Part shown: positions 1-64,000 of the stretch, one piece after another | Layout of the letters: each line of letters opens with the position of its first letter | How positions within the stretch are numbered: the first letter of the stretch is position 1 | DNA from: Candidatus Saccharimonadota bacterium | GTDB lineage: Bacteria > Patescibacteriota > Saccharimonadia > Saccharimonadales > JACDBH01 | Direction: 5' to 3' | Assembly: GCA_013694995.1 (NCBI GenBank) | Contig: JACDBH010000002.1 | Span: forward strand, 17,425 to 81,424 | DNA: 64,000 nt | The notes under the pieces: model-generated | What the model was told of the DNA's origin: nothing | The model's database searches: none | Seen by the model: the letters and a program-made list of their open reading frames with translations, nothing else | Program-made: the position numbers and the translations under genes

Positions 1-80
1 CAGCAGACTTGGCATTTGGAGGTCTCACAGTAGTTTTAGATACAGGGCCCCATTCGTGAACTTGATAATTTTCCATAATC

Positions 81-89
81 TGTTACAAT
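81..89 (+). promoter_or_regulatory. Extended -10 element TGtTACAAT about 235 nt upstream of rpsB
   Basis: Same TGtTACAAT as in front of proS (5509-5517) and the GH1 gene (45869-45877). Confidence 0.4.
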
Positions 90-323
90 TAAACAGTAAT
101 TAATTAAGCAGGGCGGAGCAGAATCCTCCTGACGCATACTGTGCAGGTTGCGATCAGGTAAGCATCGTACCGAAGTGAAAGGATTTATTTAGGCTTATCA
201 GCCATGCACATTTTGTCGCTTTTTGCTTAAGTTCCGCATTCGCAGAATTAAAATACAGCGAACCTGCGGTACTCGCAAAAATCAACAAACTGCACTTGCC
301 TGAAAACCTTAAAGGTAAAAAAT

Positions 324-1094
324 ATGAGCACAAATGTAGACATCAAAGCATTATTACAGGCCGGAGCGCACTTTGGCCACAAAACCAGCCGTTGGCATCC
401 GGCTATGGCCCAATATATCCATAGCAAACGTGGCGGCAGCCACATAATCGACCTTGTTAAAACAGTTGAAAAATTAGAAGAAGCCCTGAGCTTTTTGACG
501 CAAACTGCGGCTAGCGGCAAGCAAGTCTTATTTGTAGGCATAAAGCGCCAGGCTTATGACATAACTAAAAAATTAGCCCTAGACACTGACATGCCATACG
601 TAGTTGAGCGATGGGCGGGTGGAATGTTGACCAACCGCAATACTATCGGCGGACGCATCAAGCACCTCAAGGACCTTGAAGCCAAAATGGAAAGCGGGGA
701 ATTAGGCAATAAGTACAACAAACTTGAAGTCCAACGCTTCCAAGAAGAAATCGAGAGTATGAACGTGCTCTACGGCGGCATCAAAGACATGCAGCCCAAA
801 GTCGGTGCGGTATTCATATTTGACCCGACTCACGACAAAAATGCAGTTCTTGAAGCTCGCAAGCTAGGCGTACCAATTGTTGCGATTACTGATACTAACG
901 CCGATCCAACATTAATAACTTACCCAATTCCATGCAACGACGACGCCATCAAAACCCTGCAACTAATTGCGGACTACGTAAAAGTAGCAATAGATACAGG
1001 TAAGGTCAAGGCCTCCAAGGTTTCCGAAAAGGAAGTTTCGATGGACAAGGCCGCCAAGCCTGTTGATAAAACTGAAGCAGCTGAAGCAAAGTAA
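324..1094 (+). CDS. rpsB: 30S ribosomal protein S2
   Basis: 256 aa. S2-type motifs LLQAGAHFGHKTSRWHP and RWAGGMLTN. Followed by tsf as in the conserved operon. Confidence 0.97.
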   Translation: MSTNVDIKALLQAGAHFGHKTSRWHPAMAQYIHSKRGGSHIIDLVKTVEKLEEALSFLTQTAASGKQVLFVGIKRQAYDITKKLALDTDMPYVVERWAGGMLTNRNTIGGRIKHLKDLEAKMESGELGNKYNKLEVQRFQEEIESMNVLYGGIKDMQPKVGAVFIFDPTHDKNAVLEARKLGVPIVAITDTNADPTLITYPIPCNDDAIKTLQLIADYVKVAIDTGKVKASKVSEKEVSMDKAAKPVDKTEAAEAK

Positions 1095-1105
1095 GAGAGG
1101 GAACT

Positions 1106-1696
1106 ATGAAAATTGAAGAAATTAAGAGACTTAAAAACCTAACTGGAGTTGGTCTAACTGACGCCAAGGCGGCACTAGAACAAGCTAATGGCGATTTTGA
1201 TAAGGCACTCGAAGCCATGCGCAAAAAGGGCATGACTAAGGCAGAAAAGCGCGGCGAACGTGAGGCCAGGGCCGGATTGATTGGAACCTATAACCACGAC
1301 AACCGTATTGGCGTGCTGGTTGAGATTAACTGCGAAACTGACTTCGTGGCCCGCAACGAAATCTTTGTGAATTTAGTTAAAGACGTAGCCATGCACATTG
1401 CTGCCAGCAATCCAGAGTTTGTTTCAAGCGAAAATATTCCAGCCGAAGCCCGCGAACAAGCAACCGCTGAATTTACCGATAAAGTAAAAGGCGAGGGTAA
1501 ACCTGAAAATATGGTCCCAAACATTGTTGAAGGCATGCTAAAAAAATATTTTGCCGAAAAGTGCCTGCTAGACCAGCCTTTCATTAAAAACCCAGACCAG
1601 ACTGTTAGCGATTACGTCAAAGAGCATAATGCTCGTCTGGGCGAAAATATCGTTGTACGTCGCTTTAGCCGCATCGCTCTCGGCGAAATCGTCTAA
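1106..1696 (+). CDS. tsf: Elongation factor Ts (short form)
   Basis: 196 aa. UBA-like N-terminus IKRLKNLTGVGLTDAKAALEQANGDFDKALEAMRKKG. Purine-rich SD GAGAGGGA upstream. Sits directly after rpsB. Confidence 0.95.
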   Translation: MKIEEIKRLKNLTGVGLTDAKAALEQANGDFDKALEAMRKKGMTKAEKRGEREARAGLIGTYNHDNRIGVLVEINCETDFVARNEIFVNLVKDVAMHIAASNPEFVSSENIPAEAREQATAEFTDKVKGEGKPENMVPNIVEGMLKKYFAEKCLLDQPFIKNPDQTVSDYVKEHNARLGENIVVRRFSRIALGEIV

Positions 1697-1712
1697 GCTT
1701 AGTCCAAATAAA

Positions 1713-1741
1713 TTGACACATAACTCATAATATGATATTAT
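1713..1741 (+). promoter_or_regulatory. Near-consensus promoter TTGACA-17-(TGa)TATTAT, leaderless onto ORF 1748
   Basis: TTGACA 1713-1718, 17-nt spacer, TGa + TATTAT 1733-1741, then 6 nt to the ATG. Confidence 0.6.
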
Positions 1742-1747
1742 TTAAGT

Positions 1748-2044
1748 ATGTCTAAAAATATAAAAAAATTGTCCGAACCCCTAAACTCTAACCAAGTAGT
1801 GTATGACCATGGGCATGAACTTGCACTGCAAGCTAATAAAGCGTTTGATCGTCGTACTAAAGTCGCAAAAAGGTTAACTCAACTTGAATTGATTAGTTAT
1901 GCTCCTGCAGCGATGCTTGTAAAAGTAGAGCTAGAAAAGGCGCAAGCAGATGCTGATTTTGAAGTGTTTGATAATGCGGCAGGCTTACTCCTAAACCCGC
2001 CCGATTATGTAATTCGTAAAGGCCAGCTTACTATTCCAAAATAG
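1748..2044 (+). CDS. Hypothetical protein (98 aa) in the slot usually held by pyrH
   Basis: Uninterrupted ORF with no motif I recognise. A near-consensus TTGACA-17-TATTAT promoter ends 6 nt before the ATG. Confidence 0.6.
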   Translation: MSKNIKKLSEPLNSNQVVYDHGHELALQANKAFDRRTKVAKRLTQLELISYAPAAMLVKVELEKAQADADFEVFDNAAGLLLNPPDYVIRKGQLTIPK

Positions 2045-2132
2045 GCAGCAGCCCAGTATTCAACCTATCTATTATTGTGAGAGTACCTTCTCTTAGGTTA
2101 AGATAAGTGCACAAGGGATAAAAGGAGATATA

Positions 2133-2696
2133 ATGAACCCCAACCAGGTACTGAATGACGCAGACGCAAAGTTCAATAGAGCTGCTGAGCATTTTGATGA
2201 CGAACTTAAGAAAATCCGTACTGGCCGAGCCCACCCGGGTATGCTTGATGGCGTAGTAGTAATGGCCTACGGAACGCCAATGCCGCTTATTCAGGTAGGT
2301 ACCGTTACGGCTCCAGAAGCCCAATTGCTGCAAATTACTCCGTTTGACCCGAGCAATCTACAAGCCATTGCAGCAGCTATCCGCGATAATCCAACATTGG
2401 GCTTAAACCCTAGTGATGACGGCCGAGTGGTAAGGGTACCGGTCCCGTCACTGACAGAAGAACGCCGCTGTGATATTGCCAAGCAATTGAATGGTAAAGT
2501 TGAAGACTGCATGATCGCTCTCAGGGGCGCCCGCCACGACGCGCTGGATCAAATCAATAAGGCTAAAAAAGACAAAGATATGGGCGAGGATGACGCCAAG
2601 CGTCTTACAGCTCAAATTGAAGATCTAATGAACAAGCAAAAGCAAGCCGTAGAGTCTGCGTCCAAGACCAAAGAAGCTGAAATAATGAAGGTTTAA
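2133..2696 (+). CDS. frr: Ribosome recycling factor
   Basis: 187 aa. RRF-like sequence (LKKIRTGRAHPGMLD, APEAQLLQITPFD). AAGGAG SD upstream. Confidence 0.95.
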   Translation: MNPNQVLNDADAKFNRAAEHFDDELKKIRTGRAHPGMLDGVVVMAYGTPMPLIQVGTVTAPEAQLLQITPFDPSNLQAIAAAIRDNPTLGLNPSDDGRVVRVPVPSLTEERRCDIAKQLNGKVEDCMIALRGARHDALDQINKAKKDKDMGEDDAKRLTAQIEDLMNKQKQAVESASKTKEAEIMKV

Positions 2697-2769
2697 AAAA
2701 ATGAGACACCAATGCGCAGCCCAAGCCACAAGAGCTGTTTTTAATTATAGAAGTTTATAATTCAACCCA

Positions 2770-3471
2770 ATGACAAACGAGTCACAAGAAGTTTTGCCAA
2801 GGCACCTGGGACTGATACTAGACGGCAACCGACGTTGGGCCAAAAGCCAGGGGCTGCCAACTCTAAAGGGTCATCAAGCAGGTTTGGAAAACTTTAAGAA
2901 AATTTCTATAACTGCAATCAACAGCGGCGTACCTTATGTATCTGGCTTTATGTTCTCGACCGATAACTGGAACCGCACAAAAACCGAAGTCAATTATCTA
3001 ATGCAGTTGATAATCAAATTTAGCGAAAAGCATGTCGATGAGATTATTAGTGAAGACATACGCGTAGTGTTTGTAGGGATGCGCGAGGGTCTTCCAAATC
3101 GGGTGCTGAAAGCTATTGATAGCGCCGTCACGAGAACTGCTAAAGGAACAAAAGGGGTTATCGCACTTTGTATAAATTACGGCGGGCAGCAGGAAATTGT
3201 CGATGCCGCTAAGAAACTTTTGCGCCAACGGCTAGATCCTATCAAGTTGACTGCAAAAGATATTGAGCAGGCACTTTATGCACCAGAGTTGCCTCCGATT
3301 GACTTAGTGGTACGCACTTCGGGCGAATATCGTGTAAGCGGTTTTATGCTCTGGCGTATTGCCTATGCAGAATTTATCTTTGTCGACAAGCACTGGCCAG
3401 CTTTTAATAAACAAGACCTAAAAATGGTACTGACTTATTATGCAGGTCGCCAGCGCCGCTTTGGCAAATAA
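2770..3471 (+). CDS. uppS: Undecaprenyl-diphosphate synthase (cis-prenyltransferase)
   Basis: 233 aa. HLGLILDGNRRWA and RTSGEYRVSGFMLWR motifs. Confidence 0.93.
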   Translation: MTNESQEVLPRHLGLILDGNRRWAKSQGLPTLKGHQAGLENFKKISITAINSGVPYVSGFMFSTDNWNRTKTEVNYLMQLIIKFSEKHVDEIISEDIRVVFVGMREGLPNRVLKAIDSAVTRTAKGTKGVIALCINYGGQQEIVDAAKKLLRQRLDPIKLTAKDIEQALYAPELPPIDLVVRTSGEYRVSGFMLWRIAYAEFIFVDKHWPAFNKQDLKMVLTYYAGRQRRFGK

Positions 3472-3525
3472 ACTGACCTAAAAGTATAGGGGCGAGGAAA
3501 TAAGGTTATAGAACTTCCTAGCCGG

Positions 3526-3560
3526 AAACCCTGTACCCTAAACCCTAAACCCTTTATACT
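3526..3560 (+). promoter_or_regulatory. AAACCCTGTACCCT element + TATACT -10 in front of rseP
   Basis: TGTACC (3532-3537) lies 17 nt from TATACT (3555-3560), with 8 nt to the ATG. Shares a 14-nt core with the elements at 7424 and 42654. Confidence 0.45.
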
Positions 3561-3568
3561 ATTACCAC

Positions 3569-4714
3569 ATGGCAATTTTCTATTTTGTTTTGGGGCTGCT
3601 GTTATTTATTGGCTTGGTCTTAGTCCACGAGTGGGGCCATTTTATTATGGCCCGACGTAATGGCGTTGACGTTGAGGAATTTGGTCTCGGTTTCCCGCCG
3701 CGCGCCAAAATTTTAGCTAAGAAAAATGGTACTATCTACAGTCTTAACTGGCTACCGCTTGGCGGCTTCGTAAAGCTAAAGGGCGAGCATGATATTGATA
3801 CTGAAAAGGGAACTTTTGGTGCCGCTGGCACCAAGGCAAAAATCAAGATTATGCTGGCGGGAGTAGTCATGAATTTGCTTACTGCTTGGTTAATATTCAC
3901 AGTCGTTGCGCTTATTGGTATGCCTAAAATTATCAAAAACCAATTTAGCGTAGGGTCTGATACAAAAATAACCCAAAGTCCCCTAAATGAAGGAGTTATA
4001 AAAATAGGTGCAGTTGTTGAGGGCTCGCCGGCAGAGCGCGCCGGTATTTTAGTAGAAGACCAACTTGTTTCCATTAACAAAGTGAGTATCAACGAGCCAG
4101 AAAGTGTCAGCGAACAAACCGAAGCCAATAAAGGTAAAACGGTCTTAGTTGAATTTAGACGCGGCGAAGAGACAATATCTAAAGATATAACGCTTAATGA
4201 AACATCGCCATACTTAGGTATTGGCCCTTATTCTGCTCAAACAGGTTTTGAGGTTAGGCGGTCTACCTGGTCGGCACCGATTGTCGCAGTTGGGGTGTCT
4301 AAGGATTTCACGCTTGCAACTCTCAATGGCCTAGGCAAGGCCCTCAAGGGCCTAGGCTCTGCAATTGCTGGTTTAATCACTGGCAACGATACTGCGCGCA
4401 AGGAGGGGCAGGCCGAAGCAAGTGACCAAGTATCAGGACCGGTTGGCATTTTTGCCGTTCTTTATGAAATTTCACGGCAAGGCATTGGCTTGGTGCTATT
4501 TATTATCGGTTTGATATCCTTGACACTGGCTATTATGAACGTCTTACCAATACCGGCACTTGATGGTGGACGGTTATTTGTAACACTTCTTTATAGGGCA
4601 GTCCGACGTCCGCTCAAACCGAGTACAGAGGATAGGATACACGGCACTGGTTTCGCAGTTTTAATGTTACTTTTTGTTCTAATAACAATTGTTGATGTAA
4701 AGCGCTTTTTGTAA
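3569..4714 (+). CDS. rseP: RIP site-2 metalloprotease, M50 family (RseP-like)
   Basis: 381 aa. HEWGHF (HExxH) in the first TM helix, a central PDZ-like segment, and C-terminal NVLPIPALDGG. Confidence 0.9.
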   Translation: MAIFYFVLGLLLFIGLVLVHEWGHFIMARRNGVDVEEFGLGFPPRAKILAKKNGTIYSLNWLPLGGFVKLKGEHDIDTEKGTFGAAGTKAKIKIMLAGVVMNLLTAWLIFTVVALIGMPKIIKNQFSVGSDTKITQSPLNEGVIKIGAVVEGSPAERAGILVEDQLVSINKVSINEPESVSEQTEANKGKTVLVEFRRGEETISKDITLNETSPYLGIGPYSAQTGFEVRRSTWSAPIVAVGVSKDFTLATLNGLGKALKGLGSAIAGLITGNDTARKEGQAEASDQVSGPVGIFAVLYEISRQGIGLVLFIIGLISLTLAIMNVLPIPALDGGRLFVTLLYRAVRRPLKPSTEDRIHGTGFAVLMLLFVLITIVDVKRFL

Positions 4715-4720
4715 CTAATT

Positions 4721-5503
4721 ATGGCTGATGTAAATCCCGCTATTTTTGCCAAAAAACCTTTTTACAGGCGGGATCCTTTTACGACAATTGCCTTGACGTT
4801 TGCTGTTTTTTTAATCAGCCAGGTTATTGCTGCCGTTATTATCGGTGTCTATCCGGCGCTAAAAAATTGGACTGAAGCGGAGTCAACTCTTTGGCTGGAG
4901 AATTCGGTTGCAGCTCAGTTTGTTTATATTGCGCTAGCTGAAATAATCGCCGTCCTGATGGTCTTGCAACTCGTTAAGCGGGCCAAAATCATAAAGGCAC
5001 GAGTAGGATTCGTATCACCGCGTTTGCGGGATATTGGCTACGCGGCGGTGGCGTACGGGCTGTATTTTATTGCGTATTTAATAATTATTATCGTCGCAAC
5101 GCGTATCGTACCAAGTTTGAATACCAACCAGGAGCAGCAGGTCGGTTTTGATAGTGCCTACTCTTCCTTGGAGCTACTAATGACTTTCGCCTCATTGGTT
5201 ATTTTCCCGCCGATTGCCGAGGAAATTATTTTTCGAGGTTATTTGTTTACTAGCCTTAGGGCCAAATTTCGCCTCCGATACGCCATCATTTTAACTAGCA
5301 TTTTGTTCGGCATTGCCCATCTGCAGTTCGGCAGCGGCGCGCCACTTTTATGGGTCGCAGCTATTGATACTTTCATCTTATCTTGCTTCCTATGTTACTT
5401 GCGCGAACGTTCTGGAAGCTTGTGGCCACCAATACTGTTGCATGCAATAAAGAACACTGTGGCATTCTTCATATTATTCGGTCCACGTTTCCTGGCTTAT
5501 TAG
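4721..5503 (+). CDS. CPBP (CAAX) family intramembrane glutamic protease
   Basis: 260 aa, polytopic. EEIIFRGYLF, FGIAHL and LLHAIKN motifs. Confidence 0.85.
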   Translation: MADVNPAIFAKKPFYRRDPFTTIALTFAVFLISQVIAAVIIGVYPALKNWTEAESTLWLENSVAAQFVYIALAEIIAVLMVLQLVKRAKIIKARVGFVSPRLRDIGYAAVAYGLYFIAYLIIIIVATRIVPSLNTNQEQQVGFDSAYSSLELLMTFASLVIFPPIAEEIIFRGYLFTSLRAKFRLRYAIILTSILFGIAHLQFGSGAPLLWVAAIDTFILSCFLCYLRERSGSLWPPILLHAIKNTVAFFILFGPRFLAY

Positions 5504-5525
5504 CAGTCTGTTACAATACGCTTTA

Positions 5526-6782
5526 ATGAAGATTTCAGAAATTTTTACCAAAACAATCAAAGAAGCACCGGCAGATGAGCAAGCTAAGAACGCGATTGTA
5601 CTTATCCGCGCTGGTTATATTCATAAGGAGATGGCAGGGGTCTATACATTTCTACCGTTCGGTCTAAGGGTGTTGGATAAAATCTGTAACATTATTCGCG
5701 AAGAAATGAACGCCATAGGAGGGCAGGAACTAAAGCTAACGACGCTGCAAGATCCCGAAATTTGGAAGGCTACCGATCGCTGGGATGATGAAAAGGTAGA
5801 TGTTTGGTTCAAGACTAAATTAAAGAATGACAGTGAGCTGGGCTTAGGCCCAACCCACGAGGAACCGCTTATCCGTGCGGTTAAAAAGTACATTAAATCC
5901 TATAAAGATCTCCCATTCCTGGCATATCAGATCCAAACCAAATTTCGAAACGAAACCAGAGCTAAGAGCGGGGTGATGCGCGGCCGCGAATTCTTGATGA
6001 AGGATTTGTACAGTTTTGCACGCACGGAGGCAGAGCATGAAGAGCTGTATGAGCGTATCAAGCATGCCTACGGCAAGGTCTACGAGCGTCTCGGTGTCGG
6101 AGAACAGACATTTTTAACATTTGCTAGCGGAGGCATGTTTAGTGAATTCAGCCATGAGTTTCAAACAGTCTGCGACGCTGGTGAAGATACCATATTCTTA
6201 GATCGCACCAAGAAAATTGCTGTTAATGAAGAAGTGAATAACGATGAAGTGCTAGCTAGTCTTGGCTTAAACCGTGAAAATTTGGAGGAGGTCAAAGCTG
6301 CTGAAGTTGGCAATATCTTTACGCTTAAGGATAAATTTTCAAAGCCTTTAGGTTTAACATTCGTTGACGAGCTGGACCAGGAACAAAACGTACTTATGGG
6401 CTGTTATGGCATTGGGCCGTCGCGCTTAATGGGGGTTATAACGGAACTGCTATCTGATGACAAAGGGCTTGTCTGGCCGGAAGCGATTGCACCATATCAG
6501 CTATACCTGGTACGTTTAGGTCAAGAAGCAGAAATAGTCAAAGCGGCCGACTCATTATATTCGGAACTTAAAGATGCAAATATCGATGTTTTGTATGATG
6601 ACAGGGATGCGCGTGCCGGTGAGAAATTTGCGGATGCTGATTTATTGGGAATCCCGTGGCGGGCTGTAATTAGCGCCAAGACTGTGGAGCAAAACAGCGT
6701 CGAGCTAAAAGCTCGCACTTCAGCTGACATGGCCCTCATACCTGTTTCTGAACTCAAGAATCGGCTTGTCAAACTAAGATAG
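5526..6782 (+). CDS. proS: Prolyl-tRNA synthetase, short form without INS editing domain
   Basis: 418 aa. ProRS N-terminus (IRAGYIHKEMAGVYTFLPFGLRV), class II motifs and a C-terminal anticodon-binding domain. Confidence 0.92.
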   Translation: MKISEIFTKTIKEAPADEQAKNAIVLIRAGYIHKEMAGVYTFLPFGLRVLDKICNIIREEMNAIGGQELKLTTLQDPEIWKATDRWDDEKVDVWFKTKLKNDSELGLGPTHEEPLIRAVKKYIKSYKDLPFLAYQIQTKFRNETRAKSGVMRGREFLMKDLYSFARTEAEHEELYERIKHAYGKVYERLGVGEQTFLTFASGGMFSEFSHEFQTVCDAGEDTIFLDRTKKIAVNEEVNNDEVLASLGLNRENLEEVKAAEVGNIFTLKDKFSKPLGLTFVDELDQEQNVLMGCYGIGPSRLMGVITELLSDDKGLVWPEAIAPYQLYLVRLGQEAEIVKAADSLYSELKDANIDVLYDDRDARAGEKFADADLLGIPWRAVISAKTVEQNSVELKARTSADMALIPVSELKNRLVKLR

Positions 6783-6811
6783 GTTGATATACTTGAAGTA
6801 CTTCAAGCGAA

Positions 6812-6845
6812 GCTGGCTAACAGATTATGCCAGCTATTTCTTTCA
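6812..6845 (+). terminator. Intrinsic terminator after proS
   Basis: GCTGGC (6812-6817) / GCCAGC (6829-6834) stem, 11-nt loop, then TATTTCTTTC. Confidence 0.6.
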
Positions 6846-6860
6846 GAAAGGAACAAACAA

Positions 6861-7322
6861 ATGAAGAAACAATTTTATTTGACCCCAGAGGGTCTTGCTG
6901 AATTAAAGACAGAGCACGAGCAATTGGTCTCTAAGCGCGCAGAAATAGCTGAAGAAATAGCCTCTGCTCGCTCGCAAGGTGACCTGGCGGAGAATGCTGA
7001 ATATCACGCCGCAAAAGAAGAACAAGGTCGGAATGAAATCCGAATCGAAGAAATTGAACATATATTACATAACGCCGAGCTTATCACTGCACCGAAAAAT
7101 GATAATAAAATTCGCCTTGGCTCTACGGTCAAACTTACAGGTGAGGGTGGTAAGGCCAAGCAGTTTCAGGTAGTTGGCACTGTTGAAGCCGATCCATTAA
7201 ACGGCAAAATCAGCGACGAATCTCCGATTGGCAAAGCACTGATTGGTAAAAAAGAAGGTGAAGCAGTCGAAATCAAAACTCCTACTGAAACAACTTCTTA
7301 CGTTATCGCACACATCTCTTAG
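6861..7322 (+). CDS. greA: Transcription elongation factor GreA
   Basis: 153 aa. GDLAENAEYHAAKEEQ coiled-coil tip motif. AAAGGAA SD upstream. Confidence 0.94.
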   Translation: MKKQFYLTPEGLAELKTEHEQLVSKRAEIAEEIASARSQGDLAENAEYHAAKEEQGRNEIRIEEIEHILHNAELITAPKNDNKIRLGSTVKLTGEGGKAKQFQVVGTVEADPLNGKISDESPIGKALIGKKEGEAVEIKTPTETTSYVIAHIS

Positions 7323-7405
7323 ATTTTATTTTGGCGCATTGCTTTAATAGTCAACTGTGCCGTCCTGCATTACCGAAATAAAGTGAGAGTAAAGTGCTTA
7401 TAAAC

Positions 7406-7446
7406 CCCTAGACCCTTGACCTTAAACCCTGTACCCTATAAATCAA
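7406..7446 (+). promoter_or_regulatory. Conserved promoter element in front of lysS
   Basis: ACCTTAAACCCTGTACCCTATAAATC (7419-7444) matches 42649-42674 at 25 of 26 positions. TAGACC-17-TACCCT geometry. Confidence 0.5.
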
Positions 7447-8955
7447 ATGGCTACACTAAAAGATTTCCGGGATGAGAGGCTGCGTAAATTAGCTGAGCTT
7501 AAAGAACTTGGCATTAATCCTTATCCTGCTAAATCAACTAGAACGCATTATCTAGTGGAAATAACCGAGCGCTTCGAGGAGTTGCTGGGGCAACAGGTTA
7601 CTATCGTAGGACGTATTAAATCCATACGTAAGTTTGGTAAAATTGCTTTCATTGTTATCAAGGACGAATCTGGCGAGGTGCAGTTATTCTGGACCCAAAC
7701 AGAAAAGGCCGATGCAGACCACAAAAATAGCGAACTTTTACTTAACAACATTGCATTACTTGACACCGGCGATTTTGTTGAAAGTACAGGACCTGTTATT
7801 AAGACTCAGACCGGTGAAATATCCATTGAGGTAAAGAAGTTTCGATTGCTTACAAAGTCACTACGGCCAATGCCCAATGAACAGGAAGGATTCACTGACA
7901 AAGAACAGCGGATGCGCCGTCGCTATGTTGATATGAACGTCAACCGAGACGTGCATGATAGGTTTGTGCGCCGAAGCAAGTTTTGGCAGGCAACACGGGA
8001 TTTCCTGAACGAAAAAGGCTTCTTAGAAGTTAATATCCCAGTTCTAGAACATACGACAGGTGGAGCTGATGCTAATCCATTCGTAACTCATATGGACGCG
8101 CTGGATCAGGATTTTTATTTAAGAATTTCGCACGAATTGCCGCTGAAGCGACTCATCGGTGCCGGATTTGAGAAAGTTTATGACATTGGCCCCCGTTTCC
8201 GAAACGAGAACTATAGTGATGAACATTTGCCAGAACATGTAGCCATGGAATGGTACTGGGCCTATACCGATTGGGAGAAGGGCATGGAACTGATGGAAGA
8301 AATGTTCAGTGAAGTGTTACTGAAAACTTTCGGCAAGTTGAAATTTACCATTGATGGCAAAGAAGTTGATATGAGTAAAGCCTGGGAGCGTTGGGACTAT
8401 GCAGGCGTGATTCGAGATCATTTTAATTTGGACGTTTTTAACGCCTCTGTTGAGGATGTGAAGGCTAAGTTGCAAGAGCATGGCTTGGTGGTGGAAAAAA
8501 CTGAAAATGTAGCTCGAGGTATAGACAAGCTCTGGAAAAAAGTCCGTGCAAACGTCGTGGGACCAATCTGGTTAATTAATACACCGGCTTTTATTTCACC
8601 TTTATCGAAAACAAGTGATGATAACCCAAACACTACTCAGCGCGCCCAAGCGGTTATTGCCGGCAGTGAACTATGCAACTTATTTTCGGAACTTAATGAT
8701 CCTATTGACCAACTTAGCCGCTTTACGCAGCAGGAAGCCATGCGTAGTGAGGGTGATAACGAAGCAATGATGCTCGATATCGATTATGTTGAGATGCTCG
8801 AATATGGTATGCCACCGACTTGCGGCCTAGGTTATTCCGAAAGATTATTCTGGATTTTTGAAGGTGTTACTGCCCGCGAAGGCGTGCCATTCCCTCAACT
8901 CAAAATGGAAATCGACAGTGTCACTAAATCCATCTATCCTGATCTAAAACTTTAA
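7447..8955 (+). CDS. lysS: Lysyl-tRNA synthetase, class II
   Basis: 502 aa. N-terminal OB fold, then YDIGPRFRNE and GLGYSERL class II motifs. Confidence 0.95.
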   Translation: MATLKDFRDERLRKLAELKELGINPYPAKSTRTHYLVEITERFEELLGQQVTIVGRIKSIRKFGKIAFIVIKDESGEVQLFWTQTEKADADHKNSELLLNNIALLDTGDFVESTGPVIKTQTGEISIEVKKFRLLTKSLRPMPNEQEGFTDKEQRMRRRYVDMNVNRDVHDRFVRRSKFWQATRDFLNEKGFLEVNIPVLEHTTGGADANPFVTHMDALDQDFYLRISHELPLKRLIGAGFEKVYDIGPRFRNENYSDEHLPEHVAMEWYWAYTDWEKGMELMEEMFSEVLLKTFGKLKFTIDGKEVDMSKAWERWDYAGVIRDHFNLDVFNASVEDVKAKLQEHGLVVEKTENVARGIDKLWKKVRANVVGPIWLINTPAFISPLSKTSDDNPNTTQRAQAVIAGSELCNLFSELNDPIDQLSRFTQQEAMRSEGDNEAMMLDIDYVEMLEYGMPPTCGLGYSERLFWIFEGVTAREGVPFPQLKMEIDSVTKSIYPDLKL

Positions 8956-10610
8956 CTAGTGCCGATTTTTAGTTCTTTGCCACCAATATTCCGGGCAAAG
9001 TAGCTGTCGTGGCTGATGTAAATAATAGCACCGTGGTAGGGTTTTAAAGCGTTCTCTAGCTCTTCAATGCTTGGCAGGTCAAGGTGATTGGTTGGCTCAT
9101 CTAAAATCAGCAGGTTGGGTTTGTTTATAAGCATTCTGATCAGTTGTAACCGGGCTTTTTGGCCACCGCTTAGGTTGCGTACCAGCACCATGGCATCAAC
9201 CGCTGGCTCAAATAAATAATCACCCATGCTGCGCATAATCGATTGTGGGTTAATGGCTAGGTCAAAATCCCTGTATATATTTTCGATAGCTTCGTAGAGT
9301 GTTAAGTCCAACAGTTTATCGCCCATTTCTTGTTCGTACATATTAAACCGGACATGCCGGCCCGGTGTAATGGTACCTTTTATTATTGTTGCCGGTTTAT
9401 CACCTCGTACGCTGGCAGCAATTGCTCGTACTAATGTAGTTTTGCCGGCACCGTTACGGCCAACAATATGCAGCCGTTCGCCGGATTGCAGCGAAAAGCT
9501 AACCGGATCAAACAGCGGAATGCCGTCATAGCCTAGCTGGGCGCCGTTAATAGTCAACATGTTTGTGGCCCGTTCGCCCTCTGTATGCTTGCCCATTTTT
9601 ATATTCTTAGCTTTAAATTTTTCATAATTGGCGGTGGTTTTTGGATTTAAGGCAGCGGCCGATTCTTGATCGATCCAAAAGCTTGGTTTTGGGTTAGCGT
9701 CTTCAATTTTTTTAAGTTGTTTACGCAACCTGTCACGCATGACGATAAAGGGGTTATTGGCAGACTTACCGGCATAGCCTGGGGCTCGGGCAATGGCATA
9801 GACAATCTGACTTTTTAGATTTGCCATAGTTTTTTGGGCTATTTCATAATTCTGTAACTGGTTAGTTGTGCTGGTAGTGTTTTGCTTCAAATAAGCTTCG
9901 TAATTGCCTTTATAAGTAACAGCTTTTTTATCTTTTAGTTCTATAATCCTATTCACTTTTGCTAACACATCACGGTCATGAGTAATAACTAGGCAACCAT
10001 GTTTCGCAGCCTCTAGCCAGGCAATAAAGGCGGCTTTGGCGATGTAGTCCATGTGGTTAGTAGGCTCATCAATTAGTGCCAGGTCGGGTTCTGAAAACTG
10101 TACAACTAACAATTCAACGAATCGTTTCTGCCCGCCGCTTAAGGCCGTCATAGGCAGACGGGCACTTTTTTCATTAATCTGGTATTTTGCAAGCGCCTGC
10201 AACAATCTGTCCTCAACATCATAATAATTTAAGTGCCCGTAGCGCTCGAGTGCATCTGAATATTCATGTATCTTACGCATATCATCGCCCATGCTGCCTG
10301 GGTGGTTGTCGATTACATGCTTTAGTCTTGCGTAATGCGGTAGGTTCGTAAGTATATACTCAACAGCCGACTGTTCCCCCAGGCCATGGTGCTCTTGCTG
10401 AGTAGCAATCATCCGTAAGCCTTTCCGCGCGTCAATCGAGCCTTCAAACTCGGTGTCTGTTCCGGCCAGCACATTGAATAGCGTCGTTTTACCGACGCCG
10501 TTACGGCCGACCACGCCGATTTTTTCATCGTCATCGACAAAAAACTGCAGATTGTTCAGCAGGTGCTTATTGCCAATAATTTTGTCTTCAATTTCTACTC
10601 TGAGTAACAT
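8952..10610 (-). CDS. ABC-F family ATPase (two ABC cassettes, no TM domain)
   Basis: Walker A GRNGVGKTT and GRNGAGKTT; signatures LSGGQKRF and LSGGQKAR. The track ORF runs to 10694. I prefer Met at 10610 because TGgTACTCT (-10) lies 9 nt upstream, matching the local leaderless pattern. Confidence 0.88.
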   Translation of the reverse strand: MLLRVEIEDKIIGNKHLLNNLQFFVDDDEKIGVVGRNGVGKTTLFNVLAGTDTEFEGSIDARKGLRMIATQQEHHGLGEQSAVEYILTNLPHYARLKHVIDNHPGSMGDDMRKIHEYSDALERYGHLNYYDVEDRLLQALAKYQINEKSARLPMTALSGGQKRFVELLVVQFSEPDLALIDEPTNHMDYIAKAAFIAWLEAAKHGCLVITHDRDVLAKVNRIIELKDKKAVTYKGNYEAYLKQNTTSTTNQLQNYEIAQKTMANLKSQIVYAIARAPGYAGKSANNPFIVMRDRLRKQLKKIEDANPKPSFWIDQESAAALNPKTTANYEKFKAKNIKMGKHTEGERATNMLTINGAQLGYDGIPLFDPVSFSLQSGERLHIVGRNGAGKTTLVRAIAASVRGDKPATIIKGTITPGRHVRFNMYEQEMGDKLLDLTLYEAIENIYRDFDLAINPQSIMRSMGDYLFEPAVDAMVLVRNLSGGQKARLQLIRMLINKPNLLILDEPTNHLDLPSIEELENALKPYHGAIIYISHDSYFARNIGGKELKIGTS

Positions 10611-10707
10611 AACTGTAATAGAGTACCACCTCTTTAGCTTTTGGTTAGTATCTAGTGCGGCTTTTTGCTTAATACTTATAAGCAAACTAATCATGTAAAC
10701 TATATTT

Positions 10708-11187
10708 ATGGAGCAAGCAATTTTTGCAGCAGGGTGTTTCTGGGGCGTGCAGTATTATTTTGACCAGGTACCGGGTGTTACAAAAACTACTGTGGGCTAC
10801 GTTGGCGGGCATACCGACAGCCCAAGTTACGAAGACGTGTGCACGCACACTACTGGACATGCAGAAGCAGTCGAAATTGAATTTGATCCGGCACAAGTTT
10901 CGTACGAAACATTGCTAAAGCAATTTTTTAAAATGCACGATCCTACTCAATTGAATAGGCAAGGACCTGACGTAGGGGATAGTTACCGCACGGCAATTTT
11001 TTATACTACCGAAAACCAAAATGAACAAGCCGAACGAATTAAAAAATCTGCAGCCAGCGATTTTAATGATCCAATTGTTACCGAAAGCTCTAAAGCCGGA
11101 GTTTTTTGGCCAGCGGAGGACTACCACCAGAAATTTGCAGAACGAACAGGCCGCGGTATTTGCCATATCCCGTACAAAGCCATTTGA
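10708..11187 (+). CDS. msrA: Peptide methionine (S)-S-oxide reductase
   Basis: 159 aa. GCFWG active-site motif near the N-terminus. Confidence 0.94.
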   Translation: MEQAIFAAGCFWGVQYYFDQVPGVTKTTVGYVGGHTDSPSYEDVCTHTTGHAEAVEIEFDPAQVSYETLLKQFFKMHDPTQLNRQGPDVGDSYRTAIFYTTENQNEQAERIKKSAASDFNDPIVTESSKAGVFWPAEDYHQKFAERTGRGICHIPYKAI

Positions 11188-11294
11188 GCCATAAAGTTTT
11201 TACCATCTAAGTCCTAAAACCCCTTATCTCCTGTTCAGTAGGGACTTTGTGCATGTTAGGGGTGTGATGAGTTTTTGGGAGCTGCTTTACGTGT

Positions 11295-11927
11295 ATGTAT
11301 ACTAAGATGGTGAACTATATCTTTGATTTTGATGGTACGATAGCAGACAGTTTACCGGCTTTTATAACTGTTTTTAATAAAGTCGTTCGCGGTGATGACA
11401 ATGCGTTAACTGACGAAGAGCTTTTAAAATTCCGGAGTATGACGTCGCGGCAAGCACTGCGGATGGCGGGAATACGTTGGTGGCAAATTCCTAAACTACT
11501 CATTTCCGGTATGGGCGATTTTCATGATTTAGTGCCCACGATGCAAACGTTTAAAGGCTTACCGGCAGTTATAAAAAAAATGTATGAACGTGGCGACCGT
11601 CTATACATAGTTACCTCAAACACACATGAAAATGTTGGCAAATTTTTAGAACTTCACGGCCTCAATATGTACTTTAGTGATATATCAACTGGCGCTAGCT
11701 TGTTCCGCAAATCCGGCTACATTAGCCGGTTAATCCGTAAGCATAATTTGAAGCGCAAGCATACGGTCTATATTGGTGATGAAACACGAGACGTACAGGC
11801 AGCCCGGCTGGCACGTCTTAAAACGGTGTCAGTGACATGGGGCTTCAATACCGAAGAAATTCTTCGCAAGCAACGCCCTGCGTATATCATTAATAAGCCG
11901 CTAGAACTCCTTGATATTGTGCTGTAG
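11295..11927 (+). CDS. HAD-superfamily hydrolase (phosphatase-like)
   Basis: FDFDGTIADS motif I and GDETRD motif IV. The start could be the second Met at 11307. Confidence 0.8.
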   Translation: MYTKMVNYIFDFDGTIADSLPAFITVFNKVVRGDDNALTDEELLKFRSMTSRQALRMAGIRWWQIPKLLISGMGDFHDLVPTMQTFKGLPAVIKKMYERGDRLYIVTSNTHENVGKFLELHGLNMYFSDISTGASLFRKSGYISRLIRKHNLKRKHTVYIGDETRDVQAARLARLKTVSVTWGFNTEEILRKQRPAYIINKPLELLDIVL

Positions 11928-11971
11928 TAATTGCTAAACATTAGCAGTATACTTAAAGCCAAATATATATA

Positions 11972-12736
11972 ATGGAGGGTAGTCATAAGAATATGGACCA
12001 GCAACACGGTGTTATTAACTCGTTCGGGGAATCAACAACTACTGTGCCCCCCACGCCTTCGCATGGTCCAAAGCCTATTTATATCGAGACCGATCATCAA
12101 ATAACCGATCACACCGCTCCTAATAAGGAAATAACTAGTCCGCAACCACCAGGCAATATTTTTCCCGATAGGATAAAAGAAGAGGAAGTAAAAAGTCCCT
12201 TTGCTGCCTCACCAAATGCCACAAATACTTTAGTCGATGCAAGCTCAGTACTAAGTTCGCCCGTCGACGATAAACCAGTACCTGTGGTAAAAGTATTAAG
12301 TGTCCGTGGGGTAGAATATGCCATGATGTCCATACTTCTATGGTTTGGCGCTGCTTCACTGATTACAATTTTAGCATCGCTCATTATGGGCGGTAGCGGC
12401 TTTGAGTCGATGGCATTCCCAATCTCCGTGCTGCTAGTCTGTTTGCCTGGGTTTGCATGGCTTTTTATCCGTTTGCGCCGCATAGAACTTGCCGACCCAA
12501 AGTTAAGGCTCGAACCGTCAAAGCGGCGTTTTTCGCAGATTACTCAAATTTTGGCTTTCCTGACCTGCTTCTTTAGTATCGTCGGACTTGTCTATACACT
12601 AGTCTCGGCAGCGGGCGGCGAAGAAGTTGACTCCTTGGGCAAGGTTGTAGGTGTCGTGGCTGTAATCCTGGCAGTAGCCGGCGGTATACTTGTTTATTAC
12701 TGGTTTGACGAGCACAAGCTGGTTGGCGGTAAATAA
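11972..12736 (+). CDS. Hypothetical membrane protein (Pro-rich N-terminus, about 4 TM helices)
   Basis: 254-aa ORF with four long hydrophobic segments. Alternative start at 11993. Confidence 0.6.
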   Translation: MEGSHKNMDQQHGVINSFGESTTTVPPTPSHGPKPIYIETDHQITDHTAPNKEITSPQPPGNIFPDRIKEEEVKSPFAASPNATNTLVDASSVLSSPVDDKPVPVVKVLSVRGVEYAMMSILLWFGAASLITILASLIMGGSGFESMAFPISVLLVCLPGFAWLFIRLRRIELADPKLRLEPSKRRFSQITQILAFLTCFFSIVGLVYTLVSAAGGEEVDSLGKVVGVVAVILAVAGGILVYYWFDEHKLVGGK

Positions 12737-12738
12737 TA

Positions 12739-13335
12739 ATGAAAAAATATTACATAGGTCTAATAATACTTAGTGTTCTGGTGCTAGGCCTGGCAGGGTA
12801 TGTCATAAGCCTGGGGATGTTGGCAAAGCAGGATAAAAAAACCGAAAAGCGAGTAGGAGAAATATCAGAAAAATTAAATAATTATATTTCCGATGAAGAT
12901 GAAATTCCTGAATCACTAGATAAGGCTGGTATTACGGGTGTACCAAGCACGATAAAATTTGAGAAATTATCAGACGAAAAATATAAGTTTTGTGTAACCT
13001 ATCAAGCTGATAAAGGCTATGGTAGCGGTAGTATAACAAGTGTACTGACTGAGGCAGCTTATGGTGGAATGTATAGCGATGCATACGAATCAAATTCTGA
13101 AAATGAAAAATCTTACTTATACATGCCATATACTCATACAAAAGGCGAGACTTGCCAGACGATCAAGCCTAATATTTATTCCTCACCAAGCAGGTTTAAT
13201 AATTCAGAACCAGAGTTGGACTACAATACGTACTTAGAGGATCTATGTAGTACTGACTCTGCTAGCGACACATATAGTACTAGTGAGATTTGTGCTCCAC
13301 AGGAAAATGACATACCGGGTACGGACGAGCTATAA
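12739..13335 (+). CDS. Hypothetical N-terminally anchored protein, pilin-like ectodomain?
   Basis: 198 aa. Single N-terminal TM helix, then KRVGEISEKLNNYISDEDEIPESL, which resembles the post-helix segment of pseudopilins. No G/FTLxE prepilin motif. Confidence 0.55.
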   Translation: MKKYYIGLIILSVLVLGLAGYVISLGMLAKQDKKTEKRVGEISEKLNNYISDEDEIPESLDKAGITGVPSTIKFEKLSDEKYKFCVTYQADKGYGSGSITSVLTEAAYGGMYSDAYESNSENEKSYLYMPYTHTKGETCQTIKPNIYSSPSRFNNSEPELDYNTYLEDLCSTDSASDTYSTSEICAPQENDIPGTDEL

Positions 13336-13345
13336 TAAGTTTGAA

Positions 13346-14047
13346 ATGAGATTACACCGGTTTTATGTTAGCCCCGACACGGCCGAATTAAGCCATGAGT
13401 TATGGCTGCGCGATGATTCTTTGCGTAACCAATGGTTTAAAGTACTACGCTACAGGGTTGGTGATGAAATAATCCTCTTTGACGGGGTCGAACACGATCG
13501 ACTTTATAAGATAAACCGTATCGAGCCTGATGCAGTACAGCTGCAACTAGTCACTGATTTTGAACGTAAACTTCCTGCTAAGCACATATATCTATTTTTT
13601 AGCCTACTCAAAAAAGATAAGAATGACTGGGTTTTACAAAAGTGTACTGAACTGGGAGTGCGCAATTTCGTGCCCATCATAGCTGAACGTAGCGAAAAAA
13701 CTGGTTTTAACATCGAACGGGCGGAAAAAATTGTCATAGAAGCGGCCGAACAGTGTGGAAGATCCGATATACCACATATCCGCGAACCTTTAACCATTAC
13801 CGAAGCGCTAGGTGAGTATAAAGACAAAGTAGATCTTCTTATATGCGATGAAGCTATCTCAGTTACTAACTCCCCACTACCAACTACCAATAATCCCACG
13901 GGGATTTTAATAGGTCCAGAAGGCGGCTGGACCGAAAATGAGCTTAATCTGTTTAAGCAATACAGTCTTAATCATCTGCATTTAGGCCAGCTAACTCTCC
14001 GTGCTGAAACAGCTGCTGTAGTAGCATCAAACAAGTTATTAACATAA
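13346..14047 (+). CDS. rsmE: 16S rRNA (uracil1498-N3)-methyltransferase RsmE family
   Basis: Starts MRLHRFYV. C-terminal GILIGPEGGWTENEL motif. The track ORF start (13283) would overlap the previous gene and was trimmed. Confidence 0.88.
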   Translation: MRLHRFYVSPDTAELSHELWLRDDSLRNQWFKVLRYRVGDEIILFDGVEHDRLYKINRIEPDAVQLQLVTDFERKLPAKHIYLFFSLLKKDKNDWVLQKCTELGVRNFVPIIAERSEKTGFNIERAEKIVIEAAEQCGRSDIPHIREPLTITEALGEYKDKVDLLICDEAISVTNSPLPTTNNPTGILIGPEGGWTENELNLFKQYSLNHLHLGQLTLRAETAAVVASNKLLT

Positions 14048-14086
14048 AGTTTACTTAATTAAAAAAGTATAATATAGTACATTATT

Positions 14087-14896
14087 ATGGATATTGAGAA
14101 ACTACAACTAGAAGGCCAGATTGACGCTGTAAAATTAATGCGTATTACTAGATTAGCCGGAGAACTGGGACTTAATGTAGTAGAAGTCAATATTGAATCT
14201 ATATATCCAGATGCCGATGCTAATGGATTGGTAGTACACACGCTGGATACAGATACTATTGGCGGTACTGATGAGGTTAAAGAACAGGAGAGTAATCCCA
14301 TACGCCGGACCGCTACATTATCATCTTTTCAAGCATATGGATTTAAGGCAGTTGTAGACCCTCAGGCTGATATGTTTCACCAACGTTCTAAAAAAGGTTT
14401 TGTAACTGCAATATGGGGTAAATTAGCAGAGGCACAATTCGCAGACCGTACTTATTATTCAGAAGTATACAAGATGAAAAGACCCGATAGGGTAGGTAAA
14501 CCAATTCATCCAGAAAATCTTATCGGCACTACATTACCTAGATATGGATTCATAGCAACGCAGAAGATGAGGCATACCGGAATGACCAATAATAATGACA
14601 AAATAATAGAATATATTGAGCCTGAAAACTGTGACAACATGGATTTAGATGGGTTGGCAAAGTATTTAGTAGCAGTTGCGGGCCACATAAAAGAAATTGC
14701 CGGTGTGCATAGCCTTAAGGGTAAAAGTGCTATGAGCAAGTTGAAGACTTTTATACCTAATGGTATATCGATGCCAGGCCTTATGTTACTTACTGATTAT
14801 TGTACAGAACTATTAAAAGATGATGAAGAATCGCCAGTATCACGAGAAAAATTAGTAGAAGCTTCCACTACTTACAAGCGTTTTATTGAACAGTAA
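14087..14896 (+). CDS. Hypothetical protein (269 aa, soluble, AT-rich codons)
   Basis: Long clean ORF with no recognisable motif. TATAAT lies 13 nt upstream. Confidence 0.6.
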   Translation: MDIEKLQLEGQIDAVKLMRITRLAGELGLNVVEVNIESIYPDADANGLVVHTLDTDTIGGTDEVKEQESNPIRRTATLSSFQAYGFKAVVDPQADMFHQRSKKGFVTAIWGKLAEAQFADRTYYSEVYKMKRPDRVGKPIHPENLIGTTLPRYGFIATQKMRHTGMTNNNDKIIEYIEPENCDNMDLDGLAKYLVAVAGHIKEIAGVHSLKGKSAMSKLKTFIPNGISMPGLMLLTDYCTELLKDDEESPVSREKLVEASTTYKRFIEQ

Positions 14897-14935
14897 CTAA
14901 ACTTTTATACATACAGCTTGCTACAATAATGTAAC

Positions 14936-15730
14936 ATGGCAAATGATTACTGGAGGCAGCGCACCAAACCTTACGAACCTGGGCAAAAAACGGCCTTTAA
15001 GTTGTCGCGTAGCAAAATCGAGCTGTTCATGCAATGCCCACGTTGTTTTTGGCTTGACGTGCGCCTCAAGATTACCCGACCCAACAGCCCGCCATTCAAT
15101 ATCAATAAAGCCATCGATGAACTTTTTAAAAAAGAATTTGATACTTACAGGTTAAAAAAACAACCGCATCCGTTAATGGTTGAGTTTGGCGTAGATGCAA
15201 TACCTTATGCAAGCGACGAGCTTGTTAAATGGCGCGAAAACTTTGTTGGCGTGGTTTCAATGCACGAGCCAACAAACCTGCACATCTTTGGGGCAATTGA
15301 TGACTTATGGGTAGACCCCGCAGGGAACGTGATAGTAGTCGATTATAAAGCTACCGCCAAAGCCAAGGAGGTTGATATCGACTCTGACTGGCAAATAAGT
15401 TATAAGCGCCAGTTGGAAATCTATCAGTGGTTGCTGCGGCAGAACGGCCTGAGTGTTAATGACACCGGTTATTTTGTCTATACTAATGGCCGGATGGATT
15501 TGGACGGGTTTAACGACCGGATTGAATTTCGTACAAAAGTCATACCTTATACAGGTAATGCCAATTGGGTTGAACCGACGATAAAAAAGATGAAAAAATG
15601 TATGGACGATGAAATGCCGGCGGTGGGTACGGCAGCTATGGGTGGCGAGTGCGACTTCTGCGCCTATGCAAAGGCACGTACAAGGCTGACACTAGAGGCT
15701 GTAAGCACTAAGCGGGCTATTAAAAAGTAG
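14936..15730 (+). CDS. PD-(D/E)XK nuclease with Cys cluster (Cas4/AddB-nuclease-like)
   Basis: 264 aa. N-terminal CPRCFW, central IDDLWV...VVDYKAT (D..D/ExK), C-terminal CDFCAY. Confidence 0.75.
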   Translation: MANDYWRQRTKPYEPGQKTAFKLSRSKIELFMQCPRCFWLDVRLKITRPNSPPFNINKAIDELFKKEFDTYRLKKQPHPLMVEFGVDAIPYASDELVKWRENFVGVVSMHEPTNLHIFGAIDDLWVDPAGNVIVVDYKATAKAKEVDIDSDWQISYKRQLEIYQWLLRQNGLSVNDTGYFVYTNGRMDLDGFNDRIEFRTKVIPYTGNANWVEPTIKKMKKCMDDEMPAVGTAAMGGECDFCAYAKARTRLTLEAVSTKRAIKK

Positions 15731-15754
15731 AGTTGACGGTCTATAATATATAAC

Positions 15755-17053
15755 ATGGTAGATATACAGTACATTCGCGATAACGCTGAACTAGTAAAAC
15801 AAAAAAGTCTAGAAAAAGGCTATCCAGTTGATGTCGACACCTTACTTAATTTGGATAAAGAGCGCCGGGAATTGCTAGCCGCCGTTGAAGCATTAAGGGC
15901 TCGTAGAAATGACAACGCGGGTAAAATAAACGGCGGACCGCCTGAACAAGCAATCATCGATGAAGGCAAGCAGATAAAGATTGAACTTGCCGAACGGGAG
16001 ACCTATCTGCTAGATATTGAAAGACAGTTTATGACACTGCTGAAACAAGTACCAAATATGCCACTTGCTGACGTGCCGGTCGGTAGCTCAGAGACAGAAA
16101 ACCAAGTAGTTTATGAATGGGGCGAGAAACCACAGTTTGACTTTGAGCCAAAAAACCATGCTGAACTGGCCGAAAAGCGCGGCTGGCTAGATAAAGAAAG
16201 GGCTGCAAAAGTTACAGGTAGTCGTTTTGCATACATCAAGGGTGATTTAGTAAAGCTACAGTTCGCCCTTATTAATTGGGTTACTGATGTACTGACTGAC
16301 GAGAACCGCATGCGTCAAATTATTGATGAAGCGGGATTGGGCGGCGTATCCCCCAAGCCGTTTACACCCGTTTTGCCGCCCCTCTTAATTAGTACTAGTT
16401 CTTTTGAAGCAATGGACCGGCTTGAGCCCCAGGAAGACCGTTATAAGATTGAGGGCGAAGATTTATGGTTGCAGGGAAGTGCCGAGCACGTACTGGGTTC
16501 TATGCATGCTAACGAAACATTTCAATCAAGTGACCTTCCAGCCCGCTACTTAGGTTTTGCTACCAGCTTTCGCAAAGAAGCCGGAACCTACGGCAAGGAC
16601 ATGGAAGGCATCATACGCATGCACCAATTCGATAAACTTGAAATGGAGAGTTTTACAGAAGCTAAAGACGGCATAAACGAACATCTTTTCATGATTGCAT
16701 TGCAGGAATATATTTTGAAAGCCCTAAATCTTCCTTACCGGAAGCTATTAAAATGCACATTTGATATCGGCAAGCCTAATGCTCGTGGCGTTGATATGGA
16801 AGTCTGGCTACCCGGACAATCTAAGTACCGTGAAACCCACACGGCCGATTACATGACTGATTACCAGGCTCGGCGGCTCAAGACCCGAACGAAATATGGC
16901 GACATGTTGTCGCATGTGCATACCAATGACGCTACTGCTTTGGCGTTGGGCAGGGGCATGGTGGCGATTATAGAAAATTATCAGAACGCTGATTTAAAAG
17001 TTCGAGTCCCAGATGTATTAAAGAATTACTTAGGTGGAAGGGAATTGTTGTGA
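15755..17053 (+). CDS. serS: Seryl-tRNA synthetase
   Basis: 432 aa. N-terminal coiled-coil arm and class II core (FRKEAGTYGKD, RMHQFDKLE). Confidence 0.95.
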   Translation: MVDIQYIRDNAELVKQKSLEKGYPVDVDTLLNLDKERRELLAAVEALRARRNDNAGKINGGPPEQAIIDEGKQIKIELAERETYLLDIERQFMTLLKQVPNMPLADVPVGSSETENQVVYEWGEKPQFDFEPKNHAELAEKRGWLDKERAAKVTGSRFAYIKGDLVKLQFALINWVTDVLTDENRMRQIIDEAGLGGVSPKPFTPVLPPLLISTSSFEAMDRLEPQEDRYKIEGEDLWLQGSAEHVLGSMHANETFQSSDLPARYLGFATSFRKEAGTYGKDMEGIIRMHQFDKLEMESFTEAKDGINEHLFMIALQEYILKALNLPYRKLLKCTFDIGKPNARGVDMEVWLPGQSKYRETHTADYMTDYQARRLKTRTKYGDMLSHVHTNDATALALGRGMVAIIENYQNADLKVRVPDVLKNYLGGRELL

Positions 17054-17421
17054 TCCGAAAATTTGAAATTACTGGCGTTCATGTAGACCCCGATGAAAAA
17101 TTGAAAAAATATGTAATGCAATGTGTTAATAAATTAGAACGCTACATTCCCAAACATGCCCGTGATAGCGTCCATGTCGATGTTAAACTCAAAGAAAGCA
17201 AGCGCCAACAGGACAAGCAGTGCATGGCAGAAATTATTATGTATTTGCCTAAAGAAACTTTAACCGCCAAAGAATCGACCATTAATTTGTTTGCCGCTGT
17301 AGATATTGTTGAAGCAAAATTACGCAACCAGTTAAAAAAATACAAAGACACACATACCGACCCGCGGCTTTACCGCCGGCTTACAAATAAGTTCCGCCGC
17401 AATCATCCCAACGAGATCTGA
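17050..17421 (+). CDS. hpf: Ribosome hibernation promoting factor / RaiA family (short form)
   Basis: 123 aa. HPF-like fold pattern (ITGVHVD..KLKKYV...KLERY; LFAAVDIVEAKLRNQLKKYKD). 4-nt overlap with serS. Confidence 0.85.
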   Translation: MIRKFEITGVHVDPDEKLKKYVMQCVNKLERYIPKHARDSVHVDVKLKESKRQQDKQCMAEIIMYLPKETLTAKESTINLFAAVDIVEAKLRNQLKKYKDTHTDPRLYRRLTNKFRRNHPNEI

Positions 17422-17516
17422 TTAATTTTACAACACTATAACATCTCCCAGGGAAGTTTTTTACGCCCAACAGTGGTACAATATTTTGGACTACAAAGAC
17501 AGTAAGAGGCCATGTA

Positions 17517-20129
17517 TTGATGAATAACAGGTTACTGAAGCGTATTTTAGGTGATCCGCAGATAAAAACTCTCCGCCGCCTCCGTAAACGGGTGGAAATT
17601 ATTAACGGGCTGGAATCAAAATATAAAAAACTCAGCGATACAAAGCTTAAAGATCAAACCAGTGTGCTTAAGAAACGCCTTGAAAAAGAAACCCTGGATG
17701 CAATTCTTCCCGATGCCTTCGCAGTCGTGCGGGAAGCTGCGCTGCGCACGCTAGGACAGCGTCACTTTGATGTCCAATTGATTGGTGGTATAGCGCTCCA
17801 CGAAGGCAAAGTAGCTGAGATGAAAACAGGAGAAGGCAAGACCTTGGTTGCAACACTGCCACTTTACTTAAATGCTTTAACTAAAAAAGGTGCCCATCTT
17901 GTAACGGTCAATGATTATTTGGCTCGAATTGGTGCCGGTTGGATGGCGCCCGTTTATGATTTCTTAGGAATCAGCGTTGGAGTTATTATCCCAGACCAAT
18001 CTTTTATTTATGATCCTGATTTTACCGATAATAGTCATGACGATCCACGGTTCAGCCACCTTAAGCCTTGCACTCGCCAAGAGGCTTATCGTGCGGACAT
18101 TACCTACAGCACCAACAATGAACTCGGTTTTGATTACTTGCGTGACAACATGGTGCGCAAAACAGACCAGTTGCGGCAACGCGAATTACATTATGCAATT
18201 GTCGATGAGGTGGACTCTATCCTAATTGACGAAGCCCGGACACCGCTGATTATTTCAGCTCCAGCTGTCGCCTCCGGAGCCAGCTATTCACAGTTTTCTA
18301 AATTTGTCCGCCAGCTAGAGCCCGAGCATTACGAAATCGATGAGAAACGTCGAAGTGTTATCTTGACTGATATTGGCGTTGAGAAAGTTGAGAAAATTCT
18401 TGGCATTAAAAGCCTTTATTCGACCGAAAATATCCGCAACATTTATCACCTGGAACAAGCCCTAAAGGCCCAGCTGCTCTTCAAGCGCGACAAAGATTAC
18501 GTAATTAGCTCAGACGGCGAGATTGTAATCGTTGATGAATTCACAGGACGGCTCTTAAAAGGCCGGCGCTATAACGAGGGTCTACACCAGGCCATTGAAG
18601 CTAAAGAAAACGTCGAAATACAACAAGAGTCTATGACACTTGCTACAATCTCGTTTCAGAACTATTTCCGCTTATACGAAAAATTGTCTGGTATGACAGG
18701 GACGGCCCTTACAGAGAGCGAAGAATTTCATCAAATATACAAATTAGATGTGTTGGAAATACCGTCAAACCGCAAAATAATCCGCGAAGACCGCTCTGAC
18801 CGTATTTATAAAACCGAAACCGACAAGTTCAAAGCCATAGTCGCTGAAGTCAAAAAGCTGCATGTCACTGGCCAGCCGGTGCTTATCGGCACGGTTTCAA
18901 TCGAAAAGAATGAAGCCCTTGCTAGCGCGCTCAAAAAAGCTAGCATTCCTCACCAGATACTGAACGCCAAGAATAATGAGCGTGAAGCAGCAATAGTTGC
19001 CCGTGCGGGCCAAAAGGGCGCGGTAACACTAGCCACAAACATTGCCGGACGTGGCACCGATATAGTACTAGACGAAGAAACAAAAAGACTTGGCGGACTG
19101 TTTGTTTTAGGCTCAGAGCGACATGAATCTCGACGCATCGACAACCAACTTCGGGGACGCAGTGGCCGTCAAGGAGATAAGGGTATTACGCAGTTCTTTG
19201 TGAGCACCGAGGACGAATTGATGCGCATATTCGGCGGTGAGCGTATCGGTTCTCTGATGGACCGACTCAAAGTAGACGATGAAACACCAATTGAAAACCG
19301 TATTATCAGTAAAAGCCTGGAATCGGCCCAGAAGAAAGTTGAAGGTTTCAACTTTGATATGCGCAAAAACGTTGTCCAGTATGACGATGTAATGAACCGC
19401 CACCGCAAGGCCGTCTATGCAATGCGCAAGGAAATACTACAGCAAGCCAACATCAGCAAACGCATAAAAGCCTTTATCCAGGATGAGGTTAGTCTATTAA
19501 TAGCTTCGCCGGAATCGTTAACGGATAAATTTGAGTCAGTACTAAAACAAATTTTCCCGTTTGATGAAGCAACACTAGACCGTTTGTTCGATGCTGATGC
19601 CAGCCAATTTGAGAAAACTTTACTAACAGAAGCTGAGGAACTTTATACTTCGCGCGAGGCAGCTTTTGGCGGCAAAGTGCTAAAAAAAGTGGAGCGCGAT
19701 ATATATCTTCAGGTGCTCGACAACTTATGGATGCAGCATCTTGAGAACATGGATCATTTGCGCGAAGGTATTCACTGGCTGAGTGTCGGACAGCGTGATC
19801 CTTTGGTAGAGTATCGTCGCCAGTCGCAAGTAATATTCGCTGAAATGCAAAGACAGTTACAGCACGATGTGCTCCGAAGCGTATTTAATGCCCAGCCAGT
19901 TGATGATAGCGAATTGGACGAACCGACCGATACCGAACTCACCCGGGCAGCGCGAGCCTCGGTAGATAATGCCGATCGCATCTTAGAAGTGGATGAGTTC
20001 GATGAGCGTGATTTTAAACCTTCAGCTCAAGCTGGTGGTGGCACCAAAGTTCAAATTACCAAAAGCAAGAAACAGAAGCAGCGGAAAGCCGAACGCCAAC
20101 GCCGCCATAAGACAAAAAAGCGAAAATAA
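17517..20129 (+). CDS. secA: Preprotein translocase ATPase SecA
   Basis: 870 aa. MKTGEGKTL Walker A and DEVDSILIDEARTPLIIS motifs. Lys-rich C-terminal tail without Cys. The start may be ATG at 17520. Confidence 0.96.
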   Translation: MMNNRLLKRILGDPQIKTLRRLRKRVEIINGLESKYKKLSDTKLKDQTSVLKKRLEKETLDAILPDAFAVVREAALRTLGQRHFDVQLIGGIALHEGKVAEMKTGEGKTLVATLPLYLNALTKKGAHLVTVNDYLARIGAGWMAPVYDFLGISVGVIIPDQSFIYDPDFTDNSHDDPRFSHLKPCTRQEAYRADITYSTNNELGFDYLRDNMVRKTDQLRQRELHYAIVDEVDSILIDEARTPLIISAPAVASGASYSQFSKFVRQLEPEHYEIDEKRRSVILTDIGVEKVEKILGIKSLYSTENIRNIYHLEQALKAQLLFKRDKDYVISSDGEIVIVDEFTGRLLKGRRYNEGLHQAIEAKENVEIQQESMTLATISFQNYFRLYEKLSGMTGTALTESEEFHQIYKLDVLEIPSNRKIIREDRSDRIYKTETDKFKAIVAEVKKLHVTGQPVLIGTVSIEKNEALASALKKASIPHQILNAKNNEREAAIVARAGQKGAVTLATNIAGRGTDIVLDEETKRLGGLFVLGSERHESRRIDNQLRGRSGRQGDKGITQFFVSTEDELMRIFGGERIGSLMDRLKVDDETPIENRIISKSLESAQKKVEGFNFDMRKNVVQYDDVMNRHRKAVYAMRKEILQQANISKRIKAFIQDEVSLLIASPESLTDKFESVLKQIFPFDEATLDRLFDADASQFEKTLLTEAEELYTSREAAFGGKVLKKVERDIYLQVLDNLWMQHLENMDHLREGIHWLSVGQRDPLVEYRRQSQVIFAEMQRQLQHDVLRSVFNAQPVDDSELDEPTDTELTRAARASVDNADRILEVDEFDERDFKPSAQAGGGTKVQITKSKKQKQRKAERQRRHKTKKRK

Positions 20130-20136
20130 TTTAGTC

Positions 20137-21426
20137 ATGAAACATACTGTTGAAAAAGTGACACTTTTGAACGGCGCAGAAGGATTATTAATAGATGTAG
20201 CCGATGCCAGCGTCATGACTTTTGAGTTCAATTTCCGTGCCGGAGAGTATTTGGTAGACCCCGTTAAATGGGAAACACCACACATAATGGAACACGTACT
20301 ACTCGGCGCCAATAAGCTGTACCCCAAGGCTAGGATTTTCCAAGCTGAGTTTGAAAAAAACGGCGCCTACAACAATGCTAGCACCGGCGTTTATGATATT
20401 ACTTACGAAGCCGAATGCGCCGAATTTGAATGGGAACGTATCCTGGACCTCATGGTACTGGCTATCAGCCAGCCATTGTTCTTGCAGGAAGAGTTTGATG
20501 CTGAACTGGGTAACGTCCGAGAAGAACTAAACGGCCGGGCAAATAACCATTTTCGGCACCTAAGCCTTGCTATGCGCAAGTACTGCGGCTACCAGGCTAT
20601 GACCGATCGCGAGCGATTAAAGCTCCTAGCTAATAATCAGAAAAATGACATCGAAGAACATTATAAAAAGACCCACACAACTTCGAACATGAGGTTTGTT
20701 ATTGCCGGTAGTATTACCGGGCACCGGGCAACCATTGTCCGCATGCTGGAGGATATGCAGCTGCCGAAAGGTAAAGGTCGGATCCCATTGCCGCTGGAAA
20801 CGCCGCTGAAACAATCTAAAGGGATGTACCTGCGCAACCCCAGTGTTAAAAATGCCTACTTTATTGTCGATACTTTTCATTTGGAACGCCTTGATGAACC
20901 TGAGTGGGATGCCGGCCAGCTTATCAATACCATGCTTACAGAAACACTGTATTCGCGGATATTAGGTGCGGCACGAGAGCGTGGCCTCGTATATTCCATG
21001 AGTTCGGGCTTCAATCAGCTCAGCCAAAATGTTTCATGGTGGTTTGGCGCTCAGGTCATGCCTTCTAACGCCCAAGCTTTATTCAAGATTATGATTGATG
21101 AACTATATATGGTGCGCGACGGTAACATCGACGAACAAGATATAGAAGCTGCTAAGCAGTACATGCTCGGCCGGTATCAGAGGGCAGGGCAGACCGTAGC
21201 CGGCACGGCGTCAGGTTATACCAACCGGTACTTTTTTGAAGACATAGTCGACGATTATTATGCGCTGCCGGAACGTATAAAAACTGTTACTAAAACTCGT
21301 ATTATTAGTACCACTAATTTAATGTTCCAAGACGATGTCTGGAATATGGGAATGCTGTGTAGCGCCGGCCGGCCTTTTGTTGACGAACTATATGAACAAT
21401 TAGCGCCACTCTGGTTAAAGCCATAA
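20137..21426 (+). CDS. M16 (pitrilysin/insulinase) family zinc peptidase
   Basis: Starts MKHTVEKV. Inverted zinc motif HIMEH (HxxEH). The track ORF start (19993) lies inside secA and was trimmed. Confidence 0.82.
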   Translation: MKHTVEKVTLLNGAEGLLIDVADASVMTFEFNFRAGEYLVDPVKWETPHIMEHVLLGANKLYPKARIFQAEFEKNGAYNNASTGVYDITYEAECAEFEWERILDLMVLAISQPLFLQEEFDAELGNVREELNGRANNHFRHLSLAMRKYCGYQAMTDRERLKLLANNQKNDIEEHYKKTHTTSNMRFVIAGSITGHRATIVRMLEDMQLPKGKGRIPLPLETPLKQSKGMYLRNPSVKNAYFIVDTFHLERLDEPEWDAGQLINTMLTETLYSRILGAARERGLVYSMSSGFNQLSQNVSWWFGAQVMPSNAQALFKIMIDELYMVRDGNIDEQDIEAAKQYMLGRYQRAGQTVAGTASGYTNRYFFEDIVDDYYALPERIKTVTKTRIISTTNLMFQDDVWNMGMLCSAGRPFVDELYEQLAPLWLKP

Positions 21427-21432
21427 TTAATT

Positions 21433-22503
21433 ATGGACCAATTAAAAAAACAAATTTCGGCACTACAGAAAGACATTGCCGATGCGCTAGAGCGGATTGG
21501 ATTGAAATCAATTGAAGCCGACTTAGAAAAATTACATACTCAAGTTAATAATCCCGATTTTTGGCAGGACCCAAAACGAGCGGCAAAAGTTTCTAAAGCA
21601 CAGGCTGAACTTGAACAGCGGATTCTACCCTGGGTATCGATTCGTGACGAAACGACGGAAGTAGCAGAGATGGCGATCTTAGATGACGAATCACTAAAAG
21701 CCGATCTGGATGCTCAGTTGCAAAAACTTTTAAGTCGTTTTGAAAAACAAAAAAAAGAATTACGTTACAGCGGTCCTTACGACCATAGCAACGTAATCCT
21801 AAGTATTTATGCCGGAGCAGGGGGCACAGATGCCCAGGACTGGGCTGGCATGCTGCAGAGGATGTATGTCCGTTGGGCTGAACGGCATCGCTATAGCGTC
21901 GTCACCATTACTGAATCTTTAGGAGAAGAGGCAGGTCTCAAAACAGTTACAATAGCAATCAATGGTAATATGGCTTACGGTAAATTAAAAGGCGAACATG
22001 GAGTTCATCGCCTGGTAAGACTAAGCCCATATAATGCCGATTCGTTGAGGCAGACCAGTTTTGCGAAAGTCGACGTGCTGCCAAAAATCGACCAGCCTGA
22101 AGAGGCTGAGATTGACGAAAAAGATCTGAAAATCGATGTCTACCGCAGCGGCGGTCATGGCGGCCAGAGCGTTAATACAACTGATTCGGCCGTTCGTATT
22201 ACCCACTTGCCGACGGGCATTACGGTTGCTATCCAAAACGAGCGTTCACAATTACAGAACCGCGAAACAGCAATGACGATTATCCGCTCCAAACTTGTCC
22301 AGCAGCAGCTGGAGCAACATCTCGAAAAAATTGCAGATTTAAAGGGTCCTAACGAGCAAGCGGCATGGGGAAATCAGATACGTAACTACGTGCTGCATCC
22401 ATATCAGATGGTCAAAGATTTGCGTAGCAGTGTCGAAACAAGTGATACGGACAGTGTGTTGGACGGAGAGATAGATAAATTTATTGAAGCTTACGAAGGC
22501 TAA
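21433..22503 (+). CDS. prfB: Peptide chain release factor 2 (single ORF, no frameshift)
   Basis: 356 aa. GGQSVNTTDSAVRITHLPTG, and RLVRLSPYNADSLRQTSF where RF2 normally has SPF. Confidence 0.92.
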   Translation: MDQLKKQISALQKDIADALERIGLKSIEADLEKLHTQVNNPDFWQDPKRAAKVSKAQAELEQRILPWVSIRDETTEVAEMAILDDESLKADLDAQLQKLLSRFEKQKKELRYSGPYDHSNVILSIYAGAGGTDAQDWAGMLQRMYVRWAERHRYSVVTITESLGEEAGLKTVTIAINGNMAYGKLKGEHGVHRLVRLSPYNADSLRQTSFAKVDVLPKIDQPEEAEIDEKDLKIDVYRSGGHGGQSVNTTDSAVRITHLPTGITVAIQNERSQLQNRETAMTIIRSKLVQQQLEQHLEKIADLKGPNEQAAWGNQIRNYVLHPYQMVKDLRSSVETSDTDSVLDGEIDKFIEAYEG

Positions 22504-22535
22504 AGACCTTTTTAGATGGTATACTTAAGCTTATT

Positions 22536-23411
22536 ATGAAACGCTTTGGTGGGTTGCTGATAGTGTTTATGCTTGCACAGGTTATGTTTGTGCAGGGTAA
22601 GGCCAATTCAGCTGCTTGTGCCAATGTATCGAGCTATGGCACGGTGCGCTTGTCTTTACCTGAGCTGCCCCGTAAAGGAAAGTATGCGCTATGGGTAAGA
22701 ACGCAATCCGCGTTCCGGCAGAGCCGTATTTTGCTTGAGGTTAATAAAGAAAATTGCCTAACACTTGAATCTTTGGATGCTCCAGCTAACCAGTGGTTTT
22801 GGCTGACTCAAAAAGACTCGCAGGGAGTTATAATACCCGTAAATATTGATAATATAAGTGGCAATGTTATCACATTAATTGGCATTGACGACGCCATCAA
22901 AGTCGATAAGGTCGTTCTGACGGAACTGGACTGTATGCCACAGGATTTTGGTGATAATTGTAATAACATAGAAGCCATGCCGCCGGACACCACTAGTATT
23001 ACCCAATTAGAGCCTTACCAAGGAATAGTTAGTGGTAGCATAAAAGTCAGTAAGACGCCGGATATTAACCGAGGGCTGCTCCAGGAAGTCAGGTACAGCA
23101 CCAACGGCCGGGTTTTCCAGAGGAGTGAAGAAGGTGCCTGGCTTGATACGACACTAATCGAAAACGGCAAGCACACGGTTTTTATTGATATATTACTAAA
23201 AGATGGGCAATCAATAAGGGAAAGTATAATCTTGGACGTCAAAAATCCGGTCAATGCCATTACGCCAGTCATAAGATGGGTACGGATCAGTTCATCATCA
23301 ATAAAATTTGTGTTTATACTTATTGCTACTATCGTAGCTATTGTAGGAATGTTGTATTTATTACGAAGTAGCTATAAAAAGCGCCGGGAGCTGGAATTCC
23401 GAGGATTCTAG
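22536..23411 (+). CDS. Hypothetical exported protein with C-terminal TM anchor
   Basis: 291 aa. N-terminal signal-like helix, beta-rich ectodomain, C-terminal hydrophobic helix followed by KKRR. Confidence 0.6.
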   Translation: MKRFGGLLIVFMLAQVMFVQGKANSAACANVSSYGTVRLSLPELPRKGKYALWVRTQSAFRQSRILLEVNKENCLTLESLDAPANQWFWLTQKDSQGVIIPVNIDNISGNVITLIGIDDAIKVDKVVLTELDCMPQDFGDNCNNIEAMPPDTTSITQLEPYQGIVSGSIKVSKTPDINRGLLQEVRYSTNGRVFQRSEEGAWLDTTLIENGKHTVFIDILLKDGQSIRESIILDVKNPVNAITPVIRWVRISSSSIKFVFILIATIVAIVGMLYLLRSSYKKRRELEFRGF

Positions 23412-23488
23412 CTATTTAATAAAAAGCAGCATTTTGGCAAAAAAGTTGTCAGGCTATACAAGAATAAGCGATTTGGTATAATGGTCTG

Positions 23489-24172
23489 GTGATATTGCTT
23501 GATCGTGTGAGTAAAGCCTACAGCAAGAAAGGTGGGACCGCTTTAGAGCGGATTAGTCTGCATATAGAACCAAAAGAATTTGTTATTATAGTCGGCGCTT
23601 CTGGGGCAGGAAAATCAACGCTACTTAAGTTACTAACCCGTGAGGAAAAACCGACATCTGGCAAAATTATCGTCGGCGGGATTGACTATGAACGTTTGCA
23701 TGACCGCGATGTACCGCGCTTGCGCCGCCGCATCGGAGTTGTTTTCCAAGATTTCAAGCTATTGCCAAATAAAACCGTGTATGAAAATGTCGCTTTTGCA
23801 CTGGAAATAATAGGCGTTAGCACTAAAGAAATACGTAACACGGTGCCTCGGGTACTGGATATAGTCGGGCTTAAGGATAAAGAAAAAAGCATGCCGCTGG
23901 AACTATCCGGCGGTGAACGGCAGCGTGTTGCCATAGCCCGGGCAATAGTGCGGCAGCCTAAAATCCTTATTGCCGATGAGCCGACCGGTAACCTGGACCC
24001 TAAGCACGCCTGGGATGTCATTAAAGTACTAGAAAAAATTAACCGTTACGGAACTACCGTCCTACTTACTACCCATAACCAAGACATCGTCAACAAGTTG
24101 AAACGCCGGGTAGTGACTATAACCGACGGCAAGATACAAAGTGACGAAGCCCGCGGAAGCTACAATCTGTGA
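23489..24172 (+). CDS. ftsE: Cell division ATP-binding protein FtsE
   Basis: 227 aa, GTG start. GASGAGKST, LSGGERQR and ILIADEPTGNLD motifs. Overlaps ftsX by 4 nt. Confidence 0.93.
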   Translation: MILLDRVSKAYSKKGGTALERISLHIEPKEFVIIVGASGAGKSTLLKLLTREEKPTSGKIIVGGIDYERLHDRDVPRLRRRIGVVFQDFKLLPNKTVYENVAFALEIIGVSTKEIRNTVPRVLDIVGLKDKEKSMPLELSGGERQRVAIARAIVRQPKILIADEPTGNLDPKHAWDVIKVLEKINRYGTTVLLTTHNQDIVNKLKRRVVTITDGKIQSDEARGSYNL

Positions 24173-25116
24173 AGAATCGCCGCCTTATAATGTTAGGCCG
24201 TGTATTTATAAACGGCGGTATAAATTTTGTACGTAACGCCTGGCTGAGTATTGCCGCCATGGCTATCATGGTCGTGACACTTAGTATTGTCTTGTTTTCG
24301 TTTATCGCAAATGCAACTTTTTCCCACACAATCCAAGAAATTCGCGATCGCATTGATGTATCAGTATTTTTACTGGACAGCGTAACTACACAGCAGCGGG
24401 ATCAGCTCATAGGACAGCTTGAAGATATTGATAACGTTCGTGCGGTAGAGTATATTTCAAAGGATCAGGCGCTGGCCGATTATATTGAACTGAATAAAGA
24501 CAATGTCGATTTACAGCTTGCAATTTCCCAGACCGAGAACCCCCTACCAGCGAGCCTTCGCCTTAAGCTTCACAATCCGGACATCATAGACCAATTAAAA
24601 TCATTCCTTGATACGCCTGAAATCCAGACTCTCCAGTCAGACGAGACTTCCTATTCCGGGGACCGCAAAGAGGCGATAGATAAGATTGCTAAAGCAACAA
24701 CTTTTATCCGTCAGGCAGGTATTATCGGGGTCCTAATATTCGCATGTATCTCAGTTTTAATTATTTTTAACACTATTCAAATGGCTATTTTTAACCGCCG
24801 CGACGAACTGAGTATTATGCGTTTGCTTGGGGCGAGCCGTTGGTATATCCGCGGACCGTTTTTAGTTGAGAGCCTACTGATTGGCATTTCTGCCGCATTA
24901 ATTTCGGTGGGGCTTTGTAATATTATATTTTCCATCGCCTCAGGCACGCTTGACGCCAGCAGCCTGGGATTATTAGACATAAACTATGCCAGCCGCTATT
25001 TCGAAGAACGTTACTGGATGATTTTGGCTATTCAGCTAGGTATAGGTATAGTTATTGGCGTTACATCATCATTTGTAGCTACCCAGCGATATTTAAGATT
25101 GCGCGATACTAAGTAA
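24169..25116 (+). CDS. ftsX: Cell division permease-like protein FtsX
   Basis: 315 aa. TM1, a large extracytoplasmic loop, then 3 C-terminal TM helices. Coupled to ftsE. Confidence 0.9.
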   Translation: MKNRRLIMLGRVFINGGINFVRNAWLSIAAMAIMVVTLSIVLFSFIANATFSHTIQEIRDRIDVSVFLLDSVTTQQRDQLIGQLEDIDNVRAVEYISKDQALADYIELNKDNVDLQLAISQTENPLPASLRLKLHNPDIIDQLKSFLDTPEIQTLQSDETSYSGDRKEAIDKIAKATTFIRQAGIIGVLIFACISVLIIFNTIQMAIFNRRDELSIMRLLGASRWYIRGPFLVESLLIGISAALISVGLCNIIFSIASGTLDASSLGLLDINYASRYFEERYWMILAIQLGIGIVIGVTSSFVATQRYLRLRDTK

Positions 25117-25131
25117 TTAATTTAAGCTGTG

Positions 25132-25162
25132 ACCCGCCTTATTTTAAGCGGGTTGCTTTTGG
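25132..25162 (+). terminator. Hairpin + T-run between ftsX and the first CHAP gene
   Basis: ACCCGC (25132-25137) / GCGGGT (25148-25153), 10-nt loop, then TGCTTTTGG, which runs into the GGAGGA SD. Confidence 0.5.
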
Positions 25163-25171
25163 AGGATATGC

Positions 25172-26335
25172 ATGTCATACGTTTTAACTCCAAAAGAAAA
25201 ATTATTTAAAAAAAATACCTACAAATTTAGGACGAGGGTGCTGCACGCCGGGCTTTTAGCAGTAACTATCTTTTACAGCATGATTACTTTGGCTAGCTCG
25301 CAAGCAGCCAATGGCCAAAGTCTACAGCAGCAAATTAATAATCTAAACGCCCAGAACCAGCAGTCGCAGTCTAATGCCAGCGCACTGGATATGGAAGCTG
25401 CTAACTTCCAAGATACGATTAATGCCCTGCAGGCGCAAATAGATGCCCAACAGGAGCGGATAAATGAAATCGGGCAAAAGCGGAATGAGCTCCAGGCGCA
25501 AATTACCGAGGCTGAGGCTGAAATTGCTAGGCAGCAGGTGATTTTGGGCAAAAACATCCGAGCCATGTACCTTGAAGGTGATATGTCGACGATTGAGATG
25601 ATTGCAACCAGCAAAAGCCTTAGCCATTACCTTGACAAAGAACAGTACCGCAGCGTGGTGCGCGATACGATTAAAGCTACACTCGATACTATTAAGGAAC
25701 TAAAGGTCTCACTTACTGCTCAGAAAGTGGAGCAGGAGCGACTGCTCAGCGAACAACAAGCCGCACGAGACCAGGTTGCGGCCCAACGTAATGAGCACTC
25801 CAGGCTCTTAGGTCTCAACAAGTCTGAACAGGCGTCGATCGATGCAAGAATCCAAAGTAACAGTTCACGAATTGCAGCCTTAAGAAAACAACAAGCGGCC
25901 GAAAACGCCCGGTTGCAACGCCGTAACGGTGGTACTGTACGCAACGTACCAGATACTACAGGTTACCCGTGGGCGAATGTAGAACCTTTTCCTAATGCTT
26001 TTCCTGATCCTTGGGGCATGTACAAACGCCAATGCGTCAGTTACACCGCCTGGAAAGTCTACAAAAATGGTAAAGACATGCCTTACTGGGGCGGACGTGG
26101 TAATGCCAAGAACTGGGCTAATAATGCCCGAGCCGACGGTATCCCAGTTTTTACTTCGCCACAAAAAGGCGATATTGCCGTCAGTACTCGCGGCACTTAT
26201 GGACACGTGATGTATGTCGAAGAAGTACTTTCCGGCGGACGTATACGTATCAGTCAGTACAACGCCGGTTGGGATGGCCGTTACTCTGAAGCTACAATTT
26301 CATCTGCCGGTTATGAGTACGTACGGTTCCGATAA
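25172..26335 (+). CDS. PcsB-like peptidoglycan hydrolase (signal/TM + coiled coil + CHAP), copy 1
   Basis: 387 aa. About 230 aa Q/A/E-rich coiled coil. C-terminal CHAP domain (QCVSYTAWKV, GHVMYVEEV). GGAGGA SD upstream. Confidence 0.85.
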   Translation: MSYVLTPKEKLFKKNTYKFRTRVLHAGLLAVTIFYSMITLASSQAANGQSLQQQINNLNAQNQQSQSNASALDMEAANFQDTINALQAQIDAQQERINEIGQKRNELQAQITEAEAEIARQQVILGKNIRAMYLEGDMSTIEMIATSKSLSHYLDKEQYRSVVRDTIKATLDTIKELKVSLTAQKVEQERLLSEQQAARDQVAAQRNEHSRLLGLNKSEQASIDARIQSNSSRIAALRKQQAAENARLQRRNGGTVRNVPDTTGYPWANVEPFPNAFPDPWGMYKRQCVSYTAWKVYKNGKDMPYWGGRGNAKNWANNARADGIPVFTSPQKGDIAVSTRGTYGHVMYVEEVLSGGRIRISQYNAGWDGRYSEATISSAGYEYVRFR

Positions 26336-26409
26336 ATCACTACTTTAGCGGATTGTATTTAGAGTCGTTTCATGCTACAATGCATTCGTTATAGTTAAAA
26401 ACAAAAACA

Positions 26410-27576
26410 ATGAAAATTAAGCTAACATCAAGTAACATCAAGATTACCCGTCTCGGATTCCTATTGATTGCGGCAGTGATGAGTGTAGGTAGTTACCGGA
26501 TAGTCCAGGCCCAGAGTCTTCAGGAACAGATTAACGATTTAACTGCCGAAAATAATCAGACAAAACAACAGGTCAATGCGCTTGCAGCTGAAGCCGCCAG
26601 CTACCAGGATGCTATTAACAACTTGCAGGCGCAAATCAATGAATATCAGCGCCAGATTAATGCTCGTCAGGCGGAAAGCGAGAGTTTGAAGGCTCAGATT
26701 GTAGAAAAAGAAGCCGAGCTGCTGCGTCAGAAAGATCTTTTAGGACAAAGCATCAAGGCAATGTATTTAGAGGGCGATATAACCACGATTGAAATGCTTG
26801 CAACCAGCAAGAATCTAAGTGACTACTTTGACCGCCAGCAATATAGAGAAGTGGTAAAAAGTAAAATCAAGACCACGCTTGATAAAGTTACGGCTCTGAA
26901 GGCCGAACTCCAGACAAAGAAAGCAGAAGTCGAAAAGATCATCGTCCAACAGAAGGAGTTGCGAGCCCAAGCCGATGCCCAAAAGGCAGAGCAAAAGCGG
27001 CTTTTAAGTTTCAATAAGTCACAACAAGCAGATTTTAATAACCAGGTGAAGGAAAACCAAGCCAGAATCAATGAGCTGAAACGTCAGCAGGCGATAGAAA
27101 ATGCTCGTTTGTTTGGTGGTACGGGCGGTACTCTGGGTGGCGGTGGCTATCCTTGGGGCAGTGCCAGGTGTATCCACACCGGACAGATTGAAGGTTGGTG
27201 CTATAACTACGATTGGTCAGTTGGTGGTTCGATTTATAATTGGCAGACAGGTGGCTATGGCTACCGTAACTGTACTGACTGGGTGGCCTTCCGAGTCCGA
27301 ATTGCCGGTGGCTACGTCCCATCAGGCCTAGGCAATGCTAGGCAGTGGGATGACCGTGCCCCAAATTACGGTTATACAGTCAGCGGCACACCAAAAGAGG
27401 GTGCTGCGGCCGTTAGCAACAGCGGTTATTACGGCCATGTCATGTATGTTGAAGCAGTAAATGAAGACGGCACTATTATCGTTAGCGATTATAACCGAGC
27501 AGGGACCGGTAAGTACGACATGAACGAATTGTCTGCAGGCACTGCCGGTAATCTTAGATACGTTTATTTCCGCTAG
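26410..27576 (+). CDS. PcsB-like peptidoglycan hydrolase (coiled coil + CHAP), copy 2
   Basis: 388 aa, colinear paralogue of the previous gene. CHAP motifs NCTDWVAFRV and GHVMYVEAV. Confidence 0.85.
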   Translation: MKIKLTSSNIKITRLGFLLIAAVMSVGSYRIVQAQSLQEQINDLTAENNQTKQQVNALAAEAASYQDAINNLQAQINEYQRQINARQAESESLKAQIVEKEAELLRQKDLLGQSIKAMYLEGDITTIEMLATSKNLSDYFDRQQYREVVKSKIKTTLDKVTALKAELQTKKAEVEKIIVQQKELRAQADAQKAEQKRLLSFNKSQQADFNNQVKENQARINELKRQQAIENARLFGGTGGTLGGGGYPWGSARCIHTGQIEGWCYNYDWSVGGSIYNWQTGGYGYRNCTDWVAFRVRIAGGYVPSGLGNARQWDDRAPNYGYTVSGTPKEGAAAVSNSGYYGHVMYVEAVNEDGTIIVSDYNRAGTGKYDMNELSAGTAGNLRYVYFR

Positions 27577-27638
27577 AAGTTCGCATTCTTACGAAGTACT
27601 TTATGGTACAATACCTCTAAACATAAGAGGGAAAACGC

Positions 27639-28865
27639 GTGCAGGATGAGGCAGACAAACAGCCGGCTATATTAGAAAAACGTCGTAAAAAAGGCCGGTT
27701 CCTACCGCGCTTAAGTTATCTGGTACTAGCCCTGGCTATTTTTACAGCCGGCTGGCTAGCCGGCTGTGGACGCTTGCAAGTCCGGCAATACGGGGCAGTT
27801 AGTAGCAATAGTGGCTTACCGGATAAGCTTGATCTTTCTAGCGTCGATAGCATCTATCAATCATTAAAAAATAATTTTGATGGCACGCTCGACGAAGCAG
27901 CTTTGCTGGACGGCATTAAAAGTGGCCTGGCAAAAGCTACAGGTGACCCATACACTGAGTACTTTAACGCTGAAGGTGCTGAAGAGTTTACTAACGAAAT
28001 TGACGGAGTATTTGAAGGCATCGGAGCTCAACTAGGCAAGGATGCCGACAATAATATTATTATCATTTCGCCGCTTTCTGGCTATCCGGCCGAACGAGCT
28101 GGGCTTAAACCAAAAGATATTATTGCCCAGATAGACGGTGAAACCGCATATGACTTGACAATCGGTGAGGCTGTCGACAAGATCCGAGGCGAAAAGGGCA
28201 CTACGGTAATACTTACCATTGTACGCGATGGCAAACCCATAGAGATTCCGGTTGTACGCGAACAAATAGACGTACCGAGCGTAAAATCTGAAATCAAAGA
28301 CGGCATCGGTGTCATAGAAATTACCCGATTTGGTGACGATACGGTTGAGTTGGCCCGTAAGGCCGCACAAGATTTCAAAGCCGCAAATGTAAAAGGTATC
28401 GTGCTTGATTTGAGGGGCAACCCTGGCGGCTACTTGGAGGGTTCGGTTGATGTTGCCAGTCTATGGCTTGATAAGGGCACGACAATTCTAACTGAAAGGC
28501 GCGAGAATGTGGTAATAAATACGATTTCAGCTAAAGGCAACCCGCTATTAAAAGGTATACCGACTATAGTGCTAATCGATGAAGGCAGCGCCAGTGCCTC
28601 TGAAATCCTAGCTGGAGCTCTTAAGGACAATAACGCAGCAACACTTATCGGTCAGAAATCTTTCGGTAAAGGCTCGGTCCAACAACCAGTTAATTTGCGT
28701 GACGGGGGACTACTTAAAGTAACGATTGCAAGATGGTTTACGCCTGCAGGCAAAAACATAGATAAAGAAGGTATAGAGCCTGATACCGCAATCGAGCTGA
28801 AGCCGGAAGATGTGACCGCCGGGCGAGATCCGCAACTCGACGCCGCTATAGCTAAATTACGATAA
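27639..28865 (+). CDS. ctpA: S41 C-terminal processing peptidase
   Basis: 408 aa, GTG start after an AAGAGGG SD. PDZ domain, then RGNPGG, GSASASE and FGKGSVQ motifs. Confidence 0.9.
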   Translation: MQDEADKQPAILEKRRKKGRFLPRLSYLVLALAIFTAGWLAGCGRLQVRQYGAVSSNSGLPDKLDLSSVDSIYQSLKNNFDGTLDEAALLDGIKSGLAKATGDPYTEYFNAEGAEEFTNEIDGVFEGIGAQLGKDADNNIIIISPLSGYPAERAGLKPKDIIAQIDGETAYDLTIGEAVDKIRGEKGTTVILTIVRDGKPIEIPVVREQIDVPSVKSEIKDGIGVIEITRFGDDTVELARKAAQDFKAANVKGIVLDLRGNPGGYLEGSVDVASLWLDKGTTILTERRENVVINTISAKGNPLLKGIPTIVLIDEGSASASEILAGALKDNNAATLIGQKSFGKGSVQQPVNLRDGGLLKVTIARWFTPAGKNIDKEGIEPDTAIELKPEDVTAGRDPQLDAAIAKLR

Positions 28866-28936
28866 CTTAAATTTGGCTCTACTGAGTCGGACATGGTAGC
28901 ATTGTTACATAAAAGTACAAGGGGATTAATAGGGCC

Positions 28937-30532
28937 GTGACCAAACGACCGACTAAGTTCGTGTTTGTGACAGGAGGTGTACTTTCCGGAGTCGGAAAGG
29001 GTATTACCGCCGCTTCCATCGGCAATATTCTCAAATCTCGTGGCGTCTCCGTTAATATTCAAAAATGCGATCCCTATCTAAACGTTGATGCCGGAACGCT
29101 CAACCCAGCCGAACATGGCGAGTGTTTTGTAACCAAAGACGGGGCTGAAACTGATCTGGACCTTGGACATTACGAACGCTTCCTCGACATGGAACTTACG
29201 CATTCCAGTTCTTTGATGAGCGGCCGGATTTTGCAAAAAGTCATTGCCGACGAGCGCGCCGGCAAATACTTGGGTAAAACCGTGCAATTCATTCCCCATG
29301 TTACTAGTGCAATTCAAAATGAAATACTCTCTACCGCCGAAGGCTTTGATGTCCATATCGTTGAAATTGGAGGAACCGTCGGTGACTACGAGGGCCTAAG
29401 TTTTATTGAGGCTATTCGTGAGCTTGCACTGCGCCTCGGTCCTCAGCGCTGTATATTCGTCCACGTTGTTTATTTGCCGTATTTAGGCGCCAGCCAGGAA
29501 ATTAAGACTAAGCCTGCTCAGAACGCAGTCCGCGAACTTAGGGGACTGGGTATTGTCCCGGACATTTTAGTAGCCCGCAGCGAGGATAAAGCCGACAGCC
29601 ATGTAATTGATAAATTAAGCTTATTTAGCGGGGTAGAGAAGGAAGCGATTGTGCTACTACCTAATGCCAGTACAATCTATGAAGTGCCCCTGACACTCGA
29701 GGCCAAGGGAATAGATGACGTTATTGTGAGTAAGCTGGACCTGAAAGCCCGCAAGTCGGACATGAAGGAGTGGCGGCAAGTCGTTGCCCGGGCCCATAAC
29801 GGCCATAAGAAAACCGTTAAGATTGGAATTGTCGCCAAGTACCTCAATAATCAGGATACGTATATGTCAGTATTTGAAGCCTTAAGGGCAGCGTCATGGC
29901 ATGAAGAAATCAAGGCACAGCTGGTCTGGATAGATGCCGAGAGGTTAGATAATGAGAAACAAGTCGCTGTAGCACTAAAAGGAGTCGATGGGATTGTTGT
30001 TCCTGGAGGTTTCGGTATACGCGGTCTAGAAGGCAAGATAAGAGCCGCACAGTATTCCTTAAAAAATAAATTGCCGTATTTAGGCCTGTGCCTCGGATTG
30101 CAAATGGCGGTGGTTGCCGCAGCTAGAAACGCTGGACTTAAGACTGCTTCTTCAAAAGAACTTGATCCTAAAGCTAAAGATTTAATAATTACAACTATGA
30201 ATAATCAGGTTGGAAAGGAAAATACCGGTGGCACAATGAGACTAGGGGACTATGACTGCAAGTTAAGTCCCGGCAGCCTGGCCCGTAAGCTATACGCCCG
30301 TGACATGATAGTTGAGCGCCACCGACACCGCTATGAGTGCAATAATGATTATCGGGATAAATATGAGTCATGGGGTATTAGGGCTTCTGGAGTCTCGCCC
30401 GACAATCATCTGGTGGAAATAATAGAAGGTACCGATCACCCGTTCTTTATTGCCAGTCAATTCCATCCCGAATTCAAATCTCGTCCCAATCATCCGCACC
30501 CTATGTTCAGTGGCTTTATTAAATCGCTATAG
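28937..30532 (+). CDS. pyrG: CTP synthase
   Basis: 531 aa. FVTGGVLSGVGKGI N-terminus and a GATase domain (GLCLGLQ, QFHPEF). Confidence 0.96.
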   Translation: MTKRPTKFVFVTGGVLSGVGKGITAASIGNILKSRGVSVNIQKCDPYLNVDAGTLNPAEHGECFVTKDGAETDLDLGHYERFLDMELTHSSSLMSGRILQKVIADERAGKYLGKTVQFIPHVTSAIQNEILSTAEGFDVHIVEIGGTVGDYEGLSFIEAIRELALRLGPQRCIFVHVVYLPYLGASQEIKTKPAQNAVRELRGLGIVPDILVARSEDKADSHVIDKLSLFSGVEKEAIVLLPNASTIYEVPLTLEAKGIDDVIVSKLDLKARKSDMKEWRQVVARAHNGHKKTVKIGIVAKYLNNQDTYMSVFEALRAASWHEEIKAQLVWIDAERLDNEKQVAVALKGVDGIVVPGGFGIRGLEGKIRAAQYSLKNKLPYLGLCLGLQMAVVAAARNAGLKTASSKELDPKAKDLIITTMNNQVGKENTGGTMRLGDYDCKLSPGSLARKLYARDMIVERHRHRYECNNDYRDKYESWGIRASGVSPDNHLVEIIEGTDHPFFIASQFHPEFKSRPNHPHPMFSGFIKSL

Positions 30533-30572
30533 CGCACAACCTTTATTGCTAATTCAATCACCTTGAGTTAGC

Positions 30573-30974
30573 ATGAGTGGTATGGAAGAAAATCTTGGAC
30601 AGCGCCGTAAAAAAATTTTGTTAGTTGAAGACGATGACGGTCTGGCGCAGGTTTATGTTATCCGCCTCGAGACCGAAGGTTTTGAGATCAAACGCGTTCC
30701 CAACGGCGAAGATGCCCTGGCTGCCACTCTAGAATTCAAACCCGATTTAATCCTGCTCGATGTTATGATGCCGAAGGTTAGCGGATTTGATGTACTGGAT
30801 ATTCTGCGCAATACTCCGGAAACAGCAAACGTTAAGGTAATCATGTTAACGGCGCTCAGCCAGGAGACAGACCGCGAAAAGGCCCAGAGCATGGGCGTGG
30901 ATGATTACCTCGTTAAATCCCAGGTTGTTATCGCTGACGTCGTTGAACGCGTGAAACTCCAACTCGGCGTCTAA
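30573..30974 (+). CDS. Single-domain response regulator (CheY-like receiver)
   Basis: 133 aa. Canonical residues are present: VEDDD, DLILLDVMMP, MLTAL and a conserved Lys (LVKS). Confidence 0.88.
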   Translation: MSGMEENLGQRRKKILLVEDDDGLAQVYVIRLETEGFEIKRVPNGEDALAATLEFKPDLILLDVMMPKVSGFDVLDILRNTPETANVKVIMLTALSQETDREKAQSMGVDDYLVKSQVVIADVVERVKLQLGV

Positions 30975-30981
30975 AATTATA

Positions 30982-31010
30982 TTGACAAATTTATAAGCTT
31001 GTGTTATTAT
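30982..31010 (+). promoter_or_regulatory. Near-consensus promoter TTGACA-17-(TGt)TATTAT for the 91-aa ORF
   Basis: TTGACA 30982-30987, 17-nt spacer, TGt + TATTAT 31002-31010. Confidence 0.6.
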
Positions 31011-31054
31011 GTAATTATTGGGCTGAAATAAACAAGTTACAAAGGAGAAATAGA

Positions 31055-31330
31055 ATGAACGAACAAGTACCAGAAATAATCGACCGAGTACCAACGACTG
31101 CAGAACTGCAAGGTAAAGAGCAGGTGTTAATTACTAGCGTTCCTGGCATGGAGCAAATCGTAAGTGTCGAACCAGTAGAGACAGAAGCTCCTTTAGGTAG
31201 TCGCCAAAATCCCGTTGTAGTGAAAGGGGCTAATTTTAGAGGTGACCCAAGAAAAGTACCCGGCCATCCATCGAATCCTACGAGTGATATGTCTGAAGCA
31301 TTTGGTGAATATTTAGATAAGCGTGAGTAA
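31055..31330 (+). CDS. Small acidic hypothetical protein (91 aa)
   Basis: AAAGGAG SD 7 nt before the ATG, a consensus promoter upstream and a strong hairpin downstream. The track start (31001) was trimmed. Confidence 0.6.
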   Translation: MNEQVPEIIDRVPTTAELQGKEQVLITSVPGMEQIVSVEPVETEAPLGSRQNPVVVKGANFRGDPRKVPGHPSNPTSDMSEAFGEYLDKRE

Positions 31331-31350
31331 CAACAGTAATTTTTAAACAT

Positions 31351-31379
31351 AAAAGGCCGGTTCTATGAACCGACCTTTT
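31351..31379. terminator. Bidirectional hairpin between convergent genes (91-aa ORF and rpmA)
   Basis: AAAAGGCCGGTTC-TAT-GAACCGACCTTTT: 13-bp stem with one mismatch, A/T runs on both sides. Confidence 0.65.
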
Positions 31380-31392
31380 ATATTAGGATAAA

Positions 31393-31665
31393 TTACTGGA
31401 CAGTGACTTCGGTGCGCCAAGCAGTTTTGCCGGTGAAGGTCTGGACTTTACGCTGACGGAAGGCTACAACACCGTCACGAGCCGCGTGGATAGTGTAGTT
31501 ACGAGATACTTTGGTACCATCGCCGCCGCGCTTGCTCATGCCGACCTGGCGGACAATAATTTGGCCGATTTTAACCTTTTCGCCGCCAAACAACTTAACA
31601 CCTAGGCGAGGGCCGCCGTTGTTATGGTTGTTTTTGCTGGTTCCACCTGCTTTTACGTGTGACAT
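31393..31665 (-). CDS. rpmA: 50S ribosomal protein L27
   Basis: 90 aa. MSHVKAGGTSKNN...RLGVKLFGGEKV...IIVRQVG pattern. Confidence 0.93.
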   Translation of the reverse strand: MSHVKAGGTSKNNHNNGGPRLGVKLFGGEKVKIGQIIVRQVGMSKRGGDGTKVSRNYTIHAARDGVVAFRQRKVQTFTGKTAWRTEVTVQ

Positions 31666-31678
31666 AGTGTTCGATTCC

Positions 31679-32845
31679 TTAGCTCTTTTCTAAAACTACG
31701 AGTTCACGGGCGACAATTTGGTCTGGTCTATGGTAGATCAGATCCTCATAAGAGGCGTGAACAAAACTCAAGCGAGTATACCCCAAATCTTTGAGATGGT
31801 CAAGCGTTCTAAGGTGTAAAAATCTGTGTTTTTGTTTCCAGGCTGGCACTGCAAGCGCAAGTTTTGCACCTTTTTTTAATTGACGGGCAATATTTTGTAA
31901 AAATTTTTCATTAAGTAAGTCGGGTTCTTTCATTATTTGATCGAGCACATGTCGGGGAGGTAATGACGTAAGCGGCTTACCCAAGAACGTCTCACTAACG
32001 ATACTATCGATCGGCGGATGCCAAACCAGGGTAGTGGAATCGCCTTGTTCGACGGTTCCATTGATTTTTACCCCATGGGAGCTATTGAGCCACTTGAGGT
32101 TTTCTATCGTATAACTAACCATCCGTTTATCAACATCGGTACCGTAGATCTCGAGCCCCATTAATGCTGCCTCCTGAAGTACTACACCCGTACCGCAAAA
32201 TGGGTCAAGTACCGTAGCGCCAGTGGCTGGATTAGCGAGATTAATCAAAATTTGCGCAAGCTTAGGTGGTAACATGCCGACCTTAGGGTCGCGCATAGGG
32301 CGATTCTGGTCCCGCCGGGCATAGGCATCAATATCTTGCTCCGCTGCTGTCAATCCAAGAATAGTCTGCTGTTCATCACGGACAAGTACTAGTTCCCAGC
32401 CGGTAGGGGTGGTGAGCTGGTTATGGAGCACCTGGGCGCTATTGAGTGCCGGTGCTTTATTGGGTATTATCCGCACCGAGCGGTCCTGAGCTTTAATAAT
32501 CTTCTTAAGCCTAAGCCCGGTGGCGTTGATATCGCGAGGCGATACCGACAGCCCGTAAGTGCTAAGCCCCAACTTGAATTTACCCTCAGGAACATACTGC
32601 AAATGTTCGGGTATCATTTTTCCTAGATAGGTTTCTATATCCGGCCAGTTTATTGTATCGAGAACATTTAATAGCTTACATAGTTTGATGCTGCCACCTA
32701 GTCGGACAAAATTAATCTCATTAGTGTCAACATCAAGCAGGGCAGCCTGCGTGCCTGCTGGTTTCACTGCAGCATGGCCATAAATACTTTCGAGTTCGGC
32801 TAATCCGATAAATGGCTGTCTACCTAAAATAATCAAACTCTTCAT
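31679..32845 (-). CDS. SAM-dependent methyltransferase (UPF0020/Trm11-like, probably RNA)
   Basis: 388 aa. VLDPFCGTGVVLQEAALMG motif I. About 190 aa N-terminal domain of unknown fold. Confidence 0.7.
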   Translation of the reverse strand: MKSLIILGRQPFIGLAELESIYGHAAVKPAGTQAALLDVDTNEINFVRLGGSIKLCKLLNVLDTINWPDIETYLGKMIPEHLQYVPEGKFKLGLSTYGLSVSPRDINATGLRLKKIIKAQDRSVRIIPNKAPALNSAQVLHNQLTTPTGWELVLVRDEQQTILGLTAAEQDIDAYARRDQNRPMRDPKVGMLPPKLAQILINLANPATGATVLDPFCGTGVVLQEAALMGLEIYGTDVDKRMVSYTIENLKWLNSSHGVKINGTVEQGDSTTLVWHPPIDSIVSETFLGKPLTSLPPRHVLDQIMKEPDLLNEKFLQNIARQLKKGAKLALAVPAWKQKHRFLHLRTLDHLKDLGYTRLSFVHASYEDLIYHRPDQIVARELVVLEKS

Positions 32846-32902
32846 TCTTAAATAGTATACATAAAAACCGCCGTCGCTTGTCGTATAATAGCTTGCAGGT
32901 AT

Positions 32903-33979
32903 ATGGCAGCGAAAATTAAGTTAAACTTTAAATTCTGGCTCAATATTATAACGATTGGGGCTTTGGTATTCCTGGTGGTTATTTCATGGGACCAGATAAT
33001 CGAGGCTTTCCGGAAGTTGGATAGTCTCAATACCTGGGCATTGTTACTTATGATTCCAATCCAGCTCATAAGTTACTACGGTGTGGCCCGATTATATCGC
33101 GACTTTTTTGCTTCGCAAGGTGAGCATGTACCCCTTAAAACCCTCTACTCAGTCGCGCTTGAGCTTAATTTTGTGAATCATGTGTTTCCAAGCGGTGGAG
33201 TTAGTGGATTCAGTTACCTTAGTTTGCGCTTAAAGAACTTAGGTATTAGTACTGCTAAGAGTACATTGGCTCAGATTTTGCGCTTTACACTAACATTTAT
33301 TTCTTTTTTGGTGTTGCTATTTTTTGGCATGATTATGCTGTCGTTTGGTTCTAATACCAGCCCGCTAACTATTCTTATTAGTTCAACTATAATTTTTATG
33401 ACTATTTTTGGCGTCATGGTTGGGGTTTATATAATTAGTGAACTAAGGCGAATCAATGCATTTGTCAGCTGGTTGCCCAGGGCGCTCAATAAGTTAATTG
33501 GTGTCTTCCGTAAGAACCGCCGATCAGTCATAGATATCGCTAAAGTTGAAAAAACCCTCGAGGACCTACATCAGGATTATATTTTGCTGCGTAAGGATCT
33601 GGGGCAGATCAAGAAGCTACTTGGTTGGGCGCTACTAATTAATATTACCGAAGTACTCACAATCTATATGGTTTACATTGCGTTCGGTAGCCTTATAAAC
33701 CCTGGCGCGCTCATCATAGCCTATGCAGTAGCTAATTTTGCTGGGCTAATAGCCGTATTGCCTGGAGGCGTGGGTATTTATGAGGGTTTAATGACGGCGG
33801 TGCTAGCTAGCGCTGGCGTTGAAAAAGCCCTGGCGTTGTCAGCGACTGTCATTTACCGTGTTTTGAGCATGCTGTACTTCCTGCCGGTGGGGTATTATCT
33901 ATATCAGCGTGCGCTCAAGAAATCAGACGGAAAAATTAAACCATCCAAAACCGATGTTACCTCTTTTATCACCAAGTGA
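32903..33979 (+). CDS. UPF0104 / flippase-like (MprF-TM-like) membrane protein
   Basis: 358 aa, about 8 TM helices. LPGGVGIYEGLMTAVL motif typical of the family. Confidence 0.7.
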   Translation: MAAKIKLNFKFWLNIITIGALVFLVVISWDQIIEAFRKLDSLNTWALLLMIPIQLISYYGVARLYRDFFASQGEHVPLKTLYSVALELNFVNHVFPSGGVSGFSYLSLRLKNLGISTAKSTLAQILRFTLTFISFLVLLFFGMIMLSFGSNTSPLTILISSTIIFMTIFGVMVGVYIISELRRINAFVSWLPRALNKLIGVFRKNRRSVIDIAKVEKTLEDLHQDYILLRKDLGQIKKLLGWALLINITEVLTIYMVYIAFGSLINPGALIIAYAVANFAGLIAVLPGGVGIYEGLMTAVLASAGVEKALALSATVIYRVLSMLYFLPVGYYLYQRALKKSDGKIKPSKTDVTSFITK

Positions 33980-35057
33980 ATTCGTAGCCCTAGTTAATCA
34001 AACATTGGAGTTCGCGTATCCTCTAGTGGAGATAGAAGGCGAAGTAAGTAACTTTAAAATCAGTAAAAATCGATGGGTTTATTTCGATATTCAGGACGAA
34101 GGAGCCAAAGTTCGCTGCTTCGGAACAGTCTATATGTTGCCGGCGCCGGTTGAGGATGGCATGATGGTGCGTCTCGTTTCAATACCTAAGCTGCATCCTC
34201 AATTTGGCTTCAGCTGCAATCTTCAGTCGCTACAATTCAGTGGCGAAGGGACAATCAAAAAAGCGTCAGATCTGTTGGCAGCCCAATTAGAAAAGGAGGG
34301 TTTATTTGCAGCTGAGCGAAAACGTCAGCTGCCGTATCCGCCGCAACGCATTGCATTAATTGCGTCGAGTGAATCCGCAGGATATAAGGATTTTTTAAAA
34401 ATATTAGAGAGCCGTTACGGCGGCATGGAAATTGAACTGGCTGACGTACAAGTACAAGGCGAAGCCGCTGTGCAGCAGATTGTTAGCGCTATAGAATGGT
34501 TCAACAAGCAGGCCGACCTTGCTGATGTTATAGTTTTAACTCGCGGCGGTGGCAGTGCTGACGACCTACAGGCCTTTAGCTCGGAGCAAGTGACGAGGGC
34601 GGTAGCTAGCAGCCGTATACCCACTATAATTGCAATTGGCCACGAGGTAGATATAAGCCTAGCAGAATTAGCGGCCGACAAACGGGCCAGTACACCTAGT
34701 AATGCCGCTGAAATATTAGTACCCGACAGACGCGCCCTATTGCAGGAACTATCTATGACCACTAAACAGCTTGAACGAGATTTTATGGCATCAATCGTGC
34801 AACAATCAGAATTTATACATGCACTCAGAGGCCAGCTAGATAGTGTTTTGCAACGTATGTTGACTAGTAAACAAACAGAGCTTATGCACCTGAGCCGTAC
34901 ACTAGAAGTACTGAGCCCACAAGCTATATTGCGCCGCGGCTATAGTATTGTACGGTCGCTGGATGGCAGGGCAGTGCGGATTGCAAAGTCATTACGTGCA
35001 AAAGACATGGTAAAGATAGAATTTGCCGACGGCAATGTAGAGGCTAAGGTACAATAA
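33954..35057 (+). CDS. xseA: Exodeoxyribonuclease VII large subunit
   Basis: Starts MLPLLSPSEFVALVNQTLE with EIEGEVSNF (OB fold). Contains TRGGGSADDL. The track start (33909) was trimmed. Confidence 0.92.
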   Translation: MLPLLSPSEFVALVNQTLEFAYPLVEIEGEVSNFKISKNRWVYFDIQDEGAKVRCFGTVYMLPAPVEDGMMVRLVSIPKLHPQFGFSCNLQSLQFSGEGTIKKASDLLAAQLEKEGLFAAERKRQLPYPPQRIALIASSESAGYKDFLKILESRYGGMEIELADVQVQGEAAVQQIVSAIEWFNKQADLADVIVLTRGGGSADDLQAFSSEQVTRAVASSRIPTIIAIGHEVDISLAELAADKRASTPSNAAEILVPDRRALLQELSMTTKQLERDFMASIVQQSEFIHALRGQLDSVLQRMLTSKQTELMHLSRTLEVLSPQAILRRGYSIVRSLDGRAVRIAKSLRAKDMVKIEFADGNVEAKVQ

Positions 35058-35061
35058 GCAA

Positions 35062-35259
35062 ATGAAACAATCCATGTCAGAACTACAATTTGAACTTGAG
35101 CAGATTATAGAATGGTTCGGGTCGGCCGATACTGATATAGATGAAGCGGCCGCTAAGTACAAGCGCGGCATGGAACTTATAGCATTACTTCAAGAGCGTC
35201 TTAAGGTCACTGAAAATACTGTTACCAAGCTCAAGCTGTCTTTTGATAAAAAAACATGA
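35062..35259 (+). CDS. xseB: Exodeoxyribonuclease VII small subunit
   Basis: 65 aa helical hairpin directly after xseA. Confidence 0.88.
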   Translation: MKQSMSELQFELEQIIEWFGSADTDIDEAAAKYKRGMELIALLQERLKVTENTVTKLKLSFDKKT

Positions 35260-35756
35260 GTATTATTAGTTTTGCACTCCTGGTTATTGGCCTGATTATT
35301 CTGTTGTTTGGTTTTGTTGTTGCATTTGGCGCCCCGTTTTTACCAACACTAAATAAACAGACCGAAGATATATTTACGCTATTAAATTTAAATCCTGGCC
35401 AGATTCTCTTGGAATTAGGAAGCGGTGACGGCAGGGTACTGTTAGCTGCCGCTAAGCGTGGTATAACCGCTATAGGCTATGAACTCAATCCGTTATTGGC
35501 AACCTTTAGCTGGCTGCGATGCTTTCGCTATAGACATCTTATTACTGTCCGGTGGGGAAACTACTGGCAGGCTTCTTGGCCACCGTGCGATGGAATCTAT
35601 GTGTTTCTACTCGATAAATATATGAAAAAACTGGATAAAAAAATTATTAGAGAAATTAGTAAACCCGTCAAGCTTGTGAGCTTTGCATTTAAAATACCAA
35701 ATAAGCGAGTGGTAACAGAGTCGCATGGACTTTTGTTGTACGAGTATCAGAAGTAG
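35256..35756 (+). CDS. TM-anchored class I SAM-dependent methyltransferase (FAM173-like?)
   Basis: 166 aa. N-terminal TM helix, GAPFLPT, and LELGSGDGRVLLAAAKRG motif I. Confidence 0.7.
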   Translation: MSIISFALLVIGLIILLFGFVVAFGAPFLPTLNKQTEDIFTLLNLNPGQILLELGSGDGRVLLAAAKRGITAIGYELNPLLATFSWLRCFRYRHLITVRWGNYWQASWPPCDGIYVFLLDKYMKKLDKKIIREISKPVKLVSFAFKIPNKRVVTESHGLLLYEYQK

Positions 35757-35839
35757 ACACTAGAAATTAATAGATAGTCCGAGCGAACTAGCTCATGCCT
35801 ATTTCCTAATTACTTTTTCTAAGCTAATATAAACGTAAT

Positions 35840-36490
35840 ATGCATAAGCTTGATCAAGCTGGGTCAATGGTGTTGCCGCTCGTTATTGTGAGTGTAATGT
35901 TTATTGCAAGTCTTGGCTTCGGTATTTGGGCATTTGCTGGCAGGCAAGACTATAAAAACAATTCAGACGCCAAAATCACGGCGGCGGTAGGAGTGGCCGA
36001 AGAAGCGCTGATTATCAAAAAGGACGAAGAGTTTGCCGAAAGCTCAAAGTCGCCCTACAAATCTTATCAAGGGCCAGTGACGTATGGCACGCTAACATTT
36101 GAATATCCCAAAACCTGGAGTGCTTATATAGATGAGAATGGCAGTGGAAGCCTTGTGCTTCAGGGCTTTGTTCATCCTAATTTCGTTCCTTCGACTGATT
36201 CAGCTGCAACATATGCGCTTCGTTTTGAGGTAGTCAATACTGGTTATGATCAGCTACTAAAGACGTACGAAAGTACAGTCAAAACAGGTAAGGTAAAACT
36301 TTCAGCCTACCGAGCTCCAAGGACCCAAAGCGAATTAGGTGCGCGAATCGAGGGCGAGATATCGAGTAAAAAGCAAGGCGTAATGGTTGTATTTCGACTC
36401 CGGGACAAATCTATCAAGGTTTGGACTGAGGGCCAAGAATACCGCGCGGATTTTGAAAGAGTCCTAGAAACGCTGACATTTGTTCCTTAG
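35840..36490 (+). CDS. Hypothetical N-terminally anchored protein
   Basis: 216 aa with one N-terminal TM helix. TATAAA lies 6 nt before the ATG. Confidence 0.6.
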   Translation: MHKLDQAGSMVLPLVIVSVMFIASLGFGIWAFAGRQDYKNNSDAKITAAVGVAEEALIIKKDEEFAESSKSPYKSYQGPVTYGTLTFEYPKTWSAYIDENGSGSLVLQGFVHPNFVPSTDSAATYALRFEVVNTGYDQLLKTYESTVKTGKVKLSAYRAPRTQSELGARIEGEISSKKQGVMVVFRLRDKSIKVWTEGQEYRADFERVLETLTFVP

Positions 36491-36526
36491 CCTATTTATA
36501 GTCGGCTATTACATTTTTGCTATGCT

Positions 36527-37285
36527 ATGATTAGAGTTGAAGAAGCGAGGGTAAATACAGTCATGGCACGTAGCGGCCAATATACCGAAACTGATAGATT
36601 ATTTTTAAATCTGGCCGAGCAAGTCAAATTGCCGTTTGTGCAGATTTTGCATGAATCGGAACTTTTAAGAACCAGATTCCAAGATCCAAGTATTGCAGCT
36701 TCGAGTCAACTTATTACCATGACCAGCCAGTCGGCTTTGAGCTTAATAGATGGCTATTTGCTTAGCGTTCAGATGCAGAACGAGCAGCAGTTGGAGTTGG
36801 AACCGGTGTCAGTAAGTTCGGCAGTCTATGATGTTGCAGAATCACTTGATCAGTATGCCCAAGCCCATAGCTGTAAATTAGAACTACACGTAGCCGGCAA
36901 ATACGGCCCAGTGATGGCCAACCGTCGCGCAGTTTACGTGGCTCTTAGAAATCTAAGCTCTAATTTTATAGAGGCTGTTTCAGCGCAACGCTCAGAAAGT
37001 GATATGACTTTGCGACTAGCAGTTAGAAAGAACGCCAGTGGAGTCAGTACGGGAATATTTTCATATTATCCATTACTTTCCAGTAGTTTGTTAGCCAAGG
37101 CAAAGCTTATAAACGGTATGGTTCATCAGCCAATGGCCAAATTTGATAGCGGTATGGGGAGCGGGGTTTTTGTTGCTGATGCTTTGCTGCGCCAGTTCGA
37201 CGCGCCTCTCAAGGTTGCACGATTTCAAGGTATGCACGGTCTCGCCACAACCTTGCTACCAAGTCGGCAGCTTAACCTCATTTGA
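36527..37285 (+). CDS. Soluble histidine-kinase-like protein lacking the phospho-acceptor His
   Basis: 252 aa. H-box-like FLNLAEQVKLPF (E/Q where His is expected), N-box ALRNLSSNFIEA, G2-like SGMGSGVF. The true start may be Met at 36563. Confidence 0.65.
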   Translation: MIRVEEARVNTVMARSGQYTETDRLFLNLAEQVKLPFVQILHESELLRTRFQDPSIAASSQLITMTSQSALSLIDGYLLSVQMQNEQQLELEPVSVSSAVYDVAESLDQYAQAHSCKLELHVAGKYGPVMANRRAVYVALRNLSSNFIEAVSAQRSESDMTLRLAVRKNASGVSTGIFSYYPLLSSSLLAKAKLINGMVHQPMAKFDSGMGSGVFVADALLRQFDAPLKVARFQGMHGLATTLLPSRQLNLI

Positions 37286-37677
37286 TTATGCCGAATATAT
37301 TACTGCTTGAGCCTAACCAGTTGTTGGGAGAACAATATTCCAACTATCTTCGTAATTTAGATTATGTAGTTGATTGGGTCAAAAACGCCCAAGAAGCGGT
37401 TTTCCAAGCTGATAAGAAAAAGCCCGATCTGGTACTGATGGAACTTCTGTTGGCAGCCCATAGTGGCCTGGAATTTTTATACGAATTCAGAAGTTACAAC
37501 GAGTGGCAATCGGTTCCGATTATTATTCTAAGCCGCATTCCAAGAGCGGAATTTCCAGTCAGTGATAAAATTCTCGCCGAGTTCGGTATTACTAAATTTT
37601 TGTATAAGCCAGAAACTACGCTTAACGATTTAAGCGCGAAAATTGCACGTATATTACCTGCAAAAATGCAGGCCTAA
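37282..37677 (+). CDS. Receiver-like protein with non-canonical active site (pseudo-receiver)
   Basis: 131 aa. LLLEPN replaces the acidic DD pair. DLVLMELLL has Glu at the phospho-Asp position. IIILS and LYKP are retained. Overlaps the upstream stop codon. Confidence 0.7.
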   Translation: MIMPNILLLEPNQLLGEQYSNYLRNLDYVVDWVKNAQEAVFQADKKKPDLVLMELLLAAHSGLEFLYEFRSYNEWQSVPIIILSRIPRAEFPVSDKILAEFGITKFLYKPETTLNDLSAKIARILPAKMQA

Positions 37678-38378
37678 TGAATAACCTGGCGACAAGCGGG
37701 ATCATACTCCGACGCATAGAGTACGGTGAAGCTGATCGCATTATTACTTTTTTGACTGCCGAATATGGCAAAATGACAGCAATTGCCAAGGGTGTACGGA
37801 AACAAAATAGTAAACTTGCGGGTGGGGTCGAACTATTCAGTGTATCTGAACTGCATTTTATAAAAGGTAGAAAGGAAATAGATACACTAGTCTCAACCCG
37901 GCTGCAAAAACATTTTGGTTCAATTGTTAAAGATGTCCGTCGTACCGAAATTGGATTTTTGATGCTCAAGGTTGCCTATAAGACAATTGAAGATGGAGCC
38001 GGCCAAGAATACTATCCGGTACTCGAAGATGGACTGTCCGCCTTGAATGAATTAAGTATCCCGGCTGTACTTAGTGAATTATCATTTGATATGCGGGTAC
38101 TTCAGCTGCTCGGGCATGTGCCTAAGTTTAATGTCGATCAAAAAGGGGATGCCATCGGTGAGGCTGACTCCTATCAGTTTGATTTTGACTTGGTGAAGTT
38201 TATTCCTGCCGGTGGCGGCTTATTTACTAAGAACCATGTCAAGCTCCTCAGGCTGCTTGCCCATAATAGCCCACTGACCTTAAAAGCGGTTCAAAATGTA
38301 GAGCAGTACTGTGATGATTTAGCGCCGCTAGTACGTCATCTGGCACAACAGTATTTGCCTATAGTGCTACAAACTTGA
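37677..38378 (+). CDS. recO: DNA repair protein RecO
   Basis: 233 aa. GIILRRIEYGEADRIITFLT OB-fold N-terminus. Its ATG overlaps the upstream TAA by 1 nt. Confidence 0.88.
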   Translation: MNNLATSGIILRRIEYGEADRIITFLTAEYGKMTAIAKGVRKQNSKLAGGVELFSVSELHFIKGRKEIDTLVSTRLQKHFGSIVKDVRRTEIGFLMLKVAYKTIEDGAGQEYYPVLEDGLSALNELSIPAVLSELSFDMRVLQLLGHVPKFNVDQKGDAIGEADSYQFDFDLVKFIPAGGGLFTKNHVKLLRLLAHNSPLTLKAVQNVEQYCDDLAPLVRHLAQQYLPIVLQT

Positions 38379-38434
38379 CAATGATGCTTATGTTTGCTAT
38401 AATATAAGTATTAAATTAAAATAAAATAAAACTG

Positions 38435-38911
38435 ATGAATAATATAAATAATTACGAGTACATAGAACCAGACCAGGCAGCTGAACTAGCACGTCCTGGT
38501 ATCGCTGAGAATCGACCATTTGATCAAGAAAAGGGTGATGTGTTTTCATACTTCACCTTGGATCCATCACAATCAGTACAGTTAGATAAAGAACCTAACC
38601 CTAAATTAAATAACATTGTTAAATCTATCACCGATGCACCTAGCTTACGTGGCAAGAAAATTCCTAGTAATCAGCCCAGAATCTTCGATATTAGTGAACA
38701 AAGCGAATCTATTGAAACAGATCCGGTCAAGAAAATGTCAGCGCTAGACGTATATCAAGCACGAACAACAAAATTTGGAAAGTTTGTTGACCGGCTAGTA
38801 TTTGGCAAAGACGTTGTAGGCACTCGAGTTCACTCTAAGGCAGTTGATGCTGCTAATAAACGTAAGTTTGTCGAAAAGCAAACTGACCGGCTTACGCGCC
38901 CGCATTTCTAA
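38435..38911 (+). CDS. Hypothetical protein (158 aa)
   Basis: Clean ORF with no motif recognised. TATAAT promoter with a 30-nt AT-rich leader. Confidence 0.55.
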   Translation: MNNINNYEYIEPDQAAELARPGIAENRPFDQEKGDVFSYFTLDPSQSVQLDKEPNPKLNNIVKSITDAPSLRGKKIPSNQPRIFDISEQSESIETDPVKKMSALDVYQARTTKFGKFVDRLVFGKDVVGTRVHSKAVDAANKRKFVEKQTDRLTRPHF

Positions 38912-38970
38912 AGACTGCTTAAACTTGGGTCATTTCTTAACTACATAAAGCTCCTGTATACTTATGCTCA

Positions 38971-40308
38971 ATGAGCGAAGTTAAGATGGAAGATATCGTA
39001 AGCCTTTGTAAGCGTCGCGGTTTTGTATTCCAGGCAAGTGAAATATATGGTGGTTTGGCAGGTTTTTATGACTACGGCCCTCTCGGAGTAGAGCTGCTGA
39101 ATAATATCAAACAGGAGTGGTGGCAGGCTATGGTCCATGAGCATGAAAACATATTTGGTGTTGATGGCGCTATCATTCAAAATCCTAAGCTATGGGAAGC
39201 AAGTGGCCATATTGCCGGCTTCACAGATCCTCTGGTGGATTGTAAAAATTGTGGTGCGCGTCACCGAGCTGATCACTTAGCCGGAACGGACTCCACGGAT
39301 TTATTAGAATTAAAAAAATTGCTTACAGATAAAGCATGTCCGTCTTGCGGTAAAAAAGCCCTTATGGAGCCACGCAAATATAACATGATGATGAAGACCT
39401 GGATCGGCCCAGTTGAAGACGACAGCTCGATAGCATATTTACGGCCAGAAACTGCTGGTTCTATTTTTACTAATTATGAAAATGTTCGCGAGACTATGCG
39501 TGCAAAACTTCCGTTTGGCATTGCACAGATAGGTAAAGCTTTTCGCAATGAAATTTCCCCTCGGGATTTTATCTTTCGAGTGCGTGAACTCGAACAAATG
39601 GAAATGCAATATTTCATCAATCCAAAAGATGAAAAAGAATCATACGAACGATGGCGGGAATTTGCCTGGACATTCGTAACAGAGCGAATGGGGATAAATG
39701 AGGAAAATATTCAATGGCATGAACATGGTCCGGAAGAAAGGGCTCATTATGCTGCCGCTGCACACGATATTTATTTTAAGTTCCCACAAGGCTTTAAGGA
39801 GCTCATGGGTACGCATGATCGTACAGACTTTGATTTAGGTAATCACCAGAGAGTGAGCGGCAAGGATCTGCAATATTACGAGGAAGAGACTAAGCAGAAG
39901 TTTATTCCTTATGTCATAGAGTCTTCCATGGGCCTGGGCCGCATATTCCTAGCCGTGCTTATTAACGCATATTGTGAGGACGAGCAGAAAGGTGAGAAAC
40001 GCATATTCTTGAAATTGCCGGAACATCTGGCGTCCGTTAAATATGCCGTTTCACCATTACTAAAAAACAAACCGGAGCTTGTTGATAAAGCCCGCGAAGT
40101 TTACAAAATGCTGAAGGAAAAATACGGTGCTGTCATGTGGGACGATAACGGCAACATCGGCAAACGCTACCGCCGCCAGGACGAAATCGGCACTCCCAAC
40201 TGCGTTGTGATTGATTTTGAAACATTAGAAAATAACACCGTAACCATACGCGACCGCGATACTACGGAACAAAAGCGGGTAAGCATTGATGAACTTACAA
40301 ATCGTTAG
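38971..40308 (+). CDS. glyQS: Glycyl-tRNA synthetase (alpha2 type)
   Basis: 445 aa. RRGFVFQASEIYGGLAGFYDYGPLG N-terminus and a class II core. Confidence 0.95.
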   Translation: MSEVKMEDIVSLCKRRGFVFQASEIYGGLAGFYDYGPLGVELLNNIKQEWWQAMVHEHENIFGVDGAIIQNPKLWEASGHIAGFTDPLVDCKNCGARHRADHLAGTDSTDLLELKKLLTDKACPSCGKKALMEPRKYNMMMKTWIGPVEDDSSIAYLRPETAGSIFTNYENVRETMRAKLPFGIAQIGKAFRNEISPRDFIFRVRELEQMEMQYFINPKDEKESYERWREFAWTFVTERMGINEENIQWHEHGPEERAHYAAAAHDIYFKFPQGFKELMGTHDRTDFDLGNHQRVSGKDLQYYEEETKQKFIPYVIESSMGLGRIFLAVLINAYCEDEQKGEKRIFLKLPEHLASVKYAVSPLLKNKPELVDKAREVYKMLKEKYGAVMWDDNGNIGKRYRRQDEIGTPNCVVIDFETLENNTVTIRDRDTTEQKRVSIDELTNR

Positions 40309-40368
40309 AATCTGGCACATCTACTTAAAGGCAAAGTTATTCTCTAAAAACGTCTAAGTTAATAATAC

Positions 40369-40422
40369 TTACAGAAAAAGCTTGCTTTCTGTTAAGCATA
40401 AGAGTATTACAGAAAGTAATAC
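40369..40422 (+). other. Two tandem hairpins downstream of glyQS, each starting with TTACAGAAA
   Basis: ACAGAAA (40371-40377) / TTTCTGT (40386-40392), and GTATTAC (40404-40410) / GTAATAC (40416-40422). Neither has a clear U-tail. Confidence 0.35.
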
Positions 40423-40444
40423 ATAATTAAGGAAAAACAAAATT

Positions 40445-40861
40445 ATGGCTGAATGGCTAAAAGTGCTACCCGCCTCTTACACGCGCCCTAAAGAAGTAAG
40501 AGAGACGGCTTGCAAGGAGTTGTTTGCTAAACTGAATTATGATGCAGCTGATAGTGGCACGGAAATATCTAGGCTAGATGCCCAGGGTGTACTTAATCTA
40601 CTTGGACCGAATTTTTGTCATGCTCTAGATTTTGCAACCAGGCGAGAATACAACGATAAAGTTCGGCTTACGGAAGAAGATTATCAATATCGGCGTATAG
40701 CGGCAGGTGGTGAAATAGCCTGGGCGATAAACCATGCCGTTGAAGCCCAAACTTTGTCAGAAATCCGGCAAGCGGATTCGGTTGTATTGAGCTTGGTTGA
40801 AGTGCCCGAGCAAGAACAGGAATTACAGCCGCTCATGTTAGATAAAGACGTAGCAGCCTAA
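40445..40861 (+). CDS. Hypothetical protein (138 aa)
   Basis: Clean ORF with an AAGGAAAAA purine tract upstream. No motif recognised. Confidence 0.5.
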   Translation: MAEWLKVLPASYTRPKEVRETACKELFAKLNYDAADSGTEISRLDAQGVLNLLGPNFCHALDFATRREYNDKVRLTEEDYQYRRIAAGGEIAWAINHAVEAQTLSEIRQADSVVLSLVEVPEQEQELQPLMLDKDVAA

Positions 40862-40916
40862 TTGTAGAAATAACAATTGTTAACATGATAATTATTTAAG
40901 TGGTTAATATCCTTTT

Positions 40917-41450
40917 ATGAACCTTACCGAGCGATACAACACGATGTCCAGCCCACCATCTTACGGCGATTTTGAAGTGATAAAAGAAGCGGTAATTGAA
41001 CTAGGTAAAATATCGGGAGCGTCGGTTCGTAGTACTTTTACTAGCACGATGGTGCATGTGGAACGGCTGTATGCCGATATGGACTTTCTTGCATGGCCAC
41101 TACTCCAGAGGCGTATTGTCGCCAAAGTCAAATACAACCCCGAGACTGAGCAAGAAAGGATGCTGTGTGCATTTACAGACAACGCGTTAAATAATACAAA
41201 GATCGGGCATGGAATAAGACATACGTATGTAATAGGCGCCAATAGCGGTGAGGTAGATGAGTTTTGGCACACTGTTGTGGCTGTGCCCAAAATATTGGCG
41301 CCCGTTAATGAACCTAAATTAACTGACGCAGAGCTAGATTCTAGCTATAGAGGAGAAAAAATATTACGAAGCAACTTAGAAGGGCAACTAGACCTGTCTA
41401 AACACGAATGTATTGTCTTATATGACAGAATTGCTGAATTTTCTAAGTAG
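40917..41450 (+). CDS. Hypothetical protein (177 aa)
   Basis: Clean ORF with TAATAT 6 nt before the ATG. No motif recognised. Confidence 0.5.
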   Translation: MNLTERYNTMSSPPSYGDFEVIKEAVIELGKISGASVRSTFTSTMVHVERLYADMDFLAWPLLQRRIVAKVKYNPETEQERMLCAFTDNALNNTKIGHGIRHTYVIGANSGEVDEFWHTVVAVPKILAPVNEPKLTDAELDSSYRGEKILRSNLEGQLDLSKHECIVLYDRIAEFSK

Positions 41451-41528
41451 AAAATAAAAAACTATACTTGCTGAGCTTTGGCAGTCGGAGCATAATCAAA
41501 GTATAAGTTTTAACAAGGAGTTAATCTC

Positions 41529-41948
41529 ATGGACGTGCAGGTAAATTATTTAGCAGTTTTACTGGCTGCACTATCCAGTATGGTAGTAGGTATGGTCTGG
41601 TATGCCAAGCCCGTTTTTGGTACTGACTGGCAGAAGCTCGTTAAACTAAGCGATAAGGACATGAAGGCTTGGGCGCCATTTGCACTAGTTGTGGCATTTA
41701 CTTCTTCGCTCGTCATGGCTTATGTGCTGGCGCATGTAGCGTTCCTGTCTAATAATTTTTATCATAATTCTTTTTTGCAAGATGCATTAACGACAGGCTT
41801 ATGGATATGGCTAGGCTTTCAAGGGCTAAGATTATTTATGCATGACCAATTCGAACGCCGCCGCAAAAAACTCAGTATCATCAACGCCGGCAATGAACTA
41901 GCGACTATCATGTTGATGGCACTTATTATCGGTTTAATGAAACCATAA
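41529..41948 (+). CDS. DUF1761-like small membrane protein
   Basis: 139 aa. N-terminus NYLAVLLAALSSMVVGMVWYAKPVFGTDW is typical of the family. AAGGAG SD upstream. Confidence 0.7.
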   Translation: MDVQVNYLAVLLAALSSMVVGMVWYAKPVFGTDWQKLVKLSDKDMKAWAPFALVVAFTSSLVMAYVLAHVAFLSNNFYHNSFLQDALTTGLWIWLGFQGLRLFMHDQFERRRKKLSIINAGNELATIMLMALIIGLMKP

Positions 41949-41996
41949 GCCCTACCTTACCAGTATTGAGAACTAGCATGGTAGTATAAACGTAAG

Positions 41997-42635
41997 ATGC
42001 GACCTTTTAAGAAAAATAAACCAGAGATAAAGCAACGCGGCAATTACGCCTTCATTGACAGCCAAAACCTTAACCTTGGAACCCAGAAAATGGGCTGGAA
42101 GATGGATTGGAAGAAATTTAGGGAATTCCTTAGGGATCAGTACAATGTCGAAAAAGCCTTCATGTTTATCGGTTACATGCCAGACTATGAAAAATTATAT
42201 GACCAGTTGCATTCCCAAGGCTACTTGGTAGTTTTAAAACCGACGCTTGAAATGTTTGCAACTGAGTCGAAAACGACTGAAGCAGGGGGGTTGATGTCCG
42301 AGGAAAACACCAAAGAGCCAGAGGAGAAAAAAATAGCTCCGAAGGGTAACGTTGATGCCGACTTGGTACTCTACGTTTTAAAGGAAATGCCCAACTACCA
42401 TAAGGCAGTAGTAGTATCGGGAGATGGAGATTTCTACTCAATGATTGAATATTTAGACCAAAAGCAAAAATTACACAAGCTGCTGACGCCAAACTGGCAA
42501 TATTCCAGTCTTTTAAAGCCCTATGAACGTTATATCGAGCGCCTTGACCAAAAGCGCAAGGAGCTGCGCTACCATGACCATCACAAGCGGAAGCCAAACC
42601 AGAAGCCGGAACCTCAACAAGGCTCACGGCATTAA
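41997..42635 (+). CDS. NYN (LabA-like) domain protein with basic tail
   Basis: 212 aa. YAFIDSQNLNLG and VVSGDGDF motifs. Lys/His-rich C-terminus. Confidence 0.75.
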   Translation: MRPFKKNKPEIKQRGNYAFIDSQNLNLGTQKMGWKMDWKKFREFLRDQYNVEKAFMFIGYMPDYEKLYDQLHSQGYLVVLKPTLEMFATESKTTEAGGLMSEENTKEPEEKKIAPKGNVDADLVLYVLKEMPNYHKAVVVSGDGDFYSMIEYLDQKQKLHKLLTPNWQYSSLLKPYERYIERLDQKRKELRYHDHHKRKPNQKPEPQQGSRH

Positions 42636-42636
42636 T

Positions 42637-42674
42637 CCTGTACCCGTAACCTTAAACCCTGTACTCTATAAATC
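42637..42674 (+). promoter_or_regulatory. Conserved promoter element in front of the PIF1-like helicase gene
   Basis: Two CCTGTACYC copies. TGTACC (42639-42644) lies 17 nt from TACTCT (42662-42667), with 7 nt to the ATG. Confidence 0.5.
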
Positions 42675-44213
42675 ATGACCCAAGCGGAGGCTCTGGCTAT
42701 TTTAGAGTCGGGCCAGTCGGTGCTGCTGACTGGTGCGGCCGGTACTGGCAAGACTTATGTTTTGAATCAGTTTATTCGGCGCGCCCGAGCGAGTGGTAAG
42801 AATGTGGCGGTTACAGCTACTACCGGACTGGCGGCAACTCACCTGAACGGCACAACTATTCACGCCTGGTCGGGTATTGGTGTGCGCGACTTAATTGACG
42901 AAGGATTTTTTCATAAAATGAGCAAGCAGCGCACTGACCTTATTAATAAAGCGGACATATTAATTATCGATGAAGTCAGCATGTTACATGACTTCCGCTT
43001 GGATATGGTTGAAGAAATCACCCACTCAGTACGAGGTGGTGAGAGACCTTTTGGAGGACTGCAGGTAATATTGTGTGGTGATTTTTTCCAGCTGCCACCA
43101 ATAAATAGACGCGATAACCGGCAGGGAAGTTTTGTAACAGGATCGCAAACCTGGAAGAACGGCGCCTTTACAGTCTGTTACCTGGAAGAACAATTCCGCC
43201 AGAGCGAAGATAATGCCTACGGAGCGATTTTAAATGGCATACGAGCGGGGCAACTGACCCGTAGCCAGCTTGAGGCCTTGCAGCAGCGATCTGAAGGAGT
43301 TGCCAGTCCATTTACTACCCGTACACGGCTGTTAACTATCAACGTTGATGTCGACGCTATCAATGCAGAGCATTTGGAGGACTTAAAAGAAAAAAACTAT
43401 GAATATAAGATGGAAACCAGCGGTCGTAAGCAATATATTGAAACCCTGATGCGTTCCTGCCTGGCACCCGAAACATTGAACCTCAAACGGGGAGCACTGG
43501 TAATGTGTATCAAAAATAGTCAAGACAGGAAATATGTAAATGGCAGTTTAGGAATAGTGGAGGATTTTGAGCCTTACACCAATTATCCGGTTGTTAAACT
43601 TACAAATAACAAAGAAATTACCATTAAACCCGAATCCTGGGAACTAATGGACGGCGACAAGCGACGGGCGACGGTTACGCAGCTGCCGCTACGGCTAGCT
43701 TGGGCCATTACCGTTCATAAGAGTCAAGGCATGACGCTCGATGCTGCTCAGATTGATTTGAGCAAGGCCTTTGTCGAAGGCATGGGCTATGTAGCATTAA
43801 GTCGGGTACGCGGACTAAAATATTTAATTTTGGACGGGTTGAACGGTATGGCGCTACGTACGAGCCCGCTTGCGCGGCAGCTTGATATCGAACTGCGCGC
43901 TCGCAGCCAGACTACACGGCAAGAATACAAAGATGTGATTGATGACTGGCATAAAAGAGAAGAGCTGCGGAAGAATGAACCAGAAAAGCCGGTCAAAACA
44001 GGGAAAAGCTGGGCAGAAAAGTTAGAAAAAATGCGTGAGGAATACCCAAATGCCTATAGGCCATGGGCGGAGGCAGAGGATGTAAAGCTTGTTAAATTAT
44101 TTGCTGGTGATGTCAGTGTTAAATCTTTAAGTAAGATGATGGGGCGGCATCCCGGGTCTATCCGAGCCCGGCTTAAGAAGCATTTCGGTGAAGATGTAGT
44201 TTTTAAAAAATAG
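42675..44213 (+). CDS. PIF1/RecD-family SF1B helicase with C-terminal HTH-like extension
   Basis: 512 aa. GAAGTGKTY Walker A, IIDEVSM, CGDFFQLPP and ITVHKSQG motifs. Confidence 0.85.
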   Translation: MTQAEALAILESGQSVLLTGAAGTGKTYVLNQFIRRARASGKNVAVTATTGLAATHLNGTTIHAWSGIGVRDLIDEGFFHKMSKQRTDLINKADILIIDEVSMLHDFRLDMVEEITHSVRGGERPFGGLQVILCGDFFQLPPINRRDNRQGSFVTGSQTWKNGAFTVCYLEEQFRQSEDNAYGAILNGIRAGQLTRSQLEALQQRSEGVASPFTTRTRLLTINVDVDAINAEHLEDLKEKNYEYKMETSGRKQYIETLMRSCLAPETLNLKRGALVMCIKNSQDRKYVNGSLGIVEDFEPYTNYPVVKLTNNKEITIKPESWELMDGDKRRATVTQLPLRLAWAITVHKSQGMTLDAAQIDLSKAFVEGMGYVALSRVRGLKYLILDGLNGMALRTSPLARQLDIELRARSQTTRQEYKDVIDDWHKREELRKNEPEKPVKTGKSWAEKLEKMREEYPNAYRPWAEAEDVKLVKLFAGDVSVKSLSKMMGRHPGSIRARLKKHFGEDVVFKK

Positions 44214-44402
44214 TTTTTGTACTTTCTCCGGCCAAAGAAACTCAGCATTCGCTCACTTTTTGGCACTAAAGATCAAAATAAGGCTAAGTATAGGTGGTGC
44301 TAGTTATCTCAATATTACAATTATTTGATATGAAATATAGTTTAGGAATATTAATTTACGTTTGCTAGACGAACATAATCAAACAAAGGTAGAATATAAG
44401 CA

Positions 44403-45227
44403 ATGCCTAAAAAAATTCTTGAGAGGGTGGGTAAAAAGCCTTATTTTACTGATAAAAATTTTGTATTGTATAACGACGACTCTGTAGAATTTCTAAAACT
44501 GCTTCCTGCGGATAGTATAGATATGATTTTTGCGGATCCTCCTTACAACCTATCTAACGGTGGGTTTACAGTACATGCGGGTAAGATGGTAAGCGTCAAT
44601 AAAGGTAAGTGGGATGTAAGCAAAGGGTTGGACGAGGATTTTGTGTTTCATCATCGCTGGATCCAAGAATGCTGGCGAGTCTTAAAACCCAGTGGAACAA
44701 TATGGATTAGCGGTACATATCATTCCATTTACCAGTGTGGGTATGCCCTGCAATTACTCGGTTATAAAATACTCAATGATATCGCATGGTTTAAGCCTAA
44801 TGCTTCTCCAAATCTCAGCGGGCGTTATTTTACTGCAAGTCATGAAACACTACTTTGGGCTCGCAAAAATCCAGAAGCCAAGCACATTTTTAATTATAAG
44901 GATATGAAAAACGGCGAATGGCACAAAAACGACTTTATTAAAAAGGCTGAGAAGCAAATGCGTAGTGTTTGGGCAATTGGTACACCCAAAGCAGAGGAAA
45001 AAATATTTGGTAAACATCCAACCCAGAAACCAATGGCATTACTTGAAAGAATAATACTGGCTTCAACTAACCCTGGGGATGTTGTAATAGATCCCTTCAC
45101 GGGTAGCTCTACGACAGGACTTGTTGCAGCCAAACACGGACGTCAATTTATTGGCATAGACTTAGAAAAGGAGTACCTTGACCTATCAAAGAAACGTTTC
45201 ATTCATCAGAGAGAAAGGCTACTATGA
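44403..45227 (+). CDS. Type II DNA methyltransferase, beta class (N6-adenine type DPPY)
   Basis: 274 aa. FADPPYNL (motif IV) precedes DPFTGSSTTG (motif I). GKHPTQKP also present. Confidence 0.88.
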   Translation: MPKKILERVGKKPYFTDKNFVLYNDDSVEFLKLLPADSIDMIFADPPYNLSNGGFTVHAGKMVSVNKGKWDVSKGLDEDFVFHHRWIQECWRVLKPSGTIWISGTYHSIYQCGYALQLLGYKILNDIAWFKPNASPNLSGRYFTASHETLLWARKNPEAKHIFNYKDMKNGEWHKNDFIKKAEKQMRSVWAIGTPKAEEKIFGKHPTQKPMALLERIILASTNPGDVVIDPFTGSSTTGLVAAKHGRQFIGIDLEKEYLDLSKKRFIHQRERLL

Positions 45228-45751
45228 AAAAAGGTGGAGTAGGTGGTGCCAACACTCAAACAGGGATTAAATTTGAAGGCAGAGTTGATCTGTTAACAAA
45301 ACTTGACCAACTTACCGATTATGAAGTCAATGGACATACAATCCTTTTCAAAGGTGAAGAGGTTGCATACTCATATCGGAAGAATTCTTTGTATGTATTC
45401 CTTAAGGAACAAGGAGTAGATTATAAAAACTATATTTCTAAACGGTTACTTCCAGATGATGCCATTTATGTCATAAAAGACAACACAGTTTATATAATTG
45501 AAATGAAATTTCAAATTGTAGCAGGTTCAGTTGATGAGAAACTACAAACTTGTGATTTTAAAAAGAAACAATACCAAAAACTTTTTGCTTCGCTTAACTA
45601 CGAAGTGGAATATATTTATGTGCTGAGCGATTGGTTTCGCAAAGAGGAGTATAAAGACGTACGTGATTATATAGTGTCAGTTGGTTGTCGTTTCTATTTC
45701 GAATACTTGCCTCTTAAAGAGATTGGTTTGCCCGTACCAAAACTAAACTAG
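45224..45751 (+). CDS. Putative type II restriction endonuclease (PD-(D/E)XK)
   Basis: 175 aa. ATGA overlap with the methyltransferase gene. LLPDDAIYV...IIEMKFQ fits PD...ExK. Confidence 0.65.
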   Translation: MKKGGVGGANTQTGIKFEGRVDLLTKLDQLTDYEVNGHTILFKGEEVAYSYRKNSLYVFLKEQGVDYKNYISKRLLPDDAIYVIKDNTVYIIEMKFQIVAGSVDEKLQTCDFKKKQYQKLFASLNYEVEYIYVLSDWFRKEEYKDVRDYIVSVGCRFYFEYLPLKEIGLPVPKLN

Positions 45752-45886
45752 GAACAAGTTGTACTTCAATCCCATAACCTAAACTGTGTATATGGCAGGT
45801 GTTTTCCGCATACTTTTTGACAAAAAAAAGTAGCGATTTGTTTCTTAATCAGAAGATAAGCAGTTATTTGTTACAATAAACCATAT

Positions 45887-47176
45887 ATGGATAAACCCGC
45901 AAAAACAAAAAAGCCCAACATTCGGGAAATTATGGGCGAAGATTTTATGTGGGGAGCTAGTACAGCCGGGCACCAAGTCGAGGGCGGTAACTATGACCAA
46001 TGGACTGTGTGGGAGTTAGCGCATGCTAAGGAACTGGCAGAGACGGCGGCCGACAGGTTGCGCTGGCTGCCAGGCTGGCTAAATATTAAAGACCAAGCCG
46101 AAGATCCGGATAACTACGTAGCTGGCAAGGGTGTAGACCATATCCACCATTATAAGGAAGACTTTGCAATCTTAAAAAAACTTAACATGAATGCTTTTCG
46201 TTTTGGCATCGAATGGAGCAGAGTAGAGCCAGATATGGGGGTATGGGACAAAACTGCCTTGGATCACTACCATAATTACCTGGATGAACTAAAAAAACTG
46301 GGGATGGAGCCGATTGTTAACCTTTGGCATTGGACAATGCCGGTATGGTTTGCCGAAAGCGGCGGCTTTAGCAAACGGAATAACATAGCGCGGTTCGTTC
46401 GGTTTGCAAAAAAAATTGCCGAGGAGTTTGGCGATGAAATTACCTACGTTTTAACCATTAACGAGCCAAACGTCTATTGCTCATTCAGCTATATGAGCGG
46501 TGAGTGGCCACCGCAGGAGAAAAACATAGTTAAAGCCCTCTGGACGTACGGCAATCTTGCCAAAGCGCACCGGGAAGTCTACAAGGTGATGAAAAATCTC
46601 AAGCCCCATTTACAGATAGGTGTTGCAAGCCAGTTCGGTAACGGCCAACCGAAGCGACCTGGCCACTGGCTTGACAGCAGGGTAGCTAGACTTGCGGATT
46701 ACGGTTGGAACTGGTGGTTTATAAATCGCATTAGGCATTGTCAGGACTTTGTTGGCTTTAATTATTATTTTACAAACTACTACCAAGGTATGAAGATAGT
46801 AAATCCACAGACTCCCTTAAACGATCTGGGCTGGTATATGGAGCCGGGTGGTTTAGCCGAAGTCATCATTAAGACGTGGCTGCGTTACCGTAAGCCGATT
46901 ATGATAACCGAGAATGGCGTAGCTGACCAAAAAGACGCACAGCGCCAGTGGTGGCTGGAAGAAACATTTGAAGCGTTAATTACCGCCCGCAAAGCTGGTG
47001 CCGATGTGATTGGATACCTGCATTGGAGCCTGCTTGATAATTTTGAGTGGAAATATGGCTGGTGGCCGAAGTTCGGCCTTATTAAAGTGGACAGGGAACG
47101 GGGCATGAAACGGGTAGTCCGACCCAGCGCAGTGTGGTTATCAGAGCAATTGAAACTGGATGCGGATGAGCGTTAA
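45887..47176 (+). CDS. Glycoside hydrolase family 1 (beta-glucosidase-like)
   Basis: 429 aa. FMWGASTAGHQVEG, TINEPN (acid/base Glu) and ITENG (nucleophile Glu). Confidence 0.9.
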   Translation: MDKPAKTKKPNIREIMGEDFMWGASTAGHQVEGGNYDQWTVWELAHAKELAETAADRLRWLPGWLNIKDQAEDPDNYVAGKGVDHIHHYKEDFAILKKLNMNAFRFGIEWSRVEPDMGVWDKTALDHYHNYLDELKKLGMEPIVNLWHWTMPVWFAESGGFSKRNNIARFVRFAKKIAEEFGDEITYVLTINEPNVYCSFSYMSGEWPPQEKNIVKALWTYGNLAKAHREVYKVMKNLKPHLQIGVASQFGNGQPKRPGHWLDSRVARLADYGWNWWFINRIRHCQDFVGFNYYFTNYYQGMKIVNPQTPLNDLGWYMEPGGLAEVIIKTWLRYRKPIMITENGVADQKDAQRQWWLEETFEALITARKAGADVIGYLHWSLLDNFEWKYGWWPKFGLIKVDRERGMKRVVRPSAVWLSEQLKLDADER

Positions 47177-47882
47177 AGCAATTTTATCGTTAGTAGGAGC
47201 CTTAGTACTAGCTATTATTATCGTAGCGTCAATCCGGCTCATAATACTGCGTCGCAGCATAGCCGAATATCGGAAATATTGGGAGCAACAGGCCGGGGAA
47301 TCTATAGCTGAAAACGCATTTATCTATATTGCACTCGGTGATTCAGCAGCCCAGGGCATAGGTGCCAGTTCTCCTGAACGAGGTTATGTCGGATTAGTAG
47401 CTAAAAATATAGAAGAGAAGATTAAACGGCCGGTACATGTGATAAATCTGAGCGTAAGTGGTGCTAAGGTAGCTGATGTATTGAGTGGCCAGTTACCTAA
47501 GTTAAGTAAATACCCGCCTCCTGAAATTGTAACTATTGAAATAGGTGCAAACGATGTTGGTAGTTTTAACGCGGATAAGTTCAGACTTGAATTTAGTCAG
47601 CTGCTTAATGAACTGCCCGCTAACACCTTGGTTTCTAATGTGCCTTCTTTTCGTGGGAGCATCAAAAATAACCTAAAGGGCCATTCCCGTGATGCTAGTG
47701 AAATAGCTACCGAATTAATCAAACAAAAACCTGAATTGTTTTTTGCAGATATTCATGCTGCCACCGACGCCCTTGGGCTTGGAGATTATGCCGCAGATTA
47801 CTTCCATCCGAATGATAGGGCATATAAAAAGTGGGCCGAAGCTTTTATATCAGCCATCGAACAAAACAACCTTCTTTTGTAG
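47160..47882 (+). CDS. SGNH/GDSL-type hydrolase, N-terminally anchored
   Basis: 240 aa. TM helix, IALGDSAAQG block I, GANDV block III and a C-terminal DYFHP. Overlaps the GH1 gene by 17 nt. Confidence 0.8.
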   Translation: MRMSVKAILSLVGALVLAIIIVASIRLIILRRSIAEYRKYWEQQAGESIAENAFIYIALGDSAAQGIGASSPERGYVGLVAKNIEEKIKRPVHVINLSVSGAKVADVLSGQLPKLSKYPPPEIVTIEIGANDVGSFNADKFRLEFSQLLNELPANTLVSNVPSFRGSIKNNLKGHSRDASEIATELIKQKPELFFADIHAATDALGLGDYAADYFHPNDRAYKKWAEAFISAIEQNNLLL

Positions 47883-48040
47883 GCGTTGTAAATTTATTTC
47901 AACTTAAGCTAGTGGCTAAGTTCATTTGTAATCTAGTGTCTAATTACCATTAACTGGCGCTATATGTTGTGTAGTAGTGTGCGACAGCAATAATCTGTGG
48001 ATAAGCTGAGCTTTATGGTAGTAAAAAAGCAATAAAACGC

Positions 48041-48092
48041 TTGCGTATGGGTAAGTGTGGGGAGTATGCTCATATCAGTGGGTAAAAGTGGG
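48041..48092 (+). promoter_or_regulatory. Putative Pmra promoter overlapping TGGG direct repeats (MraZ-box-like)
   Basis: TTGCGT (48041-48046) and TATGCT (48065-48070). TGGG at 48048, 48058, 48079 and 48089, i.e. two pairs with 10-bp spacing. Confidence 0.5.
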
Positions 48093-48160
48093 TAGCAAAA
48101 ATAGCTACTCGTAAAACAAAAAAACAAAAACCACTGTAAGTTAAATCAAAGGACCAATAG

Positions 48161-48514
48161 GTGGACTATTTCGAGAGGAAACTTGACGACAAACGACGGT
48201 TAACCATACCGGTCGAGTTGCGTGCCGAGTTTTCTAGTGGAGTAGTCATAACTAGAGGTTTTCAGGATTATCTCCATCTCTACCCGAAAACGGTATGGGA
48301 CGAAGAAGTCGAGCCGAAGCTCAAGGGGAGTATCCTTGATGAGCAGATTGCAGACATCAACGTTCAATTCCGGATGGGCCGGGTTGAGTCTGCTATTGAT
48401 GACAAGCAGGGCAGGATATCACTTGAACACCACCACCTTGATTACGCACATATAGCCCGTGATGTAATCGCGGTACGAGCCGGACGCTACTGGCGCATTC
48501 AAGCCAAAGCTTGA
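48161..48514 (+). CDS. mraZ: Division/cell wall cluster transcriptional regulator MraZ (short)
   Basis: 117 aa, GTG start. Two DxxxR-type repeats (LDDKRRLTIP, DDKQGRISL). First gene of the dcw cluster. Confidence 0.85.
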   Translation: MDYFERKLDDKRRLTIPVELRAEFSSGVVITRGFQDYLHLYPKTVWDEEVEPKLKGSILDEQIADINVQFRMGRVESAIDDKQGRISLEHHHLDYAHIARDVIAVRAGRYWRIQAKA

Positions 48515-48790
48515 AAATAAGCCAGCAGGCAATGATCTTTTACAATCAGCGATGCAAGCATTAGAAACTATAAAAACCGACTCGAGGTCAGCGAATCGGC
48601 AGCCAGCATGTGGCACCTATGGGGCACCACATTTAAAAACCCTAGAACCTTACTTTAAAAAACACCTCCCAAAACTCCACCTCACACAATAAGTCTCTCA
48701 AAACTTACGGTCTGGATGATGGTAAAAGATAGTAGACGGTCTCGAAACCGGCTCTCGTAAATCCTTTTACCGCTATAATTGTCCAGGCTG

Positions 48791-48894
48791 AACAAAAACA
48801 AAAACACCAAAAAAACAAAAAGTTGGCTGCTGGTTCGGTGACCTTGCAAAAAAACAAAAAGCAAAAACATGTCCAAAAACAAAAACACAAACAA
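48791..48894 (+). repeat. CA/A-rich (CAAAAA)n tracts flanking the rsmH start
   Basis: At least 9 CAAAAA-type units in three blocks (48791-48821, 48847-48868, 48874-48894) around a GC-rich 25-nt core. TATAAT at 48774-48779 upstream. Confidence 0.6.
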
Positions 48895-49786
48895 TATAAA
48901 TCATATTCCAGTCATGCTTCAAAGCGTACTGCAAATTTTAGACCCTAAGCCGGGGCAGAGATACCTCGACGTAACGGCCGGGTACGGTGGGCACGCTCAA
49001 GCAATACTGGAACGCACCTTAGTGCCGGAATCAGCCGTGCTGGTCGATCGCGACCAGATGGCAATTGATCGGCTCAATGACGTTTTCCAGGGTCGTGGCG
49101 TACAAGTATTCCACAAAGATTATTTGTCCGCAGCCTTGGAGCTCTCTCAAAAAGAATGTACGTTCGATATTGTGTTAGCGGATTTGGGAATGTCGTCACC
49201 GCACCTTAATATAGCGAGTCGTGGGTTTAGTTTTCGCTATGATGCACCGCTAGACATGCGTATGGATCAACGCCAAGAACTTACAGCTGCAACTATGGTC
49301 AATAGTTATAGTGAAGAGGACTTAGGCGAGATTTTGCGTTTGTATGGCGAAGAGCCAAAAGCTCGAGCTATAGCGAAGCTATTGGTCGCCAAACGACCGG
49401 TTAAAACCACCACGGAACTTGCACAAATAGTTGCCCTAGCTTGGCCGGGGTACAGTAAGGTCCATCCCGCAACAAGGACGTTTCAAGCGCTCCGTATAGC
49501 GGTTAATGACGAACTTAGCCTGTTACAATCAGCGCTACCAGTTATGTTAGATCTTCTGGCCCCGGAAGGGCGTCTGGCTATAATTACTTTCCATTCTCTA
49601 GAGGATCGTATCGTAAAACAGTTCTTTGCTGACAACGCAGGGGATAGGTACGATAGCGATTTCAGGAACCTGACTAAAAAGCCGGTTGTTCCAAGCCCTG
49701 ATGAAATAGTTTCCAATCCGCGAGCGCGCAGTGCAAAACTGCGAGCCGTAGCAAAAATAAAAAACCAACAGAAAGGAGATGCTTGA
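48869..49786 (+). CDS. rsmH: 16S rRNA (cytosine1402-N4)-methyltransferase
   Basis: 305 aa. HIPVML, LDVTAGYGGHA and FHSLEDRIVK motifs. Confidence 0.94.
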   Translation: MSKNKNTNNINHIPVMLQSVLQILDPKPGQRYLDVTAGYGGHAQAILERTLVPESAVLVDRDQMAIDRLNDVFQGRGVQVFHKDYLSAALELSQKECTFDIVLADLGMSSPHLNIASRGFSFRYDAPLDMRMDQRQELTAATMVNSYSEEDLGEILRLYGEEPKARAIAKLLVAKRPVKTTTELAQIVALAWPGYSKVHPATRTFQALRIAVNDELSLLQSALPVMLDLLAPEGRLAIITFHSLEDRIVKQFFADNAGDRYDSDFRNLTKKPVVPSPDEIVSNPRARSAKLRAVAKIKNQQKGDA

Positions 49787-49978
49787 CGTTATGCCTATAC
49801 AGGTAAAAAGCAGCTCCAGGGCCTATCGAATAAAGGTGAGAATCCTTTAGGCGTACTCCCAAAAAAAAAACAACTTCAGGTATGGCAGCACGTGTCGCGC
49901 GGCTGCCAGCCTGGAGCGGTAGCTAGCTTTGCCTGAAAACATTTTTAGGTAAACGTAACAATCATAAAATAATTGCCT

Positions 49979-50326
49979 ATGACGTATTCTAGTTCGCTGG
50001 CTATGAGCCGGCAGCGCTATGCACGCCGCAATCAAAACGCGGTGAGTTATAGGCGCGAGCAACGAGGCATTGGCCCCGTTAGCAATACGATAATTCTCAT
50101 CATCTTAGGCTGTATATTGGGCTTGCTATATTTGACGCAAGTTACTAAAACTAATGCGTTTGGGTATAAAATCAATGAACTGCGTACCGAAGCCACAAAC
50201 CTGCAGTCCGAACACGACGAGCTTGAAGTAGCCTCGGCACGTTTACAGTCGCTTGAACGCGCTAAAAACAGCCCAGTTGCCAACAATTTAGTTTCAGTCG
50301 CACCAAGTGGAATCGTACAAAACTAA
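49979..50326 (+). CDS. ftsL: FtsL-like cell division protein
   Basis: About 115 aa. Basic N-terminus, one TM helix, then a coiled coil (ELRTEATNLQSEHDELE). Sits between rsmH and ftsI. The track lists a TTG start at 49973. Confidence 0.7.
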   Translation: MTYSSSLAMSRQRYARRNQNAVSYRREQRGIGPVSNTIILIILGCILGLLYLTQVTKTNAFGYKINELRTEATNLQSEHDELEVASARLQSLERAKNSPVANNLVSVAPSGIVQN

Positions 50327-50346
50327 CCTCAATTAAGGAACTCCGG

Positions 50347-52137
50347 TTGCCGATTGTTAAGCGTACACCTCAGAGCCTGTCTGGACCTTCCATTACGGTC
50401 AGCAGTGCTAAACGGGCCCGTATTATCTATGGGCTACTACTTCTTGTGTCTTCGGTTTTTATCATACGGTTGTTCTACTTGCAGGTTATTAGACATGATT
50501 ATTACCGCCAGGCCGCGCTTGATTACCAACTGAAAGAGTATCAAATTCCAGCAGAGCGGGGGGTTATACTGGCCCATAATGGCAGCCAAACTACACCGCT
50601 GGTTCTGAATGAGACAAAATACACACTATTTGCCGATCCTATTTATGTCAAGGAGCCTGAAAAGCATGCCGTTGAACTGGCGGCGATTATCCAAGGTGAT
50701 GCCGGTGCATTAGTTAGTCAGCTTAAGACTCCGGATACTAGATATGTTGTTTTAGCAAAAAAATTAAGCCGCGAACAACACGAAAAGATTAATGAACTAG
50801 ATATAGCTGGCATAGGGACGAGGGAAGAAAGCTATCGTACCTATCCCCAGGGCTCGCTGGCCGCGCAAATCTTAGGATTCGTTAATGACGACGGTAATGG
50901 CCAGTATGGTATTGAACAGGCGCTTGATGAACGGCTCCAGGGCGTGCCTGGGGAGTTAAAGGCAATTACCGATGCCCGTGGTGTGCCGCTGGTTTCCAAT
51001 CCGGACAATATTGTTACTGAAGCTCAGACAGGTGAAGGGGTTACGTTAACTATTGATCTTGGCATGCAGAGGCAAGTCGAGGACTTATTGAAGGCTGGAC
51101 TGGATCGGGCTAAAAGTAGCTCCGGCAGTGCGCTTATAATCAACCCTAATGACGGTGCGGTAAAAGCCATGGCCAATTATCCGAGTTATGACCCAGCTAA
51201 TATACAGAACGTGATTAACCTTGCGGACTTTTCCAATACTGCTGTCAGCTCACCGCTTGAAGTCGGCTCCATTATGAAGACTCTGACGGCAGCGGCAGCT
51301 TTCGATCAAGAAGTTGTGGCTCCTAGCACGTCATTTTATGACGAGGGATTTGTTTTAATTGGTGACAGGAAAATTACTAACGTTCGCTATAACCCAGGTA
51401 CCCAGACCGTAGAATCGGTATTGGTTAATTCTCTTAATACCGGCGCCGTCTGGTTACTCAAACAGATTGGCCGCGGTGATATCAATGAGCGTGCCAGATT
51501 AACTTGGTACGACTATATGACTAAACATTACTTCTTAGGAACTACAACAGGTATTGAGCAAGCTGGTGAGGCCGAAGGTTATATACCGTCGCCAGAAGAC
51601 ACAGGCTATGGTATCAATGTTACCTATGCCAACACCGCCTTTGGACAGGCCCTGACTGCAACACCTTTGCAAATGGCAGCAGCTTTTTCGGCCATCATCA
51701 ACGGTGGTGTTTACTATCAGCCTCGGCTAGTAGATAGCTATAAAAACGCCGATGGTGAGGAAAATATGCAAGCGCCAATTATTAAAAAAAGAGACGTTGT
51801 AAGTAGGCAAGCTTCTGATAATATGGTTGGTCTGCTTCAGAGAGTTGTAGCTCAGAATATACCGGCAGCCACTCGTGCCGGTTATAGCGTTGGAGGAAAA
51901 ACTGGAACAGCTGAAATCGCTCGTCCAAGCGTGGAGGGTGGTGGTTATTATAGTGATCGTTTCAATGGAACGTACATAGGTTTTGTAGGCGGTGATCGGC
52001 CGGAGTACGTTATCATTATCAGGGTTAACGAGCCAGGAATTCCAGGTTTTGCCGGCTCGGCAGCAGCAGCTCCGATATTCCGTGATGTCAGCAATATGCT
52101 ACTTGATAATTTCGGGGTTACGCCCAAATCACAATAA
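50347..52137 (+). CDS. ftsI: Class B penicillin-binding protein (FtsI/PBP2-type transpeptidase)
   Basis: 596 aa, TTG start. N-terminal TM helix and SIMK (SxxK), SLN (SxN), KTGT motifs. Confidence 0.92.
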   Translation: MPIVKRTPQSLSGPSITVSSAKRARIIYGLLLLVSSVFIIRLFYLQVIRHDYYRQAALDYQLKEYQIPAERGVILAHNGSQTTPLVLNETKYTLFADPIYVKEPEKHAVELAAIIQGDAGALVSQLKTPDTRYVVLAKKLSREQHEKINELDIAGIGTREESYRTYPQGSLAAQILGFVNDDGNGQYGIEQALDERLQGVPGELKAITDARGVPLVSNPDNIVTEAQTGEGVTLTIDLGMQRQVEDLLKAGLDRAKSSSGSALIINPNDGAVKAMANYPSYDPANIQNVINLADFSNTAVSSPLEVGSIMKTLTAAAAFDQEVVAPSTSFYDEGFVLIGDRKITNVRYNPGTQTVESVLVNSLNTGAVWLLKQIGRGDINERARLTWYDYMTKHYFLGTTTGIEQAGEAEGYIPSPEDTGYGINVTYANTAFGQALTATPLQMAAAFSAIINGGVYYQPRLVDSYKNADGEENMQAPIIKKRDVVSRQASDNMVGLLQRVVAQNIPAATRAGYSVGGKTGTAEIARPSVEGGGYYSDRFNGTYIGFVGGDRPEYVIIIRVNEPGIPGFAGSAAAAPIFRDVSNMLLDNFGVTPKSQ

Positions 52138-52170
52138 GCGTACAATATAGATAGAAACCGCCCAACAAAC

Positions 52171-53214
52171 ATGCAAGAAACTATAACAATTATTATCGAA
52201 CAAGAAACATTACTAAGAATCATGGTATTAAGCTTTGCCGGTTTCTTAATCAGTATGCTTTTAACGCCTTTTTATACAACGCTTGCTTATAAGTACCAGT
52301 GGTGGAAAAAGGCTAGAACCGACACCGTTACTGGCGAGAAGGCTAGTGTTTACCAGTCATTGCATGGGGAAAAACACCGCCGAAATATACCGACTATGGC
52401 TGGCGTTATCTTTGTAGCCAGTATTGCGCTCGTGACACTATCTGGCAATCTGATTAGGACCGAAACCTGGCTACCACTTGCGGCAATGGTTGGAGCCGGG
52501 CTAATAGGACTAGTCGACGATGTTTTTAATACGCGCAGCACAGGTGGTATTGCCGGAATGCGGGCTAAGATTAAACTCTTTTTAATTACGATGGTCGCCA
52601 GTGTGGGCGGCTGGTGGTTCTATGATAAGCTGGACGTCAGCTCAATCCATATTCCATTCGTTGATTCGCCTTTGCAACTCGGCATCCTAATAATTCCTCT
52701 GTTTGTCCTGGTTGTAGTCTCTACTGCCAACGCTGTCAATATCACCGATGGTCTTGACGGACTGGCTGGCGGGTTGGTGTCAATTGATTTTGCTATGTAT
52801 GCGTTAATCGCGTTTTTAGAAGGACGTTACGGTGTGGCTGGCTTCTGTATGACCATTGTCGGGGCACTTTTAAGTTATACATGGTTCAATATATTCCCAG
52901 CGCGCTTCTTCATGGGAGACGTCGGATCGTTTGCATTGGGCACGGCCTTGGGCGTTGTTGCGATGTTAACCGATACAGTGTTGATATTGCCGATTATTGG
53001 CTTTGTTTTTGTAGTAGAAGCTGGCTCAAGTTTGCTGCAGATTTTATCTAAAAAATTACGTAAAGGACGAAAAATATTCCGCATAGCTCCAATTCACCAT
53101 CACTTTGAAGCCCTGGGATGGGAAGAAACCAAAGTAACTATGCGGTTCTGGGTAGTAGGTCAGGTGATGGGTGTCTTAGGTCTCATAGTCTATATTTTTG
53201 GTGGCAAATTATGA
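52171..53214 (+). CDS. mraY: Phospho-N-acetylmuramoyl-pentapeptide transferase
   Basis: 347 aa. NAVNITDGLDGLA and FMGDVGS motifs. Confidence 0.95.
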   Translation: MQETITIIIEQETLLRIMVLSFAGFLISMLLTPFYTTLAYKYQWWKKARTDTVTGEKASVYQSLHGEKHRRNIPTMAGVIFVASIALVTLSGNLIRTETWLPLAAMVGAGLIGLVDDVFNTRSTGGIAGMRAKIKLFLITMVASVGGWWFYDKLDVSSIHIPFVDSPLQLGILIIPLFVLVVVSTANAVNITDGLDGLAGGLVSIDFAMYALIAFLEGRYGVAGFCMTIVGALLSYTWFNIFPARFFMGDVGSFALGTALGVVAMLTDTVLILPIIGFVFVVEAGSSLLQILSKKLRKGRKIFRIAPIHHHFEALGWEETKVTMRFWVVGQVMGVLGLIVYIFGGKL

Positions 53215-54452
53215 ACGTAACCATCCGTTCTCGCCGACCAAGTCTTGATGAGCCACGCCGCCGCCATCGACCAGATTACTGGCTACCACTGATTGCAGTC
53301 GCATTACTATCTATTGGCTTGGTCGTTGTTTATGCTATTAGTCCCGGTATGAGCGCCCTAAAAGGAGTGTCAGAAAGCTATTATATTTCCAAGCAGTTGA
53401 TTGCCATATTACTAGGTGTGGCAGCATTCATTATCCTATCGAAAGTTCCTTATACATGGTGGCGCAGGGCAGTGCTACCGCTTATTATAGCCGCGATAGT
53501 ATCGGCAGTGGCTGTCCAGTTATTTGGTTCGCGTGTTAACGGTGCCTATCGTTGGATTCAGGTTGGCGGCGTTTCTTTTCAGGCTGCAGAACTAATAAAA
53601 TTCGCGTTACTTATATGGATGGCTGATTTGCTAGCTCGTCGCAAAGCCGAAAGTCGGCTCGGAAATTCTCGTTTGACTTTGCAACCACTGGTGATTGGCA
53701 TGTGTGCAATTGGTATAGTGGTGGGAGTAATGCAAAGTGACTTCGGCTCGACAGCCGTTATGGTCGGTATGGCAGCAGCCATGATGTTTGTGGCCGGGGT
53801 GCCGCTGAAACGGCTAGCAATAGTCGGCGGTGTAATTGTTATAGGGGCCTTTTTGCTCATTTCTACATCAAGTTACCGTCGTGAGCGCTTAACTACTTTT
53901 ATAAACCCAACAGCTGACTGTCAGGACGCCGGCTACCAGTCGTGCCAAGCGCTAATAGCAGTCGGATCTGGCGGTATGTTTGGGCTTGGTCTGGCGCGCA
54001 GTATCCAGGCTTACGGTTATCTACCAGAGGCTGCGAATGATTCGATTTTTGCAATCTTAGCAGAAAAATTCGGATTCTTAGGAGTGTCACTGATAATTGC
54101 CGCTTATGCAGTGTTCTTTGGCCGATTAACACGAATAATCGAACGCGCCCCCGATGATTTTAGCCGCTTGATAATTACTGGCATGTTAGCCTGGTTCAGC
54201 GTGCAAACTATTATTAATATTGGTGCTATGATTGGTTTGTTGCCGCTTAAGGGCATTACGCTTCCATTTGTCAGTTACGGCGGCACCAGCTTATTATTTG
54301 TAACTGGCGCCTTGGGAATTGCTTTTCAAATTTCGCGCTATGCGGCACTTTCAGGCAAGACTAACGACTCAGGAGCGACCTCGTATGACGATACTGCTTA
54401 CGGGCGGGGGAACAGGCGGCCATATTACGCCGCTGCTGGCCGTCGCACGTGA
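53211..54452 (+). CDS. ftsW: SEDS peptidoglycan glycosyltransferase FtsW
   Basis: Starts MNVTIRSRRP (ATGA overlap with mraY). SFQAAELIKF and LPFVSYGGTSLL motifs. The track start (53118) was trimmed. Confidence 0.92.
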   Translation: MNVTIRSRRPSLDEPRRRHRPDYWLPLIAVALLSIGLVVVYAISPGMSALKGVSESYYISKQLIAILLGVAAFIILSKVPYTWWRRAVLPLIIAAIVSAVAVQLFGSRVNGAYRWIQVGGVSFQAAELIKFALLIWMADLLARRKAESRLGNSRLTLQPLVIGMCAIGIVVGVMQSDFGSTAVMVGMAAAMMFVAGVPLKRLAIVGGVIVIGAFLLISTSSYRRERLTTFINPTADCQDAGYQSCQALIAVGSGGMFGLGLARSIQAYGYLPEAANDSIFAILAEKFGFLGVSLIIAAYAVFFGRLTRIIERAPDDFSRLIITGMLAWFSVQTIINIGAMIGLLPLKGITLPFVSYGGTSLLFVTGALGIAFQISRYAALSGKTNDSGATSYDDTAYGRGNRRPYYAAAGRRT

Positions 54453-55548
54453 ATTAAAACAGCTTGATCCTAGCTTAAACCTTATCGCAGTCTGCGAAAA
54501 GAATGCTAAATTCGTGTCTTTATTTGACAAAGAACCTGCAATAGACCAAGTACACCAAGTAAGGGCGGGGAAGTTCCGCCGCTACAGCGGTATGAAACTA
54601 CGACATAAAATAACCGATATTAAGACTATAGGTAAGAATGTAAGGGATAGCGCTTATGTCTTAGCCGGTTACAGACAAGCCCATAAATTAATTAAAGATT
54701 TAAAACCTGACGGAGTGTTTATTAAAGGTGGCTATGTCGGAGTTCCGGTCGGTCTGGCGGCCGCTCGGCTTAAAGTGCCTATTATCACGCATGATTCAGA
54801 TTCCACCCCAGGACTAGCTAACCGAATTATAGCTCGCTGGGCGACCGTTCACGCCACAGGTATGCCAGCCGAATATTATGACTATCCGAAAGATAAGACA
54901 GTATTTATCGGTATACCGGTTACGTCTGATTTCAAAATTGTCAATGATAAAGAACGTACCCAATACCGCGATGATTTAGGACTGGCCGATTGTCAAAGCG
55001 TCATAACGTTGATTGGAGGTAGCCAAGGGGCCGAACAGCTAAATAATGATATGGTCAGCATTGCTGGTCGCCTAATGCACTCAGATGAGCATTTGGGCAT
55101 CATCCACGTGACTGGACTAGCCCATGAACGCAATATACAGCAGAGTTATAATAATGAACTGCTGGCAGATGAGCGCCGACGGGTTGTTGTTAGGGGCTTT
55201 GTAACTGACATGTATCGTTACAGCGGGGCCGCCGATGTTGTTATCACCAGAGCAGGGGCCAACGCTACCTCTGAACTAGCAATCCAAAGGCTGCCAATTA
55301 TAGTTGTACCAGGTAGGTTGGCTAGCGGCCACCAGGATAAGAATGCACGTATTCTGGAAGAAAAGGGTGCTGCCATCGTGGTGGCTTATGGGGATAGCGA
55401 AGGCCTGTATGAGGCCATACAAGAGTTGCTTAAAAACACCGACCGGCGTCAGGATATGGCTGAACAACTTCATTTGCTGGCTAAGCCGCATGCCACCAAA
55501 CATTTGGCTGAACTTATATTAAAAACTTTTTCAGGTCAAGGCAGATAG
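54385..55548 (+). CDS. murG: UDP-GlcNAc:lipid I N-acetylglucosaminyltransferase MurG
   Basis: Starts MTILLTGGGTGGHITP after an AGGAG SD. Overlaps the ftsW 3' end by 68 nt. The track start (54319) was trimmed. Confidence 0.92.
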   Translation: MTILLTGGGTGGHITPLLAVARELKQLDPSLNLIAVCEKNAKFVSLFDKEPAIDQVHQVRAGKFRRYSGMKLRHKITDIKTIGKNVRDSAYVLAGYRQAHKLIKDLKPDGVFIKGGYVGVPVGLAAARLKVPIITHDSDSTPGLANRIIARWATVHATGMPAEYYDYPKDKTVFIGIPVTSDFKIVNDKERTQYRDDLGLADCQSVITLIGGSQGAEQLNNDMVSIAGRLMHSDEHLGIIHVTGLAHERNIQQSYNNELLADERRRVVVRGFVTDMYRYSGAADVVITRAGANATSELAIQRLPIIVVPGRLASGHQDKNARILEEKGAAIVVAYGDSEGLYEAIQELLKNTDRRQDMAEQLHLLAKPHATKHLAELILKTFSGQGR

Positions 55549-55554
55549 ACATAT

Positions 55555-56451
55555 ATGTTCCACCGCCGCCAGAGCGTACCGCGTCAGCGTCCGGACAGTA
55601 TCCGTCCCAGAGGCACTAAGGGCGTTTTTTCTTATTACAGTACCCCAAAAAGCAATGTCAGGCCGGGGAATAGAATGGAAAAGGCCATAGATAACATCGA
55701 AGTTGGGAGTAAAGCTCGTTCATTACCGGTACTAGTTGCCTTATCAGTAATAATATTAAGCATCTTAGCTAGCCTAACGGTTTCTATCCGTCCTAGTGTT
55801 AGTTTTGTCAAAGGTCAGACGGCACTTTATCGCAGCCAGTCGGATTATGAGAATGCCGCCCAAAATATATTAAGTAGGAAATTATCGAACCAAACGAAAC
55901 TTACAATCAACACCGGTAACGTAGAAGAGGAACTTGTAAACAGTTATCCGGAATTAGCAGCTGCAGCCTTTCGTCTGCCGGTTATTGGCCGCCGTGCCAA
56001 TCTTGTACTAGAGCTGAGGTTGCCGGCTATAATCCTGACTACCACTAGTAAGGCATATATACTCGACGACAGCGGGCTAATTGTAAGCGACTTGCAAAGT
56101 CTGGCAGTAGAGGCCAGAAGCGGCCTGCCGGTAGTACTGGATCAGGGAGGACTAGATCTTAAGGTTGGCGACCAGGCGGTTACAAGTGAAACGGTACGAT
56201 TTATACAAGCTATAACTGCGCAGCTTCAGGCCCAAAACCTGGTAGCTTCCCAGTTGACACTACCGGCTTCGGCCAATCAGCTCGACATCATACTTAAAGA
56301 TACTCCTTATTACATCAAAACCGACCTTTCAGGAGATGCAAGGGTGCAACTGGGCAGCTATTTAGCAGTCAAGGGCAGACTACTTAAAGATAATATTACA
56401 CCTGCCGAATATATTGACGTCAGGGTAGAGGAGAAGGTGTTCTATAAGTAA
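55555..56451 (+). CDS. ftsQ: FtsQ/DivIB-like cell division protein
   Basis: 298 aa. Basic cytoplasmic N-terminus, one TM helix, POTRA-like then beta-rich domain. Position after murG. Confidence 0.75.
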   Translation: MFHRRQSVPRQRPDSIRPRGTKGVFSYYSTPKSNVRPGNRMEKAIDNIEVGSKARSLPVLVALSVIILSILASLTVSIRPSVSFVKGQTALYRSQSDYENAAQNILSRKLSNQTKLTINTGNVEEELVNSYPELAAAAFRLPVIGRRANLVLELRLPAIILTTTSKAYILDDSGLIVSDLQSLAVEARSGLPVVLDQGGLDLKVGDQAVTSETVRFIQAITAQLQAQNLVASQLTLPASANQLDIILKDTPYYIKTDLSGDARVQLGSYLAVKGRLLKDNITPAEYIDVRVEEKVFYK

Positions 56452-56668
56452 AGGGTAGAGGGTTAAAGATAAAACGTCGTTAGTAAGCACAGCTGTACTT
56501 AAATCTAAATTCTTGGCCCAACGCCTAGAGAGCAATAAGGGTAGTGCCCCGTTACCCTGCGGGTGTTCATATTATGTTTATATTGTAGGTTGCAGTAAAA
56601 AAACATATAAAAATATAATTATATAAAAAAGCAAATATTGCAAATAGGGAAGGATAAGGTAGGGGTGT

Positions 56669-56708
56669 GGAAAAATCGTGAAAACCATATAGAAAGCAAG
56701 TTTTCACG
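56669..56708 (-). terminator. Intrinsic terminator on the minus strand inside the long spacer
   Basis: CGTGAAAAC (56677-56685) / GTTTTCACG (56700-56708), perfect 9-bp stem. On the minus strand it is followed by ATTTTTCC. Confidence 0.5.
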
Positions 56709-56836
56709 GTAAATAGCAAATACTTAGGCAATATGCTTATAAAATACTATGCAGGTGCTTAAGGCTCTAAATTAAAGTAATGTGAACCGCCTATGCAAAT
56801 AATCCTAAGTTATAAGCATAAATACTATGATAATAG

Positions 56837-56859
56837 TTAAAACTCCCCTGTAGTAGGGG
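56837..56859 (-). terminator. Weak hairpin + U-run on the minus strand downstream of the ATPase gene
   Basis: CCCCT / AGGGG 5-bp stem (56845-56859). Minus-strand tail AGTTTTAA. Confidence 0.3.
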
Positions 56860-56889
56860 TATAGTAAATCATTTACAAATGATATATAA

Positions 56890-56917
56890 GAGTCGTAAAA
56901 TATACATTGTGCGACGT
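56890..56917. other. dif-like 28-bp imperfect palindrome (11-6-11) with TGTATA/TATACA centre
   Basis: GAGTCGTAAAA-TATACA-TTGTGCGACGT. The inner 9-nt arms are complementary at 7 of 9 positions. The central hexamer equals that of E. coli dif as I recall it. Confidence 0.25.
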
Positions 56918-57014
56918 TCTTAATATACCTGCTTTCATTCCCCTAACACTTTCCTAATTACTGGCATTTACTTATTTATTTTTAATTTTTAATTCTTTTT
57001 GCCAATCACCCGCT

Positions 57015-59606
57015 CTAACGCAAGTGGATGATTTCTTCAGTTTCGTTTAAGTGCTTCGGCTGTATGTCTTTAGGTTCAGTATGTTCGTTATTTGTATGGT
57101 TCTGGGCAGCATGTTTTTTATGACGTGATCGAGTGCGTTTATGTTTGGCTGGTGGTTCAGTCTTACTATTTAGCTGAGATTCTACAGCATGGTTAATGAT
57201 AACCCGGGACAGAGTCGCTGCCTTGCCTGTTTCTTCGTGTGGGATTGGACGGTGTTCTTGTAACTGAGGCCTGACAAAGCTGCCCGGAGCTGGGCCAAGC
57301 TTTTTAGCCATGTTTTCCCTAACCCGGGCTTCGACTTCTGCACGGCTTTGGGCATAGTGTTTGCGGGACAGGGCAACAATTTCCTCGGTGTAATCCGCTT
57401 GCACTGGCGGCTGGTTTAAACTGGAACCGGAAAAAGGCGGCGACTTCTCACCATTGATTGTCATGGTACTTACGAAAAATCGATTATGAAGCTGAATCAA
57501 ATCGCCGGGTTCGAACTGCGGGGCGAAGTATTTGCTTAAGAACGAGGCATCATCGGCGCCGACGCGAAAGCTGACCATAGAGCCTACGTTACCAAAAACA
57601 GCGTCTCGGACTACCGGATCCATTTGTGAAACATACTGATTGGCGATGCTTAGATTGAGTCCGTATTTGCGGGCTTCGCTTAAAATAACTGCGAATGAAT
57701 CAGTTGCAAAGTTCTGGAATTCGTCAACATAAAGGTAGAACGGCTTACGTTCGCTCATGCCCACATTGGCCCGGCTCATGGCTGCTAACTGAATCTTAGT
57801 GACCATCAATGCTCCCAATATCGCTGCATTGTCCTCGCCTACAAGGCCCCGGCTTAAGTTAACCATCAATATCTTGCCTTCATCCATAAGTTTACGGATA
57901 CTGAAAGTGCTTTTAGGTTGTCCTACGATGTTTCTAATCATCGGGTTGGCCGTGAAGGCGCCGACTTTATTTAATACCGGTGCAACGGCTTCGGCGGCAA
58001 ACTTATCATTCCAGCTTGCGAACTCTGTCACCCAGAACGTCTTTACTACTGGATCGGTAAGGTATTTAATCACATCGTCTCTGAAGGCTTTCTCTGTCAG
58101 CATGCGGGTAATATCGAGCATAGTTGACTCGGGATAGTCTAGTAGCGCCAGGATGGTATAGCGCAGGATATACTCCAACCTTGGGCCCCAGCTATCGAAC
58201 ATGCGTTTCAAAACGCCTACTAACTCAGAGCTTATGTGATTCTTTAGGCTTTGGTCGGTGACTTCTAACGGATTAAAGCCAATCGGGAATTCCATATCGG
58301 ACGGATTAAAGTAAACCACGTCGTTTAAACGACGTTTTGGGATGAAGCGGAGCATATTTTGGGCATAATCACCGTGCGGATCAATAACACAGAAGCCCTG
58401 GTCGTAATAAATGTCGGATAAGGTCAAAAGTTCAAGCAAGCCGGTTTTGCCGGTGCCAGTCTGCCCAATAACGTAAATATGCCGGCCACGGTCGACACGG
58501 TTCATACCGAAAATTGTGTTAGTACCACGGAAGTTTGTGACACCAAAAAGGCTCAAATCCTGCTCGTTGTCGCCATCTATGACCGGTATATTGGATGGCG
58601 GTTCGGCCGTCTTGGTGGTAGCCCAGACAATATTGGGGGTTTCGACAGAAGTATGCGGCAGGTGAAATAGGCTCGCCAGCTCCTCTATATTCAATATATA
58701 TCCGCTATCGATAAAGAAACGGGCGCGATATTCGGTCAGTTTATCCATGCTAAAACTTGCTGTCTTTCCTTGGAAGCCATTCAAGTTGGTGGTATTAAAC
58801 TGCTTGAAGGCGCCGTGGATAGCCTGCATGCGCAGTTTTGCCATCTGTTGGTCGTGTCCGGCGTAAACTATCCGTATTTTTACCTGATAGCCTAATTTGA
58901 CCCCCTTCTCTTCTATGGCACGTATACGGGTCTTGTCACGCTCGCTTATTTCCGTTGCTCCACTCTTACTGCTCGCTTCAGGTGGCTTTACCAAGGCACC
59001 GAAGGCTTGACCGACAAATGCTGCCCCGGAGCCAGCAAATATGCCTCCCCCGCCCTGGATCTTACGGATCATTTTACTGCCGCGCTTATGCCAGTCATCA
59101 CTTATCGGTCGGGCCAGAATCTGAATCCAAACTTCTTCGTCAGGTTGATCGAGTTTAGCCAACGTGGCTGTTATTGCCGCCAGCGGGTCGACTTCAAAAC
59201 TCGGAAAAGTTTTAATAGGTATTGTTTCGTGGTCAGTCAGAACCAATTCGCTGGTATAGATTACAGATTGATCTAAGCTGCGGGTTGAATAATCATCCGG
59301 TTGTTCATATATCTGCACCGTTGGGTATTGGGCGTAAAGCTGGCCTTCTACGAATGGCTGTAGATGCTTGGGAGTCCAGATATAAAAGCGGATGCGTTGG
59401 CTCATAGCCACCATCTCTAATGAAATATGATCCTGCATGCCACCCTCAAACCGTACTTCCCTTTTTGTACGCAGTATTCCGTGTAAAGCCGCCAGCATCT
59501 GCTCGGCTGCCAGTTCCTTCTTATCGTTGGTGCGTGGAATCTCCAACAGGAGCAGTATGTCCCCGTTTGATTTTCTGCCGGTATTTTTAGTTCGTCGTAA
59601 TTTCAT
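57015..59606 (-). CDS. VirD4/TraG/TraD-like (type IV coupling protein family) ATPase with large N-terminal domain
   Basis: 863 aa. GQTGTGKTG Walker A, VIDPHGDY, FYLYVDEFQNF Walker B and LSIANQY motifs. About 380 aa N-terminal region with no clear TM helices. Basic C-terminal tail. Confidence 0.8.
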   Translation of the reverse strand: MKLRRTKNTGRKSNGDILLLLEIPRTNDKKELAAEQMLAALHGILRTKREVRFEGGMQDHISLEMVAMSQRIRFYIWTPKHLQPFVEGQLYAQYPTVQIYEQPDDYSTRSLDQSVIYTSELVLTDHETIPIKTFPSFEVDPLAAITATLAKLDQPDEEVWIQILARPISDDWHKRGSKMIRKIQGGGGIFAGSGAAFVGQAFGALVKPPEASSKSGATEISERDKTRIRAIEEKGVKLGYQVKIRIVYAGHDQQMAKLRMQAIHGAFKQFNTTNLNGFQGKTASFSMDKLTEYRARFFIDSGYILNIEELASLFHLPHTSVETPNIVWATTKTAEPPSNIPVIDGDNEQDLSLFGVTNFRGTNTIFGMNRVDRGRHIYVIGQTGTGKTGLLELLTLSDIYYDQGFCVIDPHGDYAQNMLRFIPKRRLNDVVYFNPSDMEFPIGFNPLEVTDQSLKNHISSELVGVLKRMFDSWGPRLEYILRYTILALLDYPESTMLDITRMLTEKAFRDDVIKYLTDPVVKTFWVTEFASWNDKFAAEAVAPVLNKVGAFTANPMIRNIVGQPKSTFSIRKLMDEGKILMVNLSRGLVGEDNAAILGALMVTKIQLAAMSRANVGMSERKPFYLYVDEFQNFATDSFAVILSEARKYGLNLSIANQYVSQMDPVVRDAVFGNVGSMVSFRVGADDASFLSKYFAPQFEPGDLIQLHNRFFVSTMTINGEKSPPFSGSSLNQPPVQADYTEEIVALSRKHYAQSRAEVEARVRENMAKKLGPAPGSFVRPQLQEHRPIPHEETGKAATLSRVIINHAVESQLNSKTEPPAKHKRTRSRHKKHAAQNHTNNEHTEPKDIQPKHLNETEEIIHLR

Positions 59607-59699
59607 AAGTCTCTATTTGCTATATGGCTGTATGCCATAAGCAATTCTCACTATATGATTATACAACTAAACAGAACCAACGAATAAGTCCGATAGTTA

Positions 59700-60749
59700 T
59701 TACTTTTCGTCTGTGAGTGAGTAGGTGGCCTTGGCGACTCGTTTAAACTGGGGTTTACCCTGTAGGTTCAAAAGGATAGTTGTCTCTTTGACATAGCGGT
59801 TCTTAAGTACACGCTTGACGATTTCGTCACGATGCAGTGGCTCGCCTGCCTTTTTTAGTACCTCGGTAATAATATCGGCGACGGTTCCCTTCTTATAGCC
59901 CCATTCTTTAAGAGCGTAGATACCACGGCCGATTAATATAAAGCGGTCATCTTTAATAAGCTCGTTATGGATAGCCTGGGTAGTGACGTCCTTGCGCTTA
60001 AAGCTTGAGTCTTTAATTGCAGCTGCAATCTCATTAAAGTGCATGTGTTTACCGTTTTCGTGCAAAATAACATAGATTTTATCGCGAATGTTCTTAGGAT
60101 TGACCATTGGCCATTTAATTAGGCCCCAGCGACCATTAAGGTTGGCAATTTGCTTGCTGATGCTAGCTAGTGCCCGGGTGTGCGCGACGCTTTTGTCTTT
60201 GACGGTCTCGGCTACTATTTCAATCCCGGCCGGTACACCGATTTTCTTAATCGCTTCAACTGTCGCTGTTACCTGATCTTTAAGGGTGTTCTTCTCATGT
60301 TCGCTGGCAATGGCTACAGCATGGTAAAAAAAGTCGTTTTCATCAAGTACGCTAAGTTTTGGGCTGAGGTTGGCTAAGAATGAGACCTGAGCTTGGTCAA
60401 TCTTGCTATTAGCTTTAGTTAAACGTGCGCTCAAGTCACTGACACGAGCAGCCATGCCTAAGCGATGTAGTTCCTGAACCAGTGTTTCCTGAAGCTTTAA
60501 AACATTAACAAAGTCACCCTTCTGAGCACTAGCCTTAAGCTTAGTTATAACTGCTTTCTCTAGCTGACGAACGCGTTCACGAGTAATACCCAAGAGTTCG
60601 CCTATTTGTTCCAATGTCTCTTTGCGGTCAAATAATCCAAAACGACGTGAAATAATTTCGCGCTCGCGCTCGCGCTCGATGGTATCAAGCACACTTCGAA
60701 CGACAGATTCGATTTGGGGTTCCGCAGCTTTAGGAGTAGTTTCGGCCAT
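59700..60749 (-). CDS. Sigma-70 region-4-like HTH fused to two HARE-HTH-like domains
   Basis: 349 aa. REREIISRRFGL..TLEQIGELLGITRERVRQLEKAVITKL is region 4.2-like. MHFNEIAAAI...DDRFILIGRGIYALKEWGY and PLHRDEIVKRVL...FKRVAKATYSL are HARE-like. Confidence 0.7.
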   Translation of the reverse strand: MAETTPKAAEPQIESVVRSVLDTIEREREREIISRRFGLFDRKETLEQIGELLGITRERVRQLEKAVITKLKASAQKGDFVNVLKLQETLVQELHRLGMAARVSDLSARLTKANSKIDQAQVSFLANLSPKLSVLDENDFFYHAVAIASEHEKNTLKDQVTATVEAIKKIGVPAGIEIVAETVKDKSVAHTRALASISKQIANLNGRWGLIKWPMVNPKNIRDKIYVILHENGKHMHFNEIAAAIKDSSFKRKDVTTQAIHNELIKDDRFILIGRGIYALKEWGYKKGTVADIITEVLKKAGEPLHRDEIVKRVLKNRYVKETTILLNLQGKPQFKRVAKATYSLTDEK

Positions 60750-61149
60750 TTGAAGGTATTTCTCGCTTTCCTGTTAGTATAAATAACACCTATGCTAATG
60801 CTATTTTAACAGCTATATTTTTAAATGTCAAACATATTTCGCCCGTGTTTTTCTATAACTTATTGTAGCATTGAATAGCCAAGTATGCACAAATTGTTTA
60901 TGGTAAATTACTAAAACACTTTTTTGCTAATCTGTAGAACCCGTGGACATCTGTTGTAAATTTGTTAAATATGATTTTTTAGTAATGCAATTTTATCCAA
61001 AGTTATGTCCTGCCCTCTCCCTCAACAAAGAAGCCTGACTTTTTCTATCTCCGGCCAAAGAACCAATGCTACTTACTATGGACAACCAGAGTGAGACAAA
61101 GCTGTTGGACTGCGTTTTTAGTGGCCTGGCTCTTATTAAAAGAAAAGAC

Positions 61150-63441
61150 TCACTTTTTCTTAGTAAACTTCCGCTTTACAAACCGTTTTTTAGCCGGCGC
61201 TTCATCCAATAACTTTTGAGCGGCCTTTTTATCCAAAGTAGTTGGGTCTATATCCTTAGGTATACGGGCATTTTTCTTGCCATCCGTAACGTACGGTCCG
61301 TAAGGACCACGGAGGATTTTAATCTTACCGAAGTCGGCGACGTTACGTTCGGCAATTTGTACCTGCTTGTCCGCAATAAGTTGCCGGGCTTCCGATTCGG
61401 TAATAGTAAATGGGCTTAAGTCTTTGATTGAAACATACATCTTTTCCACTTGGACATACGGTCCAAAGCGGCCCAGGTCTGCTGTAATTGTCTTGCCGTC
61501 AGGAGTTGTACCAACTGTTCGTGGTAGATCAAACATCGGCAGGGCTTGCTCTAAAGTAACATTGTCCATAGTGGCACCATCTGGCATCGGCGCGAAGGCC
61601 GGCTTTTCTTCTTCTGCTGTTTCGCCTCGTTGAAGCATCGGACCATATCGCCCGAAACGTACGACAATTGGCTTACCAGATTTAGGGTCGGCGCCAAGTG
61701 TCCTGGACTGGCTAGTTTCCTCACGGGTTACATCGGCGGAAGCTTTAATAAGCGGCTTAAAAGCGTCGTTATAAAATTCACTAATCATTTTATTCCATTT
61801 GGTTTTGCCGTCGGCAATGTCGTCGAATTCTTTCTCGGCCTTCACGGTAAATTCGTAGTCGACAATAGGCATAAAATACTTGGTTAAAAAGTCAGTCGTA
61901 ATTTCGGCGACTGGCGTTGGCAGTAATTTGTTCTTGTCAGCTCCTGCAGTAACGGTCTCTTTACTTTTGGTAATCTTGCTGTTTTTTAATTTGAGGCTGT
62001 TGATTTCGCGCTGCTCACCCTCCAAATCCCTTTTTTCGATATAACCGCGGTCCTGGATGGTCGAGATTGTTGGTGCGTAGGTACTAGGTCGGCCGATCCC
62101 CATCTCTTCCATGGCTCTAACTAGGGTCGCTTCAGAATAGCGAGCCGGTGCCCGGCTAAAGGTCTCGGTGGCAGTTATGCTTTCGGCTTCGACTGCCTGG
62201 CTTTGTTTGAGAAAAGGTAGCAAAGTATCGTCCTTACCCCCGCCGTATACCTTTAAAAAGCCATCGAATATTAATATTTCGCCCTTAGCTACAAATTGTT
62301 CTTTACGGTTGCTAACAGATATAACAATCTCAGTTCGATCGACTTTGGCAGGTGCCATTTGACTAGAAACCGCCCGCTGCCAGATAAGCTTGTAGAGCTT
62401 TTTCTGTTGTTCGTCATTACCTGCTGAGTTTTTACTGAAATCGGTAGGACGGATGGCTTCGTGGGCTTCTTGTGCCGAGCTGTTTTTGGTCTTATATTGC
62501 CTAACTTGATGGTAGTCTTTGCCGTAAGAACTTATAATAAATTTTTCAGCAGCTCCGATTGCCTGTCCAGACAATATGGTACTATCGGTGCGCATATAAG
62601 TTATAAGTCCGGATTCGTACAAACGCTGGGCGAGCGACATGGTCTGACGGACAGAATAACCTAAACGACGGGAAGCTTCCTGCTGCAGGGTGCTGGTTGT
62701 AAAAGGTGCCCCTGGGTTGCGGGTCCCGGGTTTTTTCTCGACGCTGATTACCTTAAATTCAGCGCCTATGCAAGCAGTAAGGAATTCTTCAGCCTTGGCA
62801 GACGAATCCGGTTTGGTATTGAGTTCGGCGGTGAAGTTCTGTTTAGATGCTAAAAAGTCACCGGTAATCCTAAAGCTACTTAAAGCGGTAAAATCTTTAA
62901 TTTCCCGCTCGCGTTCAACGATAATTCGTACAGCCACGGACTGGACCCGACCGGCGCTCAAACCCGCCCGAACCTTTTTCCATAATACAGGCGACAATTC
63001 ATAACCGACCAGCCTGTCCAGTACACGCCTGGCCTGCTGTGCGTCAACAAGCCGAAGGTCTACAGTTCGTGGCTTTTCAATCGCTGCTATAATTGCCGGC
63101 TTTGTAATTTCGTGGAATACGATCCGTTTGGTAGTTTTGGGATTAAGGCCGAGAGCAATGCATAAATGCCAGGCAATAGCTTCGCCTTCGCGGTCTTCAT
63201 CACTTGCCAGCCAGACATCATGGGTTTTAGATAACTTTTTAAGGTCACTGATAACCTTCTTTTTATCCGGTGAAATCTCATAAGTAGGCTCAAAATTCTT
63301 GGACTTATCGATACTCAAGCCTTTTTTAGGCAAATCACGTATGTGGCCAAAGCTGCTCCGGACAGTAAAATCCTTACCTAGGTATTTCTCTATCGTCTTG
63401 GCTTTAGCCGGGCTCTCTACTATTACTAAGTTCTTACTCAT
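61150..63441 (-). CDS. topA: DNA topoisomerase I (Cys-less C-terminal repeats)
   Basis: 763 aa. TOPRIM LVIVESPAKAKTIEKYLG and active-site GLITYMRTDS. C-terminal GRYGPM/GRFGPY/GPYGPY repeats and a Lys tail. Confidence 0.96.
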   Translation of the reverse strand: MSKNLVIVESPAKAKTIEKYLGKDFTVRSSFGHIRDLPKKGLSIDKSKNFEPTYEISPDKKKVISDLKKLSKTHDVWLASDEDREGEAIAWHLCIALGLNPKTTKRIVFHEITKPAIIAAIEKPRTVDLRLVDAQQARRVLDRLVGYELSPVLWKKVRAGLSAGRVQSVAVRIIVEREREIKDFTALSSFRITGDFLASKQNFTAELNTKPDSSAKAEEFLTACIGAEFKVISVEKKPGTRNPGAPFTTSTLQQEASRRLGYSVRQTMSLAQRLYESGLITYMRTDSTILSGQAIGAAEKFIISSYGKDYHQVRQYKTKNSSAQEAHEAIRPTDFSKNSAGNDEQQKKLYKLIWQRAVSSQMAPAKVDRTEIVISVSNRKEQFVAKGEILIFDGFLKVYGGGKDDTLLPFLKQSQAVEAESITATETFSRAPARYSEATLVRAMEEMGIGRPSTYAPTISTIQDRGYIEKRDLEGEQREINSLKLKNSKITKSKETVTAGADKNKLLPTPVAEITTDFLTKYFMPIVDYEFTVKAEKEFDDIADGKTKWNKMISEFYNDAFKPLIKASADVTREETSQSRTLGADPKSGKPIVVRFGRYGPMLQRGETAEEEKPAFAPMPDGATMDNVTLEQALPMFDLPRTVGTTPDGKTITADLGRFGPYVQVEKMYVSIKDLSPFTITESEARQLIADKQVQIAERNVADFGKIKILRGPYGPYVTDGKKNARIPKDIDPTTLDKKAAQKLLDEAPAKKRFVKRKFTKKK

Positions 63442-63454
63442 GCTTATGTTTTAC

Positions 63455-63469
63455 TAGTCTACCAGACTA
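63455..63469. promoter_or_regulatory. 15-bp palindrome TAGTCTaccAGACTA overlapping the likely topA -10
   Basis: Perfect 6-bp arms. Minus-strand TAGACT lies 14 nt upstream of the topA ATG. Confidence 0.3.
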
Positions 63470-63560
63470 ATTAATTTTCCTCGTAGGGCAATCAGTACCC
63501 TACGTGATTTTTATTACATTCGCAAGCATTTCATACTTTTCGTTCTTTTGAACTCTTCAG

Positions 63561-63578
63561 AACGATTGCGCAATCGTT
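63561..63578. promoter_or_regulatory. Perfect 18-bp palindrome AACGATTGCGCAATCGTT upstream of topA
   Basis: Reads identically on both strands. Lies about 120 bp upstream of the topA start in the spacer to the next minus-strand gene. Confidence 0.35.
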
Positions 63579-63683
63579 TAAGTATGTAAGCGCTGGAAAG
63601 AAAATGTGTTGTTCCTGAGCCGGAAAGGTTTGCAATGGTTCCCCACTACACATCTTTACCCTTCCGGCTTTGCCTTCCATTCG

Positions 63684-64000
63684 TCAGTCCGTGGCGAACC
63701 TCCGATCCCAAAGGATATGGTATTGACCGAGACGGTGCTCGATCTGATCGAGTTCGCCCGAGCCAAGGCCTATGGCCTTCAGCTGACGACGTGACATCAG
63801 AATCAAGCTTGCAATCGTTTTGACATCGTTCAAATTGAGCGACTCGACGATGTCGGTATCCAACCCGAGACTAGTGACTGATGATTCCGGTGCGAGTAAT
63901 TCGCTCCATGTCTCGGTTCTGGTATACCAGTTGTAGCCCAGGGTGTAGCCCAGTGTTTCGAGCTCGGTCCTGCATGCTTTGATCGTGTCTTCGATTCGCG
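63684..64000 (-). CDS. Partial CDS (C-terminal about 105 aa) with RpoA-alphaCTD-like helix-hairpin-helix
   Basis: Hand-translated open frame running from the window edge to a TGA at 63686-63684. Ends ...LGLDTDIVESLNLNDVKTIASLILMSRRQLKAIGLGSGELDQIEHRLGQY... Not in the ORF track because it has no start in the window. Confidence 0.5.
   Translation of the reverse strand, partial: RIEDTIKACRTELETLGYTLGYNWYTRTETWSELLAPESSVTSLGLDTDIVESLNLNDVKTIASLILMSRRQLKAIGLGSGELDQIEHRLGQYHILWDRRFATD

Follow-up and report, generated by a model that had tools for sequence, protein, structure and literature searches.

A candidate Xer-type recombination site in a conserved convergent spacer beside a TrwB-like ATPase gene in Saccharibacteria

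The convergent spacer and its neighbours

The window analysed here, a stretch of 64 kb from a metagenome-assembled genome of Saccharibacteria (TM7), contains an AT-rich convergent intergenic spacer of 563 bp (56452-57014) with a GC content of 33.0% against approximately 44% for the window as a whole. The length, position and AT-richness of this spacer had been given correctly in an earlier sequence-only reading of the same DNA, as had its rank as the longest non-coding stretch in the window, the next true intergenic stretch being one of 400 bp at 60750-61149. Two bigger apparent gaps in the crude gene set were caused by overlapping ORF calls and were rejected.

The spacer is bounded by two stop codons. 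On the plus strand it follows an FtsQ-like gene (55555-56451) which has a leading-strand composition and is the last gene of the dcw cluster (mraZ-mraW-ftsL-ftsI-mraY-ftsW-murG-ftsQ). The orthologue of this gene in Saccharibacteria strain S. epibionticum ML1 is SEML1_0275, which has a POTRA/FtsQ fold (PMC10633639 supplement). On the minus strand the spacer follows a TrwB/VirD4-like ATPase gene (57015-59606; T4CP-like below) with DUF8128 and TrwB_AAD_bind domains and a match to TrwB of PDB entry 1e9r (E = 4.7e-5). The switch in gene polarity that had been described at this point is present; upstream, 51 ORFs of at least 100 aa are on the plus strand and three on the minus strand, and the complete genes downstream are all on the minus strand. 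These minus-strand genes run for at least 12.6 kb past the spacer, the sole interruption being one small plus-strand ORF of 87 aa in the annotation of the contig record and 115 aa as called here. At this polarity switch, which is old and conserved, the leading-strand block formed by the dcw cluster meets a lagging-strand block comprising the T4CP-like gene, a sigma-like gene, topA, dprA, pth, der and others. Relatives keep a comparable spacer of 459-830 bp, with a GC content 6-16 points below the locus average (L003, L006, L007, L009, L011, L047, L059, L061, L062 and L063).

The sequence-only reading had found no ORF of more than about 20 codons in the spacer. This was mistaken, as start-to-stop ORFs reach 54 codons (56567-56731, minus strand). 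A hidden small protein gene was nevertheless rejected; the ORFs (54 aa here and 79-146 aa from stop to stop in relatives) share only the translation of conserved DNA motifs, and none is kept as a protein among relatives. A search of the whole window against Rfam for structured RNAs gave nothing at gathering thresholds and only chance-level matches in the spacer (E > 6), and no tRNA or tmRNA genes were found.

The spacer is a conserved non-coding module, and it carries several further conserved motifs. At the ftsQ end a consensus scan places a terminator-like hairpin downstream of the FtsQ-like gene on the plus strand (56548-56563). Next to it on the minus strand lies AAACATAATATGAACA (56564-56579), a one-mismatch copy of a direct repeat, GAACA-N6-GAACA. 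In relatives the ftsQ end of the spacer, and in many cases its T4CP end too, is marked by this repeat, and 41 of its 45 occurrences in 796 kb fall within 1.5 kb of a copy of the 28-bp site described below, across 31 loci. It is confined to the host side and is absent beside phage copies of that site. A conserved T-rich block follows at 56597-56640 on the strand of the T4CP-like gene (minus), with the consensus ATTTGACTTTTT, about 17-19 nt, TATATA, TTTTTT. Both the alignment and promoter-like matches in the consensus scan pick out this block, which may be a promoter aimed at the ftsQ 3' end or else a protein-binding or easily melted region. The minus-strand box TTTTCCACA (56666-56674) is one mismatch from the DnaA-box consensus TTATCCACA. 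Most aligned spacers keep it as TT(T/A)TCCACA, and the 7-mers TTTTCCA and TTCCACA are present in 18 of 42 loci. Towards the T4CP end, the consensus scan (and that scan only) places on the minus strand, at 56845-56859, a second terminator-like hairpin with a run of T residues behind it; transcripts of the T4CP-like gene would cross the 28-bp site before reaching it. Between this hairpin and the site lies a perfect 7-2-7 palindrome, ATCATTTACAAATGAT (56868-56883), exactly as had been reported. The palindrome is only partly conserved. Relatives have (A/T)TGAT(T)A about as far from the site, and some of them likewise form a small palindrome at that spot (for example ATCAATAGTTGAT in L009).

The 28-bp element and its conservation

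The 28-mer GAGTCGTAAAATATACATTGTGCGACGT occupies 56890-56917, the coordinates at which the sequence-only reading had placed it, and the 11-6-11 layout described there is also correct, with two inverted 11-bp arms flanking a 6-bp centre. Read on the minus strand, it consists of the left arm ACGTCGCACAA (56917-56907), the centre TGTATA (56906-56901) and the right arm TTTTACGACTC (56900-56890). The left arm and the reverse complement of the right arm, GAGTCGTAAAA, agree at 7 of their 11 positions in this genome, and in one relative (L070) at all 11.

Conservation of the 28-mer in syntenic spacers had been named beforehand as a check and was clearly seen. It is present in 46 related loci, with one copy per locus, always in a single orientation downstream of the T4CP-like gene, the T4CP identity across these loci ranging from 46% to 85%. 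In an alignment of the spacers it forms the sole strongly conserved block, the remainder being otherwise unalignable, and the mean pairwise identity among relatives is 0.82 inside the 28-mer compared with 0.31 in the flanks. The consensus among relatives is A[T/C]GTCGCACAA-T[A/G]TA[T/G][A/C]-TTTT[A/G]CGAC[A]T, and the corresponding sequence logo shows a left arm that is almost invariant, a variable centre and a less conserved right arm. With a position weight matrix built from the relatives the 28-mer scores 40.9, the runner-up among independent positions in the window reaches 2.4, and over 2.7 million background positions the 99.99th percentile stands at -6. Each locus of approximately 20 kb has exactly one high-scoring site, as does the 64-kb window, and no extras are seen apart from hybrid copies at the ends of prophages. 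The linkage of the site to the T4CP-like gene, at its 3' end, holds across Saccharibacteria and persists in genomes where secDF replaces the dcw cluster on the other side.

The resemblance to E. coli dif that had been proposed did not hold. Compared with the dif sequences of E. coli and B. subtilis and with a phylum consensus, the 28-mer fits at 16-19 of 28 positions, a level that random coding positions elsewhere in the window equal or surpass (19-22). A canonical dif identified by similarity was likewise rejected, as scoring the whole window with these sequences gives no significant match anywhere and does not set the 28-mer apart. The right arm matches the canonical XerD arm TTATGTTAAAT at 4 of 11 positions, which is no better than background. 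The 28-mer exceeds chance because it is conserved and not because it is like E. coli dif. An assignment of its arms to XerC and XerD is not meaningful if a single recombinase acts there, as in ML1. Deeper-branching relatives carry ATGTCGCATAA-N6-TTATGCGACAT. The inner arms of this form, CGCATAA and TTATGCG, agree with the conserved inner arms of bacterial dif, as in E. coli.

Prophages, viral contigs and a putative host recombinase

In three loci (L024, L144 and L177) elements of 4.6-5.5 kb are held between two direct copies of the site. These elements are inovirus-like. Their products include a Rep of the G2P type (PF23343), an ATPase of the Zot type and small hydrophobic proteins, and among those of their ORFs that were scanned against Pfam there is no recombinase. 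The paired copies that flank each prophage are identical in the left arm and centre and diverge in the right arm, and the centre varies by genome (TATAGA, TGTATA or TGTACC). Since hybrid direct copies surround prophages without an integrase, and since their centres match within each genome, strand exchange must have taken place at the site. The left arm is near-invariant throughout the class in genomes that have no prophage, and this implies selection in the host.

The same pattern has been described for VGJphi and the gonococcal genetic island at dif, where the hybrid copy (attP-VGJ or difGGI) keeps one arm and the centre and the other arm is divergent (PMC5357621). Together with CTXphi and TLCphi these belong to the integrative mobile elements known as IMEX, which like the inovirus-like elements here (Rep G2P plus Zot) have no integrase and are flanked by one full and one hybrid copy of dif. 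They differ in that the hosts here belong to the CPR and in that many copies of the site are on tailed-phage contigs, often a few kb from terminase. Judged by their sequences, the flanking copies in the three loci appear to be the mark left by elements that take over the Xer recombination of the host at dif, and the inovirus-like prophages of Saccharibacteria may on this basis be identified as Xer exploiters.

Viral sequences in IMG/VR were queried with a 15-base pattern that spanned the left arm, some of the centre and the TT with which the right arm opens. By a rough estimate such a pattern could yield approximately 100 chance matches in that database, so that only the 56 contigs in which the right arm, otherwise unspecified in the query, also matched were counted as holding a full two-arm site. 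Of these, 18 have an FtsQ or inovirus context and 38 are without FtsQ, Rep or Zot markers. Among the 34 marker-free contigs examined the commonest neighbouring families are the terminase large subunit and the portal/adaptor proteins of tailed phages, the genes for which are usually within a few kb of the site. In those phages such a position would also be compatible with an operator that regulates transcription or with some part in packaging. The shared site ties tailed phages to CPR hosts.

In the closed genome of ML1 PF00589 is represented by a single protein, SEML1_0117. This is an XerC-like member of a core family, and its disruption in Tn-seq causes a growth defect (PMC10633639 supplement). 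The same genome has an FtsK with a gamma domain, and its junction between the FtsQ and T4CP-like genes holds an inovirus-like gene set that includes Zot (SEML1_0284) and a Gp2-like Rep (SEML1_0285; PMC10633639 supplement). The xer-like gene of ML1 is approximately 150 kb from this junction. A tblastn search with E. coli queries found no xer, ftsK or dnaA in the window or the syntenic loci, Xer-like genes being seen only in three distant CPR loci (L074, L075 and L082). In other CPR lineages the T4CP-like gene adjoins xer and ruvCAB genes. Full-text searches of a collection of papers found none on a dif site or Xer system in Saccharibacteria or the CPR.

Strand composition, rival explanations and known systems

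It had been proposed that the spacer is a replication terminus, on which co-oriented genes converge and in which the 28-mer is the dif of the fork-meeting point. Gene orientation does converge on the spacer and this is kept in about 40 relatives, the cumulative GC skew of the window peaks shallowly near 58-60 kb, and in ML1 most of the essential genes that precede the junction are plus-strand and most of those that follow it minus-strand. However, strand composition does not reverse at the spacer, either here or in 32 of 35 relatives, and the GC-skew extremum lies elsewhere, an outcome that the sequence-only reading had itself named as refuting a terminus. Plus-strand GC skew drops from +0.080 upstream to +0.010 downstream without reversal. 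The coding-strand skew of the nine downstream minus-strand genes is lagging-like and unlike that of the upstream leading-strand genes (Welch p ~0.001), with a synonymous-site skew of -0.359 downstream versus -0.126 for the co-oriented genes upstream and an all-site skew of -0.014 versus +0.072 (p ~0.001). The three upstream minus-strand genes are similar to the downstream genes in all-site skew (-0.048) but not in synonymous-site skew (-0.125). Synonymous-site skew separates the two convergent gene sets clearly and by a large margin in 32 of 35 syntenic relatives, meaning that one and the same physical strand is rich in G to the left and to the right of the junction. In two loci (L022 and L024) the raw skew has strongly negative values and continues monotonically across the site. 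Pooled skew statistics are pseudo-replicated, as the same orthologues recur in every locus, and reliance was therefore placed on per-locus contrasts, oppositely oriented genes and raw skew profiles. A terminus had also been expected about 180 degrees from dnaA, and in ML1 this is not the case; the junction lies at 264-279 kb of approximately 864 kb from dnaA (position 1), that is 30.5-32.3% of the way round the chromosome, and a closed Saccharibacteria genome has a dnaA/dnaN origin with a symmetrical skew pattern (PMC6031116). Replication crosses the junction in one direction in 26 loci and in the other in 6, which might mean that the terminus is not far away. Taken together these data make a terminus at the spacer distinctly improbable, and they caution against calling a terminus from no more than a polarity switch and a fall in raw skew.

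The AT-richness of the spacer (33% GC), its T-rich blocks and the conserved TT(T/A)TCCACA box could instead recall a replication origin or a DnaA-related element. Genes converge on the spacer rather than diverging from it, however, only one or two DnaA-box-like sequences are present, there is no skew minimum, and dnaA and dnaN are absent from the 64-kb window, from its 5.6-kb downstream extension (L001) and from related loci over 10 kb either side of the T4CP-like gene. Closed Saccharibacteria genomes place the origin at dnaA/dnaN (PMC6031116), and ML1 has the classical rnpA-yidC-jag / dnaA-dnaN arrangement. An oriC at this position was rejected as effectively refuted, and an origin-related element of any kind is scarcely credible. 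It is unlikely, if less so, that the 28-mer has no part in dimer resolution and serves only for phage attachment or as a palindromic operator, kept by a non-Xer host DNA-binding protein or re-created by phages. Its location off the terminus would suit this, as would the 38 marker-free viral contigs with terminase and portal genes commonest nearby, where its position is apt for an operator, and the GAACA-N6-GAACA repeat, the TTTTCCACA box and the promoter-like block show that the spacer holds other sequences resembling protein-binding motifs. Against it, the strand exchange evident from the hybrid copies is unexpected for an operator, the constancy of the left arm in prophage-free genomes implies that the host selects for it, an 11-6-11 arrangement is the geometry of a tyrosine-recombinase site, and neither neighbour needs an operator between two convergent stop codons. 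Very unlikely in our estimation is a DNA-processing site for the adjacent ATPase, oriT-like or used for loading in transfer or uptake, with the phages secondary. The ATPase is TrwB-like, dprA belongs to the same gene block, and the linkage to the 3' end of the T4CP-like gene survives the change of neighbour from the dcw cluster to secDF; yet no relaxase was seen nearby, an oriT is nicked and not recombined while the hybrid flanking copies indicate conservative recombination, the proximity of the T4CP-like gene to xer and ruvCAB in other CPR is better suited to recombination, and the T4CP-like gene is non-essential in ML1 (PMC10633639 supplement).

The reading that we favour, with somewhat better than even confidence, is that the 28-mer at 56890-56917 is a Saccharibacteria Xer-type site-specific recombination site and the functional equivalent of dif. 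It is likely to be a new variant of dif that lies off the terminus and is linked to the T4CP-like gene. The recombinase acting there is probably the host Xer-like enzyme, as suggested by the lack of a recombinase in the inserted elements and by the single one in ML1, and the function of the site in the host would be dimer resolution. Each of the two near-identical 11-bp arms (A[T/C]GTCG[C/T]A[C/A]AA) would be bound by a monomer of a single core-family XerC/D-like tyrosine recombinase, with strand exchange across the 6-bp centre, so that a chromosome dimer carrying two copies could be resolved. Small filamentous phages without an integrase, and some tailed phages, would carry a copy of the site and borrow the host enzyme in order to integrate or to resolve their own multimers. 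Against dif count the position of the site off the GC-skew switch, a similarity to canonical XerCD dif that is statistically indistinguishable from background in this clade, and the many tailed-phage contigs that have the site near terminase genes. The 28-mer is the first concrete candidate for a chromosome-dimer resolution site in Saccharibacteria and the CPR.

A dif site normally sits at the GC-skew switch. If the favoured reading is true, a dif-type site away from that switch, accompanied by conserved repeats in its flanks and by a linked TrwB-like ATPase gene, would challenge the rule that ties bacterial dif to the convergence of replication and FtsK polarity, and as S. epibionticum and N. 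lyticus are now genetically tractable the question of placement is directly testable. The site, being natural and conserved, might also serve as a landing pad for site-specific integration tools in Saccharibacteria.

The XerCD/dif system of E. coli and most bacteria shares with the site a length of 28 bp, two imperfectly inverted 11-bp arms around a 6-bp centre and exploitation by filamentous phages that lack an integrase, and its single conserved chromosomal copy has a possible counterpart in the one copy seen per locus of approximately 20 kb. The deep-branching variants retain CGCATAA...TTATG inner arms, and the lineage, as represented by ML1, has an FtsK gamma domain. Unlike XerCD/dif, there is one recombinase (in ML1) and not two, the arms are nearly symmetrical, the outer arms differ from the canonical XerD arm (the 4 of 11 matches noted above), and the site is away from the skew switch and linked to a TrwB-like ATPase gene. 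A single tyrosine recombinase and a fairly symmetrical site are found in XerS/difSL of streptococci and lactococci and in XerH/difH of Helicobacter and Campylobacter. In these systems, however, the site adjoins xer in the terminus region, whereas the ML1 xer-like gene is far from the junction; the centre of difSL is 11 bp rather than 6 bp, and neither difSL nor difH has sequence similarity to the 28-mer. Archaeal XerA/dif likewise combines a single recombinase with a 28-bp site, and Duggin et al. are said to have placed the Sulfolobus dif outside fork-fusion zones in 2011, so that a dif lying apart from where replication terminates has a precedent. The lineage here is by contrast bacterial with an FtsK gamma domain. 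It has been reported that archaeal XerA acts without FtsK and that in single-recombinase systems a conserved asymmetry between left and right could order binding and cleavage (PMC5357621).

The plasmid sites cer (ArgR/PepA) and psi (ArcA/PepA) offer a comparison that is an analogy only. In these a Xer core works off the terminus and without FtsK by means of flanking accessory sites, and ArcA is a response regulator; by analogy, the 11-bp periodicity of GAACA-N6-GAACA would be typical of response-regulator sites. It is a speculative and rather doubtful extension of the favoured reading that Saccharibacteria, and perhaps other CPR, resolve dimers at a dif with no coupling to the terminus and under the control of a module around the core instead of FtsK/KOPS convergence, such a module comprising the flanking GAAC-N7-GAAC repeats as cer/psi-like sites for accessory proteins, the TrwB-like (DUF8128) ATPase, or both. 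The spacing is different, as the repeats here are on both sides of the core at about 200 bp and 340-590 bp, whereas the accessory sites of cer and psi are within about 180 bp and on one side.

The spacer and its conserved 28-bp site

In this Saccharibacteria (TM7, CPR) metagenome-assembled genome the gap at 56452-57014 is 563 bp long with a GC content of 33%, against approximately 44% for the window. To its left, on the plus strand, lies a division and cell-wall (dcw) cluster (mraZ, mraW, ftsL-like, ftsI, mraY, ftsW, murG and an FtsQ-like gene ending at 56451) and to its right, on the minus strand with its stop at 57015, a gene for a TrwB/VirD4-like ATPase (DUF8128 plus TrwB_AAD_bind; T4CP-like). 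Behind this ATPase come a sigma-70-region-4/HARE-HTH (sigma-like) gene and topoisomerase I, with dprA, pth, der, a pseudouridine synthase and a response regulator past the window end; every one of these genes is on the minus strand. Another AT-rich intergenic stretch (60750-61149; 400 bp, 34% GC) separates topA from the sigma-like gene, upstream of the latter. The sequence-only reading had described the spacer as the longest non-coding stretch of the window, carrying a dif-like 28-mer (56890-56917) and a 16-nt palindrome (56868-56883); both lie exactly where it placed them and the gap is indeed the longest real intergenic stretch. Its statement that no ORF exceeds about 20 codons was incorrect, there being ORFs of up to 54 codons, although these are unconserved, and searches of the 563 bp for Rfam families, tRNAs and conserved small ORFs found none. 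As mechanically listed, the neighbouring plus-strand ORFs 53118-54452 and 54319-55548 overlap by 134 nt and those at 32903-33979 and 33909-35057 by 71 nt; the annotated starts of the contig record give shorter proteins (MurG 344 aa, FtsW 413 aa) and so these overlaps are probably start-codon artefacts.

For comparison, 80 loci around homologues of the T4CP-like ATPase were fetched. The order topA, sigma-like, T4CP-like and then convergent ftsQ, murG and ftsW is found in approximately 40 Saccharibacteria (T4CP identity 54-85%), many of which have an AT-rich spacer of 459-830 bp. When eleven of these spacers were aligned, column identity averaged 39% and the sole strongly conserved block was the 28-mer. 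A mismatch-tolerant search found it once per locus in 46 related loci, and in all 46 it lies downstream of the ATPase gene in constant orientation. The logo of 45 distinct copies reads AA[T/C]GTCGCACAA for the nearly invariant left arm, T[A/G]TA[T/G][A/C] for the variable 6-bp centre and TTTT[A/G]CGAC[A]T for the less conserved right arm. With the corresponding weight matrix the window site scored 40.9, and the highest-scoring independent position elsewhere in the 64 kb reached 2.4. Pairwise identity among relatives was 0.82 inside the site, as against 0.31 in its flanks. Judged only by its resemblance to canonical dif sequences, the window site was not distinguished from background. The site of deeper-branching relatives is ATGTCGCATAA-CATACA-TTATGCGACAT, with the inner arms common to bacterial dif sites. 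The site stays linked to the T4CP-like gene where the opposite neighbour is secDF and not the dcw cluster. The 28-mer is thus a conserved functional site.

Copies of the site at prophages and on phage contigs

One related locus (L024) has a second, directly repeated copy at a distance of 4.6 kb. The two copies are ATGTCGCACAA-TATAGA-TTGTGCTAAGT (at 14962) and ATGTCGCACAA-TATAGA-TTTTACGACAT (at 19593), and the interval between them, of lower GC and with almost no skew, encodes a G2P-type rolling-circle Rep (PF23343), a P-loop protein, small hydrophobic proteins and a 380-aa protein; no recombinase was found among its scanned ORFs. Elements with Rep and Zot (PF05707) are arranged similarly in L144 and L177, at sites with the centres TGTATA and TGTACC respectively. 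Within each pair the copies agree exactly in the left arm and centre and diverge in the right arm. In L024 and L144 the copy towards ftsQ is the full site; the L177 contig has no ftsQ. Elements that exploit host Xer recombination show such flanking copies, sharing an arm and the centre, once integrated at dif (PMC5357621), and the copies here are evidence of DNA recombination at the site. The stretch from the T4CP-like gene to the site behaves as a hotspot for integration.

The cargo in this stretch includes a SocA/Panacea-like antitoxin and Fic/Doc toxin pair (L020 6608-8049, L023 8499-9859, L024 13075-14606), an Abhydrolase_9 protein (L008), an Excalibur-domain protein (L018) and GH130 (L017). 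Southlakia epibionticum ML1, whose closed genome shares the synteny of the window, has a series of small non-essential genes between its FtsQ and T4CP-like genes, with a Zot-domain protein and a Gp2-like Rep among their products. After these come dinD and a type II-A CRISPR-Cas locus (PMC10633639 supplement), the latter two being the cargo there.

The pattern used to scan IMG/VR covered the left arm and some of the centre, the right arm being left unspecified. This gave at least 120 stretches, and among the matches listed 56 also carry the right arm. Eighteen of these contigs are FtsQ plus inovirus prophage fragments and 38 (including L083, L085, L091, L104, L131, L134, L155 and L176) have no FtsQ, Rep or Zot marker. 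In the 34 marker-less contigs examined the commonest neighbouring families were the tailed-phage terminase large subunit and portal/adaptor proteins, mostly within a few kb of the site, and several marker-less copies have perfectly symmetrical arms. Possible roles for these copies are those of attP sites, multimer-resolution sites or operators; they also offer a possible phage-host link for CPR bacteria.

The 28-mer is very likely a true site of Xer-type recombination and is the best candidate for the Saccharibacteria dif. Searches of one literature library found no paper describing it.

Strand composition and the terminus question

The spacer had also been proposed as a replication terminus. 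A terminus would predict no skew difference between the convergent gene sets. Since raw skew is confounded with coding strand, skew was compared between gene sets in coding orientation, this genome being sampled over the window plus 5.6 kb. GC skew at all sites and at four-fold synonymous sites was +0.072 and -0.126 for upstream plus-strand genes (n=51) and -0.014 and -0.359 for downstream minus-strand genes (n=9), a difference significant by both measures (Welch p ~0.001). The three upstream minus-strand genes (-0.048 and -0.125) resemble the downstream genes at all sites but not at synonymous sites. Raw plus-strand skew falls from +0.080 to +0.010 across the gap without reversal. The synonymous-site difference exceeds 0.15 in 32 of 35 relatives, with a negative sign in 26 (down to -1.6) and a positive one in six, and in minority-orientation genes skew tracks the strand and not the side of the junction. 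With the inserted prophage excluded, L022 and L024 have negative raw skew (-0.05 to -0.49) to either side of the site, and their cumulative curves are almost monotonic across it. The ML1 chromosome is approximately 864 kb long; counted from dnaA at position 1, which rnpA-yidC-jag precedes, the junction lies at 264-279 kb. Symmetrical skew with an origin at dnaA/dnaN has been reported for a closed Saccharibacteria genome (PMC6031116).

The terminus is therefore not supported; what stands of the proposal is the dif-like site, conserved and with hybrid copies flanking prophages. On these data the polarity switch is an old boundary where a block of leading-strand genes meets one of lagging-strand genes. 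Replication crosses it in different directions in different lineages, which could mean that the junction is not very far from the terminus.

The compositionally lagging block (57015-69600, with L001 1-12592, the locus that includes the downstream extension) comprises T4CP-like, sigma-like, topA, dprA, pth, der and rluD. It is on the lagging strand here and in 26 of 35 relatives, and its transcription would therefore be head-on to replication; the sigma-like gene and topA are essential in ML1. Six relatives are reversed, with the dcw cluster on the compositionally lagging strand.

A candidate recombinase, and other motifs of the spacer

ML1 has a single PF00589 protein, the XerC-like SEML1_0117, which is marked as a core family and has a Tn-seq growth defect, and encodes an FtsK with a gamma domain (PMC10633639 supplement). 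The nearly symmetrical arms of the site fit a single recombinase.

A direct repeat, GAACA-N6-GAACA (GAAC-N7-GAAC, 11-bp period), is concentrated near the site: it occurs 45 times in the 796 kb of loci, 41 times within 1.5 kb of the site, and is absent from the phage copies. One copy lies on the ftsQ side (340-590 bp from the site, 26-160 bp from the ftsQ stop) and often a second on the T4CP side (190-265 bp from the site, often 26-52 bp from the T4CP stop); pairs usually share a strand and are alike within each genome. Both spacer ends carry it in L003, L005, L006, L009, L015, L028, L047 and others, and the window has a one-mismatch copy at 56564-56579 (minus strand). It looks like a binding site for a response regulator-type or accessory protein. 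Also conserved in relatives, and on the minus strand, are a promoter-like T-rich block aimed at the ftsQ 3' end (56597-56640; TTGACT, 17-19 nt, TATATA) and a DnaA-box-like TT(T/A)TCCACA box, TTTTCCACA (56666-56674). This region had no Rfam match and could hold an antisense or small-RNA promoter or protein-binding sites. The GAACA repeats, these motifs, the T4CP link and xer/ruvCAB neighbours in other CPR lineages together suggest that recombination may be controlled through accessory sites or the neighbouring ATPase, and not through a position at the terminus.

In two loci from such lineages (L074 12490-19107; L075 12479-17614), yebC, ruvC, ruvA, ruvB and a xer-like gene come after the gene for the TrwB-like ATPase. 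In another (L082 12817-13787) the ATPase gene is followed by a convergent xerD-like gene, just upstream of which lies the palindrome TCGTATTTTTTCATTCTAAAAATTACGA.

Follow-up and report, generated by a model that had tools for sequence, protein, structure and literature searches.

An orphan VirD4/TrwB-like ATPase of Saccharimonadia with an N-terminal DUF8128 domain belongs to a gene module conserved across classes of Patescibacteria

Gene content of the locus

The window, a 64-kb stretch of DNA, carries on its minus strand an 863-aa ATPase gene from a Candidatus Saccharibacteria MAG. The stop-to-stop frame of this gene reaches just two codons upstream of the ATG, and no coding potential was found upstream of this start. 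The features of the locus are listed below, with residues numbered along the 863-aa protein.

57015..59606, minus strand: full ORF, DUF8128 plus VirD4/TrwB-type ATPase, 863 aa, ATG start
57015..57386, minus strand: disordered mixed-charge C-terminal tail, residues 741-863, ending ..EEIIHLR (pLDDT <50)
57564..58511, minus strand: T4CP-type nucleotide-binding domain with inserted all-alpha domain, residues 366-681 (Pfam, PDB search, hhalign, Foldseek)
57708..57737, minus strand: Walker B, YLYVDEFQNF, residues 624-633
57924..58253, minus strand: all-alpha domain (AAD) region, residues about 452-561 (AF2 helices with pLDDT 80-95; aligned to the TrwB AAD)
58440..58466, minus strand: Walker A, GQTGTGKTG, residues 381-389
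58572..59567, minus strand: DUF8128 (PF26449) N-terminal alpha/beta domain, residues about 14-345 (database annotation, AF2)
58989..59057, minus strand: Gly/Ala-rich hydrophobic insertion within DUF8128, residues 184-206, QGGGGIFAGSGAAFVGQAFGALV
59700..60749, minus strand: sigma70 region 4 plus HARE-HTH (RNAP-delta-like) protein, 349 aa (Pfam, NCBIfam)
60803..60831, minus strand: promoter-like site upstream of the sigma4/HARE gene, TTGACA-17-TAAAAT, TG-extended
61150-63441: topA

The two neighbours named by the initial annotation, a sigma4-HARE gene and topA, were thus both recovered. The sigma4/HARE gene precedes the ATPase gene on the same strand, and the two are separated by a 93-nt gap. 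Because this gap contains no terminator-like hairpin, co-transcription of the two genes is likely. The sigma4/HARE protein reached 40.4 bits with TIGR04567 (cut-off 42), and its matches to PDB sequences covered sigma region 4 only. A scan of the 563-nt spacer downstream of the ATPase gene for Rfam and tRNA matches was negative, and no paralogue of the ATPase was found elsewhere in the window. T4SS, relaxase and pilin genes were absent from the large ORFs of the window and from the 10 kb beyond it, in agreement with the earlier statement that VirB, relaxase or pilin genes are not found nearby; this extension also showed no T4SS or conjugative module in the 10 kb just outside the window.

The orientation of the genes switches at about 57 kb, with a slight change of GC skew. 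The polarity switch noticed in the initial annotation is therefore real as a change of gene orientation. The terminus-associated function suggested for it is not supported: the reversal of the skew is weak and local and reverts beyond dprA.

The ATPase domain

From sequence comparisons, the C-terminal half of the protein is a P-loop ATPase of the coupling-protein type (VirD4/TrwB) that contains an all-alpha domain. The Pfam model TrwB_AAD_bind (PF10412) matched residues 375-665 with 37.3 bits (gathering score 20.5), and DUF87 and T4SS-DNA_transf were also above their gathering scores. The best PDB sequence match was TrwB (E 4.7e-5), with which Walker A, the Walker B DE and the conserved Q all align. 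None of these positions varied in an alignment of 65 homologues or in any of the 73 full-length orthologues. Profile comparison with hhalign gave 96.3% and 97.8% for TrwB over about 260 columns including the AAD, compared to 2.9-12.8% for TrwK (R388 sequence NC_028464). The C-terminal domain reached 93% with a VirB4 CTD profile, a comparison which served as the positive control of the profile tests and worked, and 89% with TrsE of the Gram-positive pGO1. In Foldseek, the AF2 model also matched Cagbeta, TrwB and DotL (TMt 0.41-0.48). The motifs on which the VirD4/TraG-like assignment had initially been based are all present (GQTGTGKTG at residue 381, VIDPHGDY at 407, YLYVDEFQNF at 624 and ANQY at 655), and the assignment holds on alignment.

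The canonical T4CPs (TrwB of R388, VirD4, TraD, Cagbeta and DotL) have in common with this protein the RecA-like domain, the Walker A and B motifs and the inserted all-alpha domain. They differ from the Patescibacteria family in lacking the DUF8128 domain of about 330 aa that precedes the nucleotide-binding domain, and in possessing two TM helices instead of one or no hydrophobic segment. Unlike their genes, the ATPase gene is not linked to a relaxase or a T4SS. The TraD and VirD4 equivalog models gave weak partial matches, all far below the curated NCBIfam cut-offs (SXT_TraD 49.6 vs 366, CD1115 41 vs 250, TOL TraD 32.8 vs 648). FtsK/SpoIIIE and HerA are members of the ASCE P-loop superfamily, as is this protein. 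One of the models matched above the gathering score, DUF87, is the central domain of HerA, and Foldseek gave weak HerA matches; a HAS-barrel was not detected. The FtsK alpha and gamma domains are lacking, and a Pfam scan of the ATPase gave no match to PF01580, PF17854 or PF09397.

The DUF8128 domain and the C-terminal tail

The sequences initially quoted for the N-terminal region are present, LLLEIPRTNDKK at residue 19 and AEQMLAALHG at residue 34. This region had been described as uncharacterised, which is correct in that the family has no known function; the domain itself is already catalogued, as the existing annotation of an identical protein lists PF26449:DUF8128 at the N-terminus. A phmmer search with it returned 2,294 representative clusters. 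No papers were found in a literature search for "DUF8128" or "PF26449".

The AF2 model of DUF8128 (pLDDT 84, pTM 0.80) matched only TrwK chains in Foldseek (n=13, E 1e-5 to 1e-4, best 1.2e-5 with prob 1.0, TMq 0.39-0.45). TrwK was the first match both with the full-length model and with the N-domain alone. The profile comparisons did not follow: hhalign gave a probability of 0.1% when DUF8128 was compared with nine MPF-T VirB4 N-terminal regions combined in one profile and with TrsD and TrsE of pGO1, the DUF8128 profile was negative against TrwK and PDB sequences, and the protein has no Pfam match to PF03135 (CagE_TrbE_VirB). It is possible that the predicted fold of DUF8128, which has this structural resemblance and no profile similarity, is like that of the VirB4/TrwK N-terminal region. 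VirB4 (TrwK) and the VirB3-VirB4 fusions show the same layout, with an optional TM segment, a large alpha/beta N-domain and a C-terminal P-loop ATPase. The C-terminal domain of VirB4 is detectably homologous, yet the ATPase is nearer to TrwB (97.8% vs 12.8%). In R388, the VirB4 N-terminal region reportedly contacts VirB3 and VirB8.

The Gly-rich segment which the initial annotation had taken for a linker exists at residues 184-206; it is located inside DUF8128 and not between domains. In the AF2 model it is an insertion of low pLDDT with short helices. In relatives, the equivalent segment is an amphipathic or hydrophobic helix, and the insertion may contact the membrane.

The C-terminal tail contains 11 K, 11 R, 11 H, 15 E and 1 D. 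A long basic tail had been proposed; a tail with a basic cluster is indeed present, and its overall charge is mixed. In the alignment of homologues R863 was invariant, and L862 and E857 nearly so. Endings of the type [IVL]x[IVLF][RHK] were observed in 43 of 73 orthologues and also in some distant relatives. The tail may be a docking peptide, which recalls TraD, whose C-terminal tail binds TraM. There was no correlation between this C-terminal motif and adjacency to the sigma4/HARE gene: the group L079-L083, in which the adjacent partner is missing, still ends in ..IRFH.

A membrane anchor in most relatives

No classical TM helix was found in the protein of the window. The highest Kyte-Doolittle mean over 19 residues was 1.46, in the Gly-rich segment, compared to 2.47 for MraY, and the absence of N-terminal TM helices noted initially is therefore confirmed. 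An N-terminal hydrophobic helix was present in 66 of the 80 closest Saccharimonadia orthologues, in the form of a single segment of about 27-30 aa, and also in the distant relatives examined. Solubility thus does not extend to the family. From the sequences compared, the TM-less state is derived: anchoring is the ancestral condition and the helix was lost in the window's own subclade.

TraJ of pIP501 is a T4CP without a TM domain. It is likewise a coupling-protein-type ATPase devoid of its own anchor, for which access to the membrane would need a partner or peripheral binding. TraJ differs in that its gene belongs to a conjugative T4SS operon and that it has no DUF8128-like domain.

Conservation of the three-part module

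The survey of Saccharimonadia covered the 80 loci closest to the sequence of the window, and the other classes were sampled through separate protein searches. Of the 77 Saccharimonadia loci that were informative, 73 had the sigma4/HARE gene immediately upstream and in the same orientation. In the Parcubacteria-type loci, sigma4/HARE, DUF8128 and the ATPase are separate genes in the same order. Of the informative loci, 69 of 72 had the ATPase as the next gene downstream, and 62 of 71 had sigma4/HARE immediately upstream. The linkage was also observed in Berkelbacteria and was missing in Doudnabacteria, Kuenenbacteria and one Saccharimonadia group. Across lineages the sigma4/HARE proteins are 34-37% identical over more than 300 aa. 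The module made of sigma4/HARE, DUF8128 and ATPase is conserved across classes, with DUF8128 and ATPase fused in Saccharimonadia and split in Parcubacteria. The link to a sigma4-HARE DNA-binding neighbour, suggested from a single locus, is therefore deeply conserved. An apparent sigma4/HARE-T4CP fusion ORF in locus L016 was an artefact due to a 398-N gap bridging two genes.

The rest of the context varies. Among the 80 closest Saccharimonadia loci, dprA was located 3-9 kb upstream in 53, and in about 48 the ATPase gene and the dcw cluster were oriented towards each other. In other classes the module lies beside secA/secDF/efp or corA, and not topA/dcw. Adjacency to topA, to the dcw cluster and to a "terminus" is lineage-specific. 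The functional association with topA or a terminus considered in the initial annotation is not retained, the topA context being confined to Saccharimonadia and the skew signal weak.

T4SS and relaxase genes were absent from every inspected locus, and the ATPase gene was never T4SS-adjacent across about 170 loci. No relatives were found on 2.9 million viral contigs. A coupling protein of the ordinary kind, from a plasmid or an integrated conjugative element, could account for the partial TraD/VirD4 equivalog matches. This origin is refuted for the inspected region and retains hardly any probability, given scores so far under the cut-offs (49.6 vs 366), the lack of relaxase, VirB4, VirB6 and pilin genes in the window and the next 10 kb, a housekeeping synteny kept over roughly 80 species, and the lack of viral relatives. 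Wang et al. (PMC10633639) also classify the SEML1_0293 family, to which the gene belongs, as core and Patescibacteria-enriched.

The S. epibionticum orthologue and the published orphan T4CPs

By synteny (dprA ... topA - sigma4/HARE - ATPase), the ATPase gene is the orthologue of SEML1_0293 of S. epibionticum (Se ML1) and the sigma4/HARE gene that of SEML1_0294. The SEML1_0293 family has the same NCBI name and Pfam content (PF10412, PF01935, PF12696) and lies far from virB4. In the Tn-seq data of Wang et al. 2023 (PMC10633639), SEML1_0293 was called NE at all three time points, whereas the T4SS genes SEML1_0006-0019 and the sigma4/HARE gene SEML1_0294 were essential. The essentiality data recommended in the initial annotation thus exist for the syntenic orthologue, and they show it to be non-essential. 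Se ML1 also possesses a second T4CP-like paralogue, SEML1_0142, which is essential.

The ATPase family is already known, as the orphan VirD4-type T4CP homologues of Patescibacteria described in 2025. According to Quinonero-Coronel et al. 2025 (PMC12102498), these are present in 2,918 of 3,035 genomes (about 96%), compared to 2,417 genomes with VirB4, and 148 of 5,713 T4CP genes are near virB4. The published orphan T4CPs (PMC12102498; SEML1_0293, PMC10633639) belong to the same family; the window's subclade differs in the loss of the N-terminal helix present in most orthologues. In the accessible text of these two articles, no description was found of DUF8128, of sigma4/HARE as a conserved neighbour or of the fused and split arrangements. 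The derived TM-less state, the cross-class sigma4/HARE-DUF8128-ATPase module and the possibly VirB4-N-like predicted fold of DUF8128 are new.

A translocase acting in chromosome segregation or terminus resolution, like FtsK, would be in keeping with the convergence with the dcw cluster in about 48 loci, and with the orientation switch and skew change near 57 kb. An essential FtsK of canonical build (4TM, alpha, beta and gamma domains) already exists in Se ML1, and SEML1_0293 is non-essential, which together speak against the segregation role proposed earlier. The protein has no FtsK_SpoIIIE Pfam match and no gamma domain, the dcw/topA context is absent in other classes, the genes downstream of SEML1_0293 encode GNAT and Cas9, and the skew signal is weak and reverts beyond dprA. 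This function is largely refuted and very improbable.

The essential partner bears on another alternative, in which the ATPase would have no part in transport and would, together with the sigma4/HARE protein, target RNA polymerase or the nucleoid, for instance by remodelling like the delta-HelD pair of Firmicutes. The partner joins sigma region 4 to an RNAP-delta-like HARE-HTH (with the near-threshold TIGR04567 score), it is essential, and the operon is tightly conserved. We consider this quite improbable, since a ring-translocase type with an ancestral membrane anchor is unlike the known RNAP recycling factors, and the ATPase is non-essential while its partner is essential.

A motor for natural transformation, replacing ComFA and pulling ssDNA through ComEC while sigma4/HARE or DprA handles the DNA, is improbable, though several observations agree with it. 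Saccharibacteria are naturally competent via ComEC and type IV pili, ComFA is not annotated in the Se ML1 tables, SEML1_0293 and comEC are both non-essential, dprA is 3-9 kb upstream in many Saccharimonadia loci, and T4CPs are ssDNA-dependent ATPases. Against it, dprA and topA are commonly neighbours throughout bacteria, the Parcubacteria, Berkelbacteria and ABY1-type contexts contain no dprA, and comEC/comFC are not linked to the ATPase gene.

The ATPase could also be a true coupling protein, encoded in trans, of the chromosomal Patescibacterial (MPF-FATA-like) T4SS. In this case DUF8128 would dock on a VirB3/VirB4/VirB8-like complex, and the substrate, DNA or effector proteins, would be non-essential. 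A VirB4-like fold of DUF8128 would fit docking on the T4SS inner-membrane complex and points in this direction, as the predicted model resembles only the VirB4 N-terminal region. The ATPase is of the T4CP type, the T4SS cluster of Se ML1 has no recognisable coupling protein of its own, and t4cp genes are often distant from virB4 (PMC12102498). On the other side, the orthologue is non-essential and the T4SS essential, the same study counts more genomes with T4CP homologues than with VirB4, T4SS genes were never adjacent in the roughly 170 loci inspected, the resemblance to the VirB4 N-terminal domain has no sequence-profile support, and the essential SEML1_0142 is an equally good candidate. On balance we hold this coupling role to be unlikely, while giving it real weight.

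A model for the module

We tentatively favour, with somewhat less than even confidence, an exapted Patescibacteria-wide module composed of a coupling-protein-like ATPase, a DUF8128 dock and a sigma4/HARE adaptor, of which the protein of the window would be the Saccharimonadia version. In this model, the VirD4/TrwB-type ATPase would form, like other coupling proteins, a ring at the cytoplasmic face of the membrane. DUF8128, which follows an N-terminal membrane helix in most lineages, would constitute a docking layer close to the membrane; the protein of the window, in which the TM helix is absent, would also be membrane-associated. ATP would drive the translocation or the hand-over of a nucleic-acid or nucleoprotein substrate. 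The sigma4/HARE protein would be the DNA-binding adaptor, in the manner of TraM with TraD or TrwA with TrwB. Conjugation would be the source from which the module was exapted, and the essential Patescibacterial T4SS would not depend on it as its obligatory coupling protein. Two observations weigh against this model. SEML1_0294 is essential and SEML1_0293 is not, so that the partner must also do something else, possibly unrelated and for instance in transcription, and the operon link may be no sign of a physical partnership. The linkage is also missing in the lineages named above.

A bolder proposal, which we regard as rather unlikely, is that the trio is a T4SS-independent, Patescibacteria-wide DNA-handling machine. 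It could for instance be the missing cytoplasmic DNA-uptake motor of these auxotrophic epibionts, or a nucleoprotein translocase that is tethered to the membrane and that an essential, RNAP-like DNA-binding factor loads.

Patescibacteria account for much of the diversity of bacteria, and they cannot grow as epibionts without their T4SS. This T4SS has no coupling protein in its cluster, yet orphan T4CP homologues exist in nearly every genome. The sigma4/HARE module, the ancestral anchor and the possible VirB4-N fold sharpen the vague "exapted?" of the literature into concrete hypotheses on partner, topology and docking domain, all of them testable in S. epibionticum, which is amenable to genetics. 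Should the VirB4-like fold be due to homology, it would bear on the divergence of both signature T4SS ATPases, and if DUF8128 is truly a VirB4-N homologue, the family would be a surviving intermediate between the VirB4 and VirD4 ATPase lineages.

The gene and its surroundings in the window

The open reading frame is real: it starts with an ATG, upstream of which the stop-to-stop frame adds only two codons, and each motif quoted in the initial annotation is present at a consistent position. The features of the gene and of its upstream neighbours, which are as first described, are the following:

57015–59606, minus strand, gene for DUF8128 and a predicted VirD4/TrwB-type ATPase (863 aa, ATG start)
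Residue 381 of the 863-aa protein, Walker A, GQTGTGKTG
Residue 407, VIDPHGDY motif
Residue 624, Walker B, YLYVDEFQNF
Residue 655, ANQY motif
Residues 184–206, Gly/Ala-rich segment, site of the top-hydrophobicity 19-residue stretch
59700–60749, minus strand, sigma70-region-4 and HARE-HTH gene (sigma4/HARE), upstream of the ATPase gene
61150–63441, minus strand, topA, upstream of the ATPase gene

Upstream of the sigma4/HARE gene there is a strong promoter-like site, and the 93 nt separating this gene from the ATPase gene hold no terminator-like hairpin, which fits co-transcription of the two. The plus strand carries the dcw cluster (FtsL-like, FtsI, MraY, FtsW, MurG, FtsQ-like), convergent with the ATPase gene. 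The 563-nt AT-rich non-coding spacer between the FtsQ-like and ATPase genes (56452–57014) is long for a reduced genome; Rfam and tRNA searches of it were empty, with only generic promoter-like and terminator-like matches. Housekeeping functions account for the window's ten largest remaining ORFs, among them SecA, aminoacyl-tRNA synthetases, CTP synthase and a Pif1-like helicase, and no paralogue of the ATPase was found within the window. The same protein sequence is on deposit for a Candidatus Saccharibacteria MAG (GCA_020063845.1, 100.5-kb contig). On that contig the 10 kb past the window carry dprA, pth, der and genes for a 168-aa product, a pseudouridine synthase and a response regulator and, like the vicinity of the gene, no T4SS genes. 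The T4SS module whose presence directly past the window would have spoken against the initial reading is thus absent from these 10 kb.

The ATPase half

The Pfam model TrwB_AAD_bind covers residues 375–665 (37.3 bits, gathering score 20.5). DUF87 and T4SS-DNA_transf also exceed their gathering scores, TraG-D_C falls slightly under its own, and the NCBIfam TraD/VirD4 equivalogs matched only partially, far under their cut-offs. The top PDB sequence match was TrwB, the VirD4-type ATPase of R388 (E 4.7e-5), in an alignment that keeps Walker A, the DE of Walker B and the conserved Q in register and extends through the all-alpha domain. Against the R388 proteins, the family profile gave 96.3% for TrwB (E 1.6e-9, 259 columns) and 2.9% for the VirB4 ATPase TrwK; a 227-sequence profile of the C-terminal domain gave 97.8% for TrwB, 89% for the Gram-positive VirB4 TrsE, 55% for TrsK and 13% for TrwK. 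The AF2 model was confident at approximately residues 400–620 (pLDDT 80–95), and with this ATPase part Foldseek retrieved Cagbeta, TrwB and DotL, and HerA more weakly. The catalytic residues do not vary among 65 aligned homologues, nor among the full-length orthologues (73 of 73). From these Pfam, alignment, profile, structure and conservation results it follows that the motifs hold on proper alignment, and the comparison identifies the protein, at the level of sequence, as a VirD4/TrwB-type ATPase with an all-alpha domain.

Some relatives depart from this pattern. Neither Walker motif is recognisable in P0263, an 812-aa DUF8128-bearing protein, which is therefore probably an inactivated paralogue. 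Four Saccharimonadia-type relatives of 380–464 aa (P0121, P0217, P0231, P0248) consist of DUF8128, the tail and a terminal ..IKLH, the entire ATPase domain being gone, and in the full-length paralogues related to them, P0148 and P0155, the Walker motifs are altered (GEASTGKS; YLYIDDF in P0148). DUF8128 and the tail may thus act independently of the ATPase; alternatively, these copies may be decaying. The split ATPases of Parcubacteria (L086:9353–11185, L087:9302–11029, L088:9263–11074) end in a treble-clef zinc finger (PF23477, zf_Tbcl_2), in place of which Saccharimonadia proteins have a disordered tail; its last residues are an [IVL]x[IVLF][RHK] motif (in 43 of 73) or a poly-Arg/Lys stretch.

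The DUF8128 domain and the membrane anchor

The N-terminal domain had been called uncharacterised. The literature search found no papers on it, but precomputed annotations catalogue it as PF26449 (DUF8128). A phmmer search with residues 1–365 against 1.84 billion representative proteins returned 2,294 clusters, 175 of them with E <1e-30, in two length classes: ATPase-fused proteins of approximately 800–1100 aa, and a tight class of approximately 420–435 aa terminating exactly at the domain boundary (..PP.LP).

An AF2 model of the domain built from a diverse alignment was confident (pLDDT 84, pTM 0.80) and showed an alpha/beta fold with ferredoxin-like units and a low-confidence insertion at residues 185–221, holding the Gly-rich segment. 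The 13 significant Foldseek matches in the PDB were all TrwK/VirB4 chains of the R388 T4SS (E 1.2e-5 to 1.3e-4, probability 1.0, TMq 0.39–0.45, approximately 400 aligned columns), all others having E >1.8e-3. TrwK was also the first match of the full-length model over approximately 900 columns, and as this alignment is collinear, DUF8128 would correspond to the VirB4 N-terminal region. In hhalign, a 395-sequence DUF8128 profile reached 0.1–0.2% with TrsD and TrsE of pGO1 and with a profile built from nine VirB4 N-terminal regions; as a positive control, the C-terminal domain compared with that of VirB4 gave 93%. A profile search among PDB sequences was empty. The model therefore possibly has a VirB4-like fold, unsupported by sequence.

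The Kyte–Doolittle 19-residue maximum of the window protein, reached in the Gly/Ala-rich segment, is 1.46 versus 2.47 for MraY, so a classical TM helix is absent, as initially proposed. The description "soluble" does not extend beyond the window's own subclade. Among 81 Saccharimonadia-type gene copies (80 informative), 66 begin with a conserved hydrophobic stretch of approximately 30 aa (M.I.SW.I..LLQWYVW.P.V..L.YLTWRNYRK), including a Nanosynbacter genome (L041); the short basic N-terminus is limited to 14 copies, the window's gene itself among them (L001, L002). All distant members read, fused or stand-alone, have a strongly hydrophobic segment, then basic residues, before the domain start motif (LLEI..P...E..PK). 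These N-termini firmly indicate a lineage ancestrally membrane-anchored, its TM-less state being derived. The positive-inside rule would place DUF8128 and the ATPase in the cytoplasm. The relatives' counterpart of the Gly-rich insertion is a helix (..W[FL]..L..ALW.PP) of amphipathic or hydrophobic character, some relatives having an outright hydrophobic one, and the insertion may contact the membrane.

Conservation of the locus

Loci of Saccharimonadia relatives with 53–85% identity were compared. Among these best matches, sigma4/HARE lies upstream on the same strand at 73 of 77 informative loci, within approximately 160 nt at 66 of these; topA is upstream in 63, dprA in 53, and about 48 loci have the dcw cluster in convergent orientation. 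In Parcubacteria/Paceibacteria (including Portnoybacteria and Pacebacteria), three separate genes follow in the order sigma4/HARE, TM+DUF8128, T4CP-type ATPase, in a secA/secDF/efp neighbourhood. Among the best 80 Parcubacteria-type metagenomic loci, 69 of 72 informative cases have the ATPase gene as the next gene downstream and 62 of 71 have sigma4/HARE as the next gene upstream, with another two carrying it within 1.5 kb; no DUF8128–ATPase fusion was found. In a Berkelbacteria contig, sigma4/HARE is two genes downstream of the fused gene on the same strand. Doudnabacteria and Kuenenbacteria contigs have no sigma4/HARE gene at the locus; a small unannotated ORF precedes the gene and corA adjoins. 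From these neighbourhoods, the conserved unit is sigma4/HARE, DUF8128 and ATPase. The proposed association with the neighbours therefore stands for sigma4/HARE, but the topA, dcw and polarity-switch surroundings are lineage-specific. A terminus-associated function was not borne out, the GC-skew reversal at approximately 58 kb being weak (absolute skew ≤0.03) and reverting past dprA.

Three large co-oriented genes directly upstream of the Berkelbacteria gene (L091:293–6348; 1188, 250 and 570 aa) may be lineage-specific partners; the sole match on record among them is a weak DUF5663 match of the 250-aa product. A 1,344-aa sigma4/HARE–T4CP "fusion" (L016:7632–11663) is an artefact, a 398-N scaffold gap separating two genes. 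The T4SS operon of pGO1 (L181:31499–33601) has a topoisomerase gene, topB/TrsI, between its VirB4 and VirD4-like genes, a probably coincidental parallel to the Saccharimonadia topA.

The sigma4/HARE proteins of four lineages share 34–37% identity across more than 300 aa, which makes them, by sequence, a family conserved across classes; no paper on it was found. Members lie at 59700–60749 of the window (minus strand), L086:6771–7838, L087:6901–7968, L088:6792–7871 and L091:9701–10729. The protein, of approximately 350 aa, has sigma region 4, lacks regions 2 and 3, and carries an RNAP-delta-like HARE-HTH domain scoring slightly under the TIGR04567 cut-off.

None of the neighbourhoods inspected in these lineages contained T4SS or relaxase genes, and no relatives occurred on 2.9 million viral contigs. 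An ordinary ICE coupling protein is effectively excluded for the region inspected.

Genetics of the orthologue and proposed function

In the tables of Wang et al. 2023 (PMC10633639), a hydrolase gene, topA and dprA lie upstream of SEML1_0293/0294 of S. epibionticum (Se ML1), the same synteny as in the window; SEML1_0294, misnamed 'RpoS', is by synteny the sigma4/HARE orthologue and is essential. As tabulated there, SEML1_0293, by synteny the ATPase orthologue, belongs to a core family enriched in Patescibacteria and is non-essential at three of three time points. Its normalised reads fall approximately four-fold (5817, 2940, 1372), so its loss would cause a mild deficit at most. The same tables list the canonical FtsK (SEML1_0096) as essential, and an FtsK-like segregation translocase, one of the roles first suggested, is effectively excluded. 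No ComFA is annotated in them. A DNA-uptake motor and an RNAP-associated role are possible but less likely readings of the ATPase.

A coupling protein encoded in trans to its T4SS is a less likely alternative, for which the possible VirB4-like fold of the DUF8128 model speaks. The essential T4SS cluster SEML1_0006–0019 is reported without recognisable coupling or relaxase proteins (PMC10633639). Se ML1 also has SEML1_0142, another T4CP-like paralogue (1019 aa, named 'TraM recognition domain', P-loop at 381–800, N-region of approximately 380 aa with no assigned domain; Tables S1 and S2). It is essential, as is the small preceding ORF SEML1_0141, and may be a candidate for the true coupling protein. 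For 3,035 Patescibacteria genomes, Quinonero-Coronel et al. 2025 (PMC12102498) give 5,713 VirD4-type T4CP homologues, which occur in 2,918 genomes and of which only 148 lie close to virB4, with VirB4 in 2,417 genomes and very few relaxases; they report the Se ML1 t4cp homologue as non-essential and suggest exaptation as possible. Because T4CP homologues are more widespread than VirB4 and almost never adjoin T4SS genes, and the orthologue is non-essential, an exapted, T4SS-independent role is favoured over an obligatory coupling role.

The initial observation is thus confirmed and its interpretation partly supported. The DUF8128–ATPase family is already in Pfam and already mentioned in the literature. 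Coupling proteins are known to pair with DNA-binding adaptors, as in TraD–TraM and TrwB–TrwA. By analogy, the sigma4/HARE protein would be a DNA-binding adaptor of a ring ATPase that would handle a nucleic-acid or nucleoprotein substrate at the membrane, with DUF8128 as a membrane-proximal docking layer and the disordered tail, which ends in a conserved motif, as a docking peptide. The protein, a T4CP homologue, carries an additional domain that is possibly VirB4-like and has a conserved DNA-binding partner; it belongs firmly to a Patescibacteria-specific lineage of VirD4-family ATPases that is defined by DUF8128 and the sigma4/HARE linkage and is not ICE-borne.

Follow-up and report, generated by a model that had tools for sequence, protein, structure and literature searches.

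The gene under study lies in a window of 64,000 nucleotides, the whole stretch of DNA that was analysed, and encodes a protein hereafter called protein X. It is preceded by topA and followed by a gene in which a DUF8128-like domain is fused to a TrwB/VirD4-like ATPase of the HerA/FtsK class (Table 1). Pfam, NCBIfam, hhalign, AF2 and Foldseek together resolve protein X into a sigma70 domain 4 (sigma4) and four winged helices (WH1 to WH4). In the AF2 model (pLDDT 86.8, pTM 0.69) sigma4 begins at residue 13, the rest of the model consists of winged helices, and the C-terminus lies only four residues beyond the WH4 fold. The ORF is full length, and its length and architecture are kept across thousands of sequences. 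Neither a paralog nor any other sigma-like ORF turned up across the window and the flanking regions of related loci, and a tblastn search of phage genomes with protein X returned zero matches.

Table 1. Coordinates of the protein X gene, its domains and its neighbouring features within the window
Feature	Position	Strand	Description	Evidence
Downstream gene	57015..59606	-	863 aa; DUF8128-like domain (aa 1-365) fused to TrwB/VirD4-like HerA/FtsK-class ATPase	Pfam, blastp, synteny
CDS of protein X	59700..60749	-	349 aa, ATG start; sigma domain 4, then four tandem winged-helix domains	
WH4	59703..59888	-	HARE-HTH, basic (aa 288-349)	Pfam best HARE-HTH stretch aa 288-325, hhalign, AF2
WH3	59901..60089	-	HARE-HTH, basic (aa 221-283)	Pfam HARE-HTH, TIGR04567, conservation
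WH2	60114..60284	-	Divergent HARE-HTH-like winged helix (aa 156-212)	hhalign, AF2 H-H-H-E-E
WH1	60309..60509	-	Probable divergent winged helix, neutral to acidic (aa 81-147)	AF2 topology, hhalign
Sigma70 domain 4	60522..60713	-	Regions 4.1 and 4.2 (aa 13-76); recognition helix TRERVRQLE	Pfam, phmmer, Foldseek, AF2
Promoter of the X gene	60803..60831	-	Predicted, sigma70-type; TTGACA-17-TAAAAT with upstream TG	11/12 positions match
Upstream block	60862..60950	-	Conserved non-coding block upstream of the X promoter	Alignment of related loci
topA	61150..63441	-	Upstream neighbour of X, conserved in Saccharibacteria	Pfam

The earlier note had given the gene its own promoter and a 400-bp AT-rich upstream spacer, and both are borne out: the spacer (60750-61149) has a GC content of 0.34-0.39, and the predicted promoter has counterparts among relatives. 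In 66 of 73 related loci a match of the TTGAC[AT]-N16-18-TAnnnT type lies about 50-150 bp (mostly 60-110) ahead of the X start codon. The conserved block upstream contains TGCTACAAT, which resembles an extended -10 element, and TTACCATAAACAATTTGTGCA; at one of its positions relatives carry the DnaA-box-like TTATCCAC where the present sequence reads ATGTCCAC. CTA[CG]AAT occurs in 49 and TTATCCAC in 43 of the 73 related loci. A 21-mer of the block has a single occurrence in the window, and neither it nor TTATCCAC is enriched elsewhere in the window. No structured RNA or tRNA was detected, whether with Rfam at E<=1 over 56000-64000 or with the Rfam gathering score and ARAGORN over the whole window.

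A complete sigma domain 4 at the N-terminus

An N-terminal sigma70 region 4.2 had been proposed previously; the assignment stands (Pfam Sigma70_r4, aa 27-72, E 9.4e-13, 47.9 bits; cut-off 24.1), although the match extends over region 4.1 as well. NCBIfam sigma models reach aa ~9-77 through their last ~65 residues only. Every PDB match found by phmmer is to sigma region 4, for example residues 271-332 of Mtb SigB with aa 13-74, and Foldseek superposes the domain on sigmaA region 4 with an rmsd of 0.8-2.9 Å (mostly about 2 Å or less) at 36-46% identity, the sigmaA structures matched most closely giving 40-46% at about 1-2 Å. AF2 places its helices at residues 13-22, 27-36, 46-53 and 57-76. When scanned with PADLOC, MzaA was matched by the sigma4 part of the protein only. 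The domain shares its fold, sequence homology and a TRERVRQ(I/L)E recognition helix with domain 4 of primary and group-2 sigma factors.

Contact residues were mapped onto protein X through phmmer alignments and coordinates to PDB sigma structures. Ten of the eleven residues reported to contact the -35 element in the sigmaA structure 1KU7 (Campbell et al. 2002) are identical (R28, R36, L46, E47, T56, R57, E58, R59, R61 and Q62). Across Patescibacteria, conservation of most of these contact residues is 90% or higher, which could in part reflect constraint by the fold.

No sigma region 2 or 3 was found by Pfam and NCBIfam at E<=1, by phmmer against the PDB, in the AF2 model or by Foldseek, in agreement with the earlier claims that region 2 is missing and that the protein falls outside the conventional sigma factors. 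In contrast to sigma70 factors, protein X has domain 4 at its N-terminus and lacks sigma2, sigma3 and the linker formed by region 3.2. Without these parts it can neither engage the beta-prime coiled coil nor melt a -10 element, and a function as initiation factor is excluded.

Four winged helices, two of them HARE-HTH domains

The last two winged helices are bona fide HARE-HTH domains, as the earlier note had it: Pfam PF05066 matches protein X in two stretches (E 9.6e-10, 39.2 bits; cut-off 25.9), and AF2 gives the H-H-H-E-E winged-helix topology at aa 221-280 and 290-345. WH3 is the best-conserved part of the family (QxxHNELIxDxRFxLxGRGxYALxEWGY); HNEL in the third helix is invariant, and the hairpin tip reads G-R-G. 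The model of the RNA polymerase (RNAP) delta subunit, TIGR04567, matches aa 223-283 with 40.4 bits, slightly below its cut-off of 42. WH4 (pI 9.75) aligns with WH3 at 96% probability in hhalign.

The central ~120 residues, described earlier as a helical linker, are instead two divergent copies of the winged helix, with AF2 topologies H-S-H-H-S-S and H-H-H-S-S and hhalign probabilities of 89-96% between family slices. WH1 (H81-97, E100-102, H103-110, H116-128, E132-135, E144-147) aligns with WH4 and WH2 at 89-90% and by itself has zero matches in Pfam. WH2, which terminates in a conserved G-x-WGL-xx-WP motif, aligns at 96% with WH3 and WH4 and at 67% with the N-terminal domain of B. subtilis delta. 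In one relative the WH_Rok model scores 32.6 bits (cut-off 27.6), with its best stretch at aa 159-199 in the central region and no stretch significant singly. The central region alone matches no Pfam family, and its PDB profiles return winged helices at non-significant levels (Rok E 0.11, delta E 0.95), so the assignment rests on hhalign, AF2 topology and the Pfam matches of relatives.

The likeness to delta (RpoE of Bacillota; TIGR04567; PDB 2KRC, 7F75 chain L) consists of the common HARE-HTH fold, the near-cut-off score of WH3 and a WGLxxW motif shared with WH2. However, protein X has four tandem winged helices rather than one, carries an additional sigma4, belongs to a different phylum and is basic where delta is strongly acidic: its pI is 9.6, with family medians of 9.7-9.9 for sigma4, WH3 and WH4. 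The polyanionic C-terminal tail of delta is absent throughout the family (acidic fraction of the last 40 residues: median 0.10, maximum 0.225). A profile search of PDB sequences with WH2-WH4 did not find delta among the matches, and with WH1-WH2 delta appeared only at E 0.95. An identity as delta subunit was rejected on the sub-threshold TIGR04567 score, the missing acidic tail and the basic charge. The best whole-chain Foldseek matches are tandem winged-helix arrays (the C-terminal WH1-4 of SelB, UFL1/DDRGK1, Dcc1 and Rok), with which there is no sequence homology; their partners are RNA, the ribosome or the clamp loader, and none has a sigma4. Protein X is a basic, five-module protein that is predicted to bind nucleic acid, probably DNA.

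Conserved association with a VirD4-like ATPase

The downstream fusion gene matches a DUF8128 protein from another locus (blastp, E 1e-35). In other Patescibacteria, the DUF8128 protein and the TrwB-like ATPase are two genes immediately after X; about 23 of 27 non-Saccharibacterial loci show this order, and their genes mostly overlap or are separated by about 8-100 bp (up to about 300 bp). DUF8128 proteins have an N-terminal transmembrane segment, as do type IV coupling proteins (T4CPs). A profile of the DUF8128-like domain found nothing in the PDB or Pfam, and its single-sequence AF2 model has a pLDDT of only 33, with no usable fold. In Saccharibacteria the X gene and the T4CP-like gene each have a conserved promoter of their own and lie at varying distances from one another. 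No T4CP-like gene follows X in 64 of the 80 closest loci, where X is still 67-91% identical; topA is found upstream in the same orientation in 66 of the 80. From these comparisons we take an operon of X, a DUF8128 protein and a VirD4-like ATPase to be ancestral, although secDF and mnmA are conserved within the same block, so part of this linkage is possibly inherited synteny.

A core family of Patescibacteria, apparently essential in the one species tested

Protein X represents a core family across the Patescibacteria (CPR). The family has 480 matches among species-representative genomes and forms 604 clusters at 50% identity (E<=1e-30), from Saccharibacteria, Peregrinibacteria, Doudnabacteria and others, including entries labelled only as Patescibacteria. 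Members or distant relatives carry the names RpoS, RpoD or delta subunit (from PROKKA, JGI and one plasmid record), and we found no discussion of the family in the searchable literature. SEML1_0294 of S. epibionticum, listed by Wang et al. (2023) as a Patescibacteria-enriched core family and named RpoS, is an apparent ortholog by its length of 349 residues, identical Pfam coordinates and topA...X-T4CP context; its segment corresponding to WH3 is assigned to ECOD domain e7f75L1, the delta subunit. In the Tn-seq data of that study SEML1_0294 scored ES/ES/ES and the adjoining T4CP-like SEML1_0293 scored NE/NE/NE. The word sigma occurs only twice in the same table, for RpoD and for the X ortholog, and RpoD is complete, with regions 1.2, 2, 3 and 4 (Wang et al. 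2023).

A possible role at promoters

As to function, the earlier note suggested an RNAP accessory factor or a nucleoid protein, either of which may hold; the basic charge and the ten retained contact residues speak for DNA binding, and the missing acidic tail speaks against a delta-type subunit. We tentatively favour the reading that protein X could be an essential, sequence-specific DNA-binding factor that recognises -35-like hexamers and acts at promoters. The helix-turn-helix of sigma4 would read a -35-like TTGACA hexamer on double-stranded DNA without RNAP, the basic and near-invariant WH3 and WH4 would touch flanking DNA or a conserved partner, and the less conserved, neutral WH1 and WH2 may serve as spacer or protein-interaction modules. 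Located at or near promoters, protein X would serve as a global regulator or as an architectural factor, occupying or marking -35 elements, and such a task might be essential where only one further gene in the Tn-seq table is annotated as sigma. The analysis itself establishes the domain architecture, its conservation, the phyletic spread and the synteny; the DNA binding, the target sequence and the regulatory consequence are what we infer; the essentiality of the ortholog is taken from the literature. Against the proposal, the HARE-HTH domain of delta binds RNAP and not DNA, and no additional TTGACA copies or recognisable operator arrays were seen near the X gene.

The same surface of sigma4 docks on the beta-flap tip in the holoenzyme, so binding to RNAP is equally compatible with the sequence. 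Protein X might accordingly be an RNAP-bound accessory subunit with sigma4 on the flap tip helix and a delta-like HARE-HTH on beta-prime, competing with region 4 of RpoD or docking after sigma release during elongation, and thereby modulating promoter selectivity, pausing or recycling. This would fit the completeness of sigma4, whose first region 4.1 helix (aa 13-22) is present as in the sigmaA region 4 crystallised with the flap tip, to which the domain is 40-46% identical, as well as the 40.4 bits of WH3 on the delta model, the delta assignment of the corresponding domain in SEML1_0294 and an essentiality in line with that of core transcription genes. We nevertheless regard it as rather unlikely, although it is the most serious competitor: the acidic tail that gives delta its activity is missing from this basic protein, the delta model cut-off is missed, the profile searches either miss delta or place it at a non-significant level, and the DNA-contact residues of sigma4 are retained although flap binding alone would not call for them.

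That a sigma4-type module can work in trans is indicated by split sigma factors (SigO-RsoA of B. subtilis, gp55/gp33 of phage T4), which spread their functions over separate polypeptides. Unlike SigO-RsoA, protein X has no sigma2-like partner nearby, its neighbours being topA and the DUF8128/TrwB-like ATPase, and in S. epibionticum, the only related genome checked, RpoD is complete and includes a region 4. A further-reaching reading, which we consider doubtful, would make protein X a free-standing, essential sigma4 that operates in trans as a Patescibacteria-specific promoter reader. It would sit on -35 hexamers, on the beta-flap of RNAP or on both without depending on the single sigma factor of the cell, and would ancestrally have been coupled to a membrane VirD4-like DNA translocase.

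The gene neighbourhood bears on a further alternative, in which protein X would be the DNA-recognition adaptor of the adjoining DUF8128/VirD4-like membrane ATPase, akin to TraM, TrwA, PcfF or the winged-helix gamma domain of FtsK, and would load or orient a DNA translocase for DNA transfer, uptake or segregation. The order of the three overlapping or closely spaced genes is kept in deeply diverged Patescibacteria, and the transmembrane segment of DUF8128 proteins recalls that of T4CPs. Patescibacterial T4CP genes are mostly distant from virB4 and possibly exapted, and most of these genomes have no relaxases (10.1101/2025.01.22.634366); in DndH-type systems, HerA/FtsK ATPases occur together with sigma-related helix-turn-helix domains (PMC10853773). 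T4CP accessories are likewise encoded beside a VirD4/HerA/FtsK-class ATPase, and in DndH variants and MzaA-type proteins a helix-turn-helix, sigma-related in some, is attached to a HerA/FtsK ATPase. However, protein X differs from T4CP accessories in its fold and as the product of a chromosomal, essential core gene with neither mobile element nor relaxase, and in S. epibionticum the adjoining ATPase gene is dispensable according to the literature, so the phenotypes differ. The many Saccharibacterial loci that keep X and have no T4CP-like gene, the separate promoters and variable spacing there and the possible inherited synteny argue in the same direction, and we think it improbable that this is the main function. 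The ancestral operon link to the membrane DUF8128 protein and the VirD4-like ATPase does suggest a second, dispensable role, as DNA-recognition partner of a VirD4-like translocase, beside the favoured one at promoters.

That protein X is a degenerate or mis-called RpoS or RpoD, or a truncated gene, is very hard to credit despite the database names, given a full-length ORF of conserved length and architecture, winged helices after sigma4 in place of regions 2 and 3, and the complete RpoD of S. epibionticum, the sole related gene table checked.

Implications for patescibacterial biology

Patescibacteria account for much of bacterial diversity and have tiny genomes with, in the one gene table checked, a single sigma factor. 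Protein X is built from two modules otherwise found in RNAP subunits, sigma4 and the HARE-HTH of delta, and is therefore a testable entry into the transcription or chromosome biology of these organisms. Although it is essential in the sole species for which Tn-seq data exist, databases call it hypothetical, RpoS, RpoD or delta subunit; correcting this recurrent mis-annotation means that genomes which seem to hold two sigma factors have one, as judged from the one gene table checked. Its conservation in one operon together with a DUF8128 gene and that of an orphan VirD4-like ATPase offers a lead on the job of the widespread T4CPs described as exapted. If the sigma4 of protein X does act in trans as a reader, it would represent a mode of promoter or chromosome handling without a characterised counterpart.

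Domain architecture and predicted structure

X, the product of a minus-strand ORF in the window, is a non-sigma protein in which sigma region 4 (sigma4) is joined to a HARE-HTH array. In Pfam, aa 27-72 score 47.9 bits with Sigma70_r4, whose gathering score is 24.1 (E 9.4e-13), and the SigB, RpoS, RpoD, RpoH and ECF models of NCBIfam align by their final ~65 positions only, to aa ~9-77. The PDB gave 73 sequence matches with E no higher than 1, and the 60 listed all belong to sigma region 4, as when X 13-74 pairs with Mtb SigB 271-332. The region 4 call of the earlier note therefore stands, although its extent does not: these matches cover region 4.1 as well as the 4.2 it had named. Its statements that region 2 is missing and that X is not a conventional sigma factor agree with our searches, in which neither region 2 nor region 3 was detected by Pfam, NCBIfam or PDB sequence comparison, and no sigma2- or sigma3-like match appeared when the X model was compared with the PDB using Foldseek. 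Two HARE-HTH segments were likewise recovered by Pfam (39.2 bits against 25.9, E 9.6e-10). With TIGR04567, the model of the RNA polymerase (RNAP) delta subunit, aa 223-283 score 40.4 bits, slightly under the cut-off of 42. X differs from delta in the missing acidic tail, which was not found at the C-terminus in a charge analysis of X and its family. The pI of X is 9.6 (family median 9.5).

What had been read as a central helical linker is better described as two predicted divergent copies of the C-terminal repeat, according to hhalign comparisons of family slices and an AlphaFold2 model built from 99 family sequences (mean pLDDT 86.8, pTM 0.69). The model contains four successive winged-helix (WH) domains, WH1-WH4, of which WH3 and WH4 are the HARE-HTH segments; the assignment of WH1 is probable. 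Sigma4, WH3 and WH4 are basic throughout (pI 9.7-9.9), and WH1 and WH2 neutral to acidic. Scanned alone, the central region gave no significant match in Pfam or the PDB. In the relative P0274, WH_Rok scores 32.6 bits against a cut-off of 27.6 (best stretch aa 159-199), TFIIE_beta gives sub-threshold matches to the same region in two relatives, and one distant family member has three HARE-HTH stretches. WH2 aligns with the B. subtilis delta N-terminal domain at 67% probability via a common WGLxxW motif. Foldseek matches to the model were of two types: tandem-WH proteins (UFL1/DDRGK1, 8b9x; the SelB C-terminus, 1lva; Dcc1) and sigmaA region 4 (8cwr_B, rmsd 0.9 A, 46% identity; 7kuf_B, rmsd 1.8 A, 40% identity). 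The most constrained motifs were read from alignments extending to 31% identity.

Features of X and its surroundings in the window
Feature	Position	Strand	Description
topA	61150-63441	minus	upstream of X
Conserved non-coding block	60862-60950	minus	upstream of X promoter; alignment of loci L001-L080
X promoter	60831..60803	minus	TTGACA-17-TAAAAT, with a preceding TG
X ORF	59700..60749	minus	349 aa, ATG start
Gap between X and 863-aa ORF	59607-59699	minus-strand order	93 bp
Extended -10 of 863-aa ORF	59665..59658	minus	TGTATAAT, read by eye
863-aa ORF	57015-59606	minus	downstream of X
Sigma4 helices	aa 13-22, 27-36, 46-53, 57-76		AlphaFold2
WH1	aa 81-147		H-S-H-H-S-S, AlphaFold2
WH2	aa 156-210		H-H-H-S-S, AlphaFold2
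WH3	aa 221-280		H-H-H-S-S, AlphaFold2
WH4	aa 290-345		H-H-H-S-S, AlphaFold2
WH2 slice vs WH3	aa 140-216		hhalign, 95.8% probability
WH2 slice vs WH4	aa 140-216		hhalign, 96.2% probability
WH1 slice vs WH4	aa 85-150		hhalign, 89% probability
WH1 slice vs WH2	aa 85-150		hhalign, 90% probability
Most constrained, sigma4			RRFGL...TLExIG...TRERVRQIE
Most constrained, WH2/WH3 junction			GxWGLxxWP...P+xIRDK
Most constrained, WH3			PLHFxxIA...QTVHNELIxDxRFVLVGRGIYALxEWGY
Most constrained, WH4			GTVxDVI...PL...EI...VLKxRxVKxxTIxLNLQ...F.R...Y.L

Distribution of the family

A first homolog search returned at least 8000 candidates, and PF04545 and PF05066 were present in all of the best 120 matches listed. 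An exhaustive search of 50%-identity representatives gave 604 clusters (E<=1e-30), the best 150 of which are mostly full-length, down to ~34% identity, with some fragments included. Close relatives are encoded in 480 stretches of a species-representative genome collection; nearly all titles of the best 80 name Saccharibacteria, Saccharimonadales or Patescibacteria, and searching with a profile built on the most distant members brought up proteins that are attributed at source to Peregrinibacteria/Peribacteraceae, Doudnabacteria and 'Patescibacteria group'. The relatives are called hypothetical, 'sigma factor-like helix-turn-helix DNA-binding protein', 'HTH domain-containing', 'RNA polymerase delta subunit' or 'CsgD family' at source.

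Outside Patescibacteria we found only remote relatives (~25% identity), as segments of larger plasmid proteins in defence-type neighbourhoods; phage genomes gave zero matches. One lies beside Dnd phosphorothioation restriction genes on a Pontibrevibacter plasmid (L170, NZ_CP049815.1, 57059-60112) and another beside an Eco57I-like methylase and DUF4007 on an Abditibacteriota plasmid (L171, AP024153.1), in host proteins 1017 and 568 aa long, whose annotations read 'sigma factor-like HTH protein' in one case and 'rpoD' in the second. The sigma4 plus WH module is therefore used in defence-island proteins too. Two irregular gene models were also seen: P0174 (659 aa, representative search), a predicted SecF-X fusion with SecD_SecF_C, Sigma70_r4 and HARE-HTH, which fits the secF-X adjacency described below but probably arose through a gene-calling error or a frameshift and is not a genuine fusion, and a homolog in the L014 MAG (5944-7091) broken by an apparent frameshift into two overlapping ORFs, most likely an assembly error.

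Gene neighbourhood and promoters

On the minus strand the order in the window is topA, a 400-bp AT-rich spacer (as the earlier note had it), X, a short gap and the 863-aa ORF, which is convergent with the end of the dcw cluster (ftsI, mraY, ftsW, murG and a 298-aa ORF). The last of these (55555-56451, plus strand) was detected by tblastn in 66 of 80 related loci, has no Pfam match at E<=1e-5 and is possibly FtsQ/DivIB-like; after it comes a convergent intergenic stretch (56452-57014) of very high AT content (GC 0.29-0.34). In the set of the 80 closest loci, topA is upstream of X in 66 and an 863-aa homolog downstream in only 16.

The 863-aa protein is a fusion of a DUF8128-like domain with a VirD4/TrwB-like coupling ATPase (T4CP): its N-terminal 365 aa are homologous to stand-alone DUF8128 proteins (blastp E 1e-35) and its C-terminal half is a TrwB/VirD4-type ATPase of the HerA/FtsK class, matching the PADLOC mad8, HerA and DndH models. 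Nearly its full length matches phrog_5156, of unknown function (E 4e-71). The N-terminus of most DUF8128 proteins is a hydrophobic, TM-like segment, which the fused version in the window and its closest relatives is without. Elsewhere in Patescibacteria the genes run secD-secF-X-DUF8128-TrwB-like ATPase-(mnmA). In about 23 of the 27 non-Saccharibacterial loci with enough downstream sequence, a DUF8128 gene begins no more than ~300 bp from the end of X, and in most cases either no more than 100 bp away or with an overlap (4 bp in L168). Peregrinibacteria are an exception (rpsT-ruvX-X-two unknown genes-recA-dnaB). The block from secD to the TrwB-like gene is kept in L083-L107 and L166-L168, across lineages in which X has only 31-40% identity; mnmA is often next, certain junctions overlap, and L083 has a tandem pair of TrwB-like genes. 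A survey in a preprint of 2025 drew 5,713 VirD4-like T4CPs from 2,918 genomes of Patescibacteria, with only 148 of these T4CPs near virB4 and with relaxases rare, and its authors suggested exaptation of T4CPs; X is unmentioned there (10.1101/2025.01.22.634366). In DndH-type defence proteins, sigma-related HTH domains are fused or linked to HerA/FtsK ATPases (PMC10853773).

X has its own promoter, as had been proposed. It is of sigma70 type and conserved, because 66 of 73 related loci keep a TTGAC[AT]-N16-18-TAnnnT-type match ~50-150 bp (mostly 60-110) 5' of the start codon. The non-coding block upstream occurs once in the window, and its elements have mostly similar offsets across the aligned loci. 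These comprise CTA[CG]AAT (49 of 73 loci), seen as the extended -10-like TGCTACAAT in close relatives; TTACCATAAAC...TGTGC (TTACCATAAACAATTTGTGCA), confined to the 16 closest relatives; and TTATCCAC, a perfect DnaA-box-like match that 43 of 73 loci carry, usually ~105-125 bp 5' of the -35 hexamer TTGAC. In the window, ATGTCCAC stands in place of TTATCCAC. The block could be a second, tandem promoter, a DnaA-type site or an autoregulatory site. Comparison of the gaps in L002-L077 showed that the TGTATAAT extended -10 recurs in most close relatives carrying the T4CP-like gene, followed by a conserved GCTTATGG, which forms a short inverted repeat in the window (TATGGC-ATACA-GCCATA). Together these suggest a separate promoter and leader for the T4CP-like gene in Saccharibacteria, where X and the downstream gene appear to be separate transcription units because the latter has its own conserved extended -10.

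An apparent ortholog is essential

The family is undiscussed in the literature searched, although SEML1_0294 of Southlakia epibionticum ML1 appears in supplementary tables, and not in the main text, of Wang et al., Cell 2023 (PMC10633639). There it is a 1050-bp gene (349 aa) with the PROKKA name 'RNA polymerase sigma factor RpoS', PF04545 at 27-72 and PF05066 at 225-283, parsed by structure into a sigma-like part (6-155) and three 'winged' parts (156-215, 216-285, 286-345), and flagged 'core family' and 'Patescibacteria enriched'. Segment 216-285 is assigned to ECOD e7f75L1 (PMC10633639); chain L of 7F75 is the B. subtilis delta subunit. SEML1_0294 neighbours the essential topA (SEML1_0296), one hypothetical gene and the T4CP-like SEML1_0293. 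Tn-seq scores SEML1_0294 as ES/ES/ES, its insertions dropping from 24 in input DNA to 1, 1 and 2 after selection. The only other 'sigma' entry in the Tn-seq table is RpoD, which is complete (332 aa; regions 1.2, 2, 3 and 4) (PMC10633639). Identity in length, in domain coordinates and in gene order is the ground on which we infer that SEML1_0294 is the X ortholog.

Possible function of X

Campbell et al. are said to have described in 2002 (1KU7) -35-element contacts by R379, R387, L398, E399, T408, R409, E410, R411, R413, Q414 and K418 of Thermus sigmaA. When region 4 of that protein is mapped onto X (1ku3_A chain positions 12-61 to X 26-74), the counterparts are R28, R36, L46, E47, T56, R57, E58, R59, R61, Q62 and A66; ten of these eleven residues are the same in X, and for most of them conservation across the family is 90% or higher. 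It is mainly for this reason that sigma4 of X may still read a TTGACA-like hexamer. Isolated sigma4 binds -35 DNA, as in 1KU7, which makes reading by X without RNAP plausible. Our tentative preference is that X would bind double-stranded DNA sequence-specifically, its sigma4 reading a -35-like hexamer without RNAP while WH3 and WH4 contribute DNA or partner contacts, and would then work at promoters, either as a global regulator or as an architectural factor.

It is rather unlikely, in our estimate, that X is an accessory subunit bound to RNAP, its sigma4 contacting the beta-flap tip and its delta-like WH domains beta-prime, a reading inseparable from the DNA-binding one by sequence alone. We think it improbable that X is a dedicated adaptor of the DUF8128/T4CP translocase. 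The deep conservation of the X-DUF8128-T4CP operon speaks for such a role, but as the essential function it is at odds with the dispensability of the T4CP-like gene next to the essential SEML1_0294 (PMC10633639), with the loss of adjacency in most close Saccharibacteria and with the separate promoters of the two genes. A degenerate sigma factor is excluded, the defining sigma2 and sigma3 being missing.

The domains of X were already known. The family, functionally uncharacterised, is present in databases and in one supplementary table, and it is often misnamed RpoS, RpoD or delta. X matters as a Patescibacteria-specific protein, essential as judged by its apparent ortholog and probably central to how a poorly understood lineage handles transcription or its chromosome; since S. 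epibionticum is now genetically tractable, X is directly testable.
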